DNA from: Bacilli bacterium
GTDB taxonomy: Bacteria; Bacillota_I; Bacilli_A; RF39; UBA660
Assembly (NCBI GenBank): GCA_022795155.1
Contig: JAAWGF010000001.1
Span: 74,826 to 138,825, forward strand
Length of the DNA stretch: 64,000 nucleotides
Reading direction: 5' to 3'
Below are positions 1 through 64,000 of the stretch, piece by piece. A program made the translations under genes and the position numbers. Positions within the stretch are counted from its first letter, which is position 1; every line of letters begins with the position of its first letter. The notes under the pieces are model-generated. The model did not search any database, was not told the origin of the DNA, and saw only the letters and a list, made by a program, of their open reading frames with translations.

Positions 1-2838
1 AGAACTAATGCTAAAGGTGAATATAATAGTGAAGTAATTGAGAACTTTGATGATATGATTTTGGCATCACTAATACTTGCTATTTACGATATTGAAAGTA
101 AAGTAACTACATTCTTTTGTAATTTAGGCATTAATGAAAGTAGGGTTCGCGCATTTTTAATTAGAGGGAAAACAGGTAGTCCTGGGTTACCACCTTCTGG
201 TGTGACAATTATTCGCCAATTTTTTGATAAATATATAAATAGTGGGTTTAATAAAGAAAAAGAAAGAAAAAATTTAACGATTGAAAATGTCATAACTAAT
301 ATTTTTGATCGTGATTTTACAAATAGCTTAGTTTTAGAAAAACTTCTTTATAAATATAAATTATCAATAACCGATTTTTCTGATTTTGAAAATAAATTAA
401 TAAACTTTGAAAAAAACTATGAGTTGTTACAAAGACAAAAAAAACTTGATGAATTTTATAATGATATTTCTAATGAAACAATTGAATTTATTGAATTTGT
501 TTCAAAAATTCATAAAATGCTCCAAAAATATTTTGATGATAATAAAATTAATAAAAAATATGTTAAAAATACTGATGATATTAGATTTTTGGCGTTCTTT
601 ATTAGTAGTTATTTTATTCCTAATGACTTTATTAGTTATTTTAAAGATAATGGTATTACAAAAGAAAAAATAATGGATAAGTTAGGTATAAATATTGATA
701 AAGAAGAAATTGATAAAATTGAATCTGATATTAATCTTATTGTAAATAACTATAAAGATATTATTTTTGGATATATAAGCTATAGAAAAGACATTAGCAT
801 TAATACCGTTTTATATGGGCTTGGAAACTTGGAAACAATAAACTCTAATTGTATATTAAAGCTTATTGAAGATATCAATCCTAATTTAAGATTAACTAAT
901 GATTTTACAAATTTTATTATTAATTATAATAAAAATCAAGAAGATCTTAGAAAATATCAATTAGAACAAAAATTTTTTGGTGATATGGATAAAGAGACTA
1001 TAAATTTTATAAATAGAGTTTCAAAAGTTTATCAAGCTTTAGAAAATTCAAATAAGACAACACAATTTAGTCGTGATGATTTAATTCAAATAGCTCTTTA
1101 TTCTACAGCCGTAAATTATAATAGTGAGGATTTGCACTTTAAATTTTTAAGTACTTTAACAACTAAAAATATATCTAATGTATTAGATATAAATAGTATT
1201 AATAGCCATGAAGAAAGTATTGATATTATTTATAATTATTTTGGCAAATATATTTTTGGTGGCAAAAATAAAGATAAAAAGAAACATGAAATAACAATTA
1301 ACGATATTTATACTAATCTATTTAATAAAGATATGAATGGTAGTTTAGCTTTATATAAATTGTTAGATGAAATCGATTTTTGTTATGATAAATTTAATAA
1401 TTTTGATGAGAGTTTTGCTGAGTATGAAAAAAATGAGTATATTAATGATGTTAAAGGCAATTTAAATTATGCAGGCTACGCTAATTACTTTTATAATGTC
1501 TCTAAAATATATGATTGTTTATTTAATATAGCTAAAGATGGAAAATTAATTTATGACGCTAATAAATATAGAGAATATATTAAAGATGCATCGCGACTTT
1601 TGGCTTTTTTATTAGAAACTAACAATGAACGATTTGATAAATATTTATCTTTGTTAAATAAGAGAGGAATAACGATTAATAATTATTTAAAATATATTGG
1701 TGTTAATTTAGAAGATTTTAATAATTATCAAAATAAGGAAATTAATTATTTAACGCTTTATGAAAATTTTAGCGAATATGAAGATTATGGAAGATGTTAT
1801 GATTGGAGTAAATCTTTAATTAATAATCTATTTAAAAAGAAGGATAATAAGTACCGTTATGAAAATTTTATCAAATATTTAAATGTGTCACCAGAAATTG
1901 TTGAGAAGGAAATGGAAAGTGGGGAGGAAGTTATTATTCCACTTTCTCAGGATGAACAATTAAATTATTTGGCGACGATGCCAGTTAGTAAATTGGATTA
2001 TAATTTAAATTCCATTTCCAAGTTTGGTCAAGAATTAGCTGATCATTCGATTATTATCGCTAATGAATTTGTTAATATTGCGATTCAAGATAATGATAAT
2101 AATCGTGTTTTAGACATTAAAGAAGAGATTAGTAAATTAATGAAAAAACCGAGTATCTTTTTAAGGAAAATGCCTGTTAGTGGAAAAATTGCTCATAATA
2201 AAAAAATTTTAGATAATTTAACTGAGATATTAAAAGAAAACGAAGCACGTATGATTGAAGTAATTGAGCATTTTACTTATTTAAAAAAATTGATAGCTAT
2301 TTATGTTTATCGGTTGAATAATTATATTGAAGAATTAAAATATAATTTAGAAAATTTTGAAAATAATCAAAATAATAAGGGACAAAGTATTTTTGAAGTT
2401 TTAGATAGTAATACTATAAAACAAACATTGAACGCTAAATTAGGTGATTATCAAACTTCATTAAATATTAGTCTTCAACAATATAATAAAATAAATTTAG
2501 TGCTTAATAATTATTTGTTAAATTTAAGTAAAACTTCGACAGCTAGAAATACAACTATTCCTAATTTATATATCGAATTATCAATTAGAGATAGTATTTT
2601 ATTAGAGCAAGATAGTATTTCTGACTTGAATGATATTAATAATTTACTTAGTAATATCGTTAAAGCTAATAATGAATTGCTAGATAAGAATACTTTTAAA
2701 GTTGGTAAGAATAATCGAAATGCTTTTGAAGAAAAAAGTTTAAGTGGATCAATTAGTGAAGTTTTAAAAGCGGAACATTTGTTAGAACAAAGCTATAATG
2801 ATGAAATAGATATTGCTAAACCTTATATTAAAAAATAA
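1..2838 (+). CDS. Large protein with tandem ~170-aa helical (Clp-N-like) repeats and a C-terminal TelA-like domain; 5' end lies outside the window
   Basis: Frame 1 is open from base 1 to ATG 55. Recurring motifs (DDxxxxA, xTI(E/N)xxxTNxF, VSK(I/V)xxxL) at about 170-aa spacing. C-terminal SISKFGQ...NTTIPNL...KANNELL resembles TelA. Confidence 0.55.
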   Translation, partial: RTNAKGEYNSEVIENFDDMILASLILAIYDIESKVTTFFCNLGINESRVRAFLIRGKTGSPGLPPSGVTIIRQFFDKYINSGFNKEKERKNLTIENVITNIFDRDFTNSLVLEKLLYKYKLSITDFSDFENKLINFEKNYELLQRQKKLDEFYNDISNETIEFIEFVSKIHKMLQKYFDDNKINKKYVKNTDDIRFLAFFISSYFIPNDFISYFKDNGITKEKIMDKLGINIDKEEIDKIESDINLIVNNYKDIIFGYISYRKDISINTVLYGLGNLETINSNCILKLIEDINPNLRLTNDFTNFIINYNKNQEDLRKYQLEQKFFGDMDKETINFINRVSKVYQALENSNKTTQFSRDDLIQIALYSTAVNYNSEDLHFKFLSTLTTKNISNVLDINSINSHEESIDIIYNYFGKYIFGGKNKDKKKHEITINDIYTNLFNKDMNGSLALYKLLDEIDFCYDKFNNFDESFAEYEKNEYINDVKGNLNYAGYANYFYNVSKIYDCLFNIAKDGKLIYDANKYREYIKDASRLLAFLLETNNERFDKYLSLLNKRGITINNYLKYIGVNLEDFNNYQNKEINYLTLYENFSEYEDYGRCYDWSKSLINNLFKKKDNKYRYENFIKYLNVSPEIVEKEMESGEEVIIPLSQDEQLNYLATMPVSKLDYNLNSISKFGQELADHSIIIANEFVNIAIQDNDNNRVLDIKEEISKLMKKPSIFLRKMPVSGKIAHNKKILDNLTEILKENEARMIEVIEHFTYLKKLIAIYVYRLNNYIEELKYNLENFENNQNNKGQSIFEVLDSNTIKQTLNAKLGDYQTSLNISLQQYNKINLVLNNYLLNLSKTSTARNTTIPNLYIELSIRDSILLEQDSISDLNDINNLLSNIVKANNELLDKNTFKVGKNNRNAFEEKSLSGSISEVLKAEHLLEQSYNDEIDIAKPYIKK

Positions 2839-2852
2839 TATTTAATAATAGT

Positions 2853-2884
2853 AATAATCCATAAGAATTTATGGGTTATTTTTA
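2853..2884 (+). terminator. Intrinsic terminator
   Basis: AATAATCCATAA-GAAT-TTATGGGTTATT followed by a T-run. Confidence 0.6.
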
Positions 2885-2976
2885 CTATAAAATATTTAAA
2901 TAATAAATTTATATGAAAAATAGTGTCTAAAATTTATTTTTATGATAAACTTATATAAGATACTAGGAGTGGTGTT

Positions 2977-3675
2977 ATGAAACCAAAAAAAATAAAAAAA
3001 ACAAAATCTAAGAAAAAGATAAAAATAAAGTATACTCGCGTATTTATTTTGTTGTTAGTTTTGCTATCTTTTATATTCGGCTTGGTTTTTATAATTAATT
3101 TAAAAATAACTAATATAGTTGTAATTGGTGATTATAATATTCTTAAAGAACAGGAAATTATTGACATTGCTTCTATTTCAAATTACCCTAAAACCTTAGC
3201 TTTTTCAAGTTCCAAGATTAAGAAAAATTTGGAGGATAATATATATATTAAGAGCGCAAAAGTTAAGAAAAAATATTTGACACAAGTATATATTATGGTT
3301 GAAGAAAATTATCCTTTATTTTTTTATAAAACTGATAATAAAACAATTTTATTAGATGGTTCTAAAGTTGATAAGGTATTTTCTGTACCAACGGTTATCA
3401 ATTATATTCCTAATCTTAAATATCAGAGTTTTGTTGAGAAAATGGGATTATTAGATAGTAATATTTTAGAGCGTATTTCAGAAATAAAATATGATCCTAG
3501 TGATTATGATGATGAAAGATTTTTATTATATATGAAAGATGGAAATTATGTTTATATTAATTTATATAAATTTAGTAATTTAAATAAGTATATTGAAATT
3601 GTTAAAAATTTTGGAAATAAAAGGGGAATTGTGTATTTAGATTCTGGAAATTATTTTGAAATTATAGAAAAATAG
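2977..3675 (+). CDS. divIB: Cell division protein DivIB/FtsQ
   Basis: Basic N-tail, one TM helix, POTRA-like segment; directly upstream of ftsA-ftsZ. Confidence 0.85.
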   Translation: MKPKKIKKTKSKKKIKIKYTRVFILLLVLLSFIFGLVFIINLKITNIVVIGDYNILKEQEIIDIASISNYPKTLAFSSSKIKKNLEDNIYIKSAKVKKKYLTQVYIMVEENYPLFFYKTDNKTILLDGSKVDKVFSVPTVINYIPNLKYQSFVEKMGLLDSNILERISEIKYDPSDYDDERFLLYMKDGNYVYINLYKFSNLNKYIEIVKNFGNKRGIVYLDSGNYFEIIEK

Positions 3676-3761
3676 TTCTTTTTAGAACTTTTTTAATTTT
3701 TTTCTTTTACTTTTTTTAAAATATATAGTATAATTGATTTTAGATTATAGGAGATGATATT

Positions 3762-5000
3762 GTGAAACATATTTACACTAGTGTTGATATTGGTTCTGAT
3801 ACAATCAAAATAGTCGTATGTGAATTGCTTAAGAACAAATTGAATTTACTAGCGGCATCTTCTGTTAAATCTAAAGGGATAAAAAAGGGTTTGATTACTA
3901 ACTTTGAAGAGGCACAATCTTCTTTACGGTTAGCCATATCTAAAATAGAGGATATGTTAGGAGCAAAAATAGCTCACGCAATCGTCTCTGTACCATCATA
4001 TTTTGCGGATTATTCTATGATTAAAGGTTCAATTAATGTTTTAACTGATGATCATATTATAGTTGGTAAAGATGTTGATAAGGTTATCGAGAGCGCTATT
4101 GCAAGTCATGAGTTATCAGGTAAATCAATTATTACAACAGTTCCAATTGACTTTTCTGTTGATAATGAGGAAAGAATATTAGATCCTAAGGGTTTAAATG
4201 GCGAGATATTATCTATGAGGGGGATTATGGTTACGACACCCAAAAAGAATTTATATTCTGTTTTAAATTTATTTGATAGTTTAGGAATAGAAGTTGATGA
4301 TGTTTCTATTAATGGCATTGGAGACTACTATTCCTTAAAAAATGACAATATGGATGCATTGGTTGGTTCAATTGTCAACGTTGGCTCTGAAACAACAACG
4401 ATATCTCTATTTAACAAGGGTGTTATTGTAAAAAGTTCTATTTTACAAAATGGAGGCAAAAATATAGATAATGATTTATCTTATATCTATAAAATACCTT
4501 TAGATGATGCTTGTGAAATGAAAGAAAAGTTTACTTTAGCTCATAAAAAAAATGCTAGTGTTAATGATGTTTGTATGGTTACGACTACTTCTGGAAAGAC
4601 AAGAAAGGTTAATCAGTATGAAGCCTCAGAGGTAGTCATGGCAAGACTAGAACAAATTTTAAATTCTGCTAAAAAGGAAATATCTGCTTTGACTAATCGG
4701 AAATTAGATTATATAATATTAACTGGTGGAACTAGTAATATGACACATTTTAATTATATAGTTGATGATGTGCTTGGAAAAAGTGCAACTGTTGGTAGTA
4801 TAAAGTTAATTGGAGTTAGAAATAATAAATATTCTTCTGCCATCGGCAATATTCTTTATTTTGTTAGCCGGCTAAGATTAAATGGAAGTAGTTATACAAT
4901 GTTTAAAAAAAATGAAATTGAAGAATTAGGTTCTAATCGTACTAGTAATTCAAATGACTCAATGTTAAGTAAGGTTTTTGGATACTTTTTTGGTGAATAA
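3762..5000 (+). CDS. ftsA: Cell division protein FtsA
   Basis: VDIGSDTIK actin-fold phosphate motif, LTGGTS; precedes ftsZ. Confidence 0.93.
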   Translation: MKHIYTSVDIGSDTIKIVVCELLKNKLNLLAASSVKSKGIKKGLITNFEEAQSSLRLAISKIEDMLGAKIAHAIVSVPSYFADYSMIKGSINVLTDDHIIVGKDVDKVIESAIASHELSGKSIITTVPIDFSVDNEERILDPKGLNGEILSMRGIMVTTPKKNLYSVLNLFDSLGIEVDDVSINGIGDYYSLKNDNMDALVGSIVNVGSETTTISLFNKGVIVKSSILQNGGKNIDNDLSYIYKIPLDDACEMKEKFTLAHKKNASVNDVCMVTTTSGKTRKVNQYEASEVVMARLEQILNSAKKEISALTNRKLDYIILTGGTSNMTHFNYIVDDVLGKSATVGSIKLIGVRNNKYSSAIGNILYFVSRLRLNGSSYTMFKKNEIEELGSNRTSNSNDSMLSKVFGYFFGE

Positions 5001-5012
5001 GGGAGGAAATTT

Positions 5013-6080
5013 ATGTTTGGGTTAGAAATAGATCAAATTGCCAAGATAAAAGTTATTGGTGTTGGCGGTGGTGGTGGAAATGCGGTTAACCGTATGATTG
5101 AATCAGGAATAAAAGGTGTTGATTTTATTGTTGCAAATACTGATTTGCAAGTTTTAAATGCATCTAAAGCACCACTTAAAATACAAATTGGCGCTGAACT
5201 AACTGGTGGAAGAGGAGCTGGCTCAAAACCTGATATTGGTAGAGAAGCTGCTTTAGAGTCAAGATCAGAGATTGAAGCTGCTTTAGAAGGTGCTGATATG
5301 GTTTTTGTTACTTGTGGTATGGGTGGCGGAACAGGAACAGGTGCTGCTCCTATCGTTGCTAGTATAGCTCAAGAATTAGGGGCTCTTACGGTTGGAATTG
5401 TTACAAAGCCTTTCTCTTTTGAAGGAAAGAAACGAATGGATCAAGCTATTGTTGGACTTGATGAATTAAAAAAACATGTTGATACATTAATTGTTATACC
5501 TAATGATCGTTTAAGAGAAATAATTGATAAGTCAACACCACTTTTAGCTTCTTTTAAAGAAGTTGACAATATTTTAATGCGTGGAGTTCAGTCTATTTCT
5601 GATTTGATTGCGGTTGCTGGTCTTATTAACCTTGATTTTGCTGATGTTAAATCAGTTATGGAGAAACGTGGTAATGCCCTAATTGGTATTGGTATAGGTG
5701 CTGGTGAAAATCGTGCCACTGAAGCCGCAAAGCAAGCTGTATCTAGCCCATTACTTGAAACTAGTATTAGTGGAGCGACTGACGCTATTATTAATGTAAC
5801 TGGTGGCGAGAATTTAACTTTATTTGAAGTTGAGGAGGCAGCTGAGGTAATTAGAACTTCGGCTAATACAGACATTAATACTATTTTTGGAGCTGTTATT
5901 AATGAAAATTTAAATGATGAAATTATTGTTACGGTAATCGCAACTGGCTTTGAAGATGCTGATAAGGCAAAGGTAGCAGCTACAGCTAAGAAAGAAACAG
6001 TAACAGCTAATATAGTTAGCGATGATGACGATGATGATGACAGTGATTTACCACCATTTTTAAGAAAAAGAGGATTTTAA
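5013..6080 (+). CDS. ftsZ: Cell division protein FtsZ
   Basis: GGGTGTG tubulin signature, NLDFAD T7 loop, C-terminal DLPPFLR peptide. Confidence 0.99.
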
Positions 6081-6152
6081 AAAATTTGATATATAACCAA
6101 TAAAACGACATAATTTATTATGCCGCTTTTTTATAATGTATTTGGTGATGAG

Positions 6153-6944
6153 ATGAAAATATATGTTGATTTTGTTTTATTTTTAAATTTTATGATTGAT
6201 TTATTATTATTATTTGGTGTTTCAATTATTTTAAAAAGGAATGTTAGTATTAATCGTATTATTTTAGGGGCTTTTTTTGGTAGTTTATCAATTTTATTTT
6301 TGTTTTTCAATATTAATAGTTTTTTACTTACAATATTTAAAATTTTAATTAGTATAATAATGGTAATTGTAGCTTTTGGTTTTAAAAATATTAAATATTT
6401 ATTTAAAAATTTTATTTTTCTATATTTATTAGGAATTGTTTTAGGTGGTGTATTATATTTTTTAAATATTCAATTTTCTTATAAACAGGTTGGCTTAATT
6501 TTCTTTCATAGTGGTATAAGTATTAACATTATATTTTTGATTATTGTTTCACCAATTATTATTTATTTATATATTAAACAAGTTAGTTCTTTAAAAAATA
6601 ATTATGCTAATTATTATAAAATCCGCATAAATTTGGAGAATAGGGAATATAAATTTATAGGTTTTTTAGATACAGGTAATAAGTTAAAAGATCCGTATTT
6701 TAATCGCCCTATTATTTTAATTAATAAAGATAAAATATCATTTAACGATATGAAAAAAATTTATATACCTTATGTTACTATTACAGAAAATGGTTTATTA
6801 GAATGTATTAATTTAAAACAAGTATATATTGATTCTATAGGTATTAAAAAAAATGTTTTATTAGGATTTATAAAAGAGCAGATAACGATTGATGGTGTAG
6901 ATTGTATTTTACAAACAAAATTATTGGAGGGAATAAAATGTTAA
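6153..6944 (+). CDS. spoIIGA: Pro-sigmaE processing aspartic protease SpoIIGA
   Basis: MKIYVDFVLFLNFMIDLLLL N-terminus, multiple TMs, GFLDTGNKLKDP active site; upstream of sigE. Start moved from 6120. Confidence 0.92.
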   Translation: MKIYVDFVLFLNFMIDLLLLFGVSIILKRNVSINRIILGAFFGSLSILFLFFNINSFLLTIFKILISIIMVIVAFGFKNIKYLFKNFIFLYLLGIVLGGVLYFLNIQFSYKQVGLIFFHSGISINIIFLIIVSPIIIYLYIKQVSSLKNNYANYYKIRINLENREYKFIGFLDTGNKLKDPYFNRPIILINKDKISFNDMKKIYIPYVTITENGLLECINLKQVYIDSIGIKKNVLLGFIKEQITIDGVDCILQTKLLEGIKC

Positions 6945-7630
6945 AAAAATTATTAAACTTTTTTATTAGGATTTTTAATGTAGAAAATAATATATTTTTT
7001 ATAGGAAGTGCTGATAAATTACCAGAACCATTATCTAAAGATGAAGAAATAAAGTATGTTGAAAAGTCAATGAATGGCGATATATTGGCTCGTGAAAAGT
7101 TAATTGAGCATAATTTAAGATTAGTTGTTTTTTTATCTAAAAAGTATGAGAACACAGGTGTTGATTTAGAGGACTTGGTTAGTATTGGGACAATTGGTTT
7201 AATTAAGGGTGTTAATACCTATAAATTAGATAAAAATATTAAACTTGCAACATATGCATCGCGTTGTATTGATAATGAAATTTTAATGTTTTTACGCAAG
7301 AATAAGCGTCGAAAAACAGAAGTTAGTTTTGAAGATAATCTAAGTTATGATTCAGAGGGTAATGAGTTACATCTTGAAGATATTTTGGGAACAGAAAATG
7401 ATATTGTTACAAAAGGAATAGAAAATGAAACGGAGAGAAAAATTTTGTATGAAGAAATTGAAAAATTAAATCCCCGTGATAAACAAATAATGATTTTACG
7501 ATACGGCTTATTTAATCATAAAGAATTAACGCAAAAAGATGTTGCAAACCTTTTAGGTATAAGCCAATCATATATATCAAGAATTGAAAAAAAAGTCATT
7601 AGAAGGATTCAAAATATTACTAAAATTTAA
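6938..7630 (+). CDS. sigE: Sporulation sigma factor sigmaE (pro-form)
   Basis: Pro-peptide then IGSADKLPEPL, NLRLVV, DLEDLVSIGTIGLIK, KLATYASRCIDNEILM, TQKDVANLLGISQSYISRIEK. GGAGG RBS before ATG 6938. Confidence 0.95.
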   Translation: MLKKLLNFFIRIFNVENNIFFIGSADKLPEPLSKDEEIKYVEKSMNGDILAREKLIEHNLRLVVFLSKKYENTGVDLEDLVSIGTIGLIKGVNTYKLDKNIKLATYASRCIDNEILMFLRKNKRRKTEVSFEDNLSYDSEGNELHLEDILGTENDIVTKGIENETERKILYEEIEKLNPRDKQIMILRYGLFNHKELTQKDVANLLGISQSYISRIEKKVIRRIQNITKI

Positions 7631-7698
7631 AAAATATATTTATCTATATTTTTTTTTATGATATAATTTTATCAATGATAAGGATAAGGGGAATCTAT

Positions 7699-9045
7699 AT
7701 GAAAAAAAAGGAACAAAAAACGGTTGATAATTTAGTTAAAGAAAATAATGAAGAATCAAAAGTTGAAAATTTGGATAATAATGTTGGAATTAAAGATTAT
7801 AAGTTTGTCATAATTTTATTAGTAGTTATTGCTGTGTTTGCTTTTTCAATGCCTTTAATTTTTAAAGGAATAAAAAAGTTAGAAGAAAGCAATTTTATTG
7901 ATAATTTATTTTCTAAAAATAATAGTGTTCCAGTTGATAATGTTGAGAATAAGACGCCTGGTAAGGCTGAAATCGTTAATGCGGATAAGAGTGGGGCTAA
8001 TGCGCCAGTATTAAAAGATGGTATGATACCTGTTAGGTATAATTATATTGAAAAAAAATGGGTAAAGGCTAATGCTGATAATCCTGACACAAATAGCTGG
8101 TATAATTATGCGAAAAAAGAGTGGGCTAATGCTATATTGGTTCGTGAAAACGGTACTAAAACACGTGAATTTTATGAGAATGCTAAACCTGATACTATGA
8201 TTAATGATGAAGATATTTTAGCTTTTTATGTTTGGATACCACGTTATAAATATTCGATTGTATCTAGTACAGGTCTTCAACAGATTGATATTTCTTTTGA
8301 AGAAAAGACAGCAACTAAAACAACAGGACCAAATTATATAACTCATCCGGCTTTTACGTTTGATGGAAATGAGCTTGCTGGTATATGGGTTGGAAAATTT
8401 GAGGTTACAGGAGATTTTAATAATTTGACTATTTTACCTAATCGAAATGCAGTAGTAAATCAAAGCATTTCTAATATGTTTAACGCAATAAAAGGATTTT
8501 ATGGTTCTTATTATGGTTTAAATAGTGAAACAACTAATTTACGTCTAATTAAAAATAGTGAATGGGGAGCTATCGTATATTTAACAAATTCTAAGTATGG
8601 TATTTGTCGAAATAAAGAATGTTCAGAAATGAGTACATATAATTTTGATTACAGTTCTGATGCTGGTGTCAATTCTAGTACAACTGGTAATGTAACTGGT
8701 GTTTATGCGATGAATGGTAGTGCAATGGAATATGTTATGGGTAATAATAATAGTGTTGTTGGTGAATCTGGTTTTGATAGTGTATGGATGTCAGAAAATA
8801 GAAAGTATTATGATAATTATACGAATGGTAGTGAAATCGAGTATACGCGTGGAATATCTGGTGATGCGACAGTAGAATTCGGCCCATTTAATAATGGACA
8901 AAGTAGTTGGAATAACAGTTTTTCTAAATTTGTTACTAATGATAATCCATGGTTTTTCCGTGATATAAATAATAGTATTTATTCATTTAGTAGTTATACA
9001 GGTGGGCCACATTATCAAGTGGGGTTTAGATTAAGTTTAAGTTAA
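7699..9045 (+). CDS. Membrane-anchored surface protein with FGE/C-type-lectin-like C-terminal domain
   Basis: One N-terminal TM; motifs WIPRYKY, THPAF, IWVGKFEV, NSEWGA, STTGNVTGVYAMNG and terminal GFRL. Confidence 0.5.
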   Translation: MKKKEQKTVDNLVKENNEESKVENLDNNVGIKDYKFVIILLVVIAVFAFSMPLIFKGIKKLEESNFIDNLFSKNNSVPVDNVENKTPGKAEIVNADKSGANAPVLKDGMIPVRYNYIEKKWVKANADNPDTNSWYNYAKKEWANAILVRENGTKTREFYENAKPDTMINDEDILAFYVWIPRYKYSIVSSTGLQQIDISFEEKTATKTTGPNYITHPAFTFDGNELAGIWVGKFEVTGDFNNLTILPNRNAVVNQSISNMFNAIKGFYGSYYGLNSETTNLRLIKNSEWGAIVYLTNSKYGICRNKECSEMSTYNFDYSSDAGVNSSTTGNVTGVYAMNGSAMEYVMGNNNSVVGESGFDSVWMSENRKYYDNYTNGSEIEYTRGISGDATVEFGPFNNGQSSWNNSFSKFVTNDNPWFFRDINNSIYSFSSYTGGPHYQVGFRLSLS

Positions 9046-9048
9046 ATT

Positions 9049-9079
9049 AAAAATATTGAAGAAATTTCAATATTTTTTT
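9049..9079 (+). terminator. Intrinsic terminator
   Basis: Perfect 12-bp stem AAAAATATTGAA-GAAAT-TTCAATATTTTT plus T-run. Confidence 0.75.
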
Positions 9080-9103
9080 GTTATAATAATTATGGTGATA
9101 AAA

Positions 9104-10930
9104 ATGTCGAAAATAATGGTCATGGATGAAATTTTGGCTAATAAAATTGCGGCTGGTGAAGTCGTTGAAAAGTGTGCTTCAGTTGTCAAAGAATTGGTTG
9201 AAAATAGTATTGATGCTGGTAGTAATGAAATTAAAATAGAACTTATTGATGCTGGTACAAAACAAATTAGAATTATGGATAATGGTAGTGGTATGGATAG
9301 GGAAGACGCTATTTTAGCCTTTTCCCGCCATGCGACAAGTAAACTAAAAACAGAAGATGATTTATATCGAATTGAAACATTGGGATTCCGTGGTGAGGCT
9401 TTAGCTTCCATTGCGTCTGTTAGTAAAATTGAATTAAAGACGTCAACTGGTGGGGTTGGTACGTCAGTAATTATTAATGGTGGTAAAATTGAAAATGTTA
9501 ATGAATCTGATTCACGGGTTGGAACAGTTATAACTGTCAGTGATTTATTTTATAATACACCAGCCAGATTAAAGCATTTAAAAAGTTTATATACAGAGTT
9601 AGCTAATATTACTGAATATGTTAATAAAATGGCTTTATCGCATCCTGAAATCAAGTTTATTTTAATAAATAATGGTAATACTATTTTAAATACCGATGGA
9701 TCTAGTAATTTGCTAAAAACAATTTCGTCTATTTTTGGAATTAACATTGTCAAAAAAATGGTAGAAGTAACTAATGAAGATAATGATTATATTGTAAGTG
9801 GTTTTATTACTTTACCAGAAGTTATGAGATCTAGTCGAAATGGTATCATAACTTTAGTAAATGGACGCGTAGTTAGAAATGTCGATATTAATAGAATTAT
9901 TAATGATAGTTATCATGGTTATAAACCAGATAATCGATATCCAATTGTCGTATTAAATATTGAAGTTGATCCAAGTTTGGTTGATGTTAATATTCATCCT
10001 ACTAAGATGGATATTAAATTTGGTAAAATGGATGAATTATTATCTTTAATTGAAAATATGATAAAAAAAACTTTAAAGAAACAAATGTTAATACCTCATA
10101 TTGAGGTTCCTTCAAATACTAACTTTATTGGCTTTGATGTTAAGGATAGTATTGAAGATAAAGCAGAAATGGAAAAACCAAAATATGAAGAAATAACTTT
10201 GGATTTAGAAAGAGTTGGTGAAGAAGAAACTTCATATTTATCTTCAAGTTTAGAAGATAATCGACAAATAAATAGTGCTGAAACGCAAGAAAGAACGATT
10301 ACTGATGAAAATCGTTTATTTGATATTGAAGAAAGTACTGAAAAACTACCAGAATTATATCCAGTTGGTCTAGTTCATGGCACTTATATCATTTGTCAAA
10401 ATGAGCGTGGTATGTATTTAATAGATCAACATGCCGCTAAAGAAAGAATTAATTATGAATACTATCGTGAAAAATTAGGAAATCCAAAACCAGATTCAAT
10501 TTCGATGTTAATACCTCTTACAATTGAATTTCCAAATAATGAATATATGATTTTAAAGGAAAACTTTTTGATTTTAGAAAATATGGGTTTTGAAATTGAT
10601 GAATTTGGCGTTAATTCAATCGTGATAAAAGCTCACCCAACTTGGATTCCTATTGGAAATGAAGATAAAGCTATTAATTTAATTCTTGATTTGGTTATTA
10701 ATAAAGAAAAAGATTTTTCGCTTGCTAAATTTAATGAGCATGTAGCTGCTACAGTTAGTTGCAAGGCATCAATTAAAGCTAATGAGAATATTACTTTAGA
10801 AGAAATGGAAAATTTAATAAGCGATTTACGAAAATGTAAAAATCCGTTTAATTGTCCACATGGGCGTCCTACAATGATTTATTATTCAAAATATGATTTA
10901 GAAAAATTATTTAAACGAAGTGGTTTTTAA
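9104..10930 (+). CDS. mutL: DNA mismatch repair endonuclease MutL
   Basis: NKIAAGEVVE, GFRGEALASI, DVNIHPTK, DQHAAKER, SCK and CPHGRP motifs. Start moved from 9056. Confidence 0.98.
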   Translation: MSKIMVMDEILANKIAAGEVVEKCASVVKELVENSIDAGSNEIKIELIDAGTKQIRIMDNGSGMDREDAILAFSRHATSKLKTEDDLYRIETLGFRGEALASIASVSKIELKTSTGGVGTSVIINGGKIENVNESDSRVGTVITVSDLFYNTPARLKHLKSLYTELANITEYVNKMALSHPEIKFILINNGNTILNTDGSSNLLKTISSIFGINIVKKMVEVTNEDNDYIVSGFITLPEVMRSSRNGIITLVNGRVVRNVDINRIINDSYHGYKPDNRYPIVVLNIEVDPSLVDVNIHPTKMDIKFGKMDELLSLIENMIKKTLKKQMLIPHIEVPSNTNFIGFDVKDSIEDKAEMEKPKYEEITLDLERVGEEETSYLSSSLEDNRQINSAETQERTITDENRLFDIEESTEKLPELYPVGLVHGTYIICQNERGMYLIDQHAAKERINYEYYREKLGNPKPDSISMLIPLTIEFPNNEYMILKENFLILENMGFEIDEFGVNSIVIKAHPTWIPIGNEDKAINLILDLVINKEKDFSLAKFNEHVAATVSCKASIKANENITLEEMENLISDLRKCKNPFNCPHGRPTMIYYSKYDLEKLFKRSGF

Positions 10931-11033
10931 TCATTATTTTTTAACGTTATAAAGATTGCCTGCTTTATTGAAAAAACATTATCTTGTAAGGTATACTAAT
11001 CATGTAATGTTTAAAGAATAAAGGAGGAAAAAA

Positions 11034-12509
11034 ATGAAAAAAGTAGTAAGCATTATGGCAGTAATAGCGACCTTTTTTATGTTTGGTAATAAAAATGTAA
11101 ACGCGCTAGAGAAAACTTATTGGGAGAAATTTTTTGAGGAAAGGTATAGTGATGGCATCGATTATGGTGAAGGTGGTTGTAGTTCTTCAACTAATGGCTT
11201 ACATAATTGGGGAGATGTTAATCGCACATTTCATTTAGAGTATGGAGGATGTGGCGATGCAACGGTTTATCTTGAATTTCAACCAGTGTACTACACTGAT
11301 AATGTTATTTTTAATGATGTAGAAAATGTTACAGTTAAAAGTAGTGATGAGACTATTATAACTGGTGAAGTAAAAGCATATGATTTCAGTAAAGAAAAAG
11401 AAGCATTTAATAATTATATTAAATGGTATAATGAATTAACTTTTGATGAATTTAAAGAACATTTAATTAATGCAGGTCATGAAGATTGGGCAGCATCTTT
11501 TAAAGAAAAACCAATTTGGTGGCTATATAATGGATATGAAAGTGAACCAACTTGGTGGACAATGTATGGCTTTATGTCTGAACCTACAAAAGCAGTTGAA
11601 GTAATTACTTATGCTAAAGACTTAGGAAATGCTACTTTAACAGTAAGTGCTAAAGATAAGGAAGATATTCATATTAATTGGACAATGGATATAGAGTATA
11701 TAGAACCAGATGGTATTGTTCAAATTTTAAATAATCTTGAGCGCTACAAAGATATTATCAAAGAAAGAGAATATTATGTATCAGATAAAAAAGAAAACTA
11801 TACATTTATGGTAGCATCCGATAATAATCTATCTAGTTTAATTAATACTTTAAAAGGTAAAGATATTAAACTTTTATTTAATAACTATAGTGAAGTAGGA
11901 GAAACCAATTATATCTTAAATGGTAAAGATATTACTAATACTGTTAGTGAAGGTTTTACTTATGAAAGTAAAATATCAATGGAAACATCAATAAATAAGG
12001 ATAAAATTAATAGTTTAACTGAATTAAAAGACGCGATTTATATTGATTTTACTTATCATGGTAATCTTCCAACAACTTATAAATTAAATGTTAATATAGA
12101 AGATTATATTATTGGTTCATTTGTTGAACAATTAGGTTGTTCACAATATAATTGGGATACAGATCCTGAAAATTATACAAAATGTTGGAGTGATGTATGG
12201 AATAAAGCCCATGAATATTTTGAAAATACAACCTTTGACTTACTATATTACAATCCAGAAACTGAAAAAATGGAAGTTGTAACAAAAGGATTAAAAGCTA
12301 AAGATGGTTTTGTAGTATTAGAATTTGATCATTTCTCATCTTATGTCTTAGTAGCAAATGGCAATTATACAATTACTAATAAGCCAAAAGCCCCAAATAA
12401 TGCTCAAACATCGTCAATGAATGTTTATTTATATATTGGTGTAGCTTTAGTATCATTAGTTGGAATTAGTTATTTATTAATTAAAAAAAGTAAAAAGAAA
12501 ATAGCTTAA
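11034..12509 (+). CDS. Secreted cell-wall-anchored protein, likely sortase B substrate
   Basis: Signal peptide; C-terminal NAQTS, TM helix and KKSKKK tail; adjacent to a class B sortase. Confidence 0.7.
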   Translation: MKKVVSIMAVIATFFMFGNKNVNALEKTYWEKFFEERYSDGIDYGEGGCSSSTNGLHNWGDVNRTFHLEYGGCGDATVYLEFQPVYYTDNVIFNDVENVTVKSSDETIITGEVKAYDFSKEKEAFNNYIKWYNELTFDEFKEHLINAGHEDWAASFKEKPIWWLYNGYESEPTWWTMYGFMSEPTKAVEVITYAKDLGNATLTVSAKDKEDIHINWTMDIEYIEPDGIVQILNNLERYKDIIKEREYYVSDKKENYTFMVASDNNLSSLINTLKGKDIKLLFNNYSEVGETNYILNGKDITNTVSEGFTYESKISMETSINKDKINSLTELKDAIYIDFTYHGNLPTTYKLNVNIEDYIIGSFVEQLGCSQYNWDTDPENYTKCWSDVWNKAHEYFENTTFDLLYYNPETEKMEVVTKGLKAKDGFVVLEFDHFSSYVLVANGNYTITNKPKAPNNAQTSSMNVYLYIGVALVSLVGISYLLIKKSKKKIA

Positions 12510-12523
12510 TAGCTATTTCTTTC
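12494..12523 (+). terminator. Hairpin/terminator overlapping the stop codon
   Basis: AAAGAAAATAGCT-TAAT-AGCTATTTCTTT. Confidence 0.55.
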
Positions 12524-12537
12524 ATTTTAGGTGAATT

Positions 12538-13302
12538 ATGAAAAAAAAGAGGCGAAAATTAAAAATTGAAAGTATTATTATCTTACTATTAATAATAATC
12601 TTTTTACTATGCTTAATAAAACTTATAATTTTTTTAGTTGATATACGTTCAAATAAGAAACAAAATGATGATTTAGTAAATGATGTTATAAGTATAAAAA
12701 CAGAACATAATATTAATACAGGTGAAGATGAAGAAAAAATAACTATTGATTTTGATAAACTATTATCGATAAATAAAGATACGGTTGGGTGGATAAGATT
12801 TAATAGTGATAAAGTAAATTATCCAATTGTTCATACTAATAATAATGATTATTATTTAAATCGATCTTTTGATGGTAAAATTAATCAAGCTGGCTCTATA
12901 TTCATGGATTATCGAAATACTTCTTTTGATGATAGAAATGTTGTTTTATTTGGTCACGCTATGATTGATAATTCAATGTTTGGAACACTTAAAGATATTC
13001 ATGATATTAATTTTTTTAATACAAAAGAAAATAATTATATTCAAATTATAAATAGACAAAATGAAGTTTTTATATATCAAATATTTAGTTATTATTTAAT
13101 TGAAAAAGAAGAATATTATATAACAACTTCATTTAATAATGATACAGAATTTCAAACTTTTCTTAATACAATTAGTAGTAGAAGTTATCGATATTTTAAT
13201 GTCGAAGTAAATATAAATGATAAGATTTTAACTTTATCAACATGTGTGGGAACAGGAAATACAAGTGAAAGAAACGTTATTCATGCGAAAAGAATAAATT
13301 AA
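12538..13302 (+). CDS. srtB: Class B sortase
   Basis: N-terminal TM, DTVGWI, NYPIV, DYYLNR, GSIFMDYRN, FGHAM, TLSTC catalytic motif and downstream Arg. Confidence 0.9.
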   Translation: MKKKRRKLKIESIIILLLIIIFLLCLIKLIIFLVDIRSNKKQNDDLVNDVISIKTEHNINTGEDEEKITIDFDKLLSINKDTVGWIRFNSDKVNYPIVHTNNNDYYLNRSFDGKINQAGSIFMDYRNTSFDDRNVVLFGHAMIDNSMFGTLKDIHDINFFNTKENNYIQIINRQNEVFIYQIFSYYLIEKEEYYITTSFNNDTEFQTFLNTISSRSYRYFNVEVNINDKILTLSTCVGTGNTSERNVIHAKRIN

Positions 13303-13311
13303 AATTATTTA

Positions 13312-13341
13312 TTGACATAGTCATAAATTAGATGTTATGAT
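13312..13341 (+). promoter_or_regulatory. SigmaA-type promoter with extended -10
   Basis: TTGACA-N18-TATGAT with TG at the extended position. Confidence 0.7.
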
Positions 13342-13371
13342 ACATATTGTTAAATTAAGGGAGAGAAACCT

Positions 13372-13716
13372 ATGTATCAAAGTTTAAATTTAGAAGAAAT
13401 AAAAAAATTTTTAAAACATACCAAGCAGGATATTATTATTACCAAATTAAATCGGAATATTGTAGCTAGTGAATTTCATCTTATTGGAATTTTAGAACTT
13501 TTGAAAACATATGAAAGTTTAAAAATTAATGGTTTAACTTTATCTACTGAACAATACTTTTGGTTAAAAAATTCAAATGTAGATATTTTAATGTTTTCAA
13601 TTATGGCTGCATTGGGTATTATGTGGTATTCTTATCAAAATAATCTAAATGATTTATATGAAATAAGAGAAGATTTGCAAATTGAACACGATAAGCATTT
13701 TATTTTAGAAAAATAA
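13372..13716 (+). CDS. Hypothetical protein (ORFan) with one hydrophobic segment
   Basis: AGGGAG RBS, own promoter, terminator over the stop codon. Confidence 0.75.
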   Translation: MYQSLNLEEIKKFLKHTKQDIIITKLNRNIVASEFHLIGILELLKTYESLKINGLTLSTEQYFWLKNSNVDILMFSIMAALGIMWYSYQNNLNDLYEIREDLQIEHDKHFILEK

Positions 13717-13737
13717 GTTTAAGATAACTTGTTTTTT
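13709..13737 (+). terminator. Intrinsic terminator overlapping the stop codon
   Basis: AAAAATAAGTT-TAAGAT-AACTTGTTTTT. Confidence 0.65.
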
Positions 13738-13745
13738 AATTTTTA

Positions 13746-13775
13746 TTGACAAAATATTAATATTTATGTTATATT
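13746..13775 (+). promoter_or_regulatory. SigmaA-type promoter, copy 1 of a repeated promoter
   Basis: TTGACAAAATATTAATATTTATGTTATATT. Confidence 0.7.
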
Positions 13776-13805
13776 GGAAAAGTCTGTTTGAAAAGGGGGA
13801 TAATT

Positions 13806-14135
13806 ATGAATACGATAGATTCAAAATTTAAAATTTCAAATAATAATTTAAAAGCGATAGGGAAAACTCCATCTACAAAAACGGGAGATACTTTTGCCAA
13901 ATTAATTAAATCGGGTTTAGCTTCAAGTACATCAGTATCTGAACATTTTATTTGGCAAACATATAATGTAATTTGTGAGCATATTTCAAATAGTGAATTA
14001 AGTAAGGGTCAATTAGTTGCTATATTACCAACTGTTAATGATGCTTTAAAAGCATATGCTGATAGAATAGAAGAAGCCGTTAATTGTGAATTAATTGAAA
14101 GGCCAAAGTGGTTAGTATATAAAAAGTCATTGTAA
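13806..14135 (+). CDS. Hypothetical protein (ORFan)
   Basis: AGGGGGA RBS before ATG 13806; ends KKSL inside the terminator stem. Confidence 0.75.
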   Translation: MNTIDSKFKISNNNLKAIGKTPSTKTGDTFAKLIKSGLASSTSVSEHFIWQTYNVICEHISNSELSKGQLVAILPTVNDALKAYADRIEEAVNCELIERPKWLVYKKSL

Positions 14136-14148
14136 TAATGACTTTTTT
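14121..14148 (+). terminator. Intrinsic terminator overlapping the stop codon
   Basis: Perfect 11-bp stem AAAAAGTCATT-GTAAT-AATGACTTTTT. Confidence 0.75.
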
Positions 14149-14159
14149 ATTTATGACTA

Positions 14160-14189
14160 TTGACAAAATATAATAATTTATGTTATCTT
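14160..14189 (+). promoter_or_regulatory. SigmaA-type promoter, copy 2 of a repeated promoter
   Basis: TTGACAAAATATAATAATTTATGTTATCTT; 26/30 identical to 13746-13775. Confidence 0.65.
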
Positions 14190-14216
14190 AGAATACTTTA
14201 CCAAAAAGGAGGTGCG

Positions 14217-14456
14217 ATGATGATTGAATCGTCAGATTTAGCTAATTTAAAAGAAGCGGCTCGTGATTTGAAAAGTGCCATAAAAGCAAATACAGAAATA
14301 ACTAAAGAAAATAAATTGTCATTAGATATGAATAATTTATTAATGCTAGTTAATTTAGGAATAATATCAAAAGATGATTTAATAGGAACCGAAGTATGTA
14401 AAGACTATATTTCTAAAAGTATTCCTAGCCAAAAGAAAAAGTCATTATTTAAATAA
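14217..14456 (+). CDS. Small hypothetical protein (ORFan)
   Basis: AGGAGGTG RBS before ATG 14217; the ORF-track start at 14160 is the promoter -35. Ends KKSLFK. Confidence 0.75.
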   Translation: MMIESSDLANLKEAARDLKSAIKANTEITKENKLSLDMNNLLMLVNLGIISKDDLIGTEVCKDYISKSIPSQKKKSLFK

Positions 14457-14465
14457 TGGCTTTTT
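14436..14465. terminator. Bidirectional terminator between convergent genes
   Basis: AAAAAGTCATTATT-TA-AATAATGGCTTTTT. Confidence 0.7.
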
Positions 14466-14775
14466 ATATTAATTGATTTAATTTTTGAGATAATTCATTA
14501 CACTTTTGTGTAACTTTATTTTCTTCTGCTTTTTCTAAAGAATACCAACCTTTTTTAAACATCATATTGTATAATTCTCTTTGTGAGTTTTTAATTTCGA
14601 TAAAAAGCATAAGAATTTCTTCATATAATGTATTATTACTAGCTTCATTTAAAGCGATACTTAAATTATCAGACATATTTTTTTCAGTTTCTAATATGTC
14701 ATTTATATAATCACGATCGTTCATCTCTATCGTTTCTGGTACTTCTACTTTAGGGTTTTCTATTTTTTGATTCAT
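14464..14775 (-). CDS. Spore coat protein, Coat F domain
   Basis: MNDRDYINDILETEK...EASN..L...QRELYNMMFKKGWY matches the Coat F pattern. Confidence 0.8.
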   Translation of the reverse strand: MNQKIENPKVEVPETIEMNDRDYINDILETEKNMSDNLSIALNEASNNTLYEEILMLFIEIKNSQRELYNMMFKKGWYSLEKAEENKVTQKCNELSQKLNQLI

Positions 14776-14785
14776 GTAATTTCTC

Positions 14786-14992
14786 CTATCTTAAAATATT
14801 TACTAACTTTCGGCAATGTTCCGCATGCATTTGACTTACTCTTTCAATTAGTTCTTTAATTTCAGGATCAATTATTTCATTAGCAAAATGCTGAGCTTTT
14901 TTACTAGCAATAAAATTCCATTCAAACATATCAGCTATATAAGCTAGGTCTTTGGTTGAAATCATTAATGGTACTGTATTCAAAAAAATCAT
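14786..14992 (-). CDS. Small ferritin-like spore coat-associated protein, partner of the Coat F gene
   Basis: STKDLAYIADM...KKAQHFANEIIDPEIK...MHAEH; GGAAAGGA RBS before ATG 14992. Confidence 0.7.
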   Translation of the reverse strand: MIFLNTVPLMISTKDLAYIADMFEWNFIASKKAQHFANEIIDPEIKELIERVSQMHAEHCRKLVNILR

Positions 14993-15114
14993 TCCTTTCC
15001 AAATATATACTGTCAATTTAATTTCGATAATATTCAAAAATATAATAAATACTATATTTTTATCAAAAAACATAGTATAATAAGGTAAGAAATTTATTAG
15101 ACGGGATTGATAAT

Positions 15115-16809
15115 ATGAAATTAAAAAATAATTTTTTTTATACCATTAGAGAAGATATTAAAGACGAGGAATCAATTAGTGGTAAATTACTAGTAAGAAG
15201 TGGTATGATTAAAAAAAATAGTAATGGTATTTATATGTATACACCATTAGGGCGACGTGTTGTCAAAAATATTGAGGCCATTGTTCGTGAAGAAATGGAT
15301 AGATGTGGAGCAATGGAGGTTAGTATGCCTTCGTTAATTCCCGAAGAGATTTATATTAATAGTGGACGTAGAATGATTTTTGGTGATAATATGTTTACTT
15401 TAAAAGATCGTTATGACCGCCCATATTCTTTAGGACCAACTCATGAAGAATTATTTGTTGAAATGGCTAAAAGTCAAATAAAATCTTACAAAGATATGCC
15501 TTTTAATTTATATCAAGTGCGTACAAAATTTAGAGATGAAACACGTCCAAGATATGGTCTTATTCGTACACGTGAATTTACAATGAAAGATGCCTATAGT
15601 TTTGATGCCAACTTAGATTCTTTAGATAAATCATATGAAATAATGTTTAATGCTTATAAAAATATTTTTGATCGTATTGGTCTTAATTACAAAATCGTTA
15701 GAGCTGATACAGGCGCAATGGGGGGCTTACTTTCAGAAGAATTCCAAGCCATAACTGATATTGGTGAAGATATATTAGTTTTATGTGAAACTTGTGATTA
15801 TGCTTCTAACATTGAAATTAGTGAATGTGTTCCTAAATGCGAAGTTGCTACTTGTGAAGAAAGAGTAAAAGAATTAGTCTACACACCTAATATTGGATCA
15901 ATTGCTGATTTAGAAAAAAGTTTGAATATTCCAAACAGTAAAATGGTTAAAACTTTAATTTATAAAGTAGGTGAAGAATTAGTTGCTTGTCTTATTAGAG
16001 GCAATCGTGAGCTTAATGATGTGAAACTGTCTAAATTATTTAATGTTCCTGAAGTTGTTTTAGCTAGTGAGGAAGAAGTTCAAAATGTTACTGGTGCTAA
16101 AATAGGTTTTGCTGGACCAATTGATTTAAAAATTAAAATTATTATGGACCGTGAAGTTCAATATATGAAAAATTTCTTAGTCGGTGCTAATAAAACAGAT
16201 TATCATTATGTTGGCGTTAATTTACGAGATTTTAAATATGATTTAGTGGCGGATATTGTCAATGTTAAAGAAGGAGATATTTGTCCTAATTGTGGTGGAA
16301 AACTATATTTTAAAAAAGGGATTGAAGTAGGGAATACTTTTAAATTGGGTGATAAGTATTCTAAAAGCCTTGGATTACAGTATTTAGATCAAACTAATAC
16401 ACAACAATATGTTCAAATGGGGTGTTATGGTATTGGTATTGAAAGAGTTATGGCAGCAGTTGCCGAACAAAATCATGATGAATTTGGTCTAATTTGGCCA
16501 ATCAGTATTGCTCCATATAAAGTCTCAATTGTTTTAATAAATGAAAATGATGATAAACAAAAAGCCGTTGCCGATAAATTATATAATGATTTAATATGTA
16601 ATAATATTTCAGTTCTTTATGATAATCGTGATGAGCGACCTGGAGTTAAATTTAATGATATGGATTTAATTGGTATACCAATAAGAATTACTATTGGTAA
16701 AAAGGTAAATGAAAACTTAGTTGAATTTAAATTGCGAACTGACAATCAAGCAATTGATATAAATGTTCTGGAAGTAATAGATAAAATTAAAAGTATTTGT
16801 TTAAATTAA
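15115..16809 (+). CDS. proS: Proline--tRNA ligase
   Basis: LGPTHEE, FRDETRPRYGLIRTREF, INS editing domain, GIEVGNTF, MGCYGIG. Confidence 0.98.
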   Translation: MKLKNNFFYTIREDIKDEESISGKLLVRSGMIKKNSNGIYMYTPLGRRVVKNIEAIVREEMDRCGAMEVSMPSLIPEEIYINSGRRMIFGDNMFTLKDRYDRPYSLGPTHEELFVEMAKSQIKSYKDMPFNLYQVRTKFRDETRPRYGLIRTREFTMKDAYSFDANLDSLDKSYEIMFNAYKNIFDRIGLNYKIVRADTGAMGGLLSEEFQAITDIGEDILVLCETCDYASNIEISECVPKCEVATCEERVKELVYTPNIGSIADLEKSLNIPNSKMVKTLIYKVGEELVACLIRGNRELNDVKLSKLFNVPEVVLASEEEVQNVTGAKIGFAGPIDLKIKIIMDREVQYMKNFLVGANKTDYHYVGVNLRDFKYDLVADIVNVKEGDICPNCGGKLYFKKGIEVGNTFKLGDKYSKSLGLQYLDQTNTQQYVQMGCYGIGIERVMAAVAEQNHDEFGLIWPISIAPYKVSIVLINENDDKQKAVADKLYNDLICNNISVLYDNRDERPGVKFNDMDLIGIPIRITIGKKVNENLVEFKLRTDNQAIDINVLEVIDKIKSICLN

Positions 16810-16872
16810 TTATTGACTAAAAATTAAAAAAATGGTAAATTTAAAGCATTGAGTTTTATAAGGGGAATAAGT

Positions 16873-17709
16873 ATGTTAGATATTATTGTGGATACTTTAA
16901 AAGATGCTTTAAAATTATTACCGTTTTTATTTTTGACTTTTTTAATTATTGAATATATAGAACATAAAGTAAATAGTGAAAAAATAATTAAAAAGATGCG
17001 AAAATATGGACCATTTTTAGGTGGATTGTTAGGGGCTTTTCCGCAATGCGGTTTTAGTGTTTCAGCTACTAATTTTTATATTACCCATGTTATAAGTTTG
17101 GGAACACTAATTGCGGTTTATTTATCAACAAGTGATGAAATGTTACCAATCATGTTAGCCCAAGGTGTTGATGGTTTTACTATTTTTAAAATTATTTCAT
17201 TAAAGGTTATAATTGGTATAATTTTGGGTCTTATAATTGATTTCTTTTTAAGAAGAAAAAAACAAAATGTTGAAATAAAAGAATTATGTGAACACGAAAA
17301 TTGTGATTGTAGTCATAGTATTATTTTGTCTTCTTTAAAACATACTCTTAATATTTTAGTTTTTCTGCTTATTATTTCTTTTATTCTAAATACTTGTTTT
17401 CATTATTTAGGTGAAGAAGTAATTTCTAAAATATTTTTAAAAAATAGTCCTTTATCATCCCTAATATCTAGTATTGTTGGTTTAATTCCTAATTGCGGAG
17501 CAAGTATTATCATTACGGAATTATATTTAAATGGAACAATGACGTTTGGTTCCGCTATGGCTGGTTTATTAACTGGTAGTGGAGTCGGAATTTTAGTTTT
17601 ATTTAAAAATAATAAAAATTTAAAAGAGAATATGTTTATATTATTGCTTATTTATGTAATAGGTGTTATAAGTGGCATTTTACTTGATTTAATTAGTATT
17701 CTTATTTAG
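16873..17709 (+). CDS. Putative multi-TM metal (Mn/heavy-metal) transporter
   Basis: PQCGFS, STSDEMLP and IPNCGAS motifs; Cys/His linker CEHENCDCSH. Confidence 0.7.
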   Translation: MLDIIVDTLKDALKLLPFLFLTFLIIEYIEHKVNSEKIIKKMRKYGPFLGGLLGAFPQCGFSVSATNFYITHVISLGTLIAVYLSTSDEMLPIMLAQGVDGFTIFKIISLKVIIGIILGLIIDFFLRRKKQNVEIKELCEHENCDCSHSIILSSLKHTLNILVFLLIISFILNTCFHYLGEEVISKIFLKNSPLSSLISSIVGLIPNCGASIIITELYLNGTMTFGSAMAGLLTGSGVGILVLFKNNKNLKENMFILLLIYVIGVISGILLDLISILI

Positions 17710-17785
17710 TCTCTAACATTATTAGTTTAGTAAACATTGCTTTTTTGAAGAGTATCATATAATTAAATTATCAAGGGGGGTATTT

Positions 17786-17899
17786 ATATTAAGATTGGAT
17801 TTTTGGTTACTTAAATAAATAATGGGGAAAACTAATTTTACTCAAGAAAAATTTAATATTAATTATAAGGTTTTATCGTCTAGTCGATTATTCGGCTAG
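17786..17899 (+). other. Candidate decayed small ORF or small-RNA unit
   Basis: GGGGGG RBS, ATA start, in-frame TAA, ATG 17822 and TAG inside a terminator hairpin (17879-17910). Confidence 0.3.
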
Positions 17900-17959
17900 A
17901 TTTTATTTTACAAAATTTGATACTAATGTTATAATAGTTAATATTTAAGGAGAGAGTAT

Positions 17960-18409
17960 ATGGAAAAGTATATAATATTAGAAATTATTCCAACCGCAAC
18001 AAAAGATGGCGATATTGTTCAATTATCAGCTTTAAAAATTCATGATTTAAAATTAATCGACCGTTTTGATTATCGTCTTAATGAAAATAAAATACCATAT
18101 CGTGATTTAATTAAAATGATAAGTTATGATAAGGATAAATTTATTTATAAAAATTCAACAAAACAAATAATGTCAGCTTTTAAAAAGTGGTGTAAAAATT
18201 ATAATTTATTAATTATTGATAATTCATATACTTTAAATTATTTGGAAGAACTTAATAATAAAAAAGAATCAGTTTTTAAATATTTAAATATGGAATATAA
18301 TGATAATATCATTGAAGATGTTGTTAAAAAGTATAAATTAGAGCCTAGTAATTATATTGTTGATTTATTATATGAAGCTTTAATTTATGAAAGCAATAAT
18401 AAAAAATAA
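17960..18409 (+). CDS. Degenerate DnaQ/DEDD 3'-5' exonuclease-like protein
   Basis: YIILEIIPT...DIVQLSALKI...IDRFD parallels ExoI-region DxETTG...IIEIGAVK...IDRF, but the catalytic acids are missing. Confidence 0.55.
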   Translation: MEKYIILEIIPTATKDGDIVQLSALKIHDLKLIDRFDYRLNENKIPYRDLIKMISYDKDKFIYKNSTKQIMSAFKKWCKNYNLLIIDNSYTLNYLEELNNKKESVFKYLNMEYNDNIIEDVVKKYKLEPSNYIVDLLYEALIYESNNKK

Positions 18410-18432
18410 TTAATATATAATTTGGTGGTAAA

Positions 18433-19182
18433 ATGAAAACTATAAAAAAAGATGATTTAGAAGATTTCGAATATGTTAATAAAAAGGGTTTTTATGCATA
18501 TATAAATAAGTGTTCATATCATAATATTACTTATGCTTATAAATAATTTAAAAGTATAGGTGTATTGTTAGAAATATTACCAAAAATTAAGAAATTAGGA
18601 AACTTAAATATTAATTATAGTATTTTACCTAGATATTTAGTTTCTAATAATTCTTCAGAAATAGAGGCATATTTAACTGAATGGAATGCCAATTATATCC
18701 TAAAAGAATACTATGAAAAAAATATGAATGAAGGAAATATTAATTTAGTAGTAAATATCTTAAATAATTTAAAGCAAGTAATTTTAACTTTACATAAAAA
18801 TGGTATAATTCATGGTGATATACATGATGAAAACATATTCGTAAATCCTAATACTCTTTTAGTAAATATTATTGATTTTGATAATTGTACTTATAAAAAA
18901 TTTAAAATGAATCCTGATTATTGTAATATTTATGCTAAAAATTATATAAATAGATATGGTGTTAATAGAGAACTAGATATATTTTTATTCAATTATTTAA
19001 CATTTAAATTGATAAATAGTTTAGTCGGTTATTACGAAGTTAATAACTGCATTATAAATGAAGAAAATAAATATTTTAAAGAAAATGACGATTATAAAAA
19101 CATATGTGAAACACTTCTTCTAGAAGCTAAAAAACCAACTGATAAATTTTTAATTGATAACTATCAAAAAATATTAAAATAG
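18433..19182 (+). pseudogene. Ser/Thr protein kinase-like gene interrupted by an in-frame TAA at 18544-18546
   Basis: ATG 18433 is in frame with the 18565 ORF; YAYK*FKS at the beta3 lysine; HGDIHDEN and IIDFD motifs. Confidence 0.75.
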
Positions 19183-19190
19183 AGGTATAT

Positions 19191-19790
19191 ATGAAACAGA
19201 AAAAAATAGAAAGTGAATTTACTAATTTAAAAAAACAAACTTTACGAAAAGAAAAGAAAAATAAGAATTTAACTAATATTAATTGGGTTATTAAAATAAC
19301 ACTTTTAGCTTTTCTTATTTCTTTTGGTTTTTCATTTGCGTCAGAAACAATTATTCCTAATGTTAATATTATAGTAGGGATTTTGTTAGTGATTTTATTT
19401 GTTATTATAGGTATTATTTTTGACATGATAGGTATGAGTGTCGCTAGTGCTGATCCGGTGCCTTTCCATTCAATGGGAGCCAGAAAGATTAAAGGCGCAA
19501 AATTAGCAATTAAATTTAAGAAGAATTCTGATAAGGTTAGTTCATTTTGTAATGATGTTATAGGTGATATTTGTGGGATTGTATCTGGTTCAGCAGGTGC
19601 TATTGTATCAGTTAACTTGGCCATTAAATTAAATGTTAATGCTTTTTTTGTAACGCTTATTGTTATGGCAATAATTTCAGCTTTAACAATTGGTGGTAAA
19701 GCTTTATTTAAAAGTTATGCGATTAATAAGAGTAATATTATTTTATATAATTTTTGTAGAATTGTTTGTTTATTTTATAAAGGAAAGTAG
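19191..19790 (+). CDS. Conserved membrane protein (CNNM/DUF21-like TM domain)
   Basis: Four TM segments; FDMIG..VASA...FHSMGARK and NDVIGDICGIVSG motifs. Confidence 0.65.
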   Translation: MKQKKIESEFTNLKKQTLRKEKKNKNLTNINWVIKITLLAFLISFGFSFASETIIPNVNIIVGILLVILFVIIGIIFDMIGMSVASADPVPFHSMGARKIKGAKLAIKFKKNSDKVSSFCNDVIGDICGIVSGSAGAIVSVNLAIKLNVNAFFVTLIVMAIISALTIGGKALFKSYAINKSNIILYNFCRIVCLFYKGK

Positions 19791-19810
19791 AAAGTATTGG
19801 GGTAATAGTT

Positions 19811-20139
19811 ATGGATAAGATTAATGTTAAAAAGAAAAAATCTATTATAAATTATATTAAATATAGTATTAAGGTAATATTGGCCGGAATGGGTTCTGTT
19901 ATTTATTATCTTTAATTACTATTATTTATAATTTTACTGGTGTTCATATTAGTAATTTAACGGGTGCTACTGATTACGTTTGGGAAGTCAATCAACTTAA
20001 AACGACGATGGTTGAGGGTTTTGCTTGGATTAAAATGGACGCAAATGGTTTTAATAACAGTTTTATTTCTAAAGATTTAAATATTATTGATATTTTGTTG
20101 ATGATGTGTTTTTTGCGTCAAATGCGTACAACACGATGA
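19811..20139 (+). pseudogene. Frameshifted, 3'-truncated membrane-anchored protein gene
   Basis: Adding one T near 19904 joins MDKINV...GSVI to LLSLITIIYNFTG..., giving one TM helix; the frame then runs out-of-frame into the MBOAT fragment. Confidence 0.5.
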
Positions 20140-20870
20140 CAGTGATATTGGCCGTTATTAGTTATTCAGTTCAAATATATTGCGATTTCTCTGGATATTC
20201 AGATATGGCCATTGGTATTTCAAAAATGCTAGGTTTTAATTTTCCTCATAATTTTAATTTGCCATATTTGGCTACTAATATTTCTAATTTTTGGAAGAGA
20301 TGGCATATTAGTTTGTCATCATGGTTGCAGGATTATATTTATATACCTCTTGGTGGTAGTAGAAGAGGTACTTTGAAAACGTTTATTAATTTATTGATTG
20401 TTATGTTATTAAGTGGATTATGGCATGGGGAAGGCCTTACTTTTATAATTTGGGGTTTTATGTATGGTTTATTAAGTTGTATAAGTAAGTTGTTTAAAAA
20501 ATCAACTAATAATAAATTCATTATAAGTACAAAAGTATTATTCACATTTATTATAGTTACCTTGCTTTGGGTTTGGTTCCGTGCTACTAGTGTTTCTAAT
20601 GCTTTAGATGTTTATAAACAAATGTTTACTGTTAATGATGGTATTTCACAAATGTATACTTGGAGTTTTTTTGCCATATTATGTTTAGTGGTAGCTACAA
20701 TAGCTGCGATGTTAAAATCAAATAAGACTAATAGAACACAAATTGATGGTTTTTATCCAATTCTTAATTTATCAAAATTTAGTTCATTGGTGATTTTCTT
20801 TACATTTATAGGAATAACAATTATGCTTGGTTATTTTGGTAATAATGCTTTTATTTATGGTAAATTTTAA
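20091..20870 (+). pseudogene. 5'-truncated MBOAT O-acyltransferase (AlgI/DltB family)
   Basis: QIYCDFSGYSDMAIG, NF..PY...NISNFWKRWHISLSSW..DYIYIPLGG, GLWHG. Open only from YFVDDVF after TGA 20088, so the N-terminal half is absent. Confidence 0.8.
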
Positions 20871-20964
20871 TTAATAGCGAATTTATTTTAAACAAAATTT
20901 GACAAAATAAGAAAAATTTTATACAATTGAAATCGTGTGTTAAAAACTTGGAGGAAGTGTTAAA

Positions 20965-21645
20965 ATGAATCTAGGAAAAAATTACAACAATATTCTTGAA
21001 ACTTTAGTTAGTATTTTTACGGTTGAAGACGGTGAAATGAAAGTTTTATTACTACGAAAAAAAACTGACCCTTATAAGGGTTATTGGATATTACCTGGTG
21101 AATTAGTTAGAAATGATGAAACACTAGAAGATTGTATAACAGATGCGATTTTAGATAAAACAGGATTATCATCAATGTATTTAGAACAGGCTAATTCATT
21201 TAGTGATTTAGATAGGGATCCTGAAGAAAGGATTATTGCATTTAGTTTTTTAGGGCTTATTGATAGTATAACTGTTCGTTTAAAAAGAATTGAAAAGGAA
21301 GAATATGAGACGAATTGGTTTAGTATTGATTCAATTCCAAAAATGGGATATGACCATGATAATATTCTTAATAAAACAATTGAAATATTAAAAACTAAAT
21401 TGAGTGATTATTCATTTTTAAAATATTTATTTCCGAGTGATTTTACATTGCCAGAACTTCAAAATGTTTACGAACAATTAACAAGAATAAAAATTGACCG
21501 TCGAAATTTCCGAAAAAAAATATTAAATTCAGAACTAATTGAGTCAACGGGAGATAAAAATGAGGGATATACTGGAAGACCAGCTAATTTATATCGTTTT
21601 AAACCAAATAATTTTAATATAAATACATTTGGGGAATCTGCATAA
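20965..21645 (+). CDS. NrtR-family regulator (NUDIX plus winged helix)
   Basis: W.LPG NUDIX fold with degenerate Nudix box, RDP, FTLPELQ..YE...RRNFRKKI, GRPA.LYRF. Confidence 0.85.
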   Translation: MNLGKNYNNILETLVSIFTVEDGEMKVLLLRKKTDPYKGYWILPGELVRNDETLEDCITDAILDKTGLSSMYLEQANSFSDLDRDPEERIIAFSFLGLIDSITVRLKRIEKEEYETNWFSIDSIPKMGYDHDNILNKTIEILKTKLSDYSFLKYLFPSDFTLPELQNVYEQLTRIKIDRRNFRKKILNSELIESTGDKNEGYTGRPANLYRFKPNNFNINTFGESA

Positions 21646-21652
21646 AAAAAGA

Positions 21653-21773
21653 TTGACAAACGTATAATAGAAGTGATATATTATTAATGCATTCATTAGA
21701 GATTTACTTCGGTAAATCTTTAATTAAGGGAAAAATGAAACACCTGGATGTGTGTAATGAAAGGAGGATATTA
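21653..21773 (+). promoter_or_regulatory. str operon promoter and structured 5' leader
   Basis: TTGACA-N18-TATATT; 12-bp C(UUCG)G hairpin 21696-21723; CACCTGGATGTGTG before the RBS. Confidence 0.6.
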
Positions 21774-22193
21774 ATGCCTACTATTAATCAAATAATTAGA
21801 AAAGGTAGAACTGACAAAAAGAGAAAAACGAAAGCACCTGCTTTGAATGTTGGCTATGATAGTCGTAAGAAAAAGCAAACTGATAATACAGCTCCACAAA
21901 AACGTGGCGTTTGTACTCGTGTTGGAACAATGACACCAAAGAAACCAAACTCAGCACTTCGTAAATATGCTCGTGTTAGATTATCTAATACAATGGAAGT
22001 TACTGCTTATATTCCTGGAGAAGGACATAACTTGCAAGAACATAGTGTGGTTCTAATTCGTGGTGGACGTGTTAAAGACTTAATCGGTGTTCGTTATCAT
22101 ATTGTTCGTGGTACAATGGATACTGCTGGAGTTGATAAAAGACGTCAAGGTCGTTCTAAATATGGAACAAAAAAACCAAAAGATAAAAAATAA
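21774..22193 (+). CDS. rpsL: 30S ribosomal protein S12
   Basis: [24 protein letters not shown]; AAGGAGG RBS. Start moved from 21687. Confidence 0.99.
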
Positions 22194-22235
22194 TAAAAAT
22201 TTAAAAAAGATTCAAAGTAATGAAAGGAGGATATT

Positions 22236-22703
22236 ATGCGTAAAAGACGTGCCGTTAAAAGAGATGTTTTACCAGATCCCATATACAATTCAAAATTAGT
22301 TACAAAATTAATTAATACTATCATGAATGATGGTAAAAAAGGTGTAGCTCAAAGAATTTTATATGATGCGTTTGATATTATCAAAACCAAAACTGGTCAA
22401 GATCCAAATGAAGTATTTGAAAAAGCAATTGCTAATATCCAACCCGCTTTAGAGGTTAAATCTCGTCGTGTTGGTGGAGCAAACTATCAAGTACCAATTG
22501 AAGTTCGTCCTGACCGTGCTCGTGCTTTAGCACTACGTTGGTTAGTTCAATATGCTAAAGGTAGAGGCGGACATTCAATGGCTGAAAATTTAGCAAATGA
22601 AATTATTGATGCATCTAATGGTGTAGGTGCAGCTGTTAAAAAGAGAGAAGATACACATAGAATGGCAGAAGCTAATAAGGCTTTCGCACATTATCGTTGG
22701 TAA
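22236..22703 (+). CDS. rpsG: 30S ribosomal protein S7
   Basis: [34 protein letters not shown]. Confidence 0.99.
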
Positions 22704-22730
22704 TAAATTAAATATTGAAAGGAAAAAAAT

Positions 22731-24803
22731 ATGGCTCGTGAATATAGTTTAGAGAAAACTCGTAACTTTGGAATTATGGCACATATTGATGCAGGTAAAA
22801 CTACTTGTACAGAACGTGTTTTATTCCATACTGGAAAAATTCACAAAATTGGAGAAACACATGATGGTGCTTCACAAATGGACTGGATGGCTCAAGAACA
22901 AGAACGTGGTATAACCATTACTTCAGCAGCAACGACAGCTTTTTGGAAAGATCACCGACTTAACATTATTGATACTCCAGGTCACGTAGACTTTACTGTA
23001 GAGGTTTCAAGATCACTTCGTGTACTAGACGGAGCAGTGGCTCTTTTAGACTCACAAGCTGGAGTTGAGCCACAAACAGAAACAGTTTGGCGTCAAGCTA
23101 GTGAATTTAAAGTTCCTCGTTTAATTTTCTGTAATAAGATGGATAAAATGGGAGCTAGCTTTGAATTTAGCTTAGGAACAATTGAAAGTCGTTTAGGTGT
23201 TAATGCTAAACCAATCGAATGGCCAATCGGTGCCGAAAGTGAATTTAATGGTGTTATTGATTTAGTTACTAGAACAGCATATCATTATGATGGTAAACCA
23301 GAGGAAGAACCAACTATTATTGATATTCCTAGTGATTTAGTTGATTTAGTTGAAGAAAAGAGAACAGAGTTAATTGAAGCTGTTGCTGAATTTGATGATG
23401 AATTAATGAATAAATACTTAGAGGGTGAAGAAGTTTCTATTGATTTAATTAAAAAAGCCATCAGAAAAGGAACACTACAGGCTGAGTTCTTCCCTGTACT
23501 TTGTGGTACAGCTTTAGGAAATATGGGTGTTAAATTATTGCTTGATGCTGTTATTGATTATTTACCATCACCAACTGATATCGCATCTATTAAGGGTGTT
23601 GATATGGATGGAAATGAAATAGAAAGACATCCATCTGATACAGAACCTTTTGCAGCATTAGCGTTTAAGGTTATGACTGATCCATTTGTTGGAAGATTAA
23701 CATTCTTTAGAGTTTATTCAGGACACTTAAGCAGTGGTTCGTATGTTTTAAACTCAACTAAGGGTGAAAAGGAAAGAATTGGTCGTTTACTTCAAATGCA
23801 TGCTAATACGCGTACAGAGATTAGTGATGCTTATGCTGGAGATATTGGGGCAGCTGTTGGTCTTAAAAATACAACAACAGGTGATACTTTATGTGATGAG
23901 AAAAAACCATGCATTCTAGAATCTATGGAATTCCCAGAACCAGTTATTGAGCTTGCTGTTGAACCAAAATCAAAAGCTGATCAGGATAAAATGGCAACAG
24001 CTTTACAAAAATTAGCTGAGGAAGACCCAACATTTAGAGCTAGTACAAATCATGAAACCGGTCAAACAATTATTGCTGGTATGGGTGAATTACACCTTGA
24101 TATCATTGTTGACCGTATGAAAAGAGAATTTAATGTTGAAGCTAATATTGGTCAACCACAAGTTTCTTATCGTGAAACAATTACACAAGCAGCAGATTGT
24201 GAAGGTAAATATATTAAACAATCTGGTGGTCGTGGACAATATGGTCACGTATGGATTAAATTTGAACCAAATCCTGATAAAGGATATGAATTCGTTGATG
24301 CCGTTGTTGGTGGTGTTGTTCCTCGTGAATACATTCCAGTAACTGACAAAGGTTTACAAGATGCTTTAAAAACTGGTGTTTTAGCAGGTTATCCAATGGT
24401 TGATGTTAAAGCAACATTATTTGATGGTTCATATCATGATGTTGACTCATCAGAAATGGCATTCAAAATTGCCGCTTCATTAGCTTTAAAGGAAGCTAAA
24501 AACAAATGTAAACCAGTTTTACTTGAACCAATCATGAAAGTACAAGTAATCGTTCCAGATGAATATCTAGGAAACGTTATGGGTGATATTACATCACGTC
24601 GTGGGCGTCCACTAGGTCAAGAATCTCGTGGAAATGCTTTAGCAATTGATGCAATGGTACCACTTTCAGAAATGTTTGGTTATGCAACTTCTTTAAGAAG
24701 TAATACGCAAGGACGTGGAAACTTTACAATGGTATTTGACCATTATGAAGAAGTTCCAAGAAATATTGCTGAAGAAATTATCAAAAAAAATGGTGGTAAT
24801 TAA
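22731..24803 (+). CDS. fusA: Elongation factor G
   Basis: [33 protein letters not shown]. Confidence 0.99.
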
Positions 24804-25033
24804 TTATCATGGATAAACAAAATGCTACAAAGCCACGTGTTAACATTGGTACAATTGGATACATAGACAATGGTAAAACTACTTTAACAGAGGCAATTAG
24901 CAAGTATTTATCTGAAAAAGGCCAAAAAAGTTTTGATGAATTATGCAGCCTTGATACTTCGGCTAAATCTCATGATATTGCTTTAGAAGAAACAGCTTAT
25001 AAGCAAAATAATAGGAAAATTCTAATAAAAAAG

Positions 25034-25063
25034 TTGATATTATTATCAATACTTTCCTATAAT
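25034..25063 (+). promoter_or_regulatory. Putative distal tuf promoter
   Basis: TTGATA-N18-TATAAT. Confidence 0.55.
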
Positions 25064-25164
25064 TTAGAAAAAAGTGCTGAAAATAATGATAATAATACAA
25101 AAAGATTTTATGCTTCAATCAAAAGAAGAAAAGACAAAAATAGTGTCAAACTAAGGGAAAATAC

Positions 25165-25193
25165 TTGCTATTTTTCCCTTGTTGATATAAAAT
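25165..25193 (+). promoter_or_regulatory. Putative proximal tuf promoter
   Basis: TTGCTA-N17-TAAAAT; -35 lies within an imperfect inverted repeat (25153-25180). Confidence 0.55.
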
Positions 25194-25228
25194 AATAATT
25201 GTAAGTAAATAAAAGGAGGAAATTTAAA

Positions 25229-26413
25229 ATGGCAAAACAAAAATTTGATCGTTCAAAACCACATGTTAACATTGGTACAATTGGACACGTAGACCATGGT
25301 AAAACTACTTTAACAGCAGCTATTACTAATGTTCTATCTAAAAAAGGATTTGCAGATTTCGTTGATTATGCAAATATCGATAAAGCTCCAGAAGAAAGAG
25401 AAAGAGGTATTACAATTAATACTTCACATGTTGAGTATCAAACTGAGAAAAGACATTATGCGCACGTAGACTGTCCTGGGCATGCTGACTATGTAAAAAA
25501 CATGATTACTGGTGCAGCTCAAATGGATGGTGCAATCTTAGTTATTGCAGCAACTGATGGACCTATGGCACAAACTCGTGAACATATCTTATTATCTCGT
25601 CAAGTTGGTGTTCCTCGTATGGTTGTATTCATGAATAAATGTGATATGGTTGATGATGAGGAATTATTAGATTTAGTAGAAATGGAAATTCGCGAATTAT
25701 TAAACGAATATGGATTTGAAGGTGATGACACTCCAATTATCCGTGGTTCTGCATTAAAAGCTCTTGAAGGAGATGCTAAGTATGAACAAGCAGTTATGGA
25801 TTTAATGGATGCTGTTGATACTTGGATTGATACTCCAGCACGTGATACTGATAAACCTTTCTTAATGCCAGTAGAAGATGTATTTACAATCACTGGTCGT
25901 GGAACTGTTGTTACAGGGCGTGTTGAAAGAGGTCAATTAAAACTTAATGATGAAGTTGAAATTGTTGGTCTTAGAGAAACTAAGAAAACTGTTGTTACAG
26001 GAATTGAAATGTTTAGAAAACAATTAGACTATACTGAAGCAGGAGATAATGCTGGTGTATTATTACGTGGTATTGCTCGTGAAGATGTTGAACGTGGTCA
26101 AGTATTAGCTAAACCAGGAACTGTTACTCCACATACTAAATTCAAAGCTCAAGTTTATGTGCTTAGCAAAGAAGAAGGTGGAAGACATACCCCATTCTTC
26201 AGCAATTATCGTCCACAATTCTATTTCCGTACTACAGATGTTACTGGTGTTATTGAATTACCAGAAGGTGTAGAAATGGTTATGCCTGGAGATAATATTG
26301 AAATGACAGTTGAATTAATTGCTCCTATCGCTATCGAAAATGGGACTAAGTTCTCTATTCGTGAAGGTGGTAGAACTGTTGGTGCTGGTAACGTTTCAGA
26401 AGTTATTAAATAA
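25229..26413 (+). CDS. tuf: Elongation factor Tu
   Basis: [38 protein letters not shown]. Confidence 0.99.
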
Positions 26414-26424
26414 TTAATATAAAC

Positions 26425-26460
26425 AAAAAACAAGGAATAGTTTTTATTGCTTGTTTTTTT
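26425..26460 (+). terminator. tuf terminator
   Basis: AAAAAACAAG...CTTGTTTTTT stem. Confidence 0.65.
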
Positions 26461-26481
26461 GCATAAATTGAGGAGGTTAAA

Positions 26482-27183
26482 ATGCAATATAAAAGAGTAT
26501 TATTAAAATTAAGTGGAGAATCTTTATCTGGGGATGACAATAAAGGCATTAATTTTGAAAAAGTTTTAGAAATTTGTGATGAAATTAAAGATGCCGTTTC
26601 AAAAACGGGCATTGAATTAGGAATTGTTGTTGGTGGTGGAAATTTTTGGCGTGGTCGTAGTAATCAGCATATGGATAGATGCACTTCTGACTATATTGGC
26701 ATGTTAGCAACAACAATGAATGCTTTAGCTATAAATGATGCTTTTAAACAATTAGGGCAAGATTCAAGAGTACAAACTGGTATTGAAATGCGCCAAATAT
26801 CCGAATTTTATATTAAAAATAGAGCAGATAGACATATGCAAAAGGGTAGAATTGTTATTTTCGGTTGTGGAACAGGTAGCCCATTTTTTTCGACTGATAC
26901 AGCAGCTTCTTTAAGAGCAGCTGAAATTAATGCGGACATTTTGCTTAAAGCAACTAATGTTGATGGTATCTATGATTTTGATCCTAAAAAAAATAAAGAT
27001 GCTAAAAAATTAGATGAATTGTCCTATATTGATGTTTTAAATAAGAAAATAAAGGTTATGGATGCAACAGCAATAAGCTTGTGTATGGATCAAGAAATTC
27101 CTATTATTGTATATAATCTAAATAATAAAGGCGATTTTTTAAAAATATTAAATGGTGAAAAAATTGGCACCATTGTAAAATAA
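26482..27183 (+). CDS. pyrH: UMP kinase
   Basis: RVLLKLSGE, VGGGNFWRG, DYIGMLAT, PFFSTD, VMDATA. Confidence 0.98.
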   Translation: MQYKRVLLKLSGESLSGDDNKGINFEKVLEICDEIKDAVSKTGIELGIVVGGGNFWRGRSNQHMDRCTSDYIGMLATTMNALAINDAFKQLGQDSRVQTGIEMRQISEFYIKNRADRHMQKGRIVIFGCGTGSPFFSTDTAASLRAAEINADILLKATNVDGIYDFDPKKNKDAKKLDELSYIDVLNKKIKVMDATAISLCMDQEIPIIVYNLNNKGDFLKILNGEKIGTIVK

Positions 27184-27253
27184 CTTGTTATATTTTTAAA
27201 TCTTTAGGTCATACTATAAATGCCAAAATATAGTATGAAAGATGGTGAGTTTT

Positions 27254-27889
27254 TTGAAAAAAATAATTACATTTTTAATTCTTGTTTTATGCATACCACT
27301 AACAGTACATGCTTTAGAAATAGATAAAGATTTAAATAGTGGAATCATTTTATCTAGTGATGATGAAATAGTTCCACAGGATACAGTTTTGAGTGTTAAA
27401 AATACTAGTAACAGTGGTATTGCTTCACTGGCTAAAAACTTTGGTTTTACTAATTATAAAGCCTATAGTATTTCGTTATTGAATGAAGCTACAAGAATTA
27501 TTCCTAATGGAGAGGTTACATTATCATTCCCTATACCAAGTAATTACAGTTTAAATATGTCTAAACAGTTGTATGTTCTTAAATTAGGAAATAATAACAT
27601 TGACACTGTTTATACTATGAATTCAGAAACAGTTGGATTATATGAGGATTTAACGATTGAAAATGGTCACGCAATAATAATGACAAGTGATTTTAGCTTA
27701 GATAATGATATTATTTATTTGGTTGGTACAACGGCATTAAATAATACTAATAGACAAGTTACAACAACCCATATTGATAATCCTAATACTATTGATAATA
27801 ATTTTTCTGTCTTATTAGTTATTAGTATTATTGCTATAGGTGGGATTATGTTATTAATCACAAAGTTATATTTGGACAATAAAAATTGA
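27254..27889 (+). CDS. Secreted surface protein with an NPNT-type sorting signal
   Basis: Signal peptide from TTG 27254 (GGTGAG RBS; ATG 27242 is an alternative); C-terminal DNPNT, TM helix and basic tail. Confidence 0.6.
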   Translation: MKKIITFLILVLCIPLTVHALEIDKDLNSGIILSSDDEIVPQDTVLSVKNTSNSGIASLAKNFGFTNYKAYSISLLNEATRIIPNGEVTLSFPIPSNYSLNMSKQLYVLKLGNNNIDTVYTMNSETVGLYEDLTIENGHAIIMTSDFSLDNDIIYLVGTTALNNTNRQVTTTHIDNPNTIDNNFSVLLVISIIAIGGIMLLITKLYLDNKN

Positions 27890-27913
27890 TATGTTTTTTC
27901 ATATCAATTTTTA

Positions 27914-29161
27914 TTATCTTCTTAAAATTCTTCCTAGTGGTCTTGCATTGCGATAAATAAAATATAGAGAATTGTTTGTTATTAATTCTAAATCGCCAAT
28001 ATACTCATTAATATAAGCACCAAAATTTAATTTAAACTGTGTTAATCCTTTTAGATTATCATCAACTAAAATGTTTGGTAATCCACCAATATTAAATTTT
28101 TTATATCCTTCTTTAGCATATTTTTCAATTAGTTTCCAAATAAGTAAGTGTTTAGAATTAAATCTTTTATATTTTGGATCATGGCCATCCATCATCATAT
28201 AAATAGTATCATCATATTTAATAGTTAATATAGAAGCGACAACTACACCATTAGGATTATTACTCATAATATTAGTGGCATTAATTAAATTGGCTCTATA
28301 TTCGCTAGCTTGATTTTCAAGAGAAATTTTTTTAGCAATACTTCGTTTTGAATTATAATTTTTAGTCATAATGACATCATGATTAAATTTCTCACTTTCT
28401 TGAACTTTTAGCTGATATTTTAACTGTAAATTTTTAAGAAAATGATTTATATCTAATTTAGCATAATAAAAATCAATTTTATTACTTTTATTAAAGAAAA
28501 AATAGCAATCTTCATAATATCGTAAATCACGTGGATATTTATTTTGTGTTTCTAAATATAGATATTTTAAAGAACTCTGATTACCTTTATAGATTGTGAT
28601 ACCATTTCGATCAGCACTTCTTATTTTTGTACGATATTCTTTTTTTATATTAGCAAATATTTCATAATATGGCTTGTTAAGATCGATAATTGCTTCATAT
28701 CTTGGTTTTAAAGATTCAAAACCATTATTATAACCTAAATGATAATATCCTAATTTTTTTAAGGAACTAAATATATTATCAAAGTTTGGATTAGTATAAA
28801 TAATCTCTTTATTAGAATTATATATATTTTTAATAATTAATGGATTTATTTTAACAGCTATAACATTTAGTTTGCCCAAAAAACTTTTAATACCATTAGT
28901 AAATTCTTTTAGTATATTTGTATTGCTATAGTCCAATAAGAAACCTCTAGGTGCATAGGCATATTTAAACCCATCTAATTTCTCTATTAAAAAAATCGAG
29001 GCAGCTATAACTTGATTATTATCAATAAGTCCTAAAAAAATACTTTCAAAATTTTGTTTATTCATAATAAAAGCATATTCTTTGGTTTGATAGATAGATT
29101 TTTGCTCATAATTATTTGCAAATTCTGTAAATTCTTCATTAGTTAATTGTTTTATGATCAT
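27914..29161 (-). CDS. FemAB/FemX-family peptidoglycan interpeptide-bridge aminoacyltransferase
   Basis: YAPRGFLLDY, IIDL, coiled-coil insert, FNIGG, GLTQFKLNF, EYIGD; GGAGG RBS before ATG 29161. Confidence 0.88.
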   Translation of the reverse strand: MIIKQLTNEEFTEFANNYEQKSIYQTKEYAFIMNKQNFESIFLGLIDNNQVIAASIFLIEKLDGFKYAYAPRGFLLDYSNTNILKEFTNGIKSFLGKLNVIAVKINPLIIKNIYNSNKEIIYTNPNFDNIFSSLKKLGYYHLGYNNGFESLKPRYEAIIDLNKPYYEIFANIKKEYRTKIRSADRNGITIYKGNQSSLKYLYLETQNKYPRDLRYYEDCYFFFNKSNKIDFYYAKLDINHFLKNLQLKYQLKVQESEKFNHDVIMTKNYNSKRSIAKKISLENQASEYRANLINATNIMSNNPNGVVVASILTIKYDDTIYMMMDGHDPKYKRFNSKHLLIWKLIEKYAKEGYKKFNIGGLPNILVDDNLKGLTQFKLNFGAYINEYIGDLELITNNSLYFIYRNARPLGRILRR

Positions 29162-29337
29162 GTTATCATCCTCCACAACACGAATTATATCATTATAACA
29201 TACCTTATTAAAAAAATCAAAAACCATATAGCAATCGGCCTAAAAAATGTTAATTGCTAATTTTTTAAGCGATCCCTTATTTTAGTTGACATTAAATTAA
29301 AAATATGTTATATATAGTTAGAAGGGAAGTGTTAAAA

Positions 29338-29871
29338 GTGAATTCAAAGGAAATGACTACTAATGCATTTTTAAATACTGTAAGCGTTTGTGTAGATGAA
29401 TGGGTAGCTGAATCAAATATAAATTTTGAATCTATTTGTTATTCAATATTTTTATGTATTGATGGTAGCGTAGGTGGTCTACCAGGTTTTATATTAACAA
29501 AAAAAGGAGATAAAACAGATATAGGAGGGGGCCTTGCTTCTAGAATTTTACAAAATAATGAGACTATTGAAAATAATTTAAGCAAAGGCAATATATCTTT
29601 AGAAGAATTCGATTTTTTAAAGAAGATTGAATTGCTTAAACAAGAATGTGATGATGAATATTGCCAAACTAATCCTGGAGAAGTAGTGAATAAAATATTT
29701 GAAATAATAGACAAAGAATATGATTTATGTCCATACATAGAAGATGAAGACAAAGATATTTATCAAGAAGAAGCAAGTTTTTTCTTAGATAAAGCTAATA
29801 TAGCAGGCGATTTAGCACAAAATTGGAGGCAAGTGTTAGAAAATAAAAAGCAAAATTTTAGGCATCGTTAA
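29338..29871 (+). CDS. Acidic hypothetical protein (ORFan)
   Basis: Own TTGACA-N17-TATATA promoter (29286-29314) overlaps the ORF-track start, so GTG 29338 or ATG 29353 is preferred. Confidence 0.65.
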   Translation: MNSKEMTTNAFLNTVSVCVDEWVAESNINFESICYSIFLCIDGSVGGLPGFILTKKGDKTDIGGGLASRILQNNETIENNLSKGNISLEEFDFLKKIELLKQECDDEYCQTNPGEVVNKIFEIIDKEYDLCPYIEDEDKDIYQEEASFFLDKANIAGDLAQNWRQVLENKKQNFRHR

Positions 29872-30022
29872 AATTATATAATAGATAGAAAACTTTGATG
29901 ATAGACCAATTTAATATTGGTTTTTTCGTTTGTTATAATTTTTAAAATAAATTTTGATTATGGCATTATAAATTAATTATTTTAATAGTAAAAATAGTTA
30001 AATAAAAAAGAGTTTTTAACTC

Positions 30023-30208
30023 TTAATTATCACGTTTTTGGTAACTATTACACATAGTTGCTTCTTTTTCATGGTCATGACCACAATTACAAACCTCAAT
30101 TTTTTCTAATGAACAGCAATTATCATGGCAATCACAAAATTTGCAATCATGAACTTCACAACCAATTTCTTGTTTGTTAGTGTTTTTTTCTTTTTCCAAT
30201 TTAATCAC
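30023..30208 (-). CDS. DUF1540-type small Cys-rich protein
   Basis: IGCEVHDCKF...CSLEKIEV...TMCNSY. Confidence 0.75.
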   Translation of the reverse strand: MIKLEKEKNTNKQEIGCEVHDCKFCDCHDNCCSLEKIEVCNCGHDHEKEATMCNSYQKRDN

Positions 30209-30286
30209 CCATTGATATTATTCTCTTGAATAAATTTTTTATTCATAAAAATAGTTTTTGCTAATAGTATTAACTAGGTGAAGAAA

Positions 30287-31201
30287 ATGGACAAGATAAA
30301 AATTGGAATACCACGAGCCTTACATTATTATTATTTAGGTAATCTTTGGAAAAATTATTTTGAAAATATTAATTGTGAGGTCATAGTTAGTCCGCCAACT
30401 AATCGTGATATTATTAATAACGGTATTAAGTACGCAAATGATGAAATGTGTTTAGCTTTAAAAATTTATTTAGGTCATATCGCTTATTTAAAAGATAAAT
30501 GTGATTATATTTTAGTACCTAGAATTGATAAGTATGACGTTAATAATCAAACTTGCACCAATTTTTTGGCTATTTATGATATTGTTAATAATTTATTTAA
30601 TTGCAAATTATTAAATTATAATATTGATGTTAAAAATAAAGAAAATGATTTTGTGGGCTTAGTTGAAATTGGTCAAGTATTTGGCTTATCAACAAGTCAG
30701 GCAATTAGGGCTTATAATAAAGCATTAGATAGTGCTGATAAAATTAAAAGTAAAGACATAATTATTAATACTAAAAAGTTGGAGAGTCATGATTTAAAAG
30801 TTTTATTAGTAAGTCATCCATATGTTATTTATGACCAATATTTTGGTATGCCAATTATTAAAATGTTAAAAAATTTTAATGCTGAAATAATTTATAGTGA
30901 TAAATTTGATGATAAACGTACTAATTCTTTAGCGTCCAAAATATCCAATACGCTTTATTGGAAATTTAGTCGCGATGAACTAGGTTCAATAGAGTTAGTA
31001 AAAAAATTAGTAGATGGGGTGATTTTTATATCTTCATTTCCTTGTGGACCGGATTCTTTAGCAAATGAGCTAGCGATGCGTCGAATTGATTTGCCTTATT
31101 TAAATATCATTATTGATGATATTGATGCTTTAACAGGAATAGAAACTCGTATAGAAAGTTTTGTTGACATACTCAATGCCAAAAAACAATCAAAGCGATA
31201 A
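30287..31201 (+). CDS. Acyl-CoA dehydratase activase-related protein (DUF2229-type reductase domain)
   Basis: KIGIPRAL, CLALKIYLGH, VSHPY, SFPCGPDS, TRIESF. Confidence 0.8.
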   Translation: MDKIKIGIPRALHYYYLGNLWKNYFENINCEVIVSPPTNRDIINNGIKYANDEMCLALKIYLGHIAYLKDKCDYILVPRIDKYDVNNQTCTNFLAIYDIVNNLFNCKLLNYNIDVKNKENDFVGLVEIGQVFGLSTSQAIRAYNKALDSADKIKSKDIIINTKKLESHDLKVLLVSHPYVIYDQYFGMPIIKMLKNFNAEIIYSDKFDDKRTNSLASKISNTLYWKFSRDELGSIELVKKLVDGVIFISSFPCGPDSLANELAMRRIDLPYLNIIIDDIDALTGIETRIESFVDILNAKKQSKR

Positions 31202-32261
31202 AAAAATATTGTCATTCCCACATATGGGAAATTATTATATTCCTGTTAAATATTTATTTAAACATATTTTTAGCTGTGAAATTATGTCGCCACCTAATAT
31301 TACAACTAAAACAATTGAATTAGGCAGTAAGTATAGTCCTGAATTTGTGTGTACACCTTTTAAATATACATTGGGAACATTTATTGAATCATTAGAACGT
31401 GGCGCTAATGTTTTAGTTCAAGCAGGTGGTGGATGCCGATATGGTTATTATAGTGAATTGCAAGAACAAATATTAAAAGATTTAGGATATGAATTTACTT
31501 TTGTTAATTTTGTAACAGCAGGTAATAGAAATATTAAAAATATTTTAAATGAAATTAGAAAGTTTGAACCCAAATTTAAAAAAATAAGAGCTTTATATTA
31601 TCTTTTTATAACTTCTAAAATGATTAAGTATATGGATAATATTGATCATTATATTAGAGCCAATATTGGCTTTGAAGTTGAAAAGGATAGCTTTATTAAA
31701 TTAAATAATCGTATGTTAAGAGATTTTAGTAAGGTAAAATCTTATTATCAACTTAGAAAATTATATAAAAGTTATTTTATGAAATTTAAAGAATTAAAAG
31801 TTAATAAGCCTGATAATTGTTTAAAGGTGGGTATTATTGGTGAGTTGTATACAGTTATGGAACCATTTGCTAATTATTATTTAGAACGCGAATTGGCTAG
31901 TTATAATATTGAGATAAAGCGTTATACTAATGCCCACTATCTTGTTTTTGAAAAAACTAAGGAAGTTAAGAAATATTTAAAATATGCTAGTGAATATATA
32001 AAATATCGAATGGGAGCTGATGCTCACGACAATATTGGAAGAACTAAATATCTTTGTACACACGGTTTTGATGGGATTATTCATATTAAATCGTCATTTT
32101 GTACTCCTGAAATAGGTGCGATGCCAATAATTAATAAAATATGTAAGCAATATAATGTACCAGTTATTTATTTCAGTTTTGATGCTAATACATCAGAGGT
32201 AGGAATAAAAACACGCATTGAAGCTTTTTACGATATGATTGAAATGAGGAGGGAAAAATGA
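31176..32261 (+). CDS. 2-hydroxyacyl-CoA dehydratase-like protein (start uncertain)
   Basis: SFPHMGN, SPEFVCTPFK..LG, GGGCRYGYY, VGIIGELY, SFCTPE, TRIEAFYDM. Confidence 0.8.
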   Translation: MPKNNQSDKKILSFPHMGNYYIPVKYLFKHIFSCEIMSPPNITTKTIELGSKYSPEFVCTPFKYTLGTFIESLERGANVLVQAGGGCRYGYYSELQEQILKDLGYEFTFVNFVTAGNRNIKNILNEIRKFEPKFKKIRALYYLFITSKMIKYMDNIDHYIRANIGFEVEKDSFIKLNNRMLRDFSKVKSYYQLRKLYKSYFMKFKELKVNKPDNCLKVGIIGELYTVMEPFANYYLERELASYNIEIKRYTNAHYLVFEKTKEVKKYLKYASEYIKYRMGADAHDNIGRTKYLCTHGFDGIIHIKSSFCTPEIGAMPIINKICKQYNVPVIYFSFDANTSEVGIKTRIEAFYDMIEMRREK

Positions 32262-33205
32262 AAGAATGTTATTTAGGTGTGGATATAGGTTCTATTTCTA
32301 CTAAAGGTGTCATTATTGATAATGACAACAAGATTATTAAATCTCTTTATATTTGGACAGAAGGAAATCCTGTAAATGCTGTAAAAAGATTAATTGGTGA
32401 ATTAAAAAAGAATTTGCCTAAATCGATTATAATTAAAGGTATTGGGACCACTGGTAGTGCAAGAAAGTTAATTGGTCTTATGTTAGATGCCAATATTGTT
32501 AAAAATGAAATTACAGCTCATGCTGTTGGTACTTTATCACGTATTCCTAATGTTAGAACAATTTTGGAGATTGGTGGTCAAGATTCAAAAATAATTTTAC
32601 TTGATAATGGAATTATTACGGATTATTCTATGAATACACTTTGTGCAGCTGGGACAGGTTCATTTTTATCAAGCCAAGCTAAAAGATTAGGAGTGGATGT
32701 TGAAGAATTTGGCGAACTTGCACTTAAAAGTGAAAATCCAGTTAAAATTGCGGCTCGTTGTACTGTATTTGCTGAATCTGATTTAATTCATAAAGCTCAA
32801 ATTGGTTATGATAAAAAGGATATTATTGCGGGATTGTGTCGTAGTGTTGTTATTAATTATTTAAATAATGTTGGTAAGGGTAAAAAAATTAAAGGACCAA
32901 TTGTTTTTCAAGGTGGTGTGAGTAAGAATAAGGGAGTTTTAAAATATTTTAAAGAGATTTTGAATGAAGATGTTATAGTTGACGACGATAGTCATTTAAT
33001 GGGGGCTTTAGGTATTGCGATACTATCGAAAAAATATAAAACTAATAAAACTTATAATTTAGATATTAATAATATTTCTTTTGAAACGATTGGTAGTGAG
33101 TGTAAAGGTTGTGCTAATAACTGTGAGGTTTTAAAAATATATAAAGATAAAGTATTAATTGACTCTTTTGGTAATAAATGTCCAAAGGGTGCTGTCAAAT
33201 CATAA
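32258..33205 (+). CDS. CoA-substrate-specific enzyme activase (BadF/BadG/BcrA/BcrD ATPase)
   Basis: LGVDIGSISTK, TTGSAR, EITAH, IGGQDSK, CAAGTGSFL, RCTVFAES; C-terminal CKGCANNC. Confidence 0.9.
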   Translation: MKECYLGVDIGSISTKGVIIDNDNKIIKSLYIWTEGNPVNAVKRLIGELKKNLPKSIIIKGIGTTGSARKLIGLMLDANIVKNEITAHAVGTLSRIPNVRTILEIGGQDSKIILLDNGIITDYSMNTLCAAGTGSFLSSQAKRLGVDVEEFGELALKSENPVKIAARCTVFAESDLIHKAQIGYDKKDIIAGLCRSVVINYLNNVGKGKKIKGPIVFQGGVSKNKGVLKYFKEILNEDVIVDDDSHLMGALGIAILSKKYKTNKTYNLDINNISFETIGSECKGCANNCEVLKIYKDKVLIDSFGNKCPKGAVKS

Positions 33206-33268
33206 AAAAATTATTGACTTTACTAAAACTTTAGTGTATAAATGGAATTAACAAAAAGGAAGTGGATT

Positions 33269-35293
33269 ATGCATCAGAATCTTGTAATTGTTGAATCACC
33301 TAGTAAATCAAAAACAATTGAGAAATATTTAGGTAAAGATTATAAAGTAGTATCTAGCAAAGGTCATATTAGAGATTTATCAACTAAGGGTAAGTATGGG
33401 CTTGGTATTGATGTTGAAAGTGATTTTAAACCGGATTATGTGACTATTAAAGGTAAAAAAGCCGTTATTACAGATTTAAAAAAGGATGTTAAAAATGCTG
33501 ATTTTGTCTATTTGGCTACTGACCCCGATCGTGAGGGGGAAGCAATTTCATGGCATTTATATGATTGTTTAGGTCTAAATACGGATAATTATGAACGTGT
33601 TGTTTTTAATGAGATAACAAAAAATGCTGTCTTAGAAGCTTTTAAGCATTCACGAAAAATTGATCAAAATTTGGTTAATTCGCAAGAAACGAGAAGAATG
33701 TTAGATAGAATTATTGGCTTTAGGTTAAGCAAATTAATGCAAGCTAAAACATCAGGATCTAGTGCTGGTCGAGTACAGAGTGTTGCGCTAAAGCTTATTG
33801 TTGATAGGGAAAGAGAAATAGAAAGTTTTAAACCAGAAGAATATTGGAAGATAAGTGCTAATTTTGAGGATTTTAAAGCCGATTTAGATAAATATAATCA
33901 TAAAGATATTGAATTAAAAAATGAAAAAGATGCCAATAAAGTTTTAAAGGATTTAACTAATGAATTTCAAATAAGTAGTATTGATACAAAAAGTAAAAAT
34001 AGAAAATCGCCAGCACCATTTATAACTAGTACTTTACAACAGGTAGCTTCAAATAAACTGAATATGAGTGCTAAAAAGACGATGTCGATTGCTCAGAAGT
34101 TATATGAAGGTATTGAACTTGAAAATGAAACAGTTGGTTTAATTACCTATATGCGTACTGATTCAATTCGCTTATCTAATGAATTTATTTCTGCTACTCA
34201 AAGTTATATTAAAAAGGAATTTGGCGATGATTATGTTGGAAGTGTAAAAGTTTCTAAAAAAACAGAAAATGTTCAAGATGCTCATGAGGCGATTCGACCT
34301 TCTAGTATTGAAAGAACACCTTTAAAAGTTAAGCCATATCTGACAGCTGATGAGTATAAATTATATCGTTTAATTTACAATCGTGCTTTGGCTTCTTTAA
34401 TGAAAGATGCTAAAACAGATAATACAGTTGTTATATTAGATAATAATAATTATCAGTTTAAAACAACAGGTCAAATTTTGACATTTGATGGTTATTTAAA
34501 AGTATATGGCGATTATGAGGATACGACTAATGAAGATTTGCCTAAATTAAAAGAAAAAGAAGTTTTATTAACTAATGATATTACGACTGAACAACATTTT
34601 ACAAAACCACCAGCTAGGTATAGTGAAGCTAAGTTAATTAAAGAATTAGAGGAACTGGGAATTGGTAGACCAAGTACTTATGCTACAATCATGGATACAA
34701 TAAAAACTCGTGGTTATGTTAATATTGAAGAAAAACGATTTATTCCGACAGATATTGGAATTGAAATAACCGATAAACTTCAAGAATGTTTTAGTCATAT
34801 TATAAACGTTAAATATACGGCTAATATGGAATCTGATTTGGATAAAATAGCTGAAGGAGATATTAATTGGGTTAAAGTATTAAGGCAATTTTATGATGAG
34901 TTTGAGCCTTCCGTTAAAGAGGCATTTACCAAAATGACTAAAAAGCCTCCAGAGGAAACCGGGGAGTTATGCCCTAATTGTGGTAATGCTTTAGTTATAA
35001 GAAAAGGACGCTATGGCTCTTTTACAGCTTGTAGTAATTATCCTGAATGTAAATATATTAAGGCGGAACAAAAAGAGCTTATAGAAGTCTGTGATTGCCC
35101 AAATTGTGATGGAAAAATTATTGAAAGAAAAAGTAAACGTGGAAAATTATTTTATGGCTGTAATAATTATCCAAAATGTAAAACAGCTTATTGGGATAAA
35201 CCCATTGGTGAAATGTGTCCAAAATGTAATAGTATGTTGACAATAAAAAAAGATCAGGTTAAGTGTAGTAGTTGTGATTATATAAAGGAATAA
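33269..35293 (+). CDS. topA: DNA topoisomerase I
   Basis: LVIVESPSK, ATDPDREGEAI, SAGRVQS, ITYMRTDS, C-terminal C4 zinc ribbons. Confidence 0.98.
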   Translation: MHQNLVIVESPSKSKTIEKYLGKDYKVVSSKGHIRDLSTKGKYGLGIDVESDFKPDYVTIKGKKAVITDLKKDVKNADFVYLATDPDREGEAISWHLYDCLGLNTDNYERVVFNEITKNAVLEAFKHSRKIDQNLVNSQETRRMLDRIIGFRLSKLMQAKTSGSSAGRVQSVALKLIVDREREIESFKPEEYWKISANFEDFKADLDKYNHKDIELKNEKDANKVLKDLTNEFQISSIDTKSKNRKSPAPFITSTLQQVASNKLNMSAKKTMSIAQKLYEGIELENETVGLITYMRTDSIRLSNEFISATQSYIKKEFGDDYVGSVKVSKKTENVQDAHEAIRPSSIERTPLKVKPYLTADEYKLYRLIYNRALASLMKDAKTDNTVVILDNNNYQFKTTGQILTFDGYLKVYGDYEDTTNEDLPKLKEKEVLLTNDITTEQHFTKPPARYSEAKLIKELEELGIGRPSTYATIMDTIKTRGYVNIEEKRFIPTDIGIEITDKLQECFSHIINVKYTANMESDLDKIAEGDINWVKVLRQFYDEFEPSVKEAFTKMTKKPPEETGELCPNCGNALVIRKGRYGSFTACSNYPECKYIKAEQKELIEVCDCPNCDGKIIERKSKRGKLFYGCNNYPKCKTAYWDKPIGEMCPKCNSMLTIKKDQVKCSSCDYIKE

Positions 35294-35388
35294 TGTATAA
35301 TTGTTTCTTTTTTTATTGAAATTTTTAAAATATTATGTTATGTTTGATATAGTAGTATGATATAAGATTGTGAGGTGTATTAAAAAAT

Positions 35389-36474
35389 ATGAATAATAAT
35401 GAACAAGTAAATCAAGATTTATTTGATATATTAGAAAGTCATCATCAGGATGTTCATAATAAACAAGTACTTGATAAATATGAACTTGCAAAAAAAGAGT
35501 GTTCAAAACTAATAAAAGCTAAACTTAGTATTAGTAAAAAACAAGTTGCAAAAGTTGTTGGGTTAGCACTTGGAACGGTTGTTGTTTTTTCAGGATTTAT
35601 GAATTTTATAAGGATTAATAATATTGAAAAGTCATTGAATAATGATACTACAGTTGTAGAGGAAGACACATCTGTTAATGAAGATACAGTTGTATCTACT
35701 CCAGATATAGTATTTTATGATACGGAAATAGAAAAACCAATTGAAGATAAATCTCCAGAATTACCTAAAATTGAATTATTTGATGTAGGCAATAATAAAT
35801 ATATAGACTATGTTTATAATTATATGGATACTAGTGAGTATGAGCTTTTTGAAGAAAGTTCTTCTATTTATAAAGTACCTTCACAAATTATGGTAGCTAT
35901 CGGTATGCAAGAGGCGGCTTTAAATCATAATGAATGTTTACCTAATGGTAAATATTATAATGGCTGTGCGATTGGAATATTACAATTAGAACAAAACTGT
36001 AATAATGCCGTAAGTGCCTATAATTATCTGTCTAATTTCGAGGAAGATGTTAGATATACTGATGAAGAATTGTGTAATATAGAGAATAATATCCAAGTGG
36101 GTTGTATGAGATTTCAGCAAGCAATTGAAAAATATGAAGGCAATGTCTATGTCGCGATTCAAGCTCATAATTATGGTCAAATAATGATGGATAAAGCTTT
36201 AAATTGTGCCGCCTTAGAAAAAGGCGTAGAAGTAACAGAATTATTAAATGATTATCAGGATTTAACTTGGTTAAAATATGTTAAGGATATTCATAATAAT
36301 CCTAAAAAATATTTAGAGTCTTGGCAGTATGATACTTATGGTAGTGGGGATTATTTATCGAGAATTTTAAGTTATTGTCCTACTGATAAAGTTACTTATC
36401 AATATAATGGAAATGAAGTTACATTTGATTTAAGATATGGCATTAGTGAAATAGTAAATAATAAATATAAGTGA
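35389..36474 (+). CDS. Membrane-anchored lytic transglycosylase (SLT/lysozyme-like) protein
   Basis: One TM; AIGMQE, GILQL, NIQVG, AIQAHNYG motifs. Confidence 0.7.
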   Translation: MNNNEQVNQDLFDILESHHQDVHNKQVLDKYELAKKECSKLIKAKLSISKKQVAKVVGLALGTVVVFSGFMNFIRINNIEKSLNNDTTVVEEDTSVNEDTVVSTPDIVFYDTEIEKPIEDKSPELPKIELFDVGNNKYIDYVYNYMDTSEYELFEESSSIYKVPSQIMVAIGMQEAALNHNECLPNGKYYNGCAIGILQLEQNCNNAVSAYNYLSNFEEDVRYTDEELCNIENNIQVGCMRFQQAIEKYEGNVYVAIQAHNYGQIMMDKALNCAALEKGVEVTELLNDYQDLTWLKYVKDIHNNPKKYLESWQYDTYGSGDYLSRILSYCPTDKVTYQYNGNEVTFDLRYGISEIVNNKYK

Positions 36475-36574
36475 TTAAATTAACAATTGAATAAATTGTT
36501 TTTTTTATTGAATTTTATAACGTTTACTTTTTTTACAATTTTTGTTATATTTAATGATAGATGGAAGTGGTATT

Positions 36575-38344
36575 ATGAAGAAGGTATGTAATTTTATTTG
36601 TAAGTATAAATATCAAGCTTTATTAGTACTCTTATATTTAGTATTATTTTATCAAATGCAAAATGTCTTTTTTTATGGTGATGATTATGAAATATTATAT
36701 CCATATCATAATTCACATGATTTTTTTAATGTTTTAAATTTTGTTATGAATAAAATGCATTATTTTTGGTATGAATGGTCTGGGAGAATTGCAGTTCATT
36801 TTACGGCTACTTTTGGTTCGTCAATGTTTGGAATTTCTTTTTTTAAATTTTTAAATCCTATAATGATTTTTACTTTTTGTTATTTGTTGACTAAAATATT
36901 TTCTTTGTTTAAAGATTGTAATTTTTATAAAGTTTTGACTGTTATATCATTATGTGTTATCGGTTTAAATATTAGTATTTCTCGAGATACTTTATATTGG
37001 CTATCATCAACTATACCATATATTTGGTTTTTTAATTTAACATTATTAACTATATATATAGTATATAAGAATTACTTGTTGGGTAATAATATATCTAAGG
37101 GGCATTTTTTAATTTTAGTTTTAATTTGTATTACGCAAACGTTTGCTTTAGAACAAATTACTTTTATTTTATTATCATTTTTTTCAGTTATGCTATTTTT
37201 TGCTGATAAAACTAAAATTAATCGTAAACAATTGTTTATATTGTTATGCTTAACAATTATTAGTTTTTTAATAGTATCGTTTTGTCCGGGAAATATTTCT
37301 AGGTCAGATGTTCAAAATACGGAATTAGTTGGTTTTTCTTATTTAGAAATTTTATTAGGAAAATGTTACAAGTTTCTTTGTTATATGTTAGATACTAATT
37401 GTTTAGGTAGTTATGTATTAGTATTGAGTATATTAGTTAAAAATGTTTATGATAATAGTTATAAACTAAATAAAACTAGTCTGTCATCAATTATTTTTTA
37501 TGTTTATTTTATAATTGTTCTATTTAATATATTTTTCCCTAATAGTAACACTTTTTTAAATTTTGCTGATTCAATTGATACATTAGAATTTGGTAGTTTA
37601 AATTATATGGCTATTATTTTTCAAATATTTATCTTTAGCTGTTTTTTGCTTAATTTAATATATATGATATTTAAAACCTTAAAAAAAGAAAAACGCTTTT
37701 TTCTAAATGCTTTTTTGATTTCGTTAATTTCTTCAATGATGCCAATTTTATGTGTTAGATTTGTTACTCTACGTTATTTTATTTATCCGTTAATAGTAGT
37801 AATTATTCTTAGTATTTTATACTATGAATCTAATTTTGAAAATAAGGACTTTAAAATAGAAAATATTATTTTACTTGGTATAAGTTTGGGATTTAAATGG
37901 GCAATTATAGTTTGTTTAATAGTAACATTAATACATGTTTTTGTATTTAAGAATGCTAGAATTAAGATATTTGGTTATTTAATTATGATGATTTTATTTT
38001 ATAATATAATAACAACTTTAGTTGGGTATTATAAAAATGGCATCATTTATCGAAAAAATATTGAATCATTTGTAAATGCAGTTGCTGATAAACCAATATT
38101 TTTGGAAGAGGTTCCTTATGAGAATCGATTGTATACATGGCATGCGATTGAACTTGATTATAATCATATAAGGCAATATTATGGCTTTTATTTAGAAGAT
38201 TTTTATGAAAATTATTATGGAATTAATGTCGAAAATGTTTATATTTATCATAATGTCAATTCTTGCCAAATTAATTATGTTTATTTAGGTAGATATGATT
38301 ATGACCAATTTTTAAAATATAATTATTCGGTCGAAAGTTGTTAA
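36575..38344 (+). CDS. Polytopic membrane protein, DUF6056/GT-C-like
   Basis: YGDDY in first loop, WSGR, YWLSST..Y.W, CPGN..R; about 12 TMs. Confidence 0.5.
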   Translation: MKKVCNFICKYKYQALLVLLYLVLFYQMQNVFFYGDDYEILYPYHNSHDFFNVLNFVMNKMHYFWYEWSGRIAVHFTATFGSSMFGISFFKFLNPIMIFTFCYLLTKIFSLFKDCNFYKVLTVISLCVIGLNISISRDTLYWLSSTIPYIWFFNLTLLTIYIVYKNYLLGNNISKGHFLILVLICITQTFALEQITFILLSFFSVMLFFADKTKINRKQLFILLCLTIISFLIVSFCPGNISRSDVQNTELVGFSYLEILLGKCYKFLCYMLDTNCLGSYVLVLSILVKNVYDNSYKLNKTSLSSIIFYVYFIIVLFNIFFPNSNTFLNFADSIDTLEFGSLNYMAIIFQIFIFSCFLLNLIYMIFKTLKKEKRFFLNAFLISLISSMMPILCVRFVTLRYFIYPLIVVIILSILYYESNFENKDFKIENIILLGISLGFKWAIIVCLIVTLIHVFVFKNARIKIFGYLIMMILFYNIITTLVGYYKNGIIYRKNIESFVNAVADKPIFLEEVPYENRLYTWHAIELDYNHIRQYYGFYLEDFYENYYGINVENVYIYHNVNSCQINYVYLGRYDYDQFLKYNYSVESC

Positions 38345-38413
38345 TTTGTATTGTTTTACTTATTTACATTAAATAGAAAATAATATATAATAACATTTAA
38401 GTGAAGTGATAAT

Positions 38414-39442
38414 ATGACGAATTTTAAATGGAATATGATGGATATAATGGATGATTTTCAGACGGTAAATAATAAAATGGCTCTGCCTAAAAATAGTCGT
38501 AATATATCATTGTATTGTGATGTTCGTAGGCTTAAGTCATTATTAAAAAAATATCCTAAAATATATTTAAAAAATTTTGCAAAAGGTTATTATCCACATC
38601 TTAAAAGGCAATATGAAAAAATTTTTAATAAAGAATTTGAATATATACTAAATATTATTATTGATAATATTGTAATCTTTAGAAAGTTATTTAGTAAAAT
38701 TGCTAATGCCGATTTTGATATAAATGTTGAAATACCACTAGATACTATAGCAATAGATAATGAATTAGTTAATTGTTTGAAGTCTTTTTTTGGTAACTAT
38801 AATCATAATTTGTTACTATATTTTGAACAATTATATAATAATCATAATATTAATATTGAAGATTTTGCCTATGATGAATATGCTGGTGAATGTATTAATA
38901 TTAGTAGTTTAAATAAGCAATATATAAATATTTATTCAAGAAATATTATTCCATCTATTATTCATGAAGTATCTCATGCCTATGAGTTTCGAATAGAAAA
39001 AGATATAAAGTCATGGTTTTATGATATTAATTTATATAATGAGAGTTTTGCTATTATTACGACATTAATTGGTGATGAGTATTTTCAAGGTTCAAATTAT
39101 TGTTTAAGCGCTATAACTGATAAGGTTTCTTTTTTACAGACTATTTATATTTTAGCAAATAATTTATATTATGAATTAATGCATGGAATGACTAATTTTT
39201 CTCTTTCTGATTTTATTTATGCATATGATGCTAATATAGCTATGGCCTTGGCAGAACAATATCAAAACAATCCTAAAGAGGCTAAAAAAAATATTGATTA
39301 TTATTTAAATAATAGTTCTACTGATTTTTCTAATAAATTATTAAAAAGTATTGATATTGATTTAAATAGGTTATATAGTGGGGATTATTATTTAGAATAT
39401 TATAAAAGTACAAAAGAAACCGTAAAAAAACTCTATTTATAA
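38414..39442 (+). CDS. Putative zinc metallopeptidase (M3-like core)
   Basis: IIHEVSHA (HExxH) with downstream NESFA. Confidence 0.5.
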   Translation: MTNFKWNMMDIMDDFQTVNNKMALPKNSRNISLYCDVRRLKSLLKKYPKIYLKNFAKGYYPHLKRQYEKIFNKEFEYILNIIIDNIVIFRKLFSKIANADFDINVEIPLDTIAIDNELVNCLKSFFGNYNHNLLLYFEQLYNNHNINIEDFAYDEYAGECINISSLNKQYINIYSRNIIPSIIHEVSHAYEFRIEKDIKSWFYDINLYNESFAIITTLIGDEYFQGSNYCLSAITDKVSFLQTIYILANNLYYELMHGMTNFSLSDFIYAYDANIAMALAEQYQNNPKEAKKNIDYYLNNSSTDFSNKLLKSIDIDLNRLYSGDYYLEYYKSTKETVKKLYL

Positions 39443-39461
39443 TTAAATGAGGTGGTATTTA

Positions 39462-40244
39462 ATGGAAAGATATCTGAGTATTGTTTTAAGTGAGGATTGT
39501 CATATATCTAAAACTTTAATGGCTGATAATAGTTATGAATTAGATAAATATATTTATGATCATTTTAAAAATTCAGAACAAGTTAGACAGAAATATAGTT
39601 TACAAATATCCTCTTTTTTAGATGAAAATAGAAATCTTATTCATAGTATTGAAGATAAAACTAATAAAATGTATCGTGGACAGATTGTTATTTTAAAAGT
39701 TAATGAAGATGGAACTTTAAAACGTATTAAAGTTATTTATAAAAGTGATGTAATGCGAATAAAAAATGGACTTTTACTAGATCAGGAATTTATGAGAAAA
39801 TTTGTTTATAATAATCGAAAATATTTTTCGCAATTTATTTATTATAAAACTAAAAATAATCAAAGCCAAACTTTTTATCAAAAAATGATGAATGAATTTT
39901 ATAATAAGATTAAGACAGATTGTTCTTTTTTTAAATTTTGTCGTACAATTTTAAAATATGCCGAAGAATATGATGATAAAAATTCAATTAACATCGTTGA
40001 TAATAAATTAGAAAAAAAGGATAATGTGAATTCGTTAATGTTCCCTAATGATGCTATAGATGATAGTGATGAAACCCCAGATCCTGATTGGGATTTTCAT
40101 CCTGATTTAGATGAAGTAGCTATGGGGAGGTATCTAGATGATGATACTATCAGTTATAATATAGAAGATGACAGTGATAAAAAAGTAAAAACTAATGTAA
40201 AGATTTATAAAAGGGATCCTAATCAGCTTTCATTTTTTGACTAA
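39462..40244 (+). CDS. Hypothetical protein with acidic C-terminal region
   Basis: GAGGTGG RBS before ATG 39462; no recognisable motif. Confidence 0.7.
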   Translation: MERYLSIVLSEDCHISKTLMADNSYELDKYIYDHFKNSEQVRQKYSLQISSFLDENRNLIHSIEDKTNKMYRGQIVILKVNEDGTLKRIKVIYKSDVMRIKNGLLLDQEFMRKFVYNNRKYFSQFIYYKTKNNQSQTFYQKMMNEFYNKIKTDCSFFKFCRTILKYAEEYDDKNSINIVDNKLEKKDNVNSLMFPNDAIDDSDETPDPDWDFHPDLDEVAMGRYLDDDTISYNIEDDSDKKVKTNVKIYKRDPNQLSFFD

Positions 40245-40314
40245 CATATGTAAAGTGCATATGTTTTTTTATGTTAATTTTTTTATTTTATGCTATACTA
40301 AAAATGGTGATAGT

Positions 40315-41589
40315 ATGAATATTATTGATATAATAAATAAAAAGAGAAAAGATGGAATTTTAACATTTGAAGAAATCGAATTTGCGATTAATGGTTTCTT
40401 AAATGATGAAATTTTAGATTCACAGATGAGTTCTTTATTAATGGCAATGGTTATCAATGGAATGAGTGATCAAGAGACTTTTGATATGACAGATATTATG
40501 CTAAAGAGTGGTGATATTGTTGACTTAAGTAGTATTAATGGTATTAAAGTTGATAAGCATTCAACTGGTGGTGTTGGTGATAAAACATCTTTGATTGTTG
40601 TGCCTTTAGTCGCTTCATGTGGTGTTAAGGTTGCTAAAATGAGTGGTCGGGGATTAGGTCATACTGGAGGTACTATTGATAAGTTAGAGTCTATTGATGG
40701 TTTTAACGTTAATTTGAGTGAAGAGTCTTTTATAAAGCAGGTTAATGAAATAGGTTGTGCTTTAATTAGCCAAACTTTTGAGTTGGCACCAGCTGATAAA
40801 AAAATTTATGCATTAAGAGATAAAACGGCAACTGTTGAATCGATTCCTTTAATTGCGGCAAGTATTATGAGTAAAAAATTAGCTAGTGGCGCTGATAAAA
40901 TTGTCATTGATGTTAAAGTTGGCGAAGATGCTTTCATGAAAGAGATTGATAGCGCTAGAGAATTAGCCAAATTGATGGTTAAGATTGGGAAAAATAAAGG
41001 CAAAGAGGTAGTTTGCGTTTTAACCAATATGGAACAACCTTTAGGTAATCACATTGGCAATGCTTTAGAAGTTCATGAAGCTATAAAAACATTAAACAAC
41101 GATGGTCCTAAAGATTTAGTTAGTGTTGTTATGACTTTGGCAAGTATTATGGTTAGTTTAGGAAAAAGTATTTCTATTGAAGACGCTAAAACAGAGGTAG
41201 AAGAAAATTTAAGAAATGGTAAGGCTTATCAAAAATTTAAAGATATGGTTGCTTATCAACAAGGAAATATCGAAAATATACCTGTTTCAAAGCATGTCTT
41301 TTCTATAAAAAGTTCCAAAACTGGTTTTATTACGGAAATAAATGCTTATAGATTGGGCATGATAGAACGTAGTATGAATGCTAACCGTTTTAATCAAGAT
41401 GGATTAATTGATGCAACAGTTGGTTTTGTTTTAAATAAAAAAATTGGCGATTATGTTTTAGAGAATGAAGAACTTTTAAAGGTATATTTAAATACTAATG
41501 ATGTAAATGTTAAAGAGGTTTTGGATTGTTTTGAAATTAAAGATAATTTGGCTCAGGAATTACCTTTAATATACGAGATTATAAAATAA
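40315..41589 (+). CDS. pdp: Pyrimidine-nucleoside (thymidine) phosphorylase
   Basis: DKHSTGGVGDK, KMSGRGLGHTGGTIDKLESI, IYALRD, SIMSKK. Confidence 0.96.
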   Translation: MNIIDIINKKRKDGILTFEEIEFAINGFLNDEILDSQMSSLLMAMVINGMSDQETFDMTDIMLKSGDIVDLSSINGIKVDKHSTGGVGDKTSLIVVPLVASCGVKVAKMSGRGLGHTGGTIDKLESIDGFNVNLSEESFIKQVNEIGCALISQTFELAPADKKIYALRDKTATVESIPLIAASIMSKKLASGADKIVIDVKVGEDAFMKEIDSARELAKLMVKIGKNKGKEVVCVLTNMEQPLGNHIGNALEVHEAIKTLNNDGPKDLVSVVMTLASIMVSLGKSISIEDAKTEVEENLRNGKAYQKFKDMVAYQQGNIENIPVSKHVFSIKSSKTGFITEINAYRLGMIERSMNANRFNQDGLIDATVGFVLNKKIGDYVLENEELLKVYLNTNDVNVKEVLDCFEIKDNLAQELPLIYEIIK

Positions 41590-41695
41590 AACTTAAGTTA
41601 GACTTAAGTTTTTATGTCAAAATTTGTCAACAAAAGACAAATCTCTTGAATACAATTTGAATATATTATATTATAAAAATAGGGAGCGTGATAAG

Positions 41696-41890
41696 ATGAT
41701 ATATCCTTCAATTGATAAATTGTTGAACAAAGTTGGTTCAAAGTATTTATTAGTAAATATTGTTGCTAAAAGAGTAAAAGAAATGGAAGAAACTAATCAT
41801 TATCAATTAAAAGAAAAAGAATATATGTCAAAGAAAAATATTGGTAAAGCATTAGAAGAAATATCTAAAGATTTAATTCATTTAGATTAA
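41696..41890 (+). CDS. rpoZ: RNA polymerase omega subunit
   Basis: MIYPSIDKLL..V.SKY.LV...AKR...KALEEI. Confidence 0.92.
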   Translation: MIYPSIDKLLNKVGSKYLLVNIVAKRVKEMEETNHYQLKEKEYMSKKNIGKALEEISKDLIHLD

Positions 41891-41918
41891 ATTTTTAATT
41901 TTGAATCATAGATTGTAT

Positions 41919-42242
41919 CTACGATTTTTTTATTGTAATAATATCGCCTATTTTATAATCAACCAAATTTGCGCTGAATTCATAAGTATAGAAAACATTT
42001 TTTTTAGGTAAGATAATTTTCCATGGTTTTAAATTTTTTATGACATAAATTACAGTGTTGTTAATATCAGTCATAACAATATCGATATTTTGTTTCATGA
42101 AAAAGGTATGAATACTATTACATTTAGGAAAACAAAGTGCATAATCAATTTTTTCTTTTTTAAACATAAGACCTAGTAACCGGGTTTTAAAATTCTTACA
42201 CATTATAATATTTATTTCCATATTATTCCAAATAATTTTCAT
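41919..42242 (-). CDS. DUF192 family protein
   Basis: RLLGLMFK, CNSIHTFFM...IDIV, LKPWK; divergent from the tad locus. Confidence 0.8.
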   Translation of the reverse strand: MKIIWNNMEINIIMCKNFKTRLLGLMFKKEKIDYALCFPKCNSIHTFFMKQNIDIVMTDINNTVIYVIKNLKPWKIILPKKNVFYTYEFSANLVDYKIGDIITIKKS

Positions 42243-42279
42243 AACCTCACCAAATAGAATATAACACAAAAAAAATAGT

Positions 42280-42308
42280 TTGACAAATACTAAAAAAAAG
42301 TATAAACT
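42280..42308 (+). promoter_or_regulatory. flp promoter
   Basis: TTGACA-N17-TAAACT with an A8 run in the spacer. Confidence 0.6.
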
Positions 42309-42341
42309 TATTTTAGATATAAGTGATGGAGGTTAAGACAT

Positions 42342-42539
42342 ATGAAGATGAATAATAGAGGTCAAGCATTAGTTGAATACATTTTAATTATCGCGGTAAT
42401 TAGTGTTGTTGTTGTAAGTATTGTTAAATTATTAGGCGGATATTTACAAGATTCGATGACTAAGTCTTCTTGTGCTTTAGTTGATAAAGTTTATGTTGAA
42501 GGTAGCAAACCTGGCGAAGGAACTTGCGTTGATAAATAA
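42342..42539 (+). CDS. flp: Flp-type major pilin
   Basis: RG|QALVEY prepilin motif (E5, Y6), hydrophobic helix, C-terminal Cys pair; GGAGG RBS. Confidence 0.88.
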   Translation: MKMNNRGQALVEYILIIAVISVVVVSIVKLLGGYLQDSMTKSSCALVDKVYVEGSKPGEGTCVDK

Positions 42540-42550
42540 ATAAAATATCT

Positions 42551-42578
42551 AAAAAGTGGATTTAAAATTCACTTTTTT
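42551..42578 (+). terminator. Terminator after flp
   Basis: AAAAAGTGGAT-TTAAA-ATTCACTTTTT followed by more T. Confidence 0.65.
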
Positions 42579-42635
42579 TCTTGTTTAAAGACCGATGTTT
42601 TGGTATAATTATAATGATTATAGGGTAGGGATTTT

Positions 42636-42974
42636 ATGAAGAATAGTAGGGGTCAAGCATTAGTTGAGTTTATTATTGTTGTTCCAATCTTAATATTTAT
42701 TATTATGGCTATTATTGATTTTGGAAATATTACTATAAAAAAAATGCGATTAGAAAATAGTTTAGATACGGTTGTGTCTTTGTATCAAAAACAGGATTTT
42801 GCATCAATTCAAAATTTAACGCTAAGTGATGATTTTAGTTTTTCATATTCCAAAAACCAAAATATATCAACAATAGTTCTTAAAAAAAATGTTAAAATTT
42901 TTACACCATTTTTAAATCTTATTTTAGGTGAAAACTATTTGTTAGAAACTAGTAGGGCTGTTTATGAAAAATAA
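42636..42974 (+). CDS. tadE: TadE-like minor pilin
   Basis: RG|QALVEF.IV.P prepilin motif. Confidence 0.8.
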   Translation: MKNSRGQALVEFIIVVPILIFIIMAIIDFGNITIKKMRLENSLDTVVSLYQKQDFASIQNLTLSDDFSFSYSKNQNISTIVLKKNVKIFTPFLNLILGENYLLETSRAVYEK

Positions 42975-43374
42975 TCATGGACAAACATTAATTCTATTTA
43001 TATTTATTTTGCCAATTATTATTAGTTTAGTTTTATTACTTATAAATTATAGTTTTTTAAGTAATGAAAAACTAAAACTTACAAATAATGTCAAAATGGC
43101 GATAGAATATGGTTTAAAATTGAAATTAGATGATAGTGTTGTTGAAGATGGTTATTTAACTAATACAGAGATAAAAAATAAAATCGAATATTTACTACAA
43201 CAGAATATATCATATGATACCATGGATATTGCTGTTAATGATACTAATATTATGATTAATGTTACTAAAAGATTTGATAATTTTGTGAAGATATTAAATT
43301 TTTTTCCAACTGATATTGAACTTAAATTTTATGGAACTATTAATAATGGTCAAATAATGATTGAGAGGCGATAA
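42964..43374 (+). CDS. TadG/TadF-like pseudopilin lacking Glu5
   Basis: HG|QTLILF..ILP. Confidence 0.65.
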   Translation: MKNNHGQTLILFIFILPIIISLVLLLINYSFLSNEKLKLTNNVKMAIEYGLKLKLDDSVVEDGYLTNTEIKNKIEYLLQQNISYDTMDIAVNDTNIMINVTKRFDNFVKILNFFPTDIELKFYGTINNGQIMIERR

Positions 43375-43376
43375 AT

Positions 43377-44150
43377 ATGGCAGTTAAGCAGGCAGATGTT
43401 TTAACAGTTACTTCGGTTAAGGGCGGAACAGGTAAAACAACTAATGTATTAAATATAGCAGGTATTTTAAGTGGTATTGGTAAATCAGTATTAATTATTG
43501 ATTTAGATTTATATACAGGCGGAGTGGCATGTAGTCTTAATATTGATAATGATAAGGATTTATTTTTACTTGTTAATGATATGAGTAATAATAAATTTGA
43601 TTATTTAGAAAATTATATTGTTAAATACAATGATAAGATTGATGTCATTCCAGCACCTAAGGATCCACGTGATGCTTCTAAAATTAGCGCAAAATATTTA
43701 AATGTTGTTCTTTCTAAAGCTAAAATGAAGTATGATGTTGTTTTGATTGATACTAATCATTTATTAACTGATAATAATTTGGTCATTTTAGATAATAGTG
43801 ATGTTATTTTATATTTTATTAGTAATGATCCAATTGATTTAAAAAATATGAGATCAATGATATCTATTTTTAAAGATATGGAAGTAGATAATTATCGTAT
43901 AGTTTTAAACAATTCATTAAATAGAGATAAGAATATGTTTAATAATTATGATATTAAAACAGTTATAAATAATAAAGTTGATTATATTTTACCTTCAGCA
44001 TTTTATGAAAAAAATATTAATCGTTATGTAATGAAGGGTGAAATTATTACTTTAGATAAAAAGTATATTAGTAATCATAGGAAGGAAATACTTTCTTATC
44101 AAATATTTCTAGAAGGATTGTTAAAAAAGAAGGTGAAAAATAATGACTAA
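43377..44150 (+). CDS. TadZ/CpaE-like ParA/MinD-family ATPase
   Basis: SVKGGTGKTT, LIIDLD, YDVVLIDT; upstream of tadA. Confidence 0.8.
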   Translation: MAVKQADVLTVTSVKGGTGKTTNVLNIAGILSGIGKSVLIIDLDLYTGGVACSLNIDNDKDLFLLVNDMSNNKFDYLENYIVKYNDKIDVIPAPKDPRDASKISAKYLNVVLSKAKMKYDVVLIDTNHLLTDNNLVILDNSDVILYFISNDPIDLKNMRSMISIFKDMEVDNYRIVLNNSLNRDKNMFNNYDIKTVINNKVDYILPSAFYEKNINRYVMKGEIITLDKKYISNHRKEILSYQIFLEGLLKKKVKNND

Positions 44151-45486
44151 AAAAAAATTTGTTGAAGAATTTGATATTGAAATTGAACAACCAAATTTAA
44201 AATATGTTAGTGATTATGATACTTTTGAGAATAAAAACCTGTTAGATGAATTAAGAAATAAAATTATTCAAAATCTTATTGATGATAATTTTAAAAATAA
44301 TGGTTCAATGGATGAGTATGTTAAAAAGGAAATTGATAAGACAATAGCTGGTTATGATTTATCAAATGTTGAAAGAAGTTATATTTATAATTTGATTGAT
44401 AATGAAATAAATGGGTATGGGCCTATTTCAGAATTATTAGAAGATAAAAGTATTACTGAAATTATGGTTAATGGTATTAATGAAATTTATATTGAAATCG
44501 ATGGTCGCGTTATCAGAGATGAGAGTGTATCTTTTATAAATGAAGATCATATAATTAGAACTATTCAAAGGATGATTCAACCATTAGGTAGAACAATTGA
44601 TACTTCTAATCCTATGGTTGATGCGCGTCTTAATGATGGTTCAAGACTTAATGCGGTTATTCCACCATTATCTTTAAATGGGCCGATTTTAACAATTAGA
44701 AAGTTTAAGGATGAACTTGCGAATATTGATGATTTTTTACGTAGTGGTGCTTTAACTCCTTATATGGCTAGATTTTTAGAGGCGTGTGTTCAAGCTAAAC
44801 TTAATATTATTATAAGTGGTGGAACGGGTAGTGGTAAAACAACGCTTTTAAATGTTTTATCTTCATTTATTAATCATGATGAGCGCATTATTACCATTGA
44901 AGATGCTGCTGAGTTAAAACTAAAACAACAACATGTAATTTCTTTGGAAACACGCTTGGTTAATTATGAAGGTCAGGGTGAGGTTACAATTCGCGATTTA
45001 GTTATTAATTCTCTTCGTATGCGCCCAGATCGAATTATTGTTGGTGAAGTTCGTGGTAAAGAGGCTTTTGATATGTTACAGGCTATGAATACTGGACATA
45101 GTGGTAGTTTAACTACTTTGCATGCTAATTCACCGGTTGATGCTTTAAATCGCCTTGAAACAATGATTTTAATGGCTGGAATGGATATACCTATTAAGGC
45201 TTTAAGAGAGTATATTGAAAATGCGATTGATATCGTTGTTCATATTGAAAGATTAAACGATGGTAGAAGAAAAATAACAAGTATTTGTGAGATTGTTGGG
45301 TTTGATGAGGATACAATTAAATTAAAAGAGATTTTTGAATTTAAGAAAACGGGTCTTTTAAATAATCGTGAGGTTGATGGAGAATTTGTGCGTCACAATT
45401 ATATTCCTAAAGTGTATAAGGAATTAAAAGCTAAAGGTATTGATACATTAAAGGATATTTTTGAAGTTGGAGAAAAGAATGCATAA
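44143..45486 (+). CDS. tadA: Tad pilus assembly ATPase TadA/CpaF
   Basis: [37 protein letters not shown]. Confidence 0.96.
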
Positions 45487-47044
45487 TTCGAATGGATTGA
45501 GTATTGATTCTTCATTAACGCCAACTAATCAAGATATTAATATTATATTTACACCTACTTCCAATGTAGTAAGTTATAAATATCGTATCTTTAAAAATGC
45601 TAATGATAATTTAACGACAGCATCAGGAACTTTAGATAATCCAACTATTATCTATAGTGAATATGGAATTAATAATAATCTCCCTAGCAATATTGTTTTA
45701 ACAGAAACAGGAAATTATCAATTAGAAATAATTACGACCGATTTTAATGGTAATAATCAGATTATTAATAGTGGTATTTATGTTATTGATAAAGAAGCAC
45801 CAGAAATCGTTTTAAAAAATTATAATAATCATACTGTTGATTATAAAAAGGGCGAAACAGAATTTGATGTTTTAGATGGTGTCACTGTTTTTGATAATTA
45901 TGATGGTGACATATTAAATAAATTGGTAACTAACTATGATGAATTGGATTTAAGCAAAGAGGGTATTCATGAATTGAATTATCAAGTTGTAGACCAAGCT
46001 GGGAATGTATCTATTAAAACACTAAATATAAATGTCTTAAAAAGTGATCTTAGTATTATTCATCTTTGGCAAATTTTAATTTTACTTTGTTTATTACCAA
46101 TTATTATTTATATATTGATTTATAATCGTTCAACGAGACTAGAAAAGAGATTAACTAAATATAGTGTTGAGCCTATAAAAAAAAATACAGTTTCATTATT
46201 TGACCATGTTTTAACTATATATAAGAAAATAATTTTTAATTTGAAATCCATTCTTTTAAAATCAGTTTTTATTTCTAAACATCGTAAAAAATTTGATAAG
46301 TATGTTGGAATTGTTGATAATTTTCATAAAGATGGTTTAGAATTTATTTGTAGTAAAATATTAGCTGGGGCTTTAGTGTTAATTTTGGCTATTTTTATTA
46401 AAACACTTCAGTTTAAAGTTCTAGCACTAGAGGAAGTTTTTATTCCGATTGTTTTAGGTTATTTATCTTTGAATATTTATTATATATTTAGGTATAAACA
46501 ATATCGTAGTCATTTAGAAAACGATTTGTTACAAGCTATTATTGTTATGAATAATTCTTTTAAATCAGGAAGAAGTATTACACAAGCGATTGAACTAGTT
46601 ACTAAAGAGTTGGAGGGTCCAATTGCCGATGAGTTTAAATTGATGCATATGCAACTACAATTTGGTTTATCATTAGATGTTGCTTTTTCTAGGTTTTCTG
46701 AACGAATTAAAATTGAAGAAGTTAATTATTTAACAGCTTCTTTAACAATTTTAAATAAAACAGGTGGAAATATTATTAAGGTATTTTCATCAATTGAAAA
46801 AACATTATTTAATAAGAAAAAATTAAAGTTGGAGTTAAAATCTTTGACTGGTAGTTCTAGAATTATTATGTATTTATTATCGGGATTACCTATATTTTTG
46901 GTTGTGGTAATTGCTATGATAAATCCTAATTATTTCGTAAGTTTATATACGACACCAATTGGATTAATAATTTTGTTAATTTCTTTGATAATTTATATTT
47001 CTTATATTATTGTTGTAAGAAAAATTATGAAAGTAGGGATGTAG
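45479..47044 (+). CDS. tadB: TadB platform protein with N-terminal Ig-like domains
   Basis: C-terminal T2SSF region (SGRSITQAI...GPIADEF...TGGN...); N-terminal DKEAPEI...DNYDGDI...YQVVDQAGN Ig motif. Confidence 0.85.
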   Translation: MHNSNGLSIDSSLTPTNQDINIIFTPTSNVVSYKYRIFKNANDNLTTASGTLDNPTIIYSEYGINNNLPSNIVLTETGNYQLEIITTDFNGNNQIINSGIYVIDKEAPEIVLKNYNNHTVDYKKGETEFDVLDGVTVFDNYDGDILNKLVTNYDELDLSKEGIHELNYQVVDQAGNVSIKTLNINVLKSDLSIIHLWQILILLCLLPIIIYILIYNRSTRLEKRLTKYSVEPIKKNTVSLFDHVLTIYKKIIFNLKSILLKSVFISKHRKKFDKYVGIVDNFHKDGLEFICSKILAGALVLILAIFIKTLQFKVLALEEVFIPIVLGYLSLNIYYIFRYKQYRSHLENDLLQAIIVMNNSFKSGRSITQAIELVTKELEGPIADEFKLMHMQLQFGLSLDVAFSRFSERIKIEEVNYLTASLTILNKTGGNIIKVFSSIEKTLFNKKKLKLELKSLTGSSRIIMYLLSGLPIFLVVVIAMINPNYFVSLYTTPIGLIILLISLIIYISYIIVVRKIMKVGM

Positions 47045-47047
47045 AAG

Positions 47048-47746
47048 ATGAAAAAAAATGGTTCCTTAATGAGCAGACTGTATCGTAATAAAACATTAGA
47101 ACAAATAAATACTAAAATTCTAATGTTAGGAAATGCTAAATTTGATGCTGTTACTTTCATGAATTTGCGACTTATTACAACAATCTTGATTTTTATTGTC
47201 ATTATATATTGGGGGAATTTAAGTTATATTTATGCTCCCTTTATGGCAATTATCTATTATGTATTATTTGAGTATTTATTTTTGAATAATAAATTGAAGC
47301 AGAGAGAAAAAAAATTAGATCATGAAGCCTTGACTTTTTTTGAAATATTAACTTTGACATTAGAATCGGGGCGTGATTTAGAAAGTGCGCTTGAAATAAC
47401 TTGTTTTAATACAAAGTCTGAGTTAAGCGATGAATTTAAAAAAACATTATTTGAAATGAAATTTGGCAAATCTTTAATGGAAGCATTAGAGGATATGAAG
47501 TCCAGAATTCCTTCAGAAACGGTTAATAATATTATTTTAAATATTGTTCAAACAAATATTTTTGGTAATAGTATTTTAGATACGATGTATAATCAAATTG
47601 AATTTCTAAGAGATAAACAAATATTAGAAATCAAAGAAAAAATTAATAAAATACCTAATAAAGTTAGTATTATATCAGTTATATTTATTGTGCCATTGAT
47701 TTTATTGTTATTATTAGGTCCATTTTTAATTGAGTTTATAGGTTAA
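47048..47746 (+). CDS. tadC: TadC platform protein
   Basis: LESGRDLE.AL, SELSDEF, FG.S..EALE; final TM with LLLGP. Confidence 0.85.
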   Translation: MKKNGSLMSRLYRNKTLEQINTKILMLGNAKFDAVTFMNLRLITTILIFIVIIYWGNLSYIYAPFMAIIYYVLFEYLFLNNKLKQREKKLDHEALTFFEILTLTLESGRDLESALEITCFNTKSELSDEFKKTLFEMKFGKSLMEALEDMKSRIPSETVNNIILNIVQTNIFGNSILDTMYNQIEFLRDKQILEIKEKINKIPNKVSIISVIFIVPLILLLLLGPFLIEFIG

Positions 47747-47872
47747 GAACTATTATTAGATTAGTGAATGAAATTTTTTCATTCATTTTTCTTAATATTT
47801 TTTTCGTATTTTAAATACGAATTTACTTATCAAGTATTTTATGGTATTATTTAATGAGAAAGTTGTGATATT

Positions 47873-49309
47873 ATGAAATTACCAAATTTATTAGAGGCTA
47901 AAAAAAGAAGTAATGAAAAGGTATTAATAAAAACCAATGCTTATATTATAGAAAATAATTTAAAAGAATTAGGATTAGGCAAAAAGTATTATGTTAAGAC
48001 GTATGGATGTCAAATGAACGAGCACGATACTGAAAATATTAAAGCTATTTTAGAGGATATGAGTTTTAGTGAAGCTTTAGAGATGGAAAATGCTGATTTA
48101 ATATTATTAAATACTTGCGCTATTAGAGAAAATGCTCATAATAAGGTTTTTGGGATGATAGGTAGAATCAAAAATTTGAAGGAAAAAAATCCTAATTTGT
48201 TAATCGGTTTATGTGGTTGTATGGCTCAAGAAGAAATTGTTGTTAAAGAAATATTAGATAAATATCGTTTTTTAGATATTGTTTTTGGAACGCATAATAT
48301 TTATAATTTACCCAATATTATTGCTCAAACTTTAAAAAGTAAGAAAACAGAAATCGAAGTTTTAAGTTATGAAGGGGATATCGTTGAGAATATGCCTGTA
48401 AAAAGAGATAGTAAATATAAGGCTTGGGTTAATATTATGTATGGATGTGATAAATTTTGTACTTATTGTATTGTTCCATACACGAGAGGTAAGCAAAGAA
48501 GTAGAAGACCTGAGTATATTATTGATGAAGTTAAAAACTTAGTTAATAATGGTTATAAAGAAGTTACATTATTAGGACAAAATGTTAATGCCTATGGGAA
48601 AGATTTAGATATTAATTATAAAATGGAGAATTTATTGGAAGATGTTGCTAAGACGGGAATTGACCGTGTACGATTTGTAACGAGTCATCCTTGGGACTTT
48701 ACAGATAATATGATTGAAACGATAAAAAATTATCCTAATATTATGCCATACATTCATTTACCTTTACAATCAGGATCTAGTAAAATTTTAAAATTAATGG
48801 GTCGACGTTATACAAAAGAATCATATTTAGAATTATATAATAAAATAAAAGAAAATTTGCCATATAGTTCAATTACAACTGATATTATTGTTGGTTTTCC
48901 TGGTGAAACTGAAGAAGATTTTTTAGAAACATTAGAAGTTGTTAAGGCTTGTAAATTTGATTCAGCATTTACATTTATATTTTCCCCAAGGATTGGTACA
49001 CCAGCTGCTAAAATGGAAGATAATGTTTCACTTGAAGAAAAAAGTAATCGTTTGCAACGCTTAAATGATTTAGTTAATAAATTTTCAAAGGAAGCAAATG
49101 AAACATATTTAGAAAAGATAGTTCCAGTTTTAATTGAAGGTTATAGTGAAAAAGATAATAATAAATTAATGGGTTATACTGATACGATGAAATTAATTAA
49201 TGTAGTTGGCAATAAAACTAGTATTGGTAAAATTGTTAATGTCAAGGTTAAAGAAATTAAGACTTGGAGTATGGACGGTGAAATAGTAAATGATCGAGTT
49301 TCAATATAG
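47873..49309 (+). CDS. miaB: tRNA-2-methylthio-N6-dimethylallyladenosine synthase
   Basis: TYGCQMNEHD, NTCAIRENA, GCDKFCTYC radical-SAM motif, TRAM domain. Confidence 0.97.
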   Translation: MKLPNLLEAKKRSNEKVLIKTNAYIIENNLKELGLGKKYYVKTYGCQMNEHDTENIKAILEDMSFSEALEMENADLILLNTCAIRENAHNKVFGMIGRIKNLKEKNPNLLIGLCGCMAQEEIVVKEILDKYRFLDIVFGTHNIYNLPNIIAQTLKSKKTEIEVLSYEGDIVENMPVKRDSKYKAWVNIMYGCDKFCTYCIVPYTRGKQRSRRPEYIIDEVKNLVNNGYKEVTLLGQNVNAYGKDLDINYKMENLLEDVAKTGIDRVRFVTSHPWDFTDNMIETIKNYPNIMPYIHLPLQSGSSKILKLMGRRYTKESYLELYNKIKENLPYSSITTDIIVGFPGETEEDFLETLEVVKACKFDSAFTFIFSPRIGTPAAKMEDNVSLEEKSNRLQRLNDLVNKFSKEANETYLEKIVPVLIEGYSEKDNNKLMGYTDTMKLINVVGNKTSIGKIVNVKVKEIKTWSMDGEIVNDRVSI

Positions 49310-49796
49310 TTTAACTAAGAAAAAACACTTTAAAAGTTTATTAAGAGGTCAACTAAAAACGATATTAGTTTTTTTACTATTATTTACCTTTTGTTATTTT
49401 GCAATTAATATGGAGGCCTTTTTGTATAATTTCCCTTATAATACCCCTGTTGTCTTAATTACTTATGTTATATATTTGTTTATTATTTTTGTAATTATGT
49501 TTTTAATAAGTCTTATTTATTCATTAGTGATAATTATTATGTTTAAAAAAAATATGGCTTATCGTACTTATGAATATAAAATAAATGATAATAAATTAGT
49601 TGAAGAGAAAACCAAGTTTGTTCTTGATTTAAAAGAAATTAAAAATATTAAAATAACAAAAAAAGTGATTAAGCTATTTTCTTTTAGATTAAAACAAATA
49701 ATAACTTTTGAACGGGCATATTTTGATAATTATGATGATTTTAATAGGCTTAAAGAATTGTTTAAAAAAAGGAAGGATAATTTGGAGGTCATATGA
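49290..49796 (+). CDS. Two-TM membrane protein (YcxB-like C-terminal domain possible)
   Basis: Two TM helices followed by a short beta-rich domain. Confidence 0.5.
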   Translation: MIEFQYSLTKKKHFKSLLRGQLKTILVFLLLFTFCYFAINMEAFLYNFPYNTPVVLITYVIYLFIIFVIMFLISLIYSLVIIIMFKKNMAYRTYEYKINDNKLVEEKTKFVLDLKEIKNIKITKKVIKLFSFRLKQIITFERAYFDNYDDFNRLKELFKKRKDNLEVI

Positions 49797-50656
49797 AAAA
49801 GTTTTTAACGTTTATTAGTATTTTATTTGTTTTATTACCAATTCGTACTTTAGCAACTTCGGGTTTTTTAAGAAAAGACACAATAAAGGAATGTGAAGGT
49901 AATTTGTATGGGCAACATGGTAGTGATAATCACTGGCATATAGCAATTAAAAATGAAAATGGTAGTTATAGTGCTACAGGTGATGTTCTTCCAAATAATC
50001 CATGTCCTTTAAATGACGAAAATAATACGAATAGTTCAAATATTGATGATAAAACAGTAGCTATTTCACAAAATAGTGATAGCTCCTTAAAAGTAATAAT
50101 AATTGGAAATGAGAAAATTGATATTAAAGAAACAATGGAGTATAAGACAACAAAAGAAAAAATAGCATTAAATATTGTGGCAAATAATGAAAATGCTAAA
50201 GTAGAATACAATAAAATAGATAATTTGAAATTAGGGAATAATATTGTAAATATTAAAGTAACCGCAATAGATGGTAATATAACAAAATATATTTTAATTA
50301 TTGTTCGTGAAAAGGCTTTAGATACAAATACAGGTATCGAAGTAAAAATTGCTGGTGAAACTGTAGAATTTGCTGATTATAAATATAATTTAGAGGTAAA
50401 GAATAGTACTAATTCTTTAGATATAGATTATACTTTGGATAGCGAAAGTTCTAAAGTTATTATTGAAGGGAATGAAAGATTTGTAACTGGTAAAAATGAA
50501 GTTAAAATTATTGTAACAGCTGAGGATGGAACTAAGCAAGAATATATTATTATTGTTACTAAATTAGATTTGTTCAATAGTATTATTAAAATAATTTTAG
50601 GTAGTAGTGTAGTTGTCGCAATTATCGCTTTTATAAAAAAAATATTTAGTAAGTAA
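49793..50656 (+). CDS. Surface protein with cadherin-like beta-sandwich repeats and a His-rich N-terminal motif
   Basis: Signal peptide, YGQHGSDNHWH, two repeats ending I.VTA.DG....Y.I.V, C-terminal TM. Confidence 0.7.
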   Translation: MKKFLTFISILFVLLPIRTLATSGFLRKDTIKECEGNLYGQHGSDNHWHIAIKNENGSYSATGDVLPNNPCPLNDENNTNSSNIDDKTVAISQNSDSSLKVIIIGNEKIDIKETMEYKTTKEKIALNIVANNENAKVEYNKIDNLKLGNNIVNIKVTAIDGNITKYILIIVREKALDTNTGIEVKIAGETVEFADYKYNLEVKNSTNSLDIDYTLDSESSKVIIEGNERFVTGKNEVKIIVTAEDGTKQEYIIIVTKLDLFNSIIKIILGSSVVVAIIAFIKKIFSK

Positions 50657-50670
50657 TGTGGTTTTAATAA

Positions 50671-52494
50671 ATGCAAAAGAAAATTAATTTTAAAAAAATA
50701 GTTTTATGTTTAATATATATGATGACTATATTATTAACACTATTGTTTTTATATAAAACGAAATTATATGGTTATTTATATCAATTACCTAGTTTTAATA
50801 TTTCATTTATTATAATAATAACAAGTTTTGTAGTGTATATACTTAACAAAGATATTTTTAAATTTGTAAATAAGAAAAATGCTTTATTGTTTTTAATTCT
50901 TGCTTTTTTATTTTTATTTATGTTACCTATAAATGAACTGTATACTTTGTTTTTTAGAAATGGAAGTATTTTGGAATTATTATATTATATTTTATATATT
51001 TTGTTATTAGTAATATCTATTATTATTTGTTTGATAAAAGTTTTTGCATTTAAGTTATCTAACCAAGATAGTGATTTCAAAAAAATTATTAAGATAATAA
51101 ATGTAATTTTTATTATAGTACTAGCAATTTATCTTTTTTCTTCTACAACTGGTTATTATGATGAAGATTTTCCAACAATATGGGAACAAAATATAAATGG
51201 GATATCTAATATTCATACTTTTGCTTATACAATTTTAATTATTGTTTTAAAATATATTTTTAATAATCCATATTTTATAATTGTTGTGCAAGTATTATTG
51301 TGGTTGTTTGCTTTAAATTATTCATTAAGGATTTTAGTTAGGGAAACAAAAAGTAAAAAAGTTTTAATAATTTTTTCAATAATCCAACTATTACTTTTAG
51401 TTGGATTTAAACAGACTGTTTTTTTGTGGAAAGATTCTTTATTTTCAATAGCGCTTTATATAATAGTACTTTCAATTATTGATTGTCTTTCACTTAAAAG
51501 TATATTTAAAAATCATACTATTATTTTTACTATTTTTGGAATAATTGTGTCTAATTTTCGAGCCTTTGGTTGGTTATTGATTTTGTTATTCGCTATGATT
51601 TCATTATTAGTTTTTTATAAGAATAAATATTTTAGTAAAATAATTGTTTTTTGTGGAACAATTAGTGTTTTATCATATTTTATTTTAAATTTTATATGTT
51701 TATCTTTTTTTGATGGTGTCAAGATTTCAAAAAATACCCAATATACAGTTCCTATATACCAGATTGGCTATTTTATAAATAATGGTTATGATTTTAACAA
51801 TTCAGAAATAGCTTATTTTGAAACATTATATCCAATTGAAGTATGGAAAAATAATTTTGTATTAAATGATGGTGATGCCCTTGCTAGAGCATGGAGAATT
51901 CCTAATGATTATATAGATAATTTTTTAACTTTTAAATATCCAAAAACATTATTAATTAATATGCGATTATTCTTAAGTAAACCTATTGTGTATTTAAAAT
52001 CATTAACTGGCTTATCTAATGTTTTATGGAGAATATCTGATGATAATTATAAAGTTAATTTTAATAGGTTAGATAGTTCTAATAAATTTAAAGGCAATGA
52101 ATTTTTTGCAACATATTTAGTCCCCTTTATTGGTAAAGATGGTAGTAATTTTAGTTTTAAAGAAAATTACCTATTTACAAAAGTTATTAATAAAATTGAA
52201 AATATATTATTTTATAATAGTTTATTATTTAATATTAAAAGTAGAGGTGGCTTTGCTCTTTATATTTTAATAATTTCAGCTATATTATTTATATATAAAA
52301 GGGAAGAAAAATATGTTTTGGCCATAGTACCATTATTATTATGGTTAGGAATGCTATTTATTTCGATTCCGAGGAGTTTAACACGATATATCATTATTTT
52401 TATAATAAGTTTTCCAATTATTTTTTTATTAGCGTTATGTAAAGATAATAGAATTAATTTAGAAGGAAAATTGAAAGAAAAAAAGAAGGTGTGA
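50671..52494 (+). CDS. Polytopic membrane protein, DUF6020/GT-C-like
   Basis: YYDED in loop, HT.AYT, WKDSLFS, YTVPIYQIG, terminal RY; about 13 TMs. Confidence 0.5.
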   Translation: MQKKINFKKIVLCLIYMMTILLTLLFLYKTKLYGYLYQLPSFNISFIIIITSFVVYILNKDIFKFVNKKNALLFLILAFLFLFMLPINELYTLFFRNGSILELLYYILYILLLVISIIICLIKVFAFKLSNQDSDFKKIIKIINVIFIIVLAIYLFSSTTGYYDEDFPTIWEQNINGISNIHTFAYTILIIVLKYIFNNPYFIIVVQVLLWLFALNYSLRILVRETKSKKVLIIFSIIQLLLLVGFKQTVFLWKDSLFSIALYIIVLSIIDCLSLKSIFKNHTIIFTIFGIIVSNFRAFGWLLILLFAMISLLVFYKNKYFSKIIVFCGTISVLSYFILNFICLSFFDGVKISKNTQYTVPIYQIGYFINNGYDFNNSEIAYFETLYPIEVWKNNFVLNDGDALARAWRIPNDYIDNFLTFKYPKTLLINMRLFLSKPIVYLKSLTGLSNVLWRISDDNYKVNFNRLDSSNKFKGNEFFATYLVPFIGKDGSNFSFKENYLFTKVINKIENILFYNSLLFNIKSRGGFALYILIISAILFIYKREEKYVLAIVPLLLWLGMLFISIPRSLTRYIIIFIISFPIIFLLALCKDNRINLEGKLKEKKKV

Positions 52495-52502
52495 CTTCTT
52501 TT

Positions 52503-53003
52503 TTACAATGATTCGATTTTTTGTTTAATCGTAATTTCTTTTTCTAATTCTATTTGATGGTATTTAACACCACATTCATCAAACATTCGTTTAGCAGCGA
52601 TTGTGCTATCAGTATTAGCATATTTATCAGATTCATATATGACTTCTTTAATACCAGATTGAATAATTAATTTGGCACATTCATTACATGGAAATAGGGT
52701 AACATATATTTTTGACCCTTTAAAAGCATCTTTATTTCCTTGATAATTTGTAACGGCGTTTAATTCGGCATGGCAAACATACGGATATTTCGTCTTAAGT
52801 GGTTCTCCCTCTCTATCCCAAGGGAAAATATCATCATCAAATCCAATTGGTGTTCCATTATAGCCAATTGATAATATACGGTTATCATTGTCAACAATAC
52901 AAGCACCAACTTGAGTATTAGGATCTTTACTTCGCATAGCTGATAATGCAGCTAAATTCATAAAATATTCGTTCCAAGTCAAATAATTTTCTCGTTTTTT
53001 CAT
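52503..53003 (-). CDS. dCMP deaminase
   Basis: [33 protein letters not shown]; GAGGTG RBS before ATG 53003. Confidence 0.95.
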
Positions 53004-53228
53004 TTTTAACACCTCATATAGAGTATAACATTAAAATTTTTAAATTCCTATAACTTTTTAGAAAAAATATGGGAAATAATGTTATTAAATGTTATATTTA
53101 TTGACAGATACTAAATAAATGATATAATTATTTATGTTATTTTAAAGGAATTTTTAATTTTTTGTTTTATAATATAAATAGATAGAAATTTTTTAATTTT
53201 ATATAATACAATTAAGAGGAGGTTTAAA

Positions 53229-55538
53229 ATGTTACAGATAAAAAATGTAAAAAAAAGCTATACGACAGGAGACTTTACCCAACATGCTTTAAAAGGTGTT
53301 AGTCTTGATTTTCGTAAAAATGAATTTGTTGCAATCCTAGGTCCATCAGGAAGTGGTAAGACAACGTTACTTAACATAATTGGTGGTTTAGATCGTTATG
53401 ATGCTGGTGATTTGATTATTAATAATAAATCGACTAAAAAATTTAAAGATACGGAATGGGATGCTTATCGTAATAACTGTATTGGTTTTATTTTCCAAAG
53501 CTATAATTTAATAAGTCATATTAGTGTTTTAGAAAACGTTGAAATGGGTATGACTTTAAGTGGCGTAAGTTTATCTAAAAGAAAGAAAAAAGCACTAGAG
53601 GTTTTAGATAGAGTTGGCTTAAGAGAACATGCCCATAAAAAACCAAATCAATTATCGGGTGGTCAAATGCAAAGGGTTGCAATTGCTAGAGCCTTAGCTA
53701 ATGATCCTGATATTATTTTGGCTGATGAGCCAACAGGAGCGCTCGATTCTAAAACTAGTGTTCAAATTATGGAACTTATAACGGAAATTGCCAAAGATAA
53801 ATTAGTAATTATGGTTACACATAATCCTGATTTAGCGAAAGAATATGCAACAAGAATTATTGAACTAAAAGATGGAGAACTTATTAGTGATTCTAATCCA
53901 ATTAAGGATGAAGAAAAAAGTAAGAAAAAGTTTAATATTAAAAAAACGGCAATGAGCTTTTTGACAGCCCTAAATTTGTCATTTAATAATATTAAGACAA
54001 AAAAGGGAAGAACCTTTATAACAGCTTTTGCGTCTAGCATTGGTATTATTGGTATTGCCCTTATTTTAGCTCTATCTAATGGCTTTGATATTCAAATTGA
54101 TAAATTTGAACGTGATACTTTGTCATCGATGCCAATTATGATATCAAGTCAAGCAATGGAAATGAATGAAGAAAATATGGAGAATATGCATAATATGATG
54201 GTGCCAACAGGAGCTGATGCTTATTCTGATGAAAAATATGTATATCCACAAAAACCGATGACAGAAACGATTTTACATAAAAATGATATTACAAATGGGT
54301 ATGTTGATTATATTGAAAAAATTGATAATGATTTAATATCAGGAATTTCTTATAATCGAGCTACTAGTTTAAATATTATTGGTAATGTTAATGGTACTTA
54401 TAAGCCAATAGTTGATCAAACTTTTTTTGCCTCTATTCCAAAAAAGTTAGATGAAACATCAACTAGTGGTGTAATTGAAGATAATTATGATATTTTGGCT
54501 GGAACGATTCCTAGTAATAAAAATGAATTGATTTTAATTGTTGATAGTAAAAATCGTATATCAACAGAAATATTAAATTATTTTAATTTAGATATTGAAC
54601 AAGAAAAAATTGATTTTGAAAAGATTATTGGATGTGAATTAAAATTAATTTTAAATAATAATTATTACCGTTCATTAGGTGAATACTATACTTTAAATAC
54701 TAACTATGAAGAATTATATAATAGTAATTCAGCTGAAACTTTAAAAATTGTTGGAATTGCTCGCGGTAAAGAAGGAAATATGTTGGTAGCTAATGGAAAT
54801 GGTATTGGTTATACAGAAGAGTTAGTAGAGTTTGTTATTGATAATAATAAAAATTCAGATATTGTTAAAAAACAACAAGAAGTTGATTATAATATTTTAA
54901 CAGGGGAAAAATTTGATAATGATAATGAAACATCAACTAAGGATATGATTTTATCTTATTTAGGAGCAGATTCTATTCCAATGTTAATTAGCGTTTATCC
55001 TAAAGATTTTGAATCTAAGGATCAAATTATTTCTTATTTAGATGATTATAATGAAAATAAAAGTGATGAAGAAAAAATTTTATATACAGATATGGGTTCA
55101 ATGATTTCGACATTATCAGGGGGCATTATGGATGCGATTACCGTTGTTTTAATTGCTTTCTCTTCTATATCGTTAGTTGTCTCATCAATCATGATTGGAA
55201 TTATAACTTATATTTCTGTTTTGGAAAGAACAAAGGAAATTGGTGTTTTAAGAGCTTTAGGGGCGAGAAAAAAGGATATAAGGCGTGTATTTAATGCGGA
55301 AACATTTATTATAGGAATTTGTTCTGGAGCATTAGGTATTATAATTGCTAGATTATTGGTTTTCCCAGCTAATGCGATTATTGAAAATTTAACTGATTTA
55401 GCTGATGTTGCTAAATTAAATCCATTGCATGCTCTTATGCTTGTCGCAATTAGCGTGTTACTTACAGTAATTGGCGGTTATATACCTGCTAAAGTAGCAA
55501 GTAAAAAAGATCCTGTTGAATCTTTAAGAAGCGAATAA
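53229..55538 (+). CDS. MacB-like fused ABC ATPase/permease
   Basis: GPSGSGKTT, LSGGQMQR, ILADEPTG; FtsX-type C-terminus ERTKEIGVLRALGA. Confidence 0.92.
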   Translation: MLQIKNVKKSYTTGDFTQHALKGVSLDFRKNEFVAILGPSGSGKTTLLNIIGGLDRYDAGDLIINNKSTKKFKDTEWDAYRNNCIGFIFQSYNLISHISVLENVEMGMTLSGVSLSKRKKKALEVLDRVGLREHAHKKPNQLSGGQMQRVAIARALANDPDIILADEPTGALDSKTSVQIMELITEIAKDKLVIMVTHNPDLAKEYATRIIELKDGELISDSNPIKDEEKSKKKFNIKKTAMSFLTALNLSFNNIKTKKGRTFITAFASSIGIIGIALILALSNGFDIQIDKFERDTLSSMPIMISSQAMEMNEENMENMHNMMVPTGADAYSDEKYVYPQKPMTETILHKNDITNGYVDYIEKIDNDLISGISYNRATSLNIIGNVNGTYKPIVDQTFFASIPKKLDETSTSGVIEDNYDILAGTIPSNKNELILIVDSKNRISTEILNYFNLDIEQEKIDFEKIIGCELKLILNNNYYRSLGEYYTLNTNYEELYNSNSAETLKIVGIARGKEGNMLVANGNGIGYTEELVEFVIDNNKNSDIVKKQQEVDYNILTGEKFDNDNETSTKDMILSYLGADSIPMLISVYPKDFESKDQIISYLDDYNENKSDEEKILYTDMGSMISTLSGGIMDAITVVLIAFSSISLVVSSIMIGIITYISVLERTKEIGVLRALGARKKDIRRVFNAETFIIGICSGALGIIIARLLVFPANAIIENLTDLADVAKLNPLHALMLVAISVLLTVIGGYIPAKVASKKDPVESLRSE

Positions 55539-55655
55539 ATTATAAAAACAATATATAAATTTTTATGTATTGTTTTTTGATTTATAGTAAAAAAAATTAT
55601 TCAAAATTCATAAAATGTGATATAATGTATTAGTGCGAGAGGTGAACTCTAAAGA

Positions 55656-56165
55656 ATGAAAAATGTGGTTGATAATAATGAATATATGTATTTAGTTAGT
55701 GATATATATAATAACCAAGAATTTAATAAGATAAAAAATATTGAGCATCATGGGGTAACGAGATTTGATCATTCCTTACGTGTTTCTTATTATTCTTATA
55801 AAGTAGCTAAGGTATTGCGATTGGATTATAAAGAAGTAGCAAGAGCAGGACTGTTGCATGATTTTTTTCTTAGTAGTGAAAATCGTGATAAAAAGGAAAG
55901 ATTTGTATCAGTCTTTAAGCATCCTAAAATTTGTGTTTTAAATTCTTTAATTAATTTTGAATTAACATCAAAGGAAATTGATATAATTAGAAGTCATATG
56001 TTTCCAATTAATCTTAAAATTCCTAAGTATGCTGAAAGTTGGGTAGTTAGTTTAGTAGATAAAGGTGTTGCTATATACGAGTTTTCTAAAAAATTATCTT
56101 ATAAATTTAAATTTAAATTTGTAACTAATATTTATGTTTTCTTTTTGATAAATTTTTTTAGTTAA
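55656..56165 (+). CDS. HD-domain phosphohydrolase
   Basis: HH..TR..HS, AGLLHDF, HP, SHMFP, DK. Confidence 0.85.
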   Translation: MKNVVDNNEYMYLVSDIYNNQEFNKIKNIEHHGVTRFDHSLRVSYYSYKVAKVLRLDYKEVARAGLLHDFFLSSENRDKKERFVSVFKHPKICVLNSLINFELTSKEIDIIRSHMFPINLKIPKYAESWVVSLVDKGVAIYEFSKKLSYKFKFKFVTNIYVFFLINFFS

Positions 56166-56177
56166 AATTTATCTTAT

Positions 56178-56254
56178 GTCCTCGTAGCTCAGTAGGATAG
56201 AGCGAGTGCCTCCTAAGCACTAGGCCGTTGGTTCGATTCCAATCGGGGACGCCA
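56178..56254 (+). tRNA. tRNA-Arg(CCT)
   Basis: Cloverleaf: acceptor GTCCTCG/CGGGGAC, D arm GCTC/GAGC, anticodon loop CTCCTAA, TTCGA T-loop, encoded CCA. Confidence 0.97.
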
Positions 56255-56342
56255 TTTATATAATAAAGACTAAAAGTCTTTTTTTGTTGCATATTTTTAT
56301 AATTAATATTATAATATAATTCATTAGATTGGGGTGTTTTTT

Positions 56343-57470
56343 ATGTTACAAAATATAAAAAGTACAAATAAGCTTAAACAAGCTATTAATAATATATTAA
56401 AAGAGGAATTAATATTATGTGATAACTTTGATACTTTGGTTGAAGCAGGCAAGATTGATATGGTGGCATTAAATAAAGTTCGCTTTATGAGTGGACATTT
56501 AAATTTATATAAAAATGAAATAGTTAAATTGACTAAAGAAGAAATTATGCAAAATCCATATTTAAGTAATATAAAAGTTCCAAATGTCTCATTAAATAGG
56601 TTTAGATTATCTAATGACAGACATATATATAATGGTACGGTTGCTAAATATGGATTTAAAACAAGAGATTTATTAACTATGAAACAACATAATTCTTATT
56701 TTGTTTGTGATAAAACTCTTCATTTGCCTTGTTTAGTAGAAAATAATAATAGCACTTGTTGGATGTCGGCTGAACCTTTTGAATTTAATTCCTTTAATAA
56801 ATTTATTAATGAAGCGAAGGGCAATGTTTTATTAATAGGATGTGGTATAGGCTATGTTGCCTATATGCTATCTAGAAAAGATGCTGTCAAAAGTATTACT
56901 ATTATTGATAGTAATGATGACGTGTTAGAATTGTTTTTTAATTATATACTTCCACAGTTTGAACATACAGAGAAGATTATGACTATAAATGGTGATGGAA
57001 TTGAATATTTAAAAGAAGGCAATTTAGATAAATATGATTATATAAATGTTGATATTTGGTATGATGTATATGATATGATTTATCCATATTTGGAATGTTT
57101 AGAAATAGAAAAAGCAAATCCAAATGTTCATTTTTCATATTGGTTAGAAGAAGAATTAAAAACGTGTATTCAAAAAAGTATTTTAGGTTCCATAGGTGAT
57201 TTTAAAAATACCAATTTTCTTACAGATAAGATTGGTGATGATATTGTCAAAAAATCTAAACCACATACTTATCAAGATATTTATAATTTAGTTAATATTC
57301 AAGATATAAGAAAATTTTTATATACCTGGTTTTTAAAGCATAAGAATGTGGTACAAGAATATAGGAAAAAAGATATGGATTTTATTGAAAATAATCAAAA
57401 AGCGTTAAACAATTTTTTCTCAAAATCTAATGGACATATGAAATCAAAGTTTATGAATGGTAAAAAATAA
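56343..57470 (+). CDS. Class I SAM-dependent methyltransferase-like (spermidine synthase-like) protein
   Basis: VLLIGCGIGY, SITIID, GDGIEY, YDYINVDIW. Confidence 0.6.
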   Translation: MLQNIKSTNKLKQAINNILKEELILCDNFDTLVEAGKIDMVALNKVRFMSGHLNLYKNEIVKLTKEEIMQNPYLSNIKVPNVSLNRFRLSNDRHIYNGTVAKYGFKTRDLLTMKQHNSYFVCDKTLHLPCLVENNNSTCWMSAEPFEFNSFNKFINEAKGNVLLIGCGIGYVAYMLSRKDAVKSITIIDSNDDVLELFFNYILPQFEHTEKIMTINGDGIEYLKEGNLDKYDYINVDIWYDVYDMIYPYLECLEIEKANPNVHFSYWLEEELKTCIQKSILGSIGDFKNTNFLTDKIGDDIVKKSKPHTYQDIYNLVNIQDIRKFLYTWFLKHKNVVQEYRKKDMDFIENNQKALNNFFSKSNGHMKSKFMNGKK

Positions 57471-57531
57471 TTATAGTATATAGTTAAACAATTATATCAA
57501 AAAACTTCTGAAATATCAGGAGTTTTAATTT

Positions 57532-58386
57532 TTAATAAATTTTTATTAATATTTTATGACGATTGCAACTTTCTTGCGAATATAGTTTATAATCGGGAAA
57601 ATTATTTAGAATATCTTTTTTGACGTGATTTAATATAGATGTTTTAGAAGCAATGTAATATGACGAACCACTACCTGATAGGGAATGTTGTAAATTTTTA
57701 TAATTAGTTAAGAGAAATTCTCTTAATTTTTTTAGTTCATCTGGCATGACATACATAAAATCATTATGAAGTATTTCAGGGTGATAAATTGTTTTAGATA
57801 ATTTTATTTCATCTAATTTCTGAAACATTTCCTTAGTATTCATCGGAAAGTTTGGTTTAATTATTAAATAGTATTTATACGGGTTTTTATCATTTATAGG
57901 CTTTACTTTTTCTCCACAACCTTGAACACTAGCATATCCACCAGTAATAAAGTAAGGAACATCTGAACCAATTTGGGACGCTAAAAAAATTAATTCATCT
58001 TTACTTAGTTTTTGATACAATTTATTTAATCCTAATAAAACCCCCGCTGCATCGGTTGATTCTCCACTCAGTCCAGCCATATTAGGGATATTTTTGTCAA
58101 TTTTTATATTTATTCCTTCTATAGGTTCGTTTATATATTCATAAAATTTTTGACAAGCTTGATAAGTACTATTAGTATGGTCTTTAGGAATATCACTATT
58201 AGTGATGATATTTATACCTTTAGTGTGATAATCTTTTTTGATAGTGATTTTATCATATAAATTAATAGTTTGATTAATTAAATTAATATTGTGTAATTTT
58301 TTCTTTTCATTAAAATCTCCAACCGTTAAAAATAAATTAACTTTTGCTGGACAAGAAACTTGAATTTCTTTTATAATGTTTCTCAT
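57532..58386 (-). CDS. ispE: IspE-like GHMP kinase
   Basis: PAKVNLFL, IP..AGL.G.S.DAA, IGSDVPYF, GCGE, LSGSG. Confidence 0.75.
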   Translation of the reverse strand: MRNIIKEIQVSCPAKVNLFLTVGDFNEKKKLHNINLINQTINLYDKITIKKDYHTKGINIITNSDIPKDHTNSTYQACQKFYEYINEPIEGINIKIDKNIPNMAGLSGESTDAAGVLLGLNKLYQKLSKDELIFLASQIGSDVPYFITGGYASVQGCGEKVKPINDKNPYKYYLIIKPNFPMNTKEMFQKLDEIKLSKTIYHPEILHNDFMYVMPDELKKLREFLLTNYKNLQHSLSGSGSSYYIASKTSILNHVKKDILNNFPDYKLYSQESCNRHKILIKIY

Positions 58387-58433
58387 AAGTGAACTCCTCC
58401 ATAATGTTAATTGTAATACTTTTATGTTTAATA

Positions 58434-59414
58434 TTATTTTGCTTTAAATATGAAATTGCTATTTTTTAATGGTCTTTTTTGAAAACCTAATAATTCTTTA
58501 TCTTCATAGTCTAATAAAGAAGCATCAGTATATAAAAATTCTAAATATTGATTATATGTGTATGGGGTTGTATAGGTGGCATTGATATTTTCTTCATAGT
58601 ATAGTCCATTTCTAAATGATAATGTAAAACCATCTAGATAGTGTTTTAAATTATCTGGTGTGATTAATATATAGCCATTTTTTAAAATTTCTTTAGCAAC
58701 ATTTGCTCGTTTTTTATCCATCATCATATAAATACCGGCTAATGGCAAATCAAAAAATGGGATTCCTAAACATTCAATCATATTTTCATTTGCTAGAAAG
58801 AATTGTTTATAAGAGCAATCAATAAGGTATTGTTTATTGTTAATTTCGGAAATATTAAAATAGTGGTATCTATAACCGTCAAATAAGGGGTATTTATTAG
58901 AAAAGCCAGCTTCCATCTTTATTATTTGACATTTGATTTGATGTTTTTTACATAAATTTTGAACAATTTCACTTATTATATAGCAGCTGTTTGATAAATC
59001 ATATGTTTCAAAATTTTTAGGATAAATTCCCCTACATAATTGATAGGCATTATATGTTTCATGAACAATAAGGTCTAATGTATTTGTTTCTTCAGTATTA
59101 TTGATATTATAGTTATAATGAAAGTTTCCATCATATTTATATAATTCATTAGTAGGAATTATGTATAATTCGTCACTTATTTTATTTCTAAAAGTGTTAA
59201 CAATCCATAGTAATTTGATATAAATTCTATGCATTGTAGCAGTTTCTTTATTATAAAAATTATTGGCTAAATCTTTTAAATGTTTATACATACTATTAAC
59301 GCTAACAAATGCTTCTCGTGATTTATCATTAAAAATTATGTTGTTACCGATTTTTTCTATTTGTTCAACACATTCATTCAAATATTTTTCCAAATACATT
59401 CCATCACTTATCAT
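58434..59414 (-). CDS. Hypothetical protein with a possible transglutaminase/papain-like Cys-His-Asp triad
   Basis: NSC, YHYFN, YLIDCSY in the expected order. Confidence 0.45.
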   Translation of the reverse strand: MISDGMYLEKYLNECVEQIEKIGNNIIFNDKSREAFVSVNSMYKHLKDLANNFYNKETATMHRIYIKLLWIVNTFRNKISDELYIIPTNELYKYDGNFHYNYNINNTEETNTLDLIVHETYNAYQLCRGIYPKNFETYDLSNSCYIISEIVQNLCKKHQIKCQIIKMEAGFSNKYPLFDGYRYHYFNISEINNKQYLIDCSYKQFFLANENMIECLGIPFFDLPLAGIYMMMDKKRANVAKEILKNGYILITPDNLKHYLDGFTLSFRNGLYYEENINATYTTPYTYNQYLEFLYTDASLLDYEDKELLGFQKRPLKNSNFIFKAK

Positions 59415-59523
59415 AACTATTTCCTTTCAATAGATTTTATTATAACTCTAAAATGTATAGAACACAATAAGTTTATGAGAAAGAATTTTAATATTTTAAT
59501 GTGTCTAATTATGTCTAATTTTG

Positions 59524-59552
59524 TTGAAAAGTAATAATTTTAATGTTATAAT
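59524..59552 (+). promoter_or_regulatory. SigmaA promoter with upstream phased direct repeats
   Basis: TTGAAA-N17-TATAAT; TGTCTAATT at 59502 and 59512. Confidence 0.65.
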
Positions 59553-59580
59553 TCAATTGTAATAGATGAATAGGAGTGAA

Positions 59581-60045
59581 ATGATGAACAGTACAGAAGT
59601 TAAAGTAGATGCTAAATTTAGAAGGGCGACAATTGATGATGTAAAAGGCATTATTGCTTTATGTAATGAATGTTTTGAAGAAAACACTAGTATGGAATAT
59701 GCAACAAGAGTATTTGAAGAAACAATGGATGATAAAAATCAAATTTATTTAGTTGGAATAGTTGATGGTAAAATAGTAGCTCATACGAAAATTACCATTA
59801 TCCCAACGATGTATGAAAAAATGAATACTTATGCGATTATTAATCATGTTTGCGTTAAACCAGAATATCGTAGGCATAATTTAGCTACCTTAATGTTAGA
59901 TGAAGTTACAGTTATATGTAAGGAAATGGGCTGTAAAGCAATTGAGTTATGGAGTAATAATTTTAGGCAACCAGCTCATGCTTGTTATAAAAAATATGGA
60001 TTTATTGTTAATGATGCAAAATTCTTTTCAAAGGAAATAGATTAG
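59581..60045 (+). CDS. GNAT-family N-acetyltransferase
   Basis: V.VKPEYRRHNLAT, A..CYKKYGF; GGAG RBS before ATG 59581. Confidence 0.9.
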   Translation: MMNSTEVKVDAKFRRATIDDVKGIIALCNECFEENTSMEYATRVFEETMDDKNQIYLVGIVDGKIVAHTKITIIPTMYEKMNTYAIINHVCVKPEYRRHNLATLMLDEVTVICKEMGCKAIELWSNNFRQPAHACYKKYGFIVNDAKFFSKEID

Positions 60046-60053
60046 GAGATTTT

Positions 60054-61235
60054 ATGGGAATAAGTAATGTTTATGTAGGTGGCTGGTTCCAAAGAACAAT
60101 GCTACAATTATCGGAAATATATGATTTTTTAAGAGATTGTAAAACACATTTAAATTTCGATTTAGAAAAATTAGCGGAATTTCGTAAAAATTTACAAATT
60201 GGTAAAATTGATTATGGTGTTGCTGGAGAAGAATATATTGAATTTACAACTGCTCTGGATATTAAGGTAAAAATTTTTGAAGATGGTTTAATTGTTTTAA
60301 ATAATACAAATGTTAGTGAAGATACTTTATTTGCTGATTTAGATAAAGTAACGGATTATTATGAGCATAGATTATCACCAGCTTTTAGTTATTTATTTAG
60401 TTTGGGAGCACCTGTTCCAAAAGAACTGGCTAATATTGAAACTGTTTTTCCATATTTTATTATTTGCGATAATGCTAGCAAAGATGAAATAAACGAATTG
60501 TTAGCTCGAACAGAAAAACAAAAATATTTTGAATTTACCAATGAAAAATATGATGTTATAAGAGGTGATAAATACTATTTTATCAATAATAAGAAACAGA
60601 CATTAGGTAATATTGAAAGATATATTGAAGAACAAATTTTTATTCGTGAATTTAAAGGTCAATTGCATAGATATTTAAATTTGCACCGAATTATTTGGGA
60701 AAAAATAGATGGTGTCAAAGAAAATGTACGTGTTAAAGGAGCCGACATTATTAAATTTAGTAGTAAATTAGAGGGTTATTCAAAAACGGTTAACTTAATA
60801 GATGGTCGTATTAATCAGATGAGTACATATCTACCAACGCGTGAAAAAATCGCTAAGAGTGATCCTGAACTTGCTGAATTTTTAGCTATTTCTGGGTATC
60901 GTTATGAAACATTAAAAGATACTTTGGATTATATTAGACATTTATGGGGAATGACGAAAACTTATGTGTCATCGGCTCAAAAGTTATTTAATGATTTACA
61001 AAGTGATGTTACAAATAAATCTATTGGTAGTTTAACAATTGTTACTTCGATGGGGGTAGGGGCTTCTTTAATTGATTTATTTACAGGTTCAGCTCCATCG
61101 TTTAGTGCTTTTGGCTTCGTTTATTTCTTTGCTTTAGCAGTCTTAGGTTGGGCAGTTAATAAGATTATGAATACAATATCAAGAAAACGCAAATATGAAA
61201 TTAATGATATCGAATATGAGAAAGATATTAAATAG
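60054..61235 (+). CDS. Hypothetical protein with CorA-like topology (large soluble domain, two C-terminal TMs)
   Basis: Long stalk-like helix followed by two TM helices; no GMN motif. Confidence 0.45.
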   Translation: MGISNVYVGGWFQRTMLQLSEIYDFLRDCKTHLNFDLEKLAEFRKNLQIGKIDYGVAGEEYIEFTTALDIKVKIFEDGLIVLNNTNVSEDTLFADLDKVTDYYEHRLSPAFSYLFSLGAPVPKELANIETVFPYFIICDNASKDEINELLARTEKQKYFEFTNEKYDVIRGDKYYFINNKKQTLGNIERYIEEQIFIREFKGQLHRYLNLHRIIWEKIDGVKENVRVKGADIIKFSSKLEGYSKTVNLIDGRINQMSTYLPTREKIAKSDPELAEFLAISGYRYETLKDTLDYIRHLWGMTKTYVSSAQKLFNDLQSDVTNKSIGSLTIVTSMGVGASLIDLFTGSAPSFSAFGFVYFFALAVLGWAVNKIMNTISRKRKYEINDIEYEKDIK

Positions 61236-61243
61236 GTAATTTT

Positions 61244-62983
61244 GTGCGTAGATATTTTGAAACATTTGCAAGACTTTTAAAAATTGCTAATAAAAAAAGG
61301 TGGGTCATAATTCAAATGTTTATTAGTATAGGCTTGCATAATATCGCAAGCCTTTTGCCTCCTATAGCAACATCTGGTATTATTGCAACAATCACGAGTA
61401 ATAATTTTAATGCGATTTGGTATTTCGTTATTTTATATTTGCTTTTTTATGTTTTATATTTTGGAACTTTAAAATGGAATTATGCTACTTATACATCTTT
61501 AGCTGATTATTATCATTTAGAAGTTCAAAAACTTTTATTTGAAAAAGTAGCTAATAATGATGCTATTTTTAGTAAAATTTCTAAGGGTAAAATCATTGAG
61601 ACTTGTAGTGATGATATTCGTTATTTAGTTGATGTTGTTGATACATTTTCGAAAGCTGTAATGCAAATTATTAAGTTATTAGTTATTTTTGGTATTTTTA
61701 TTTCTTATAATATTTTTGTAGCCAGTATGGTTTTAATCTTGGATTTATTATACTTAAGTCTTATGAATAATAATTCTAAACACGTTTCAAAGTATTATGA
61801 GGGAACACGTAAATATGAAGATAAAATCATTGATATTTTAAATCAAATGCTTACTAATTTACGTCAAGTTAAAACATTAAATATGATGCCAAACCTTAAC
61901 AAAAAGTTGGATAAAACAAGGATAAAATGGCGTGAACAATATAAGGGGAAACGCACTAATATGACTAAGCGTTATTGCTTGATACCGTTTCTTACTTATA
62001 TGGGGAAAATTGCTTTATACATTTTCTTAGCTTATTTAGTTATTAATGGACAGATGGCTTTAGACAAATTAATTCTTTTAATAAGTTATTTTGAAATGAC
62101 GATAACTTGCACTGACCAAATGTTAGATAATTTATTAAATTTAAGTAATTATGGTGTTAGGGTAAATAGAATTAAAGCTATTTTAGATTATATTCCTGAA
62201 AAAGGTATGGATTTTGGCGATATTGATAATGATTATATAAATGGTGTTGTTGAGTTCAAAAATGTTTGTTTTGAAATTAAAGGTAAAAAAATTTTAGATA
62301 AAGTTTCATTTAAAATTTATCCTAATGAAATAAATATGATTATTGGTCATAGTGGCAGTGGAAAGTCGACCATTATAAATTTATTATATCGTTTAAATCG
62401 CATTAAATCTGGTGAAATTTTAATTGATGATGAAAGTATCTATAATTATTCTAAAGATGTTTATTTTTCCAATGTTTCTGGCGTTTATCAAAAACCTTTT
62501 ATGTTTGAGATGAGTATTAAAGATAATTTATCATTAATTGATGCGAACGCTAAAAATCAAATTGAAGCATGTAGAAGAGTAGGCATTCATGATTTTATTA
62601 CGTCTTTACCTAAAGGCTATAATACAGTTATTAGTGAAGAAGGATGCTTGTTATCAGAAGGGCAAAAACAACTATTAGTAATAGCAAGGGCTTTATTATC
62701 TAAATCAGAGATATTGCTTTTTGATGAAATAACAAGTAATATTGATCCATCTACAACAACCAAAATAGGTGAACTTTTGAATGATTTAAAAATTGATCAT
62801 ACAATTATTATGGTTACACATAAACCAGAAATGATGGATTTAGCTGATCGTATTATTGTTTTAGATAATGGTAAGGTCGTTGCTAAAGGTTTAAATAACG
62901 ACGTGTATATAAAATCTAAATTATATCAAGATCTTAAAAATAGAACATTTGCGAGTGTTAGTGTTATGCAAGAAATGCTATAG
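61244..62983 (+). CDS. ABC exporter, fused TMD and NBD
   Basis: GHSGSGKST, LSEGQKQ, LLFDEITS, H-loop. Confidence 0.92.
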   Translation: MRRYFETFARLLKIANKKRWVIIQMFISIGLHNIASLLPPIATSGIIATITSNNFNAIWYFVILYLLFYVLYFGTLKWNYATYTSLADYYHLEVQKLLFEKVANNDAIFSKISKGKIIETCSDDIRYLVDVVDTFSKAVMQIIKLLVIFGIFISYNIFVASMVLILDLLYLSLMNNNSKHVSKYYEGTRKYEDKIIDILNQMLTNLRQVKTLNMMPNLNKKLDKTRIKWREQYKGKRTNMTKRYCLIPFLTYMGKIALYIFLAYLVINGQMALDKLILLISYFEMTITCTDQMLDNLLNLSNYGVRVNRIKAILDYIPEKGMDFGDIDNDYINGVVEFKNVCFEIKGKKILDKVSFKIYPNEINMIIGHSGSGKSTIINLLYRLNRIKSGEILIDDESIYNYSKDVYFSNVSGVYQKPFMFEMSIKDNLSLIDANAKNQIEACRRVGIHDFITSLPKGYNTVISEEGCLLSEGQKQLLVIARALLSKSEILLFDEITSNIDPSTTTKIGELLNDLKIDHTIIMVTHKPEMMDLADRIIVLDNGKVVAKGLNNDVYIKSKLYQDLKNRTFASVSVMQEML

Positions 62984-63049
62984 ATATTATAGCGTTTTTT
63001 CTTTAAAAAAATAAAAAATTCCGTTATACTATTAATAGGTAGTGATGTT

Positions 63050-63931
63050 ATGATTTTAAATGTAAGTGGCAGAACTGATATTGTGGCTTTTTATACGGAA
63101 TGGTTTATTGAGCGTTATAGGGAAGGATATGTTGATGTTCGTAATCCCTTTTATCTAAAAAAAGTTAGTCGAATTTATTTTAAAGATGTTGATGCGATTA
63201 TGTTTTGCACTAAAAACCCCTTACCAATTTTAAAATATTTAAAAGATATCGAAAAGCCAATTTTGTTTCATATTACTTTGACACCATATAAAAAAGATAT
63301 AGAACTTAATTTACCACCAAAAGGAAAGATTATTGAGGCAATAAAAGAAATATCGGCAATTGTTGGTATTGATAATTTGTATATTCGTTATGACCCTATT
63401 TTAATAAATGATAAATATACGGTTTCTTATCATATAAGATCTTTTAATAATATGTGTAAATTATTAAATGGTTATGTTAAGCACATTATTATATCGTTTA
63501 TTGATGAATATAAAAATGTTAAAAATAATGCTGATATATTAAATGTTAAGGAGCTATCTAGTGATGATTATAGAGAGATTGGTTTAAATTTTAGTAAATG
63601 TGCTAATGAAAATGGAATGACAGTACAAACTTGTTGTGAAGATAATAATTTAGTAGAGTATGGTTTTATAAAAAGGGATTGTATTGATTTTAATTTAGCA
63701 TATAAATTAACCCATAAAACTAATTTAAAAAAATGGAAGGAACGCCCTTGTAATTGTGTTGAGATGGTTGATATAGGTGTTTATAATTCTTGTAAACATT
63801 TTTGTAAATACTGTTACGCTAATTATGATGAAAAACAGGTTATAAATAATTATAATAATCATAATCCTAATTCTTCATTATTAATAGGCGATTTAAATAA
63901 TGCTGATGTTATTAAAATTAGGGAGAATTAA
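63050..63931 (+). CDS. DUF1848 family protein
   Basis: SGRTDI.AFY..WF, FCTKNP, RYDPI, DIG.YNSCKHFCKYCYAN. Confidence 0.85.
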   Translation: MILNVSGRTDIVAFYTEWFIERYREGYVDVRNPFYLKKVSRIYFKDVDAIMFCTKNPLPILKYLKDIEKPILFHITLTPYKKDIELNLPPKGKIIEAIKEISAIVGIDNLYIRYDPILINDKYTVSYHIRSFNNMCKLLNGYVKHIIISFIDEYKNVKNNADILNVKELSSDDYREIGLNFSKCANENGMTVQTCCEDNNLVEYGFIKRDCIDFNLAYKLTHKTNLKKWKERPCNCVEMVDIGVYNSCKHFCKYCYANYDEKQVINNYNNHNPNSSLLIGDLNNADVIKIREN

Positions 63932-63936
63932 TAGTT

Positions 63937-64000
63937 ATGAATAATAATAGATATAATTTTATATTAGAAAAATTATCAATGTCTAAATTCCGCAGTAGTT
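63937..64000 (+). CDS. Partial ORF cut by the window end, possibly DUF4186 family
   Basis: MNNNRYNFILEKLSMSKFRSS resembles the DUF4186 N-terminal L.KSKFRS.F pattern; only 21 codons visible. Confidence 0.4.
   Translation, partial: MNNNRYNFILEKLSMSKFRSS

Follow-up and report, generated by a model that had tools for sequence, protein, structure and literature searches.

A protein family of low-GC gut Bacilli joins five probable Clp-N-type repeats to a TelA-like C-terminal domain

The first gene in the 64,000-nucleotide stretch of DNA that we analyzed (the window) encodes a soluble, acidic, all-helical protein without a membrane segment. Five tandem units of ~170 aa come first, and after them a TelA-like domain of ~290 aa, most of which is a long helical hairpin. 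The explanation that we favor, with a probability of about 0.5, is that the units are Clp-N-like, that the tail is TelA-like, and that the protein serves as a sub-membrane scaffold displaying docking modules.

RESULTS

A 1,148-aa protein with five tandem repeats

The gene, its parts and its immediate downstream context lie in the window as follows.

1 to 2838, + strand: coding sequence, 5'-truncated at the window edge; last 945 codons and stop of a 1,148-aa protein
1 to 453, + strand: repeat unit R2, full-length aa 181-354, its first 23 residues upstream of the window; repeat-HMM match at 181-352 in P0001
454 to 972, + strand: repeat unit R3, full-length aa 355-527; modelled on its own (AF2)
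973 to 1458, + strand: repeat unit R4, full-length aa 528-689
1054 to 1185, + strand: first half of R4, FSRDDLIQIALYS...LTTKNISNVL, homologous to the stretch of P0033 above the Pfam Clp_N cut-off
1459 to 1971, + strand: repeat unit R5, full-length aa 690-860; repeat-HMM match at 697-837
1972 to 2835, + strand: TelA-like C-terminal domain, full-length aa 861-1148, supported by Pfam, the AF2 model, Foldseek against BFVD and hhalign
2839 to 2976, + strand: spacer to divIB, without a terminator-like hairpin
2977 to 6080, + strand: divIB/ftsQ (POTRA), ftsA, ftsZ, then spoIIGA and sigE

As the first-pass annotation had noted, the frame is open at base 1, and the ORF continues beyond the 5' edge of the window. 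We took the upstream part from 99%-identical contigs (L001-L003), on which the gene of a full-length relative, P0001, is complete; full-length residue numbers equal window numbers plus 203. P0001 is 99% identical to the window protein (8 of 945 residues differ), and because it is 1,148 aa long, only 203 residues precede the window, so that calling the protein "giant" was an overstatement. The repeated motifs quoted in that annotation are present at 74/247/413 and 149/322/482, counted from the Met at nt 55, and on the same count SISKFGQ stands at 653 and KANNELL at 870. The source is an uncultured bacterium of the mouse gut.

We rejected the idea of a membrane protein, since a hydrophobic segment is absent (the maximum Kyte-Doolittle 19-mer score is 1.3). 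A pseudogene or spurious ORF is likewise rejected, because more than 100 clusters, with identities as low as ~20%, conserve the protein over its full length. Of the two RNA-labelled runs, X26 contained only 20-nt chance matches, and X25, whose library label reads "GENOMIC FL-cDNA", yielded only short low-depth contigs; neither offers evidence that the gene is transcribed.

The annotation's reading of a ~170-aa unit repeated at least 3.5 times was borne out, with ~3.9 copies in the window (R2 minus its first 23 residues, then R3, R4 and R5) and five in the full protein. When segments of a 12-homologue alignment were compared with hhalign, R2, R3 and R4 matched one another at E values of 1e-10 to 2e-15 over 139-165 columns (R2-R3, 7.7e-11; R2-R4, 2.2e-15). 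R5, the second half of which is more diverged, matched a 129-sequence repeat profile at E 2.1e-23 over 141 columns, and R1 matched it at E 5e-10; we therefore count five units. The AF2 model of R3 (pLDDT 90.4, pTM 0.86) has eight main helices in Clp-N order.

The family comprises about 189 clusters at 50% identity, from low-GC gut Bacilli and nearly all ~1,150 aa long. No name for it was found in the libraries searched, where no cluster is named, and NCBIfam gave no match to the window protein. Neither the family nor any Clp-N/TelA fusion was described in the literature that we searched.

The C-terminal domain resembles TelA

The assignment of the C-terminal region to TelA is supported by Pfam scores, by structural matches in BFVD and by profile-profile alignment. 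On the window protein, Pfam TelA (PF05816) scored 21.7 bits (E 1.2e-4) over window aa 736-907 and profile positions 98-279 of 332, which falls below the gathering cut-off of 30 bits. That cut-off is exceeded by the family member P0071 (30.5 bits); P0069 reached 26.2 bits, P0097 also matches, and at E ≤ 0.01 the profile was found in 2 of 43 diverse full-length members. The domain opens with a SISKFGQEL motif and is modelled with a long helical hairpin (helices at 929-993 and 1000-1076), and its last ~75 residues, which have low confidence in the model, are probably disordered.

A Foldseek search of BFVD with the AF2 model returned an unnamed protein at rank 1 and named phage TelA proteins ("Tellurite resistance," "Toxic anion resistance," "TelA-like") at ranks 2, 3, 6, 7 and 10. 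These matches have a probability of 1.0, E values of 1.9e-4 to 4e-2 and target-normalised TM-scores of 0.37-0.51 over 295-334 aligned columns, and they show the domain to be all-alpha, with a long hairpin, and superposable on TelA models. Against a profile of 20 true TelA sequences, hhalign gave E 7.8e-4 over 248 collinear columns (C-domain 5-263, TelA 21-302), a stretch that includes the N-terminal D..I..(F/Y)G motif, whereas repeat segments used as controls gave E 0.03-0.9. A single TelA sequence matched the C-domain profile at E 0.029.

In HMM-to-sequence mode, a narrow TelA HMM built from 20 close sequences missed the family. The C-domain alignment, run as a sequence profile against the PDB, gave no match, and neither this search nor Foldseek found a solved TelA structure. 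With the full-length model, Foldseek against the PDB returned only generic coiled-coil hairpins (HlyD, Vipp1/PspA, YscO and alpha-pore-forming toxins) at E > 0.1.

The family thus shares with TelA/KlaB/YaaN/YceH proteins (PF05816, "toxic anion resistance protein") a TelA fold of ~290 C-terminal residues, the D..I..FG motif and Pfam matches that fall in one register across several members. It differs in that TelA proteins stand alone, with lengths of ~330-400 aa, whereas here the module forms the end of a protein of 1,148 aa, and in that XpaC, TerC/TerD and klaA/telB neighbours are absent.

The repeats are probably diverged Clp-N domains

The repeats had also been called Clp-N domains in the first-pass annotation, and we consider this probable on the basis of fold ranking, a Pfam match in one family member, a control-checked HMM and profiles of half repeats, although it is not demonstrated in the window sequence itself. 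Pfam Clp_N (PF02861, cut-off 20.7 bits) gave no match at E ≤ 10 in the window protein or its repeats. When the repeat alignment was used as a sequence profile against the PDB, no Clp N-domain was found; the only hits, to a designed repeat protein and S100-A9 (E of at least 7e-5/0.1), were judged to be noise.

With the R3 model as the query, Clp N-domains took ranks 1-4 (ClpC1 3wdc_A/3wdb, ClpC2 8b9o and ClpC1 8ibp) and rank 9 (ClpA 1k6k) in a Foldseek search of the PDB, all of them non-significant, with E 1.9-5.7 and TM-scores of 0.30-0.44. The best, 3wdc_A (E 1.9, TM 0.38/0.44), lies below a TM-score of 0.5. At the sequence level, residues 556-598 of P0033 scored 22.1 bits on PF02861 over profile positions 5-48 of 53, above the cut-off, and map through alignment A3 to window aa 352-395, in R4; P0092 scored 13.8 bits at the same site. 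Among 43 diverse members, one matched Pfam Clp_N at E ≤ 0.01. Compared with a Clp-N profile, R4 alone gave E 0.005-0.008 and the whole repeat unit E 0.01-0.04.

We also built a local Clp-N HMM from 188 domains, with reversed sequences and ten local shuffles as nulls. Family proteins scored up to 20.6 bits on it, and six scored at least 9 bits, whereas the reversed set peaked at 3.9 bits with none at 9 or above, and the ten shuffled sets held one such score in total. In 9 of the 13 domains of at least 4 bits, the core of Clp helices 2-4 fell on unit positions ~30-70 or ~100-160. Both halves of the unit matched both Clp halves in all four comparisons (P 5e-4 to 5e-3, versus 0.45-0.66 in controls); the two halves of the unit matched each other at only P 0.0065-0.019, compared to 4e-27 for true Clp halves. 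An enlarged MAFFT alignment of Clp-N was of low quality (229 columns, Neff 2) and left the comparison no better; we replaced it with an HMM-derived domain alignment.

Most likely, each unit is an eight-helix bundle of two related halves, a very diverged Clp-N-type domain with an added long connecting helix. Like Clp_N (PF02861; the "Clp R" double-repeat domain of ClpA/ClpB/ClpC and of stand-alone ClpC2/ClpT), it has eight helices, which probably make up two related halves of four helices; in each half a "G-I/V" turn helix comes after a buried "hLLxxLL" helix. Unlike Clp_N, the repeats are not attached to an AAA+ module (a Pfam search found no AAA+ domain in the protein), they come in five tandem copies, each with an extra connecting helix of ~20 residues, their TM-scores stay below 0.5, and the window protein lies below every Pfam threshold. 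Nor is the TEH-type motif of Clp N-domains conserved: the repeats have DD or I-T-I in its place, and Clp-like ligand binding should therefore not be assumed.

Genomic context varies across the family

In the window and in L001/L002 and L004-L006, the gene (X) lies in the order murG-murB-X-divIB-ftsA-ftsZ. Because no terminator-like hairpin precedes divIB, the gene is likely to be co-transcribed with divIB-ftsA-ftsZ. A canonical telA lies 5-42 bp upstream of the gene in three distant relatives (L012, L013 and L015), and the context differs again in L007, L010, L011 and L014. Given this variation, the association with cell division may be a feature of one clade or a matter of chance. Genes of the ftsW/rodA/spoVE family are near the gene in L007 and L013, spoIVA adjoins it in L014, and tig precedes it in L007, a place that clpP/clpX often hold in Firmicutes. 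The XpaC partner that the annotation had anticipated is absent from the flanks we read, and in none of the 10 loci that were read does a clp gene, mecA or mcsB adjoin it.

DISCUSSION

How the proposed scaffold might work

Our best guess at function is a TelA-type scaffold close to the membrane, on which multivalent modules for peptide docking are displayed. Sub-membrane structures formed by TelA have been described (PMC7824862), and daptomycin resistance has been linked to TelA/XpaC (PMC6811118). The TelA-like tail would oligomerise beneath the cytoplasmic membrane, as the literature proposes for TelA proteins, either with itself or, in lineages with a canonical telA directly upstream, with TelA. 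From there the five Clp-N-like modules would reach into the cytoplasm and offer peptides or partner proteins a multivalent docking array. Since the gene in this clade sits inside the dcw cluster between murB and divIB-ftsA-ftsZ, with which it is probably co-transcribed, its clients may be proteins of envelope synthesis or division.

The TelA-like module occurs in further fusions, with LRR_5/BspA-type repeats and with a "VEPIKWxVD" N-terminal domain, in both cases matching the family profile at E 1e-12 to 1e-64, and these fit an "anchor plus binding module" design. These proteins likewise place a common C-terminal module behind a different putative binding domain, but they lack the Clp-N-like repeats and are much shorter (460-600 aa).

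A more ambitious version, which we regard as quite improbable, is that the protein physically joins Clp-style client recognition to an envelope-stress assembly of the TelA type beneath the membrane. Its five degenerate Clp-N modules would catch Clp adaptors, or envelope and division proteins that are tagged or unfolded, at the membrane beside the divisome. In wall-bearing low-GC gut Bacilli the protein would thus act as a non-ATPase "holding platform" between envelope damage and the quality control of proteins.

Alternative explanations

It is unlikely that the C-terminal domain is TelA-like while the repeats represent a new all-alpha fold unrelated to Clp-N, with the "LLxALL...GI" resemblance reflecting convergence of short amphipathic helices in an AT-rich organism with an Ile/Leu/Asn-rich proteome. 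The non-significant Foldseek scores, the lack of a Clp_N match in the window protein and in the PDB profile search, the single Pfam match among 43 members and the faint similarity between the two halves of the unit all speak for such a fold. However, the helices agree with Clp-N in number and order, and independent weak signals (the fold ranking, the Pfam match in P0033, the HMM against its controls and the four of four half comparisons at P ≤ 5e-3) agree both on Clp-N and on its register. Alternatively, the protein may be a structural scaffold of the division or sporulation septum, in a role comparable to that of helical-repeat proteins such as EzrA. The repeats would then serve as spacers and not bind ligands, and the TelA-like hairpin would be a coiled coil for assembly that plays no part in stress resistance. 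One clade does embed the gene in the division cluster without a terminator before divIB, the division and sporulation genes near it in L007, L013 and L014 point the same way, and the PDB fold matches of the C-terminal part are generic long hairpins. Even so, we think this reading clearly unlikely, as the context is not conserved in L010, L011 and L012, the adjacency of canonical telA in three loci suggests TelA biology rather than the divisome, and the viral-library fold matches are specifically TelA proteins rather than generic coiled coils.

If Clp-N-like modules are present, as is probable, they could also act as a decoy or adaptor sink of the ClpC type, a use that the first-pass annotation had proposed. 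The modules would, like mycobacterial ClpC2, rival the N-domains of ClpC/ClpE for adaptors (MecA, McsB), phospho-arginine tags or compounds that target the N-domain, and proteolysis at the membrane might thereby be tuned. That ClpC2 (8b9o), a stand-alone Clp-N-like protein, is among the leading fold matches is consistent with this, as is the position after tig in L007. Yet the divergence of the repeats from functional Clp N-domains is extreme, the TEH motif is missing from them, and the Clp and adaptor genes sought next to the gene are absent from every locus read. We think such a sink very unlikely.

Significance

TelA proteins are widespread and have repeatedly been tied to tolerance of tellurite, lantibiotics and daptomycin, and we know of no mechanism by which they act. 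The conserved family described here welds a TelA-like module to five probable peptide-docking domains, paired with telA in some lineages and placed in a cell-division cluster in others. If the probable Clp-N assignment is right, the range of Clp-N-type domains extends to a tandem form that is very diverged and non-AAA+. The fusion also gives a "Rosetta-stone" hint, with which the LRR fusion agrees, that TelA modules may be anchors or scaffolds for binding domains. What is gained is a testable hypothesis on TelA function, rather than a new kind of system.

Gene and protein family

The gene under study, X, is cut by the window edge: its frame is open at base 1 and runs to a stop at 2836-2838 (+), encoding 945 residues, much as the first-pass annotation had read it, and all the motifs quoted there occur at their reported positions when numbering starts from the Met at nt 55. 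In a database search the protein had 13 close homologues, which are 1,135-1,161 aa long; the closest of them, P0001, mismatches the window protein at 8 of 945 positions. Since P0001 is 1,148 aa long, the window protein lacks its first 203 residues only, and the protein once described as giant is better called large. It is acidic, and a Kyte-Doolittle 19-mer scan found no hydrophobic segment (maximum score 1.3). Across window 1155-2962, X25, a faecal library labelled 'GENOMIC FL-cDNA', gives four contigs matching X at 98-100% identity; they are short (259-483 nt) and of low depth, and may derive from either RNA or DNA.

Searching 1.84 billion representative proteins with a profile gave 189 family clusters with E<=1e-3, of which 111 reach E<=1e-30; the majority are full-length at 1,120-1,230 aa. 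The database matches are annotated 'hypothetical protein' throughout, with no other name found, and neither Pfam nor NCBIfam holds a model for the repeats. This is an undescribed family in which two known domain types are joined in a new architecture. Genome records of relatives carry the labels uncultured Tenericutes, Bacilli or Bacillales, G+C is 21-33% across all loci read, and the window sequence itself is present in mouse-gut metagenomes. The window organism carries the sporulation genes spoIIGA and sigE, 3' of ftsZ.

Five repeat units probably related to the Clp N-domain

We split an alignment of 12 homologues into ~170-aa segments and compared these pairwise with hhalign. R2, R3 and R4 proved mutually homologous (E 1e-10 to 2e-15 over 139-165 columns). 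R1 and R5 also match a deeper repeat profile, for which 43 diverse homologues supplied 129 units; the protein therefore has five units.

Repeat units of the X protein (gene on the + strand; full-length residue numbering)
5-180: R1, divergent; matches the deeper profile at E 5e-10
181-354: R2, by hhalign against R3 and R4
355-527 (window 454-972): R3, by hhalign against R2 and R4
528-689: R4, by hhalign against R2 and R3
690-860: R5, matches the deeper profile at E 2e-23

The window contains R3, R4, R5 and most of R2, which agrees with the ~170-aa repeat in at least 3.5 copies reported earlier.

Pfam Clp_N (the Clp protease N-domain) matched neither the window protein nor its units, and a PDB sequence-profile search with the repeats returned no Clp match. 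AlphaFold2, given a 15-unit alignment, modelled R3 (window 454-972) with confidence (pLDDT 90.4, pTM 0.86); the model has eight main helices whose order and lengths are Clp N-domain-like, the last being a ~20-residue connector. Foldseek against the PDB placed N-domains of ClpC1 (3wdc_A, 3wdb, 8ibp_A) and ClpC2 (8b9o) at ranks 1-4 and ClpA (1k6k) at rank 9, none of these matches being significant (E 1.9-5.7, TM 0.30-0.44). One family protein, P0033, passes the Pfam Clp_N cut-off over residues 556-598 (22.1 versus 20.7 bits, E 1.7e-4), a stretch whose counterpart in alignment A3 is window aa 352-395, in R4's first half; at the same site the family protein P0092 scores 13.8 bits.

We also used a Clp-N HMM of 188 domains, comprising the E. 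coli ClpA and ClpB N-domains, two ClpC N-domains and 120 database Clp_N proteins. On 170 family proteins its top score was 20.6 bits, with at least 9 bits in six proteins; reversed sequences gave at most 3.9 bits, and ten local shuffles yielded one score of at least 9 bits in total. In nine of the 13 stronger domain matches, HMM positions 22-63, which hold the Clp helix 2-4 core, fall at ~30-70 of the unit or at the second-half equivalent, ~100-160. Profile-profile comparison of unit halves (215 units) with Clp N-domain halves always aligned this same core (P 5e-4, 2.7e-3, 1.5e-3 and 4.8e-3; controls, C-domain 0.66 and TelA 0.45). The whole-unit profile matched Clp-N at E 0.013-0.04, and the two halves of the unit weakly resemble each other (P 0.0065-0.019).

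Given the weak positive signals of fold ranking, P0033, and the HMM and half-profile comparisons, the earlier Clp-N call is probable, although Pfam does not recognize the domain in the window protein; we put the probability that the repeat is a very diverged Clp-N-type domain at about three in four. Because the window's own sequence is not picked up by the defining tests, we use the label 'Clp-N-like' and not Clp_N. In contrast to functional Clp N-domains, the repeats do not conserve the TEH motif and have DD or I-T-I instead, so Clp-type ligand binding should not be assumed.

A TelA-like C-terminal domain

Over window aa 736-907, Pfam TelA (PF05816) gives E 1.2e-4 with 21.7 bits, short of its 30-bit cut-off; on Pfam's criterion the window protein counts as a TelA relative rather than a member. 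Other carriers of the module score 30.5 bits (P0071, profile positions 6-277 of 332), 26.2 bits (P0069) and 21.7 bits (P0097), all in a register identical to that of the window protein. The full-length AlphaFold2 model (input A3, 43 sequences; mean pLDDT 79.8) has a long helical hairpin C-terminal to the repeats (helices 929-993 and 1000-1076). Foldseek against predicted viral structures placed phage tellurite-resistance, toxic-anion-resistance or TelA-like proteins at ranks 2, 3, 6, 7 and 10, with an unnamed protein at rank 1 (E 1.9e-4 to 4e-2, probability 1.0, target-normalised TM 0.37-0.51, about 300-330 columns); a PDB fold search returned generic hairpins only and no solved TelA. A profile of the canonical TelA encoded beside X in locus L013 and its relatives (n=20, PF05816 in all) aligned with the C-domain (full-length aa 861-1148) at E 7.8e-4 over 248 collinear columns, while repeat segments, as controls, gave 0.03-0.9. 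The aligned region includes the N-terminal D..I..(F/Y)G motif, which reads SISKFGQEL in the window protein. The phage fold matches, this profile E-value and the sub-cut-off Pfam score uphold the TelA reading in the form TelA-like, an assignment we hold with high confidence.

The same module occurs in 460-600-aa proteins, behind LRR_5 repeats or behind another N-terminal domain, and appears to be mobile. Shorter carriers from the family profile search are P0144, P0154 and P0156, and also P0069, P0091, P0097, P0103 and P0110; in some the module follows BspA-type LRR_5 repeats, and in others a domain with a 'VEPIKWxVD...LIS..iLF' motif.

Gene neighbourhood

The order murG-murB-X-divIB-ftsA-ftsZ is found in the window, in the near-identical loci L001 and L002, and in relatives L004-L006 (down to 36% identity); no terminator-like hairpin was found in the 138-bp spacer before divIB. 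Distant members lie elsewhere: after tig with ftsW/rodA nearby (L007), adjoining spoIVA (L014), or in unrelated neighbourhoods (L010, L011). The L014 protein, P0100 (6001-10890, directly after spoIVA), has 1,629 aa and an N-terminal extension of ~340 residues. In three loci X is directly preceded by a canonical telA of 384-402 aa, with 5-42 bp between the two genes, and these pairs look like operons.

Canonical telA genes 5' of X
L013:4828-5982: telA
L015:233-1399: telA
L012:4751-5959: telA; no precomputed Pfam match, 177 bits on the TelA HMM

No XpaC, Ter or Clp gene adjoins X in any locus read, and the XpaC-like partner contemplated in the first-pass annotation was thus not encountered.

Several other genes had no Pfam match (for the window ORFs, at E<=1e-3).

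Genes without a Pfam match
window 7675-9045 (+): 456-aa ORF between sigE and mutL
window 11034-12509 (+): 491-aa ORF between mutL and a sortase gene
window 36542-38344 (+): 600-aa ORF
window 50671-52494 (+): 607-aa ORF
L001:3189-5783 (minus strand): three consecutive genes (275, 311 and 198 aa) between a VCA0040-like gene and murG, kept in L002 and L004; the equivalent region lies just 5' of the window

Proposed function

TelA has been viewed as a sub-membrane structural component (PMC7824862). We infer a recurrent design in the carriers, a TelA-like tail behind a binding module that varies, and because of this design, the pairing with true telA, the lack of membrane segments and the published view of TelA, we propose tail-driven sub-membrane assembly. 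The tail, alone or with TelA, would mediate assembly on the cytoplasmic side of the membrane, and the five Clp-N-like modules would serve together as a multivalent docking array. The protein may instead act as a ClpC decoy or adaptor, as first suggested, but the gene neighbourhoods lend this idea no support. For the proposed sub-membrane array, the position of X within the division and cell-wall (dcw) cluster in the window clade suggests envelope or division clients.

What the first reader, a model, noticed from the sequence alone, without database searches (positions are those of the whole stretch)
24809..25195. Mini EF-Tu: a diverged tuf 5' copy between fusA and tuf
Seen: 5 nt after the fusA stop an ORF begins [38 protein letters not shown], homologous to EF-Tu aa 1-40 with the P-loop GxxxxGKT intact. 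The core is 49/52 nt identical to tuf and all three mismatches are non-synonymous (H>Y, V>I, H>N), while the flanks are much more diverged but conservative at protein level. The rest of the ORF crosses two predicted tuf promoters. Inference: a relic of tandem duplication or recombination that put tuf under its own promoters, with the core kept by gene conversion, or a translated leader/decoy peptide coupling fusA translation to tuf expression. I know of no such element in str operons.
Basis: partly seen in the sequence, partly recalled or inferred. Interest (0 to 1): 0.72.

Follow-up and report, generated by a model that had tools for sequence, protein, structure and literature searches.

The report
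Conserved mini-ORF from tuf fragment
A small group of mouse-gut bacteria carries, between the genes for elongation factors G and Tu, a short gene born from a copy of the first ~54 codons of the EF-Tu gene; evolution has kept it readable in eight lineages even though its GTP-binding motif decays, so it is a young translated gene rather than dead debris.

Summary
An ORF (24809-25195) starts 5 nt after the fusA stop. Its first ~52 codons are homologous to tuf codons 7-54 (hhalign E 8e-18), and the 52-nt core differs from tuf at 3 positions, all non-synonymous.

- **Distribution:** the same ORF, at the same place, occurs in eight diverged lineages of one mouse-gut Bacilli clade. It is absent from 80 relatives.
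- **Reading frame:** the frame has no stop in any of the eight lineages. The other two frames have 3-21 stops. All indels between lineages are multiples of 3. Start codons are ATG, GTG or TTG. Chance of the tail staying open under neutrality is about 3e-5.
- **Selection:** the head (codons 1-42) shows weak purifying selection (pN/pS 0.46, p 6e-5). The tail evolves neutrally (pN/pS 1.06).
- **P-loop:** it is destroyed in 3 of 8 lineages, so GTP binding is not the selected property.
- **Window allele:** the 128-aa form is a polymorphic 1-nt deletion allele. The usual form has 86-111 aa and stops at a TAG at the foot of a conserved hairpin and tuf promoter.
- **Gene conversion:** the conserved-core, diverged-flank pattern also occurs between orthologous tuf genes, so it does not prove conversion.

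Most likely this is a fusA-coupled translated ORF. Whether its product or only its translation matters is unresolved.

The parts
22731..24803 (+). fusA (EF-G, 690 aa); its TAA stop is at 24801-24803
   Evidence: ORF list. Pfam EF-G domains are recorded on the identical gene in L001. It is 97.5% identical in protein to the L006 orthologue.
24804..24808 (+). 5-nt spacer (TTATC) between the fusA stop and the mini-ORF start; no clear Shine-Dalgarno sequence
   Evidence: The same 5-nt spacing is found in all eight lineages, as TTATC, TTATA or TCATC. GGTGG or GGCGG 12 nt upstream is part of the fusA coding sequence.
24809..25195 (+). Mini-ORF, window allele (128 aa). The usual allele ends at the TAG at 25141-25143 (111 aa)
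   Evidence: Frame 0 has no stops in 8 lineages, against 3-12 and 13-21 stops in the other frames.
24821..24964 (+). Part homologous to tuf codons 7-54 (strand beta1, P-loop, helix alpha1 and the following loop)
   Evidence: hhalign E 7.8e-18, columns 5-52 against 7-54. Pfam GTP_EFTU matches profile positions 2-37 of 188 only.
24833..24889 (+). Core (codons 9-27): 53 of 57 nt identical to the neighbouring tuf; P-loop reads GYIDNGKT
   Evidence: The same stretch differs from tuf at 3-4 positions (window group, L006), 8 (L176) and 13-15 (L170, L173, L171).
24890..24934 (+). Codons 28-42 ([15 protein letters not shown]): the segment with the clearest amino-acid-level constraint
   Evidence: Four independent pairs give pN/pS 0.34, Fisher p 8e-5. 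Window against L006 gives pS 0.86, pN 0.20 and two Ser AGY/TCN codon switches. This segment was chosen after looking at the data.
24935..25140 (+). Tail: no detectable homology to tuf or fusA; evolves neutrally in sequence but stays open; ends in a basic run (KRRKRQK in the usual allele)
   Evidence: pN/pS 1.06. Probability of no stop under neutrality is 3.4e-5 over four independent pairs. Homology tests were negative.
24999..25058 (+). About 60 nt present only in the long-form lineages (window, L009, L007, L170) and absent from the short-form ones (L006, L171, L173, L176); holds the non-conserved promoter-like site at 25034-25063
   Evidence: Alignment and promoter scan. Boundaries depend on the alignment.
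25129..25132 (+). A run that has 4 A here and 5 A in other strains and lineages; this 1-nt deletion creates the 128-aa allele
   Evidence: read laying reports 'put in behind 25128: A' in X12, X15, X18 and X32, but not in X17.
25141..25143 (+). TAG, the stop codon of the usual allele; out of frame in the window
   Evidence: Alignment.
25139..25154 (+). AATAGTGTCAAACTAA: apparent relic of an older fusA end (compare L010, AATGGTGGAAAC-TAA) displaced downstream of the insert
   Evidence: Comparison of intergenic regions. The match is short, so this is suggestive only.
25144..25187 (+). Conserved hairpin: inner stem AAGGGAAAA (25153-25161) with TTTTCCCTT (25172-25180); outer stem TGTCAA with TTGATA; the -35 hexamer lies across the loop and the 3' arm
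   Evidence: Folding. Present in relatives, with 2 pairs changed on both sides and G-U pairs in L010. No Rfam match.
25165..25193 (+). Conserved tuf promoter candidate, TTGCTA-17-TAAAAT
   Evidence: Scan. Nearly invariant across the clade and recognisable in relatives.
25213..25219 (+). tuf Shine-Dalgarno sequence, AAGGAGG
   Evidence: Sequence; conserved.
25229..26413 (+). tuf (EF-Tu, 394 aa), full length

Best explanation
**What it is.** The element is a young, clade-restricted, translated small ORF. It was made from a partial copy of the tuf 5' end (start codon to about codon 54). The copy lies between the fusA stop and the ancestral fusA-tuf intergenic block of hairpin, promoter and Shine-Dalgarno sequence.

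**Shown here.**
- It arose once, in the common ancestor of a group of mouse-gut low-GC Bacilli.
- It has been kept as an open frame in eight diverged lineages, always starting 5 nt after the fusA stop.
- It nearly always ends at the same TAG, at the foot of the hairpin.
- Its tuf-derived head is under weak purifying selection.
- Its tail is free to change but may not acquire stops or frameshifts.
- The P-loop is dispensable.

**Inferred.**
- Ribosomes finishing fusA re-initiate at the ATG, GTG or TTG start 5 nt downstream (termination-reinitiation).
- They then translate across the 260-330-nt insert up to the hairpin.
- The property under strongest selection is uninterrupted translation of this stretch of the str-operon mRNA. 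This would keep the insert covered by ribosomes. It would also restore the arrangement seen in the nearest relative, L010, where a stop codon sits at the hairpin foot.
- The peptide is then either a tolerated by-product or a weakly constrained microprotein.

**Origin (inferred, unresolved).** Either a tandem duplication spanning the fusA end, the intergenic region and the tuf 5' end, or replacement of tuf by a related allele that left the old 5' stump. In both cases the upstream copy of the intergenic region was then lost.

**How sure.** That it is a real, tuf-derived ORF kept open by selection: about 0.85. That the translation-in-cis reading is the main function: about 0.4. The confidence given is for the whole statement.
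For: **Real and single origin.**
- Independent assemblies and 20 sequencing runs hold it.
- None of 80 relatives has it. Their fusA-tuf gaps are 58-199 nt, against 360-429 nt in the clade.
- In the EF-G tree the window and L006 form a 100/100 clade. The nearest neighbours, L010 and L013, lack the ORF.

**Derived from tuf.**

**Translation and selection.**
- No stops in frame 0 in 8 lineages, against 3-21 in the other frames.
- The neutral simulation gives P = 3.4e-5 for the tail alone.
- Indels are about 60-66, 3, 3 and 6 nt.
- Start codons are ATG (six lineages), GTG (one) and TTG (one).
- Head pN/pS is 0.46, p 5.7e-5; tail pN/pS is 1.06.
- Background synonymous divergence between the lineages is large, pS 0.43-0.60 in ordinary genes. 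A dead 300-nt fragment would have had ample time to decay.

**Geometry.**
- The spacing from the fusA stop is 5 nt in all lineages.
- In L010 and L020 the fusA stop is itself the first bases of the same hairpin.

**Literature.**
- Re-initiation needs overlaps or very short gaps (PMC10666635, PMC6728339).
- Stable hairpins directly after stop codons are a described class, the ribosome termination structure (PMC7518266).
Against: - There is no direct evidence of transcription or translation. Only one run guessed to be RNA has a contig crossing from fusA into the ORF.
- If only the act of translation mattered, the head should not show amino-acid constraint. It does, at pN/pS 0.46.
- The common window allele moves the stop 52 nt downstream, through the hairpin and promoter. 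It is widespread, so the exact stop position cannot be critical.
- tuf has its own conserved promoter and strong Shine-Dalgarno sequence. The benefit of keeping the upstream stretch translated is therefore unclear.
- Not all relatives place the fusA stop at the hairpin. L011, L012 and L013 have 97-152 nt gaps.
Confidence: 0.55

Rival explanations
1. Functional microprotein. The product acts in trans. It has 86-128 aa: an EF-Tu beta1/alpha1-like head, a variable linker and a basic C-terminus. It might act on the translation apparatus, on EF-Tu folding or partners, or on nucleic acid. The frame is kept open because both ends of the protein are needed.
For: - Head pN/pS is 0.46 (p 6e-5). Codons 28-42 give 0.34, with Ser codon-family switches.
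- The residues kept in all lineages are the hydrophobic beta1 and alpha1 positions and Y33/L34/G38/F42, not the catalytic P-loop residues.
- A basic C-terminus is present in all lineages.
- The frame is kept open through a linker that is free to vary.
Against: - AlphaFold2 finds no confident fold: mean pLDDT 48.8, pTM 0.24.
- The constraint is weak.
- The conserved C-terminal nucleotides overlap the A-rich region upstream of the tuf promoter, so their conservation may be a DNA-level effect.
- The window allele replaces the last residues without apparent cost.
- The long and short forms differ by 20-22 residues.
- There is no family match beyond the EF-Tu fragment.
Confidence: 0.25
2. Neutral relic. 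It is a decaying partial duplicate or recombination stump that happens still to be open. The similarity of the core to tuf is maintained, if at all, by occasional gene conversion.
For: - The tail evolves at the neutral rate: pN/pS 1.06, p-distance about 0.38.
- The P-loop has decayed in three lineages.
- A frameshift allele is common in the window species.
- L176 has a stop two codons early.
- No fold is predicted.
Against: - The frame is open in all eight lineages despite pS 0.4-0.6 between them. The neutral probability is about 3e-5 for the tail alone.
- Every indel between lineages is a multiple of 3.
- Both changes at the start codon lead to other start codons.
- Head pN/pS is significantly below 1.
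- The only frame-breaking events are within the last few codons.
Confidence: 0.08
3. Regulatory leader in the strict sense. Translation of the tuf-like codons of the ORF senses translation capacity or EF-Tu supply. Through the hairpin at its stop, it then tunes read-through transcription or translation of tuf (attenuator or autoregulatory leader).
For: - The ORF ends at the foot of a conserved hairpin with covarying pairs, just upstream of tuf.
- Openness is selected rather than tail sequence.
- There is a precedent for post-transcriptional autoregulation of a tuf gene through its 5' region: Brandis, Bergman and Hughes 2016, Mol Microbiol 100:1004. That paper is listed in the references of PMC6134099; its content is recalled from my own knowledge.
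Against: - The hairpin has no U tract, and no terminator-like site is found.
- No alternative anti-terminator pairing was found, and folding z-scores are unremarkable.
- The hairpin and promoter predate the ORF.
- The window allele reads straight through the hairpin.
- tuf has its own promoter downstream of, or overlapping, the hairpin.
Confidence: 0.1
4. Assembly artefact: a collapsed or misjoined tuf repeat.
For: Short-read contigs often end inside the conserved tuf 5' core.
Against: - The same architecture, with lineage-specific sequence differences, is found in more than ten independent assemblies from NCBI, ENA and Logan.
- Contigs of 600-800 nt span fusA, the ORF and tuf in several runs.
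- The longest exact repeat shared with tuf is only 22 nt.
Confidence: 0.01

Closest known systems
Partial-duplication or recombination stumps of essential genes (for example the displaced icd 3' end at the e14 prophage site in E. coli K-12, and the displaced tuf 3' end noted in earlier finding e1-4823540)
   Same: It is a short copy of one end of a housekeeping gene left next to the intact gene, and is restricted to one clade. An apparent relic of the neighbouring gene's end (the fusA end at 25139-25154) lies where a duplicated or imported segment would begin.
   Different: Those stumps are untranslated scars. This one has a start codon, an open frame kept across eight lineages, in-frame indels and pN/pS below 1 in its head. 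It has therefore become a gene of its own.
Duplicate tuf genes homogenised by gene conversion (tufA/tufB of enterobacteria; own knowledge)
   Same: A second tuf-derived sequence in the same genome, with a stretch nearly identical to tuf.
   Different: - Only about 54 codons are copied.
- Identity is confined to the stretch that is conserved between species anyway.
- Three lineages show unchecked decay of that stretch.
- The longest exact match is 22 nt, near or below the usual length needed for RecA-mediated exchange (own knowledge).
Termination-reinitiation coupled gene pairs (PMC6728339, PMC10666635)
   Same: The ORF is co-directional with fusA. Its start codon is 5 nt after the upstream stop, there is no convincing Shine-Dalgarno sequence, and the spacing is invariant across lineages.
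   Different: Typical pairs overlap by 4 or 1 nt and encode subunits of complexes. Here the downstream partner is a fragment-derived ORF with a neutrally evolving tail. Coupling has not been measured.
Ribosome termination structures (stable hairpins just after stop codons; PMC7518266)
   Same: A conserved hairpin starts 0-9 nt after the usual stop codon of the ORF. In relatives L010 and L020 it starts at the fusA stop itself.
   Different: The hairpin also carries the -35 element of the tuf promoter. It is not next to the stop in all relatives. The window allele reads through it.
Autoregulatory leader of tufB in Salmonella (Brandis et al. 2016; own knowledge, reference seen)
   Same: A translated tuf-like 5' sequence lies upstream of a tuf gene and could in principle report translation capacity.
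   Different: That mechanism uses the gene's own 5' UTR and early codons with a structure that masks the Shine-Dalgarno sequence. Here the ORF is separate, and no such masking structure was found.

Membership tests
Translational GTPase / EF-Tu (Pfam PF00009 G domain plus domains II and III) | G1 P-loop GxxxxGK[ST] | tested here: inconclusive
   Present in the window (GYIDNGKT), L009, L007, L006 and L176. Destroyed in L170 (GCIDTDKS), L173 (GHINTSPT) and L171 (LYVDLAKP). The motif is therefore not a conserved property of the ORF family.
Translational GTPase / EF-Tu (Pfam PF00009 G domain plus domains II and III) | G2 (RGITI), G3 (DxxG), G4 (NKxD) and G5 motifs, and domains II and III | tested here: not met
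   Homology ends at tuf residue 54. Pfam matches profile positions 2-37 of 188 only. No significant similarity lies beyond that point. The ORF is not a GTPase.
Second tuf copy kept by gene conversion (tufA/tufB type) | Near-identity to the partner beyond what orthologues of related species show, with conversion tracts | tested here: inconclusive
   - The core is 53-54 of 57 identical to tuf in the window group and L006.
- Orthologous tuf genes show 52-56 of 57 identity in the same stretch, and 31-46 of 60 in the flank.
- L170, L173 and L171 have 13-15 differences in the core.
- The excess conservation in two lineages (3-4 differences against about 12 expected) could reflect conversion or selection.
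Pseudogene (non-functional partial duplicate) | No selection on the reading frame: stops, frameshifts, pN/pS about 1 | tested here: not met
   The frame is open in 8 lineages, with P about 3e-5 under neutrality. Indels are multiples of 3. Head pN/pS is 0.46, p 6e-5. Only the tail has pN/pS about 1.
Termination-reinitiation coupled gene pair | Same strand; start codon within a few nucleotides of the upstream stop | tested here: met
   The gap is 5 nt in all eight lineages, with ATG, GTG or TTG starts. The literature threshold is that about 20 nt nearly abolishes coupling (PMC10666635).
Termination-reinitiation coupled gene pair | Downstream translation depends on upstream translation | not testable with these tools
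   This needs reporter assays or ribosome profiling.
Transcription attenuator with leader peptide | Intrinsic terminator (hairpin plus U tract) and an alternative anti-terminator controlled by leader translation | tested here: not met
   No terminator-like site lies in 24500-25400. The hairpin is followed by GUUGAUAU. No competing structure was found, with z-scores of -1.1 and -0.65. There is no Rfam family match.
Ribosome termination structure (RTS) | Stable conserved hairpin immediately downstream of a stop codon | tested here: met
   - The TAG at 25141-25143 is followed directly by the outer stem (25144-) and, 9 nt later, by the inner stem.
- The hairpin is conserved, with 2 doubly changed pairs.
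- It is not adjacent to the stop in the window allele.
- Its function is untested.

The most novel reading that the evidence does not exclude
A fragment of the EF-Tu gene has been turned into a new functional microprotein. It keeps the beta1 strand and alpha1 helix of the G domain but not the P-loop chemistry, and it is made in proportion to EF-G synthesis through re-initiation. It would act on the translation machinery or on tuf expression. That would make it a datable case of gene birth from a piece of one of the most conserved genes known, inside the str operon.
Probability: 0.2. Interest if true: 0.75.

Novelty: new variant of a known kind. Interest (0 to 1): 0.5.

Why it matters
Partial duplicates of essential genes are normally short-lived scars. 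Here one has been kept open for a divergence comparable to that between bacterial species or genera: synonymous divergence in ordinary genes is about 0.45-0.6 in p-distance.

Three things make it useful:
- Its time of origin can be bounded.
- Eight natural variants are available.
- The pattern of constraint is clean: the head is weakly constrained, the tail is neutral but open, and the catalytic motif is dispensable.

That makes it a tractable natural example of how a gene fragment becomes a new translated ORF. It also allows a test of whether selection can act on the act of translation in an operon junction rather than on the product.

It also carries a caution for annotation. The 'P-loop NTPase' label this ORF attracts is misleading.

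Tried and rejected

**Searches that found nothing.**
- The first genome-contig scan with the ORF itself found nothing.
- A JGI metagenome pattern scan for [10 protein letters not shown] found nothing.
- A profile scan of metagenome contigs returned only ordinary tuf genes. None had a truncated N-terminal-only copy.

**Origin of the tail.**
- Local nucleotide alignments to fusA and tuf were not above shuffles.
- tblastn and BLOSUM alignments were likewise not significant.
- The in-frame match [14 protein letters not shown] is not significant either.

**Foreign donor for the head.** The protein resembles the EF-Tu of L015 in AISKYLS.KG...FEDY. At nucleotide level no relative's tuf is closer than the resident one, so no donor could be named.

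**Structure.** AlphaFold2 gave mean pLDDT 48.8, so I made no fold search.

**RNA evidence.**
- The two raw-read runs from the same study as a DNA holder lacked the organism.
- Only one run guessed to be RNA has a contig over the fusA-ORF junction.

**RNA structure.** There was no Rfam hit, and no significant folding of the ORF start or the 3' region as a whole.

**Apparent leads rejected.**
- The truncated fusA in L172 and L174 is a cluster of G>T and C>A errors.
- Other database proteins with tandem EF-Tu N-termini (P0006, P0007) sit on single contigs of 0.6-1 kb and are probably chimeras.

**Literature.** A search for a described mini-tuf or fusA-tuf ORF found none.
Full report
**1. The observation**

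fusA occupies 22731-24803 and tuf occupies 25229-26413. Between them, starting 5 nt after the fusA stop, lies an ORF of 128 codons at 24809-25195.

- Its N-terminus is homologous to EF-Tu. BLASTP gives 25/54 identities, E 6e-14. The profile comparison aligns ORF 5-52 with tuf 7-54, E 7.8e-18.
- Pfam sees only positions 2-37 of the 188-position G-domain model.
- Three non-synonymous changes out of three is not significant, given the ratio of site classes.

**2. It is real**

- The identical ORF is found in an NCBI MAG and four Logan assemblies.
- The stretch is held by 20 mouse-gut runs from 14 studies.
- Contigs of 600-800 nt cross fusA, the ORF and tuf in several runs.
- Contigs from co-resident relatives show the same junction without the insert, recorded as 'skips 435 with 89-104 letters between'.

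**3. Distribution**

- A search with EF-G returned 80 species-representative relatives, described as uncultured Bacilli, 'Tenericutes' or Erysipelotrichaceae MAGs.
- None has a second tuf-like stretch. Their fusA-tuf gaps are 58-199 nt, against 428 nt here.
- Protein searches found diverged versions of the ORF.
- All of them lie in the same synteny of NUDIX regulator, rpsL, rpsG, fusA, ORF, tuf, pyrH and so on. All start 5 nt after the fusA stop.
- Together with the window there are eight distinct lineages: window, L009, L007, L170, L006, L173, L171 and L176.
- In the EF-G tree the window and L006 form a 100/100 clade. Their nearest neighbours, L010 and L013, lack the ORF.
- Divergence among ORF-bearing lineages is substantial: pS is 0.46-0.60 in pyrH, 0.25-0.36 in fusA and 0.10-0.22 in tuf.

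**4. The frame is maintained**

- In all eight lineages frame 0 has no stop. The other two frames carry 3-12 and 13-21 stops.
- Length differences between lineages are multiples of three: about 60-66 nt, 3 nt, 3 nt and 6 nt.
- The start codon is ATG in six lineages, GTG in L007 and TTG in L170.
- I placed the observed number of substitutions at random on the tail (codon 43 onward), with AT-biased targets. The probability of no stop was 0.54, 0.016, 0.044 and 0.090 for four phylogenetically independent pairs. The product is 3.4e-5.
- The only frame-changing events are at the very end. L176 stops two codons early. The window allele has a 1-nt deletion in an A run after 25128, which bypasses the TAG at 25141-25143 and extends the ORF from 111 to 128 codons.
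- That deletion is polymorphic. The undeleted form is seen in runs X12, X15, X18 and X32. The deleted form is in X17, in L001-L005 and in the window.

**5. What is and is not constrained**

Summed over four independent pairs:

| Region | pN/pS | Fisher p |
|---|---|---|
| Head, codons 1-42 | 0.46 | 5.7e-5 |
| Codons 28-42 | 0.34 | 8e-5 |
| Tail | 1.06 | 0.9 |

- Codons 28-42 were chosen after looking at the data. Between the window and L006 they show saturated synonymous change with 13 of 15 residues kept.
- Two serines in that segment use different codon families (AGY and TCN) in the two lineages.
- The GxxxxGKT motif is intact in five lineages and destroyed in three.
- The positions kept everywhere are the hydrophobic beta1 and alpha1 positions plus Y33, L34, G38 and F42.
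- AlphaFold2 gives no confident fold: mean pLDDT 48.8.
- The ORF is therefore not a GTPase. The 'intact P-loop' of the window is not the selected feature.

**6. Gene conversion**

- Distance to the neighbouring tuf in the flank (codons 32-45) is 17-20 of 42 in every lineage.
- In the core (codons 9-27) it is 3-4 of 57 in the window group and L006, 8 in L176, and 13-15 in L170, L173 and L171.
- At first sight this suggests conversion of the core. However, real orthologous tuf genes of related species show the same profile against the window's tuf: core 49-56 of 57, flank 31-51 of 60.
- A copy taken from a different tuf allele would therefore show a conserved core and diverged flanks from the first day.
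- Three lineages have let the core drift at about the neutral rate.
- The low counts in the window group and L006 could reflect later conversion or lineage-specific constraint. This is not settled.
- The longest exact match to tuf in the window is 22 nt.

**7. Origin**

- The block downstream of the usual stop holds the hairpin, the TTGCTA-17-TAAAAT promoter and AAGGAGG. It is the ancestral fusA-tuf intergenic region.
- In L010 the whole 74-nt gap is this block. There, and in L020, the fusA stop TAA forms the first bases of the hairpin.
- In the clade, the 16 nt before the hairpin (AATAGTGTCAAACTAA, 25139-25154) resemble the L010 fusA end (AATGGTGGAAAC-TAA). The working fusA ends with its own AATGGTGGTAATTAA upstream of the ORF.
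- This is what a duplicated or imported segment spanning the fusA end, the intergenic region and the tuf 5' end would leave, followed by loss of the upstream intergenic copy. That loss would have removed a strong promoter and Shine-Dalgarno sequence from the truncated copy.
- Tandem duplication and allele replacement with an illegitimate left junction both predict this structure. The second model was suggested by earlier finding e1-4823540. I could not separate them.
- The variable loop of EF-Tu (residues 30-49) has a patchy distribution of types among relatives. This suggests that tuf recombination occurs in this family.
- The first eight codons of the ORF changed sharply after its origin, including a 6-nt deletion. 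They were then conserved among lineages.

**8. Mechanism**

Shown:
- The ORF position is fixed at 5 nt after the fusA stop.
- The start codon is kept.
- The frame is open.
- The stop lies at the hairpin foot.
- The head is weakly constrained.

Inferred:
- Initiation is by termination-reinitiation after fusA. This process requires overlaps or very short gaps (PMC10666635, PMC6728339).
- Translation runs across the insert to the hairpin. Hairpins directly after stop codons are a described class (PMC7518266).
- Handing ribosomes on to tuf is unlikely at 82-85 nt.
- Because nonsense and frameshift changes are excluded while the tail sequence is free, I think selection acts mainly on uninterrupted translation of this part of the operon mRNA.
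- The head constraint leaves real room for a microprotein function.
- The widespread read-through allele argues against a precise requirement for the stop position.

**9. Comparison and novelty**

- The closest known things are stumps of housekeeping genes left by duplication or recombination. Those are untranslated.
- Gene-converted tuf paralogues are full length.
- Termination-reinitiation pairs share the spacing seen here.
- Leader-based tuf autoregulation has no matching structure here.
- I found no description of a tuf-derived ORF between fusA and tuf.
- I rate it a new variant of a known kind: a gene-fragment relic that has become a maintained ORF.

**10. Limits**

- There are no expression data.
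- Sequence samples are small, at 86-128 codons.
- The codon counts use a simple counting method on AT-rich sequence.

Noticed in passing
window 25144-25187; also L010, L011, L012 and L020: A hairpin overlapping the -35 element of the tuf promoter is conserved across the family. Its stem base shows compensatory changes (GGG/CCC, GAT/ATC, GT/AC, TG/CA), and L010 has G-U pairs. In L010 and L020 the fusA stop codon is part of its 5' arm. There is no Rfam match and no U tract. It could be an RNA element of the read-through transcript.
   Followed up: partly
EF-Tu residues 30-49 in L010-L037: The surface loop after helix alpha1 of real EF-Tu comes in distinct types, for example [21 protein letters not shown] and a shortened KYFGEFVDY. 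Their distribution does not follow the EF-G tree. This suggests recombination or allele exchange of tuf among these gut Bacilli.
   Followed up: no
window 25034-25063: A near-consensus sigma-70-like site (TTGATA-18-TATAAT, 11 of 12) lies inside the 60-nt segment found only in the long-form lineages. It is disrupted in L007 and L170, so it is probably fortuitous.
   Followed up: partly
L172 3933-3966 and the same place in L174: Six G>T or C>A differences within 35 nt create false stop codons at the fusA 3' end, so the gene is called as 672 aa. L173, from the same lineage, is intact. This looks like a sequencing-damage or assembly error in low-coverage contigs.
   Followed up: yes
P0006 (L177), P0007 (L178), P0009-P0011: Database proteins with two or three tandem EF-Tu N-termini exist. 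The two I looked up sit on single contigs of 0.6-1.1 kb from one sample each, so they are likely assembly chimeras at the conserved tuf 5' core.
   Followed up: partly
L002-L005, L007-L009: Short-read metagenome contigs carrying this locus regularly end inside the first 45 nt of tuf. This is presumably because the conserved tuf 5' core is shared with co-resident species. MAGs of this group may therefore often lack the fusA-tuf junction.
   Followed up: no
window 21646-21773 compared with L006 841-969, and other intergenic regions: Intergenic regions of the str-operon neighbourhood are far more conserved between the window and L006 (0-17% different) than synonymous sites of the flanking genes (13-54%). 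This indicates dense regulatory signals, such as a leader upstream of rpsL.
   Followed up: no

Follow-up and report, generated by a model that had tools for sequence, protein, structure and literature searches.

TadB with two N-terminal Ig-like domains in the minimal Tad pilus operon of uncultured gut Bacilli

Tad pili are colonisation factors, and of all the parts of type IV filament machines the platform proteins are understood least. Current models propose three copies each of TadB and TadC in a machine, and monoderm Tad machines are generally regarded as lacking any extracytoplasmic component other than the pilins. In canonical TadB the first transmembrane helix (TM1) follows after only 0–13 residues, and this short tail is predicted to lie outside. 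The T2SSF domain is cytoplasmic and contacts the ATPase (PMC12019362, PMC11300603), and in CpaG positively charged N-terminal helices were modelled to contact the ATPase CpaF (PMC12019362).

Here we describe a TadB, referred to below as Ig-TadB, that is encoded in a window of 64,000 nucleotides from an uncultured Bacilli bacterium (RF39, UBA660). In this protein a pair of Ig-like beta-sandwich domains precedes an entire TadB body, which has five helices and a T2SSF domain. Its gene lies in an operon with the order flp, tadE, tadE, tadZ, tadA, Ig-tadB, tadC, which is the same across the 80 related loci; no secretin gene is present within the operon. The features of the locus, in window coordinates, are:

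41919–42269, minus strand: DUF192 gene, divergent from flp and found at a constant position in about 34 of the 80 related loci
42342–42539, plus strand: flp pilin gene, 65 aa (Flp_Fap E 3.6e-5, below cut-off; G/QALVEY processing motif present)
42636–43374, plus strand: a pair of TadE-like pseudopilin genes, the first of 112 aa (TadE domain present) and the second of 136 aa
43377–44150, plus strand: gene for a tadZ/cpaE-like ParA-family ATPase (domain search)
44143–45486, plus strand: tadA/cpaF ATPase gene (T2SSE E 9e-63)
45469–45472, plus strand: Shine-Dalgarno GGAG, 6 nt 5' of the Ig-tadB ATG (read from the sequence)
45479–47044, plus strand: Ig-Ig-TadB gene, an open frame of 521 aa kept at full length in 80 loci
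47048–47746, plus strand: tadC, 232 aa, with a single T2SSF domain (domain search)

The second pseudopilin has an N-terminal motif in common with the first, and its position is conserved. TadA also matched the NCBIfam TadA-family model (E 1e-99), under that model's cut-off. Because the window contains FtsQ/A/Z, SpoIIGA, sortase, FemAB and SLT, and because MreC/D and MurC adjoin the Tad operon of a relative, the host is predicted to be walled. A few short cDNA contigs from faecal metatranscriptomes overlap the operon, including positions 45683–45976; one of the libraries with contigs touching the operon is labelled genomic, and some of the contigs come from related strains. These contigs fall short of establishing that the operon is transcribed.

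The ATG of Ig-tadB at 45479 overlaps the stop codon of tadA (ATGCATAA). An in-frame TAA lies 10 codons 5' of this ATG, leaving at most 9 codons before the stop, and the only earlier starts are TTG codons at 45461 and 45467. None of these upstream codons or alternative starts could add a hydrophobic leader. Within residues 1–190, the peak 19-residue Kyte-Doolittle mean is 0.58, and neither the hydropathy of this region nor the upstream codons revealed a signal peptide with a basic n-region and a hydrophobic h-region. The gene encodes the following segments:

45479–45787, plus strand: D1, residues 1–103, a divergent Ig-like beta-sandwich (AF2 strands at 12–103, pLDDT about 90)
45788–46048, plus strand: D2, residues 104–190, Bact_surface_Ig-like (PF16403, the DUF5011/HYR type; Pfam and AF2)
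46064–46120, plus strand: TM1, residues 196–214, predicted N-out (Kyte-Doolittle mean 2.81; flank charge)
46121–46342, plus strand: basic linker, residues 215–288, predicted cytoplasmic, with two amphipathic helices (17 K/R versus 7 D/E)
46343–46483, plus strand: TM2–TM3 hairpin, residues 289–335 (hydropathy; AF2 helices 286–310 and 321–362)
46544–46912, plus strand: T2SSF domain, residues 356–478, a cytoplasmic helical bundle running into TM4 (Pfam E 1.7e-13)
46862–47014, plus strand: TM4–TM5 hairpin, residues 462–512, followed by a basic C-terminal tail predicted to be cytoplasmic (hydropathy, charge)

The T2SSF domain (PF00482) scores 51.1 bits against a cut-off of 25.2 bits, and in Foldseek this region matches the cytoplasmic domain of EpsF with a TM-score of 0.78–0.80. 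Compared with canonical TadB/CpaG, which has one T2SSF domain in about 300–340 aa, Ig-TadB aligns end to end over residues about 193–521. The two share five hydrophobic segments, the T2SSF domain and the slot between tadA and tadC. Its T2SSF score, its pairing with TadC in the operon context and its collinearity with canonical relatives all place Ig-TadB among the TadB/T2SSF platform proteins. TM1 is homologous to the N-terminal helix of canonical TadB, with canonical relatives aligning from query residues 191–210 on, and relatives of about 330 aa align over their full length to query residues about 193–519. Since these canonical relatives align from TM1 on, the Ig pair is an add-on to a complete TadB. 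What sets the protein apart from canonical TadB is thus about 190 additional N-terminal residues that form two Ig-like domains. The ORF, Pfam, AF2 and hydropathy results agree with the anatomy given in the preliminary description, in which a TadB that lacks a signal peptide carries two Ig-like units ahead of its complete body. No NCBIfam model names Ig-TadB.

D2 is the clearer of the two Ig-like domains. It bears a DNYDGD motif in which D139, G143 and D144 are invariant or nearly so in the homologue columns, and the PF16403 match spans residues about 133–186. The PF16403 score was 22.9 bits on the whole protein and 27.8 bits on the N-terminal part scanned alone, so the cut-off of 27 bits was missed by the former and passed by the latter; the family was found in 64 of 65 homologues (best E 3.7e-12). 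D1 lacks the DxxDGD motif, and its C-terminal half retains the G-x-Y...D-x-x-G-N...Y-x-I-D-K-E-x-P pattern of PF16403-type repeats. DUF4625 matches D1 weakly in 8 of the 65 homologues, and giant repeat proteins align to Ig-TadB from about residue 70. Measured against the PF16403 repeats of large Gram-positive surface proteins, D2 fits the family model, with its DxxDGD...G-x-Y...D-x-x-G-N signature, whereas D1 is a degenerate copy. Repeats of the D2 type occur in proteins with signal peptides and C-terminal anchors (for example, P0166 and P0148). In contrast to such surface proteins, Ig-TadB has only two copies, neither a signal peptide nor a wall anchor, and repeats that are joined to a polytopic motor component.

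An AF2 model of the N-terminal part, built on 65 N-terminal sequences, contains two beta-sandwiches (pLDDT 92.2, pTM 0.82). In Foldseek searches of the PDB with the full and N-terminal models, the best matches listed were all generic modules of the tandem Ig, FN3, BIg, Rib and cadherin types. These generic matches suggest no ligand. Among the homologues, mean pairwise identity is 35% for D1 and 43% for D2, similar to the transmembrane regions, compared with 75% for the T2SSF domain. Judging from the sequences, D1 and D2 are under purifying selection; their conserved residues are mainly structural or lie in the interdomain linker.

The fusion is authentic. The preliminary description had recommended checking for a fusion artefact, and none was found: four metagenome assemblies made independently from mouse gut agree exactly at the tadA/tadB junction, and in 80 of 80 related genome loci, circular long-read assemblies included, a single open frame begins at the tadA stop and spans both the Ig part and TadB. 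The first transmembrane segment lies at residues 164–195 in the 74 loci with a first ATG at the tadA end; the other 6 have a GTG or TTG start there. Faulty assembly or annotation, or gene decay, might have been suspected from an in-frame stop after TM1 in a low-coverage contig of a relative (L092), but the identical junctions, the intact frames and the confident AF2 model effectively refute this explanation. It had also been asked whether the Ig part exists in relatives as a gene of its own. A search with query residues 1–215 for a stand-alone Ig gene returned just three short proteins: two on contigs of 1.1 and 2.0 kb, presumably cut at the contig end, and a third with an in-frame stop in a contig of 4.5x coverage. 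None of the three was accepted as a sign that the gene is naturally split.

The N-terminal part is common to 22 clusters at 33–90% identity, and fused forms of 497–529 aa make up 119 of the best 120 matches to the TadB body. In the tree, a single clade (SH-aLRT 98) contains the full set of 19 fused representatives; the lineage was sampled from mouse, human, rabbit, chicken and ruminant gut and is made up of uncultured small-genome Bacilli. The Ig module is dispensable in evolution: in sister lineages this operon works with a plain TadB, and there appear to be trimmed forms as well (P0044 has D1 only; P0035 has D2 only, perhaps through a truncated gene call).

On which side of the membrane do the Ig domains lie? 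Two helices, TM2 and TM3, separate TM1 from the cytoplasmic T2SSF domain. Across 75 homologues, each predicted inside flank carries 3.5–6.1 K+R compared with 0.2–1.4 for outside flanks, and the net charge is +2.3 after TM1 versus +0.1 before it. The C-terminal flank of TM1 is therefore the more positive and the downstream topology is consistent, as in an N-out (type III-like) signal-anchor. Given this charge bias, the number of helices and the fact that T2SSF is known to be cytoplasmic, an outward-facing Ig pair is probable, as had been proposed. No arrangement other than N-out fits both the five hydrophobic segments and the positive-inside bias while keeping the T2SSF domain in the cytoplasm. 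Homology to the repeats of surface proteins with signal peptides also points outwards, as do the acidity of the N-terminal domain and the best fold matches, every one of them an extracellular adhesin-type Ig module.

Such an orientation would require an export route that needs no signal peptide, in which TM1 would serve as a reverse signal-anchor. With 14.8 K/R versus 24.8 D/E the N-terminal domain is acidic, and a strongly acidic tail would fit translocation assisted by the membrane potential. The E. coli protein ProW is reportedly a leaderless N-out membrane protein with an N-tail of about 100 residues. Like ProW, Ig-TadB would put an acidic N-terminal tail outside via its first transmembrane helix with no cleavable signal; unlike that of ProW, its tail is about twice as long and contains two folded domains, and its export is a prediction. 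N-out tails that lack a leader seldom exceed about 50 residues, and export is usually blocked when they are made longer (PMC7616256). The tail of Ig-TadB, at 165–195 residues, is several times this usual limit, and export is itself an assumption because longer leaderless tails are usually blocked.

This length problem and the absence of a signal peptide are what favour a cytoplasmic Ig pair, acting on TadA, TadZ or pilin delivery, or a non-canonical orientation of TM1; long leaderless N-tails are seldom translocated (PMC7616256). However, keeping the Ig pair in the cytoplasm would mean either placing the T2SSF domain outside or having an odd helix count from TM1 to T2SSF, and both topologies are at odds with the hydropathy profile, with the helices in the AF2 model and with the charge bias. 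Furthermore, the basic linker after TM1 is comparable to the CpaG helices modelled to bind the ATPase CpaF, and PF16403 repeats otherwise occur in exported proteins. We consider a cytoplasmic location improbable.

If the Ig pair faces outwards, it can be compared with RcpC/CpaB, the alignment subunit of diderm and some monoderm Tad systems, which is likewise anchored by a transmembrane segment, periplasmic and encircles the filament (PMC12307814). The Ig pair is similarly a beta-rich module, predicted to be extracytoplasmic and held in the membrane at the base of the pilus by a single helix; apart from the pilins, no other protein part encoded in the operon is predicted to be extracytoplasmic. 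No RcpC/SAF-type gene was found in the operon, nor within 10 kb on either side in a relative, and some monoderm Tad loci, such as that of TANB77, retain CpaB (PMC11680825). These observations are compatible with the suggestion in the preliminary description that the Ig domains replace the alignment ring and form the sole extracytoplasmic conduit of a cpaB-less machine. The comparison with close relatives argues against it. Three sister operons (L089, L091 and L082) encode a plain TadB of about 330 aa in an otherwise identical gene set and also lack cpaB; because these loci are without both, the expected anticorrelation between the Ig pair and cpaB is absent at the level of loci. Minimal Gram-positive Tad systems without CpaB have, moreover, been described (PMC11300603).

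The fold likewise differs from that of the alignment ring. RcpC/CpaB is a separate ring-forming protein with a SAF/beta-clip fold, whereas the Ig pair is an unrelated tandem Ig fold fused to the platform, with no secretin as a docking partner. Its best Foldseek matches in the PDB revealed no likeness to RcpC, PilN/O or FlaF/G; SAF/RcpC structures were absent among the best matches listed for Ig-TadB, and SAF/RcpC families were absent from the Pfam matches of the 65 homologues even at E 0.01. Finally, about three copies of Ig-TadB are expected per machine, compared with a dodecameric RcpC ring. A substitution for RcpC/CpaB is thus unlikely.

We instead interpret Ig-TadB, with moderate confidence, as the platform subunit TadB in a Gram-positive Tad (type IVc) pilus machine of the minimal kind, with an outward-facing Ig pair that is most likely an accessory, membrane-proximal extracytoplasmic scaffold. 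The scaffold function is speculative. According to this model, one lineage of uncultured, walled, gut-dwelling Bacilli would have gained a surface-protein-type Ig pair on the TadB tail before TM1. Since the tail of canonical TadB is predicted to be outside, the Ig domains would most likely jut from the outer membrane face beside the pilus exit, while T2SSF would engage TadA in the cytoplasm as usual. The two domains could reach about 8 nm if extended (an estimate from typical Ig-domain size), which is probably too short to span a typical Gram-positive wall. This limited reach counts against the model, as do the dispensability of the module, the length of the leaderless tail and the generic fold matches. 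With three copies of TadB, three Ig arms would ring the base of the growing Flp filament, and the scaffold could steady or space the machine and filament at the membrane-wall interface. The more specific proposal, in which a folded Ig pair is exported without a leader and forms a three-copy minimal alignment collar at the base of a Gram-positive Tad pilus, is tentative, and we regard it as doubtful in this full form.

An adhesin or sensor role is another reading: the Ig pair could bind an adjacent cell, glycans of the host or polymers of the wall, or it could report surface contact to the motor via TM1. Wall anchoring and surface sensing, both raised in the preliminary description, are conjectural. 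Its top fold matches are extracellular adhesin-type Ig modules throughout (SiiE BIg, Rib, Fap1, internalin K and cadherin), and D1 and D2 diverge faster than the motor-facing domain. However, a module that is membrane-proximal and only two domains long probably sits beneath the wall, no ligand-binding family was found for the Ig pair, and its conserved residues are mostly of the structural and linker kind noted above. We therefore think that there is little chance of a binding or sensing role.

Literature searches on TadB/T2SSF proteins with Ig-like or DUF5011 domains, and on RF39 with Tad, found no description of this architecture. Its earlier designation as undescribed holds for the searchable literature; the databases, however, already contain hundreds of PF16403+PF00482 proteins, labelled only "type II secretion system F family protein". 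Interest is tempered by the dispensability of the Ig module in sister lineages. The lineage that carries it consists of prevalent, uncultured, small-genome gut Bacilli. If the proposed topology is correct, the TadB ectodomain would be the first structural element outside the cytoplasm to be described in a monoderm Tad machine, and its conservation would offer a natural handle for structural work. Pilus aside, a conserved N-out tail that has about 190 residues and no leader would put present rules of N-tail translocation to the test and would represent an exceptional case of membrane-protein biogenesis.

The 521-residue open frame termed Ig-tadB lies in a compact Tad operon; rpoZ and miaB border the whole Tad region, including a DUF192 gene. 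The operon comprises:

42342-42539: flp
42636-43374: two TadE-like pseudopilins
43377-44150: tadZ
44143-45486: tadA
45479-47044 (+): Ig-tadB
47048-47746: tadC, 3' of Ig-tadB

The ATG of Ig-tadB at 45479 overlaps the stop codon of the upstream tadA/cpaF (ATGCATAA), and a GGAG lies 6 nt ahead of it. Because an in-frame TAA lies ten codons 5' of this ATG and the only other possible starts are two TTG codons, which gain MKLEKR or less, no choice of start yields a hydrophobic leader. Residues 1-190 contain no hydrophobic stretch (top 19-residue Kyte-Doolittle mean, 0.58), and the hydropathy of these residues and of the upstream codons indicates that a Sec signal peptide is absent. Five clear hydrophobic segments follow (196-214, 289-307, ~315-333, 462-480, and 494-512). 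Pfam assigned two domains:

residues ~133-186: Bact_surface_Ig-like (PF16403), 27.8 against a 27-bit cut-off with the N-terminal part scanned alone, slightly below it when the whole protein was scanned
residues 356-478: T2SSF, E 1.7e-13

AlphaFold2, using an alignment of 65 N-terminal sequences, modelled the N-terminal part as two beta-sandwiches (strands 12-103 and 109-187; pLDDT 92.2, pTM 0.82), and the full-length model (pLDDT 78.9) also shows the helices expected of TadB. No Pfam family is specific to the first domain, D1. Since its C-terminal half retains the PF16403-repeat pattern G-x-Y...D-x-x-G-N...Y-x-I-D-K-E-x-P and giant repeat proteins align to Ig-tadB from about residue 70, we read D1 as a probable degenerate domain of PF16403 type. 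Pfam, AlphaFold2, and hydropathy thus bear out the preliminary description of two Ig-like units preceding TadB without a signal peptide. By TadB family tests, the product is a bona fide TadB with a PF16403-type ectodomain.

The possibility that the fusion is an artefact, raised earlier, is not borne out. Near-identical sequence is present in many mouse-gut metagenomes, and contigs from four runs, each belonging to a different study, showed zero differences across the junction of tadA with tadB and the entire Ig region. A search with residues 1-200 returned 22 protein clusters (33-90% identity), all of 478-529 aa and all with T2SSF; a search with the TadB body returned 1,901 relatives, and 119 of the best 120 were 497-529 aa long, the other being 359 aa. 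At least 477 stretches in a species-representative genome collection encode a relative. We surveyed 80 of these loci, some from circular long-read assemblies, with sources including human, mouse, rabbit, chicken, and ruminant gut. All 80 run from the tadA end through the Ig part into TadB in one open frame, with identical operon gene order. The first ATG lies at the tadA end in 74, with the first hydrophobic segment at residues 164-195; the other six have a GTG or TTG start at the tadA end and a first ATG further in. Mean pairwise identity (D1, 35%; D2, 43%; TM1-linker region, 36%; T2SSF, 75%) indicates that the Ig domains are under constraint, at a level similar to the TM1-linker region and well below T2SSF.

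Some related loci depart in detail. In L092 (4001-5137), an in-frame stop and a short insert directly after TM1 split Ig-Ig-TM1 from the TadB body; contig coverage is only 4.5x, so the stop reflects a sequencing error or else marks a pseudogene. A few relatives carry genes inserted between tadA and Ig-tadB (L077, 2840-4962; L048, 9363-9959). Those in L077 encode type IVa-style pilins (N-terminus KKGFTLIELLAVL...) whose C-terminal domains are large; of a protein resembling them, L048 shows just the C-terminal portion. These insertions hint that pilin classes may be mixed on one machine.

The Ig part is an addition to a complete TadB. In an exhaustive representative search, about 25 fused clusters came first, and the next-best matches were 320-340-aa proteins that align over their whole length to Ig-tadB residues ~193-519. 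They have only 0-13 residues ahead of the TM1 homologue, in keeping with the short tail earlier said to be normal for TadB. In a quick maximum-likelihood tree of TadB bodies, all 19 fused representatives fall inside one clade (SH-aLRT 98), along with a few shorter forms, noted with loci L084 and L091. P0044 (417 aa) has D1 only; P0035 (415 aa) begins within the D1/D2 linker and so may have D2 alone or reflect a gene call that was cut short; P0043 (349 aa) has no Ig part and shares tadC-murC synteny with a fused relative. Given a single clade with shorter members inside it, the fusion probably arose in one lineage, and the Ig module was then shortened or lost there on several occasions.

The side of the membrane on which the Ig pair lies can be predicted from five lines of inference. 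T2SSF is cytoplasmic and engages the ATPase (PMC11300603, PMC12019362). Hydropathy and AlphaFold2 place two hydrophobic helices, joined by a 10-residue loop, between TM1 and T2SSF, which requires TM1 to cross the membrane from the outside inwards. The charge bias fits this direction: across 75 homologues, K+R is 3.5-6.1 in predicted inside flanks versus 0.2-1.4 in predicted outside flanks, and mean net charge is +2.3 in the 15 residues after TM1 versus +0.1 before it. The basic linker (215-288) is the counterpart of CpaG's positively charged N-terminal helices, which were modelled against the ATPase. TadC and TadB are described as products of fission of a two-domain platform, TadC being the first half (Denise et al.; PMC6668835); its sequence predicts that TadC ends outside, which would agree with TadB beginning there. 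Finally, relatives of the Ig repeats sit in proteins that bear signal peptides as well as C-terminal anchors, the fold matches of the pair are extracellular adhesin modules, and the N-terminal domain is acidic. The alternative is that the Ig domains are located in the cytoplasm; together, these lines make the outward orientation proposed in the preliminary description quite probable.

An outward orientation raises the question of export. Translocated tails of N-out proteins without a cleavable signal are typically shorter than ~50 residues, and longer ones are blocked or depend on a preceding hydrophobic segment (PMC7616256). The Ig-tadB tail has no such segment. Among well-studied bacterial N-out tails, none is known to be longer than that of E. 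coli ProW (~100 residues); a tail of 165-195 residues that is conserved and made up of two domains would thus be unusual, if translocated. Candidate routes are TM1 serving as a reverse signal-anchor with SecA/SecYEG, YidC, or an effect of the pmf on the acidic tail (mean of the N-terminal domain, 14.8 K/R versus 24.8 D/E).

The Ig pair had been proposed to substitute for missing RcpC/CpaB. Secretin, RcpC/CpaB, and prepilin peptidase are all absent from the Tad operon. For cpaB and tadV the absence holds locally, for the operon and the 10-kb flanks in a relative: no prepilin peptidase (TadV/CpaA, A24 family) was found in 42342-47746 or within 10 kb either side in related locus L086, nor were RcpC, SAF, or A24 families within 10 kb either side in one fused relative. 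The prepilin peptidase must be encoded elsewhere or also serve another system. The substitution proposal does not survive comparison with the plain-TadB operons L089 (flp-tadE-tadE-tadZ-tadA-tadB-tadC), L091, and L082, which have the same gene set with neither cpaB nor the separate Ig gene earlier envisaged for relatives. Moreover, the published description of Gram-positive Tad systems is of a minimal set (TadA, TadB, TadC, Flp, TadZ; PMC11300603); CpaB is kept in some monoderms, e.g. TANB77 (PMC11680825). RcpC forms a dodecameric SAF/beta-clip ring docking to a secretin (PMC12307814), whereas the Ig pair differs in fold and in likely copy number; Ig-tadB as RcpC itself is ruled out, the pair having no SAF/beta-clip fold. 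With the now favoured 6:3:3 TadA:TadB:TadC stoichiometry, each machine would carry three Ig-Ig arms on the outer face of the membrane, at the platform periphery. Where membrane and wall meet, these could stabilize the filament or the machine, or they could bind wall material, which we tentatively consider their most likely role; alternatively, the pair may be an adhesin or sensor.

Because the window also codes for FtsQ/A/Z, SpoIIGA, sortase, FemAB, and an SLT transglycosylase, the host is, judging by gene content, a walled monoderm and not a wall-less mollicute. Evidence for transcription of the operon is weak. The DUF192 gene (PF02643; 41919-42269, - strand) is divergent and just upstream of flp, a placement shared by ~34 of 80 related loci; a 2025 paper on Bulleidia extructa likewise reports DUF192 genes next to Gram-positive tad loci (PMC12786226). 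The Flp pilin (42342-42539) is extended at its C-terminus by a stretch containing two cysteines (...SSCALVDKVYVEGSKPGEGTCVDK), both also present in L016, the single relative read; they suggest a disulfide-closed loop, an unusual feature, if real, in a pilin that is normally minimal. At 35389-40244, an SLT-domain transglycosylase precedes three ORFs of 600, 342, and 265 aa that match no Pfam or NCBIfam family; in L001-L006, the closest relatives, portions of this block are likewise kept 5' of the Tad operon. Three genes 3' of tadC, 49793-50656 encodes a protein of 287 aa that L001 and L002 also have. It starts with a signal-like segment, contains a cadherin-like beta-sandwich (PF12733), and is anchored in the membrane by its C-terminus.

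Literature searches found no published description of an Ig-plus-T2SSF platform, as the earlier claim of an undescribed Tad architecture would have it; databases do hold such proteins, under no other labels than "type II secretion system F family protein" and "tight adherence protein B". The interest of Ig-tadB lies mostly in the problem of leaderless export and in the chance that a monoderm Tad machine has here its first extracytoplasmic part.
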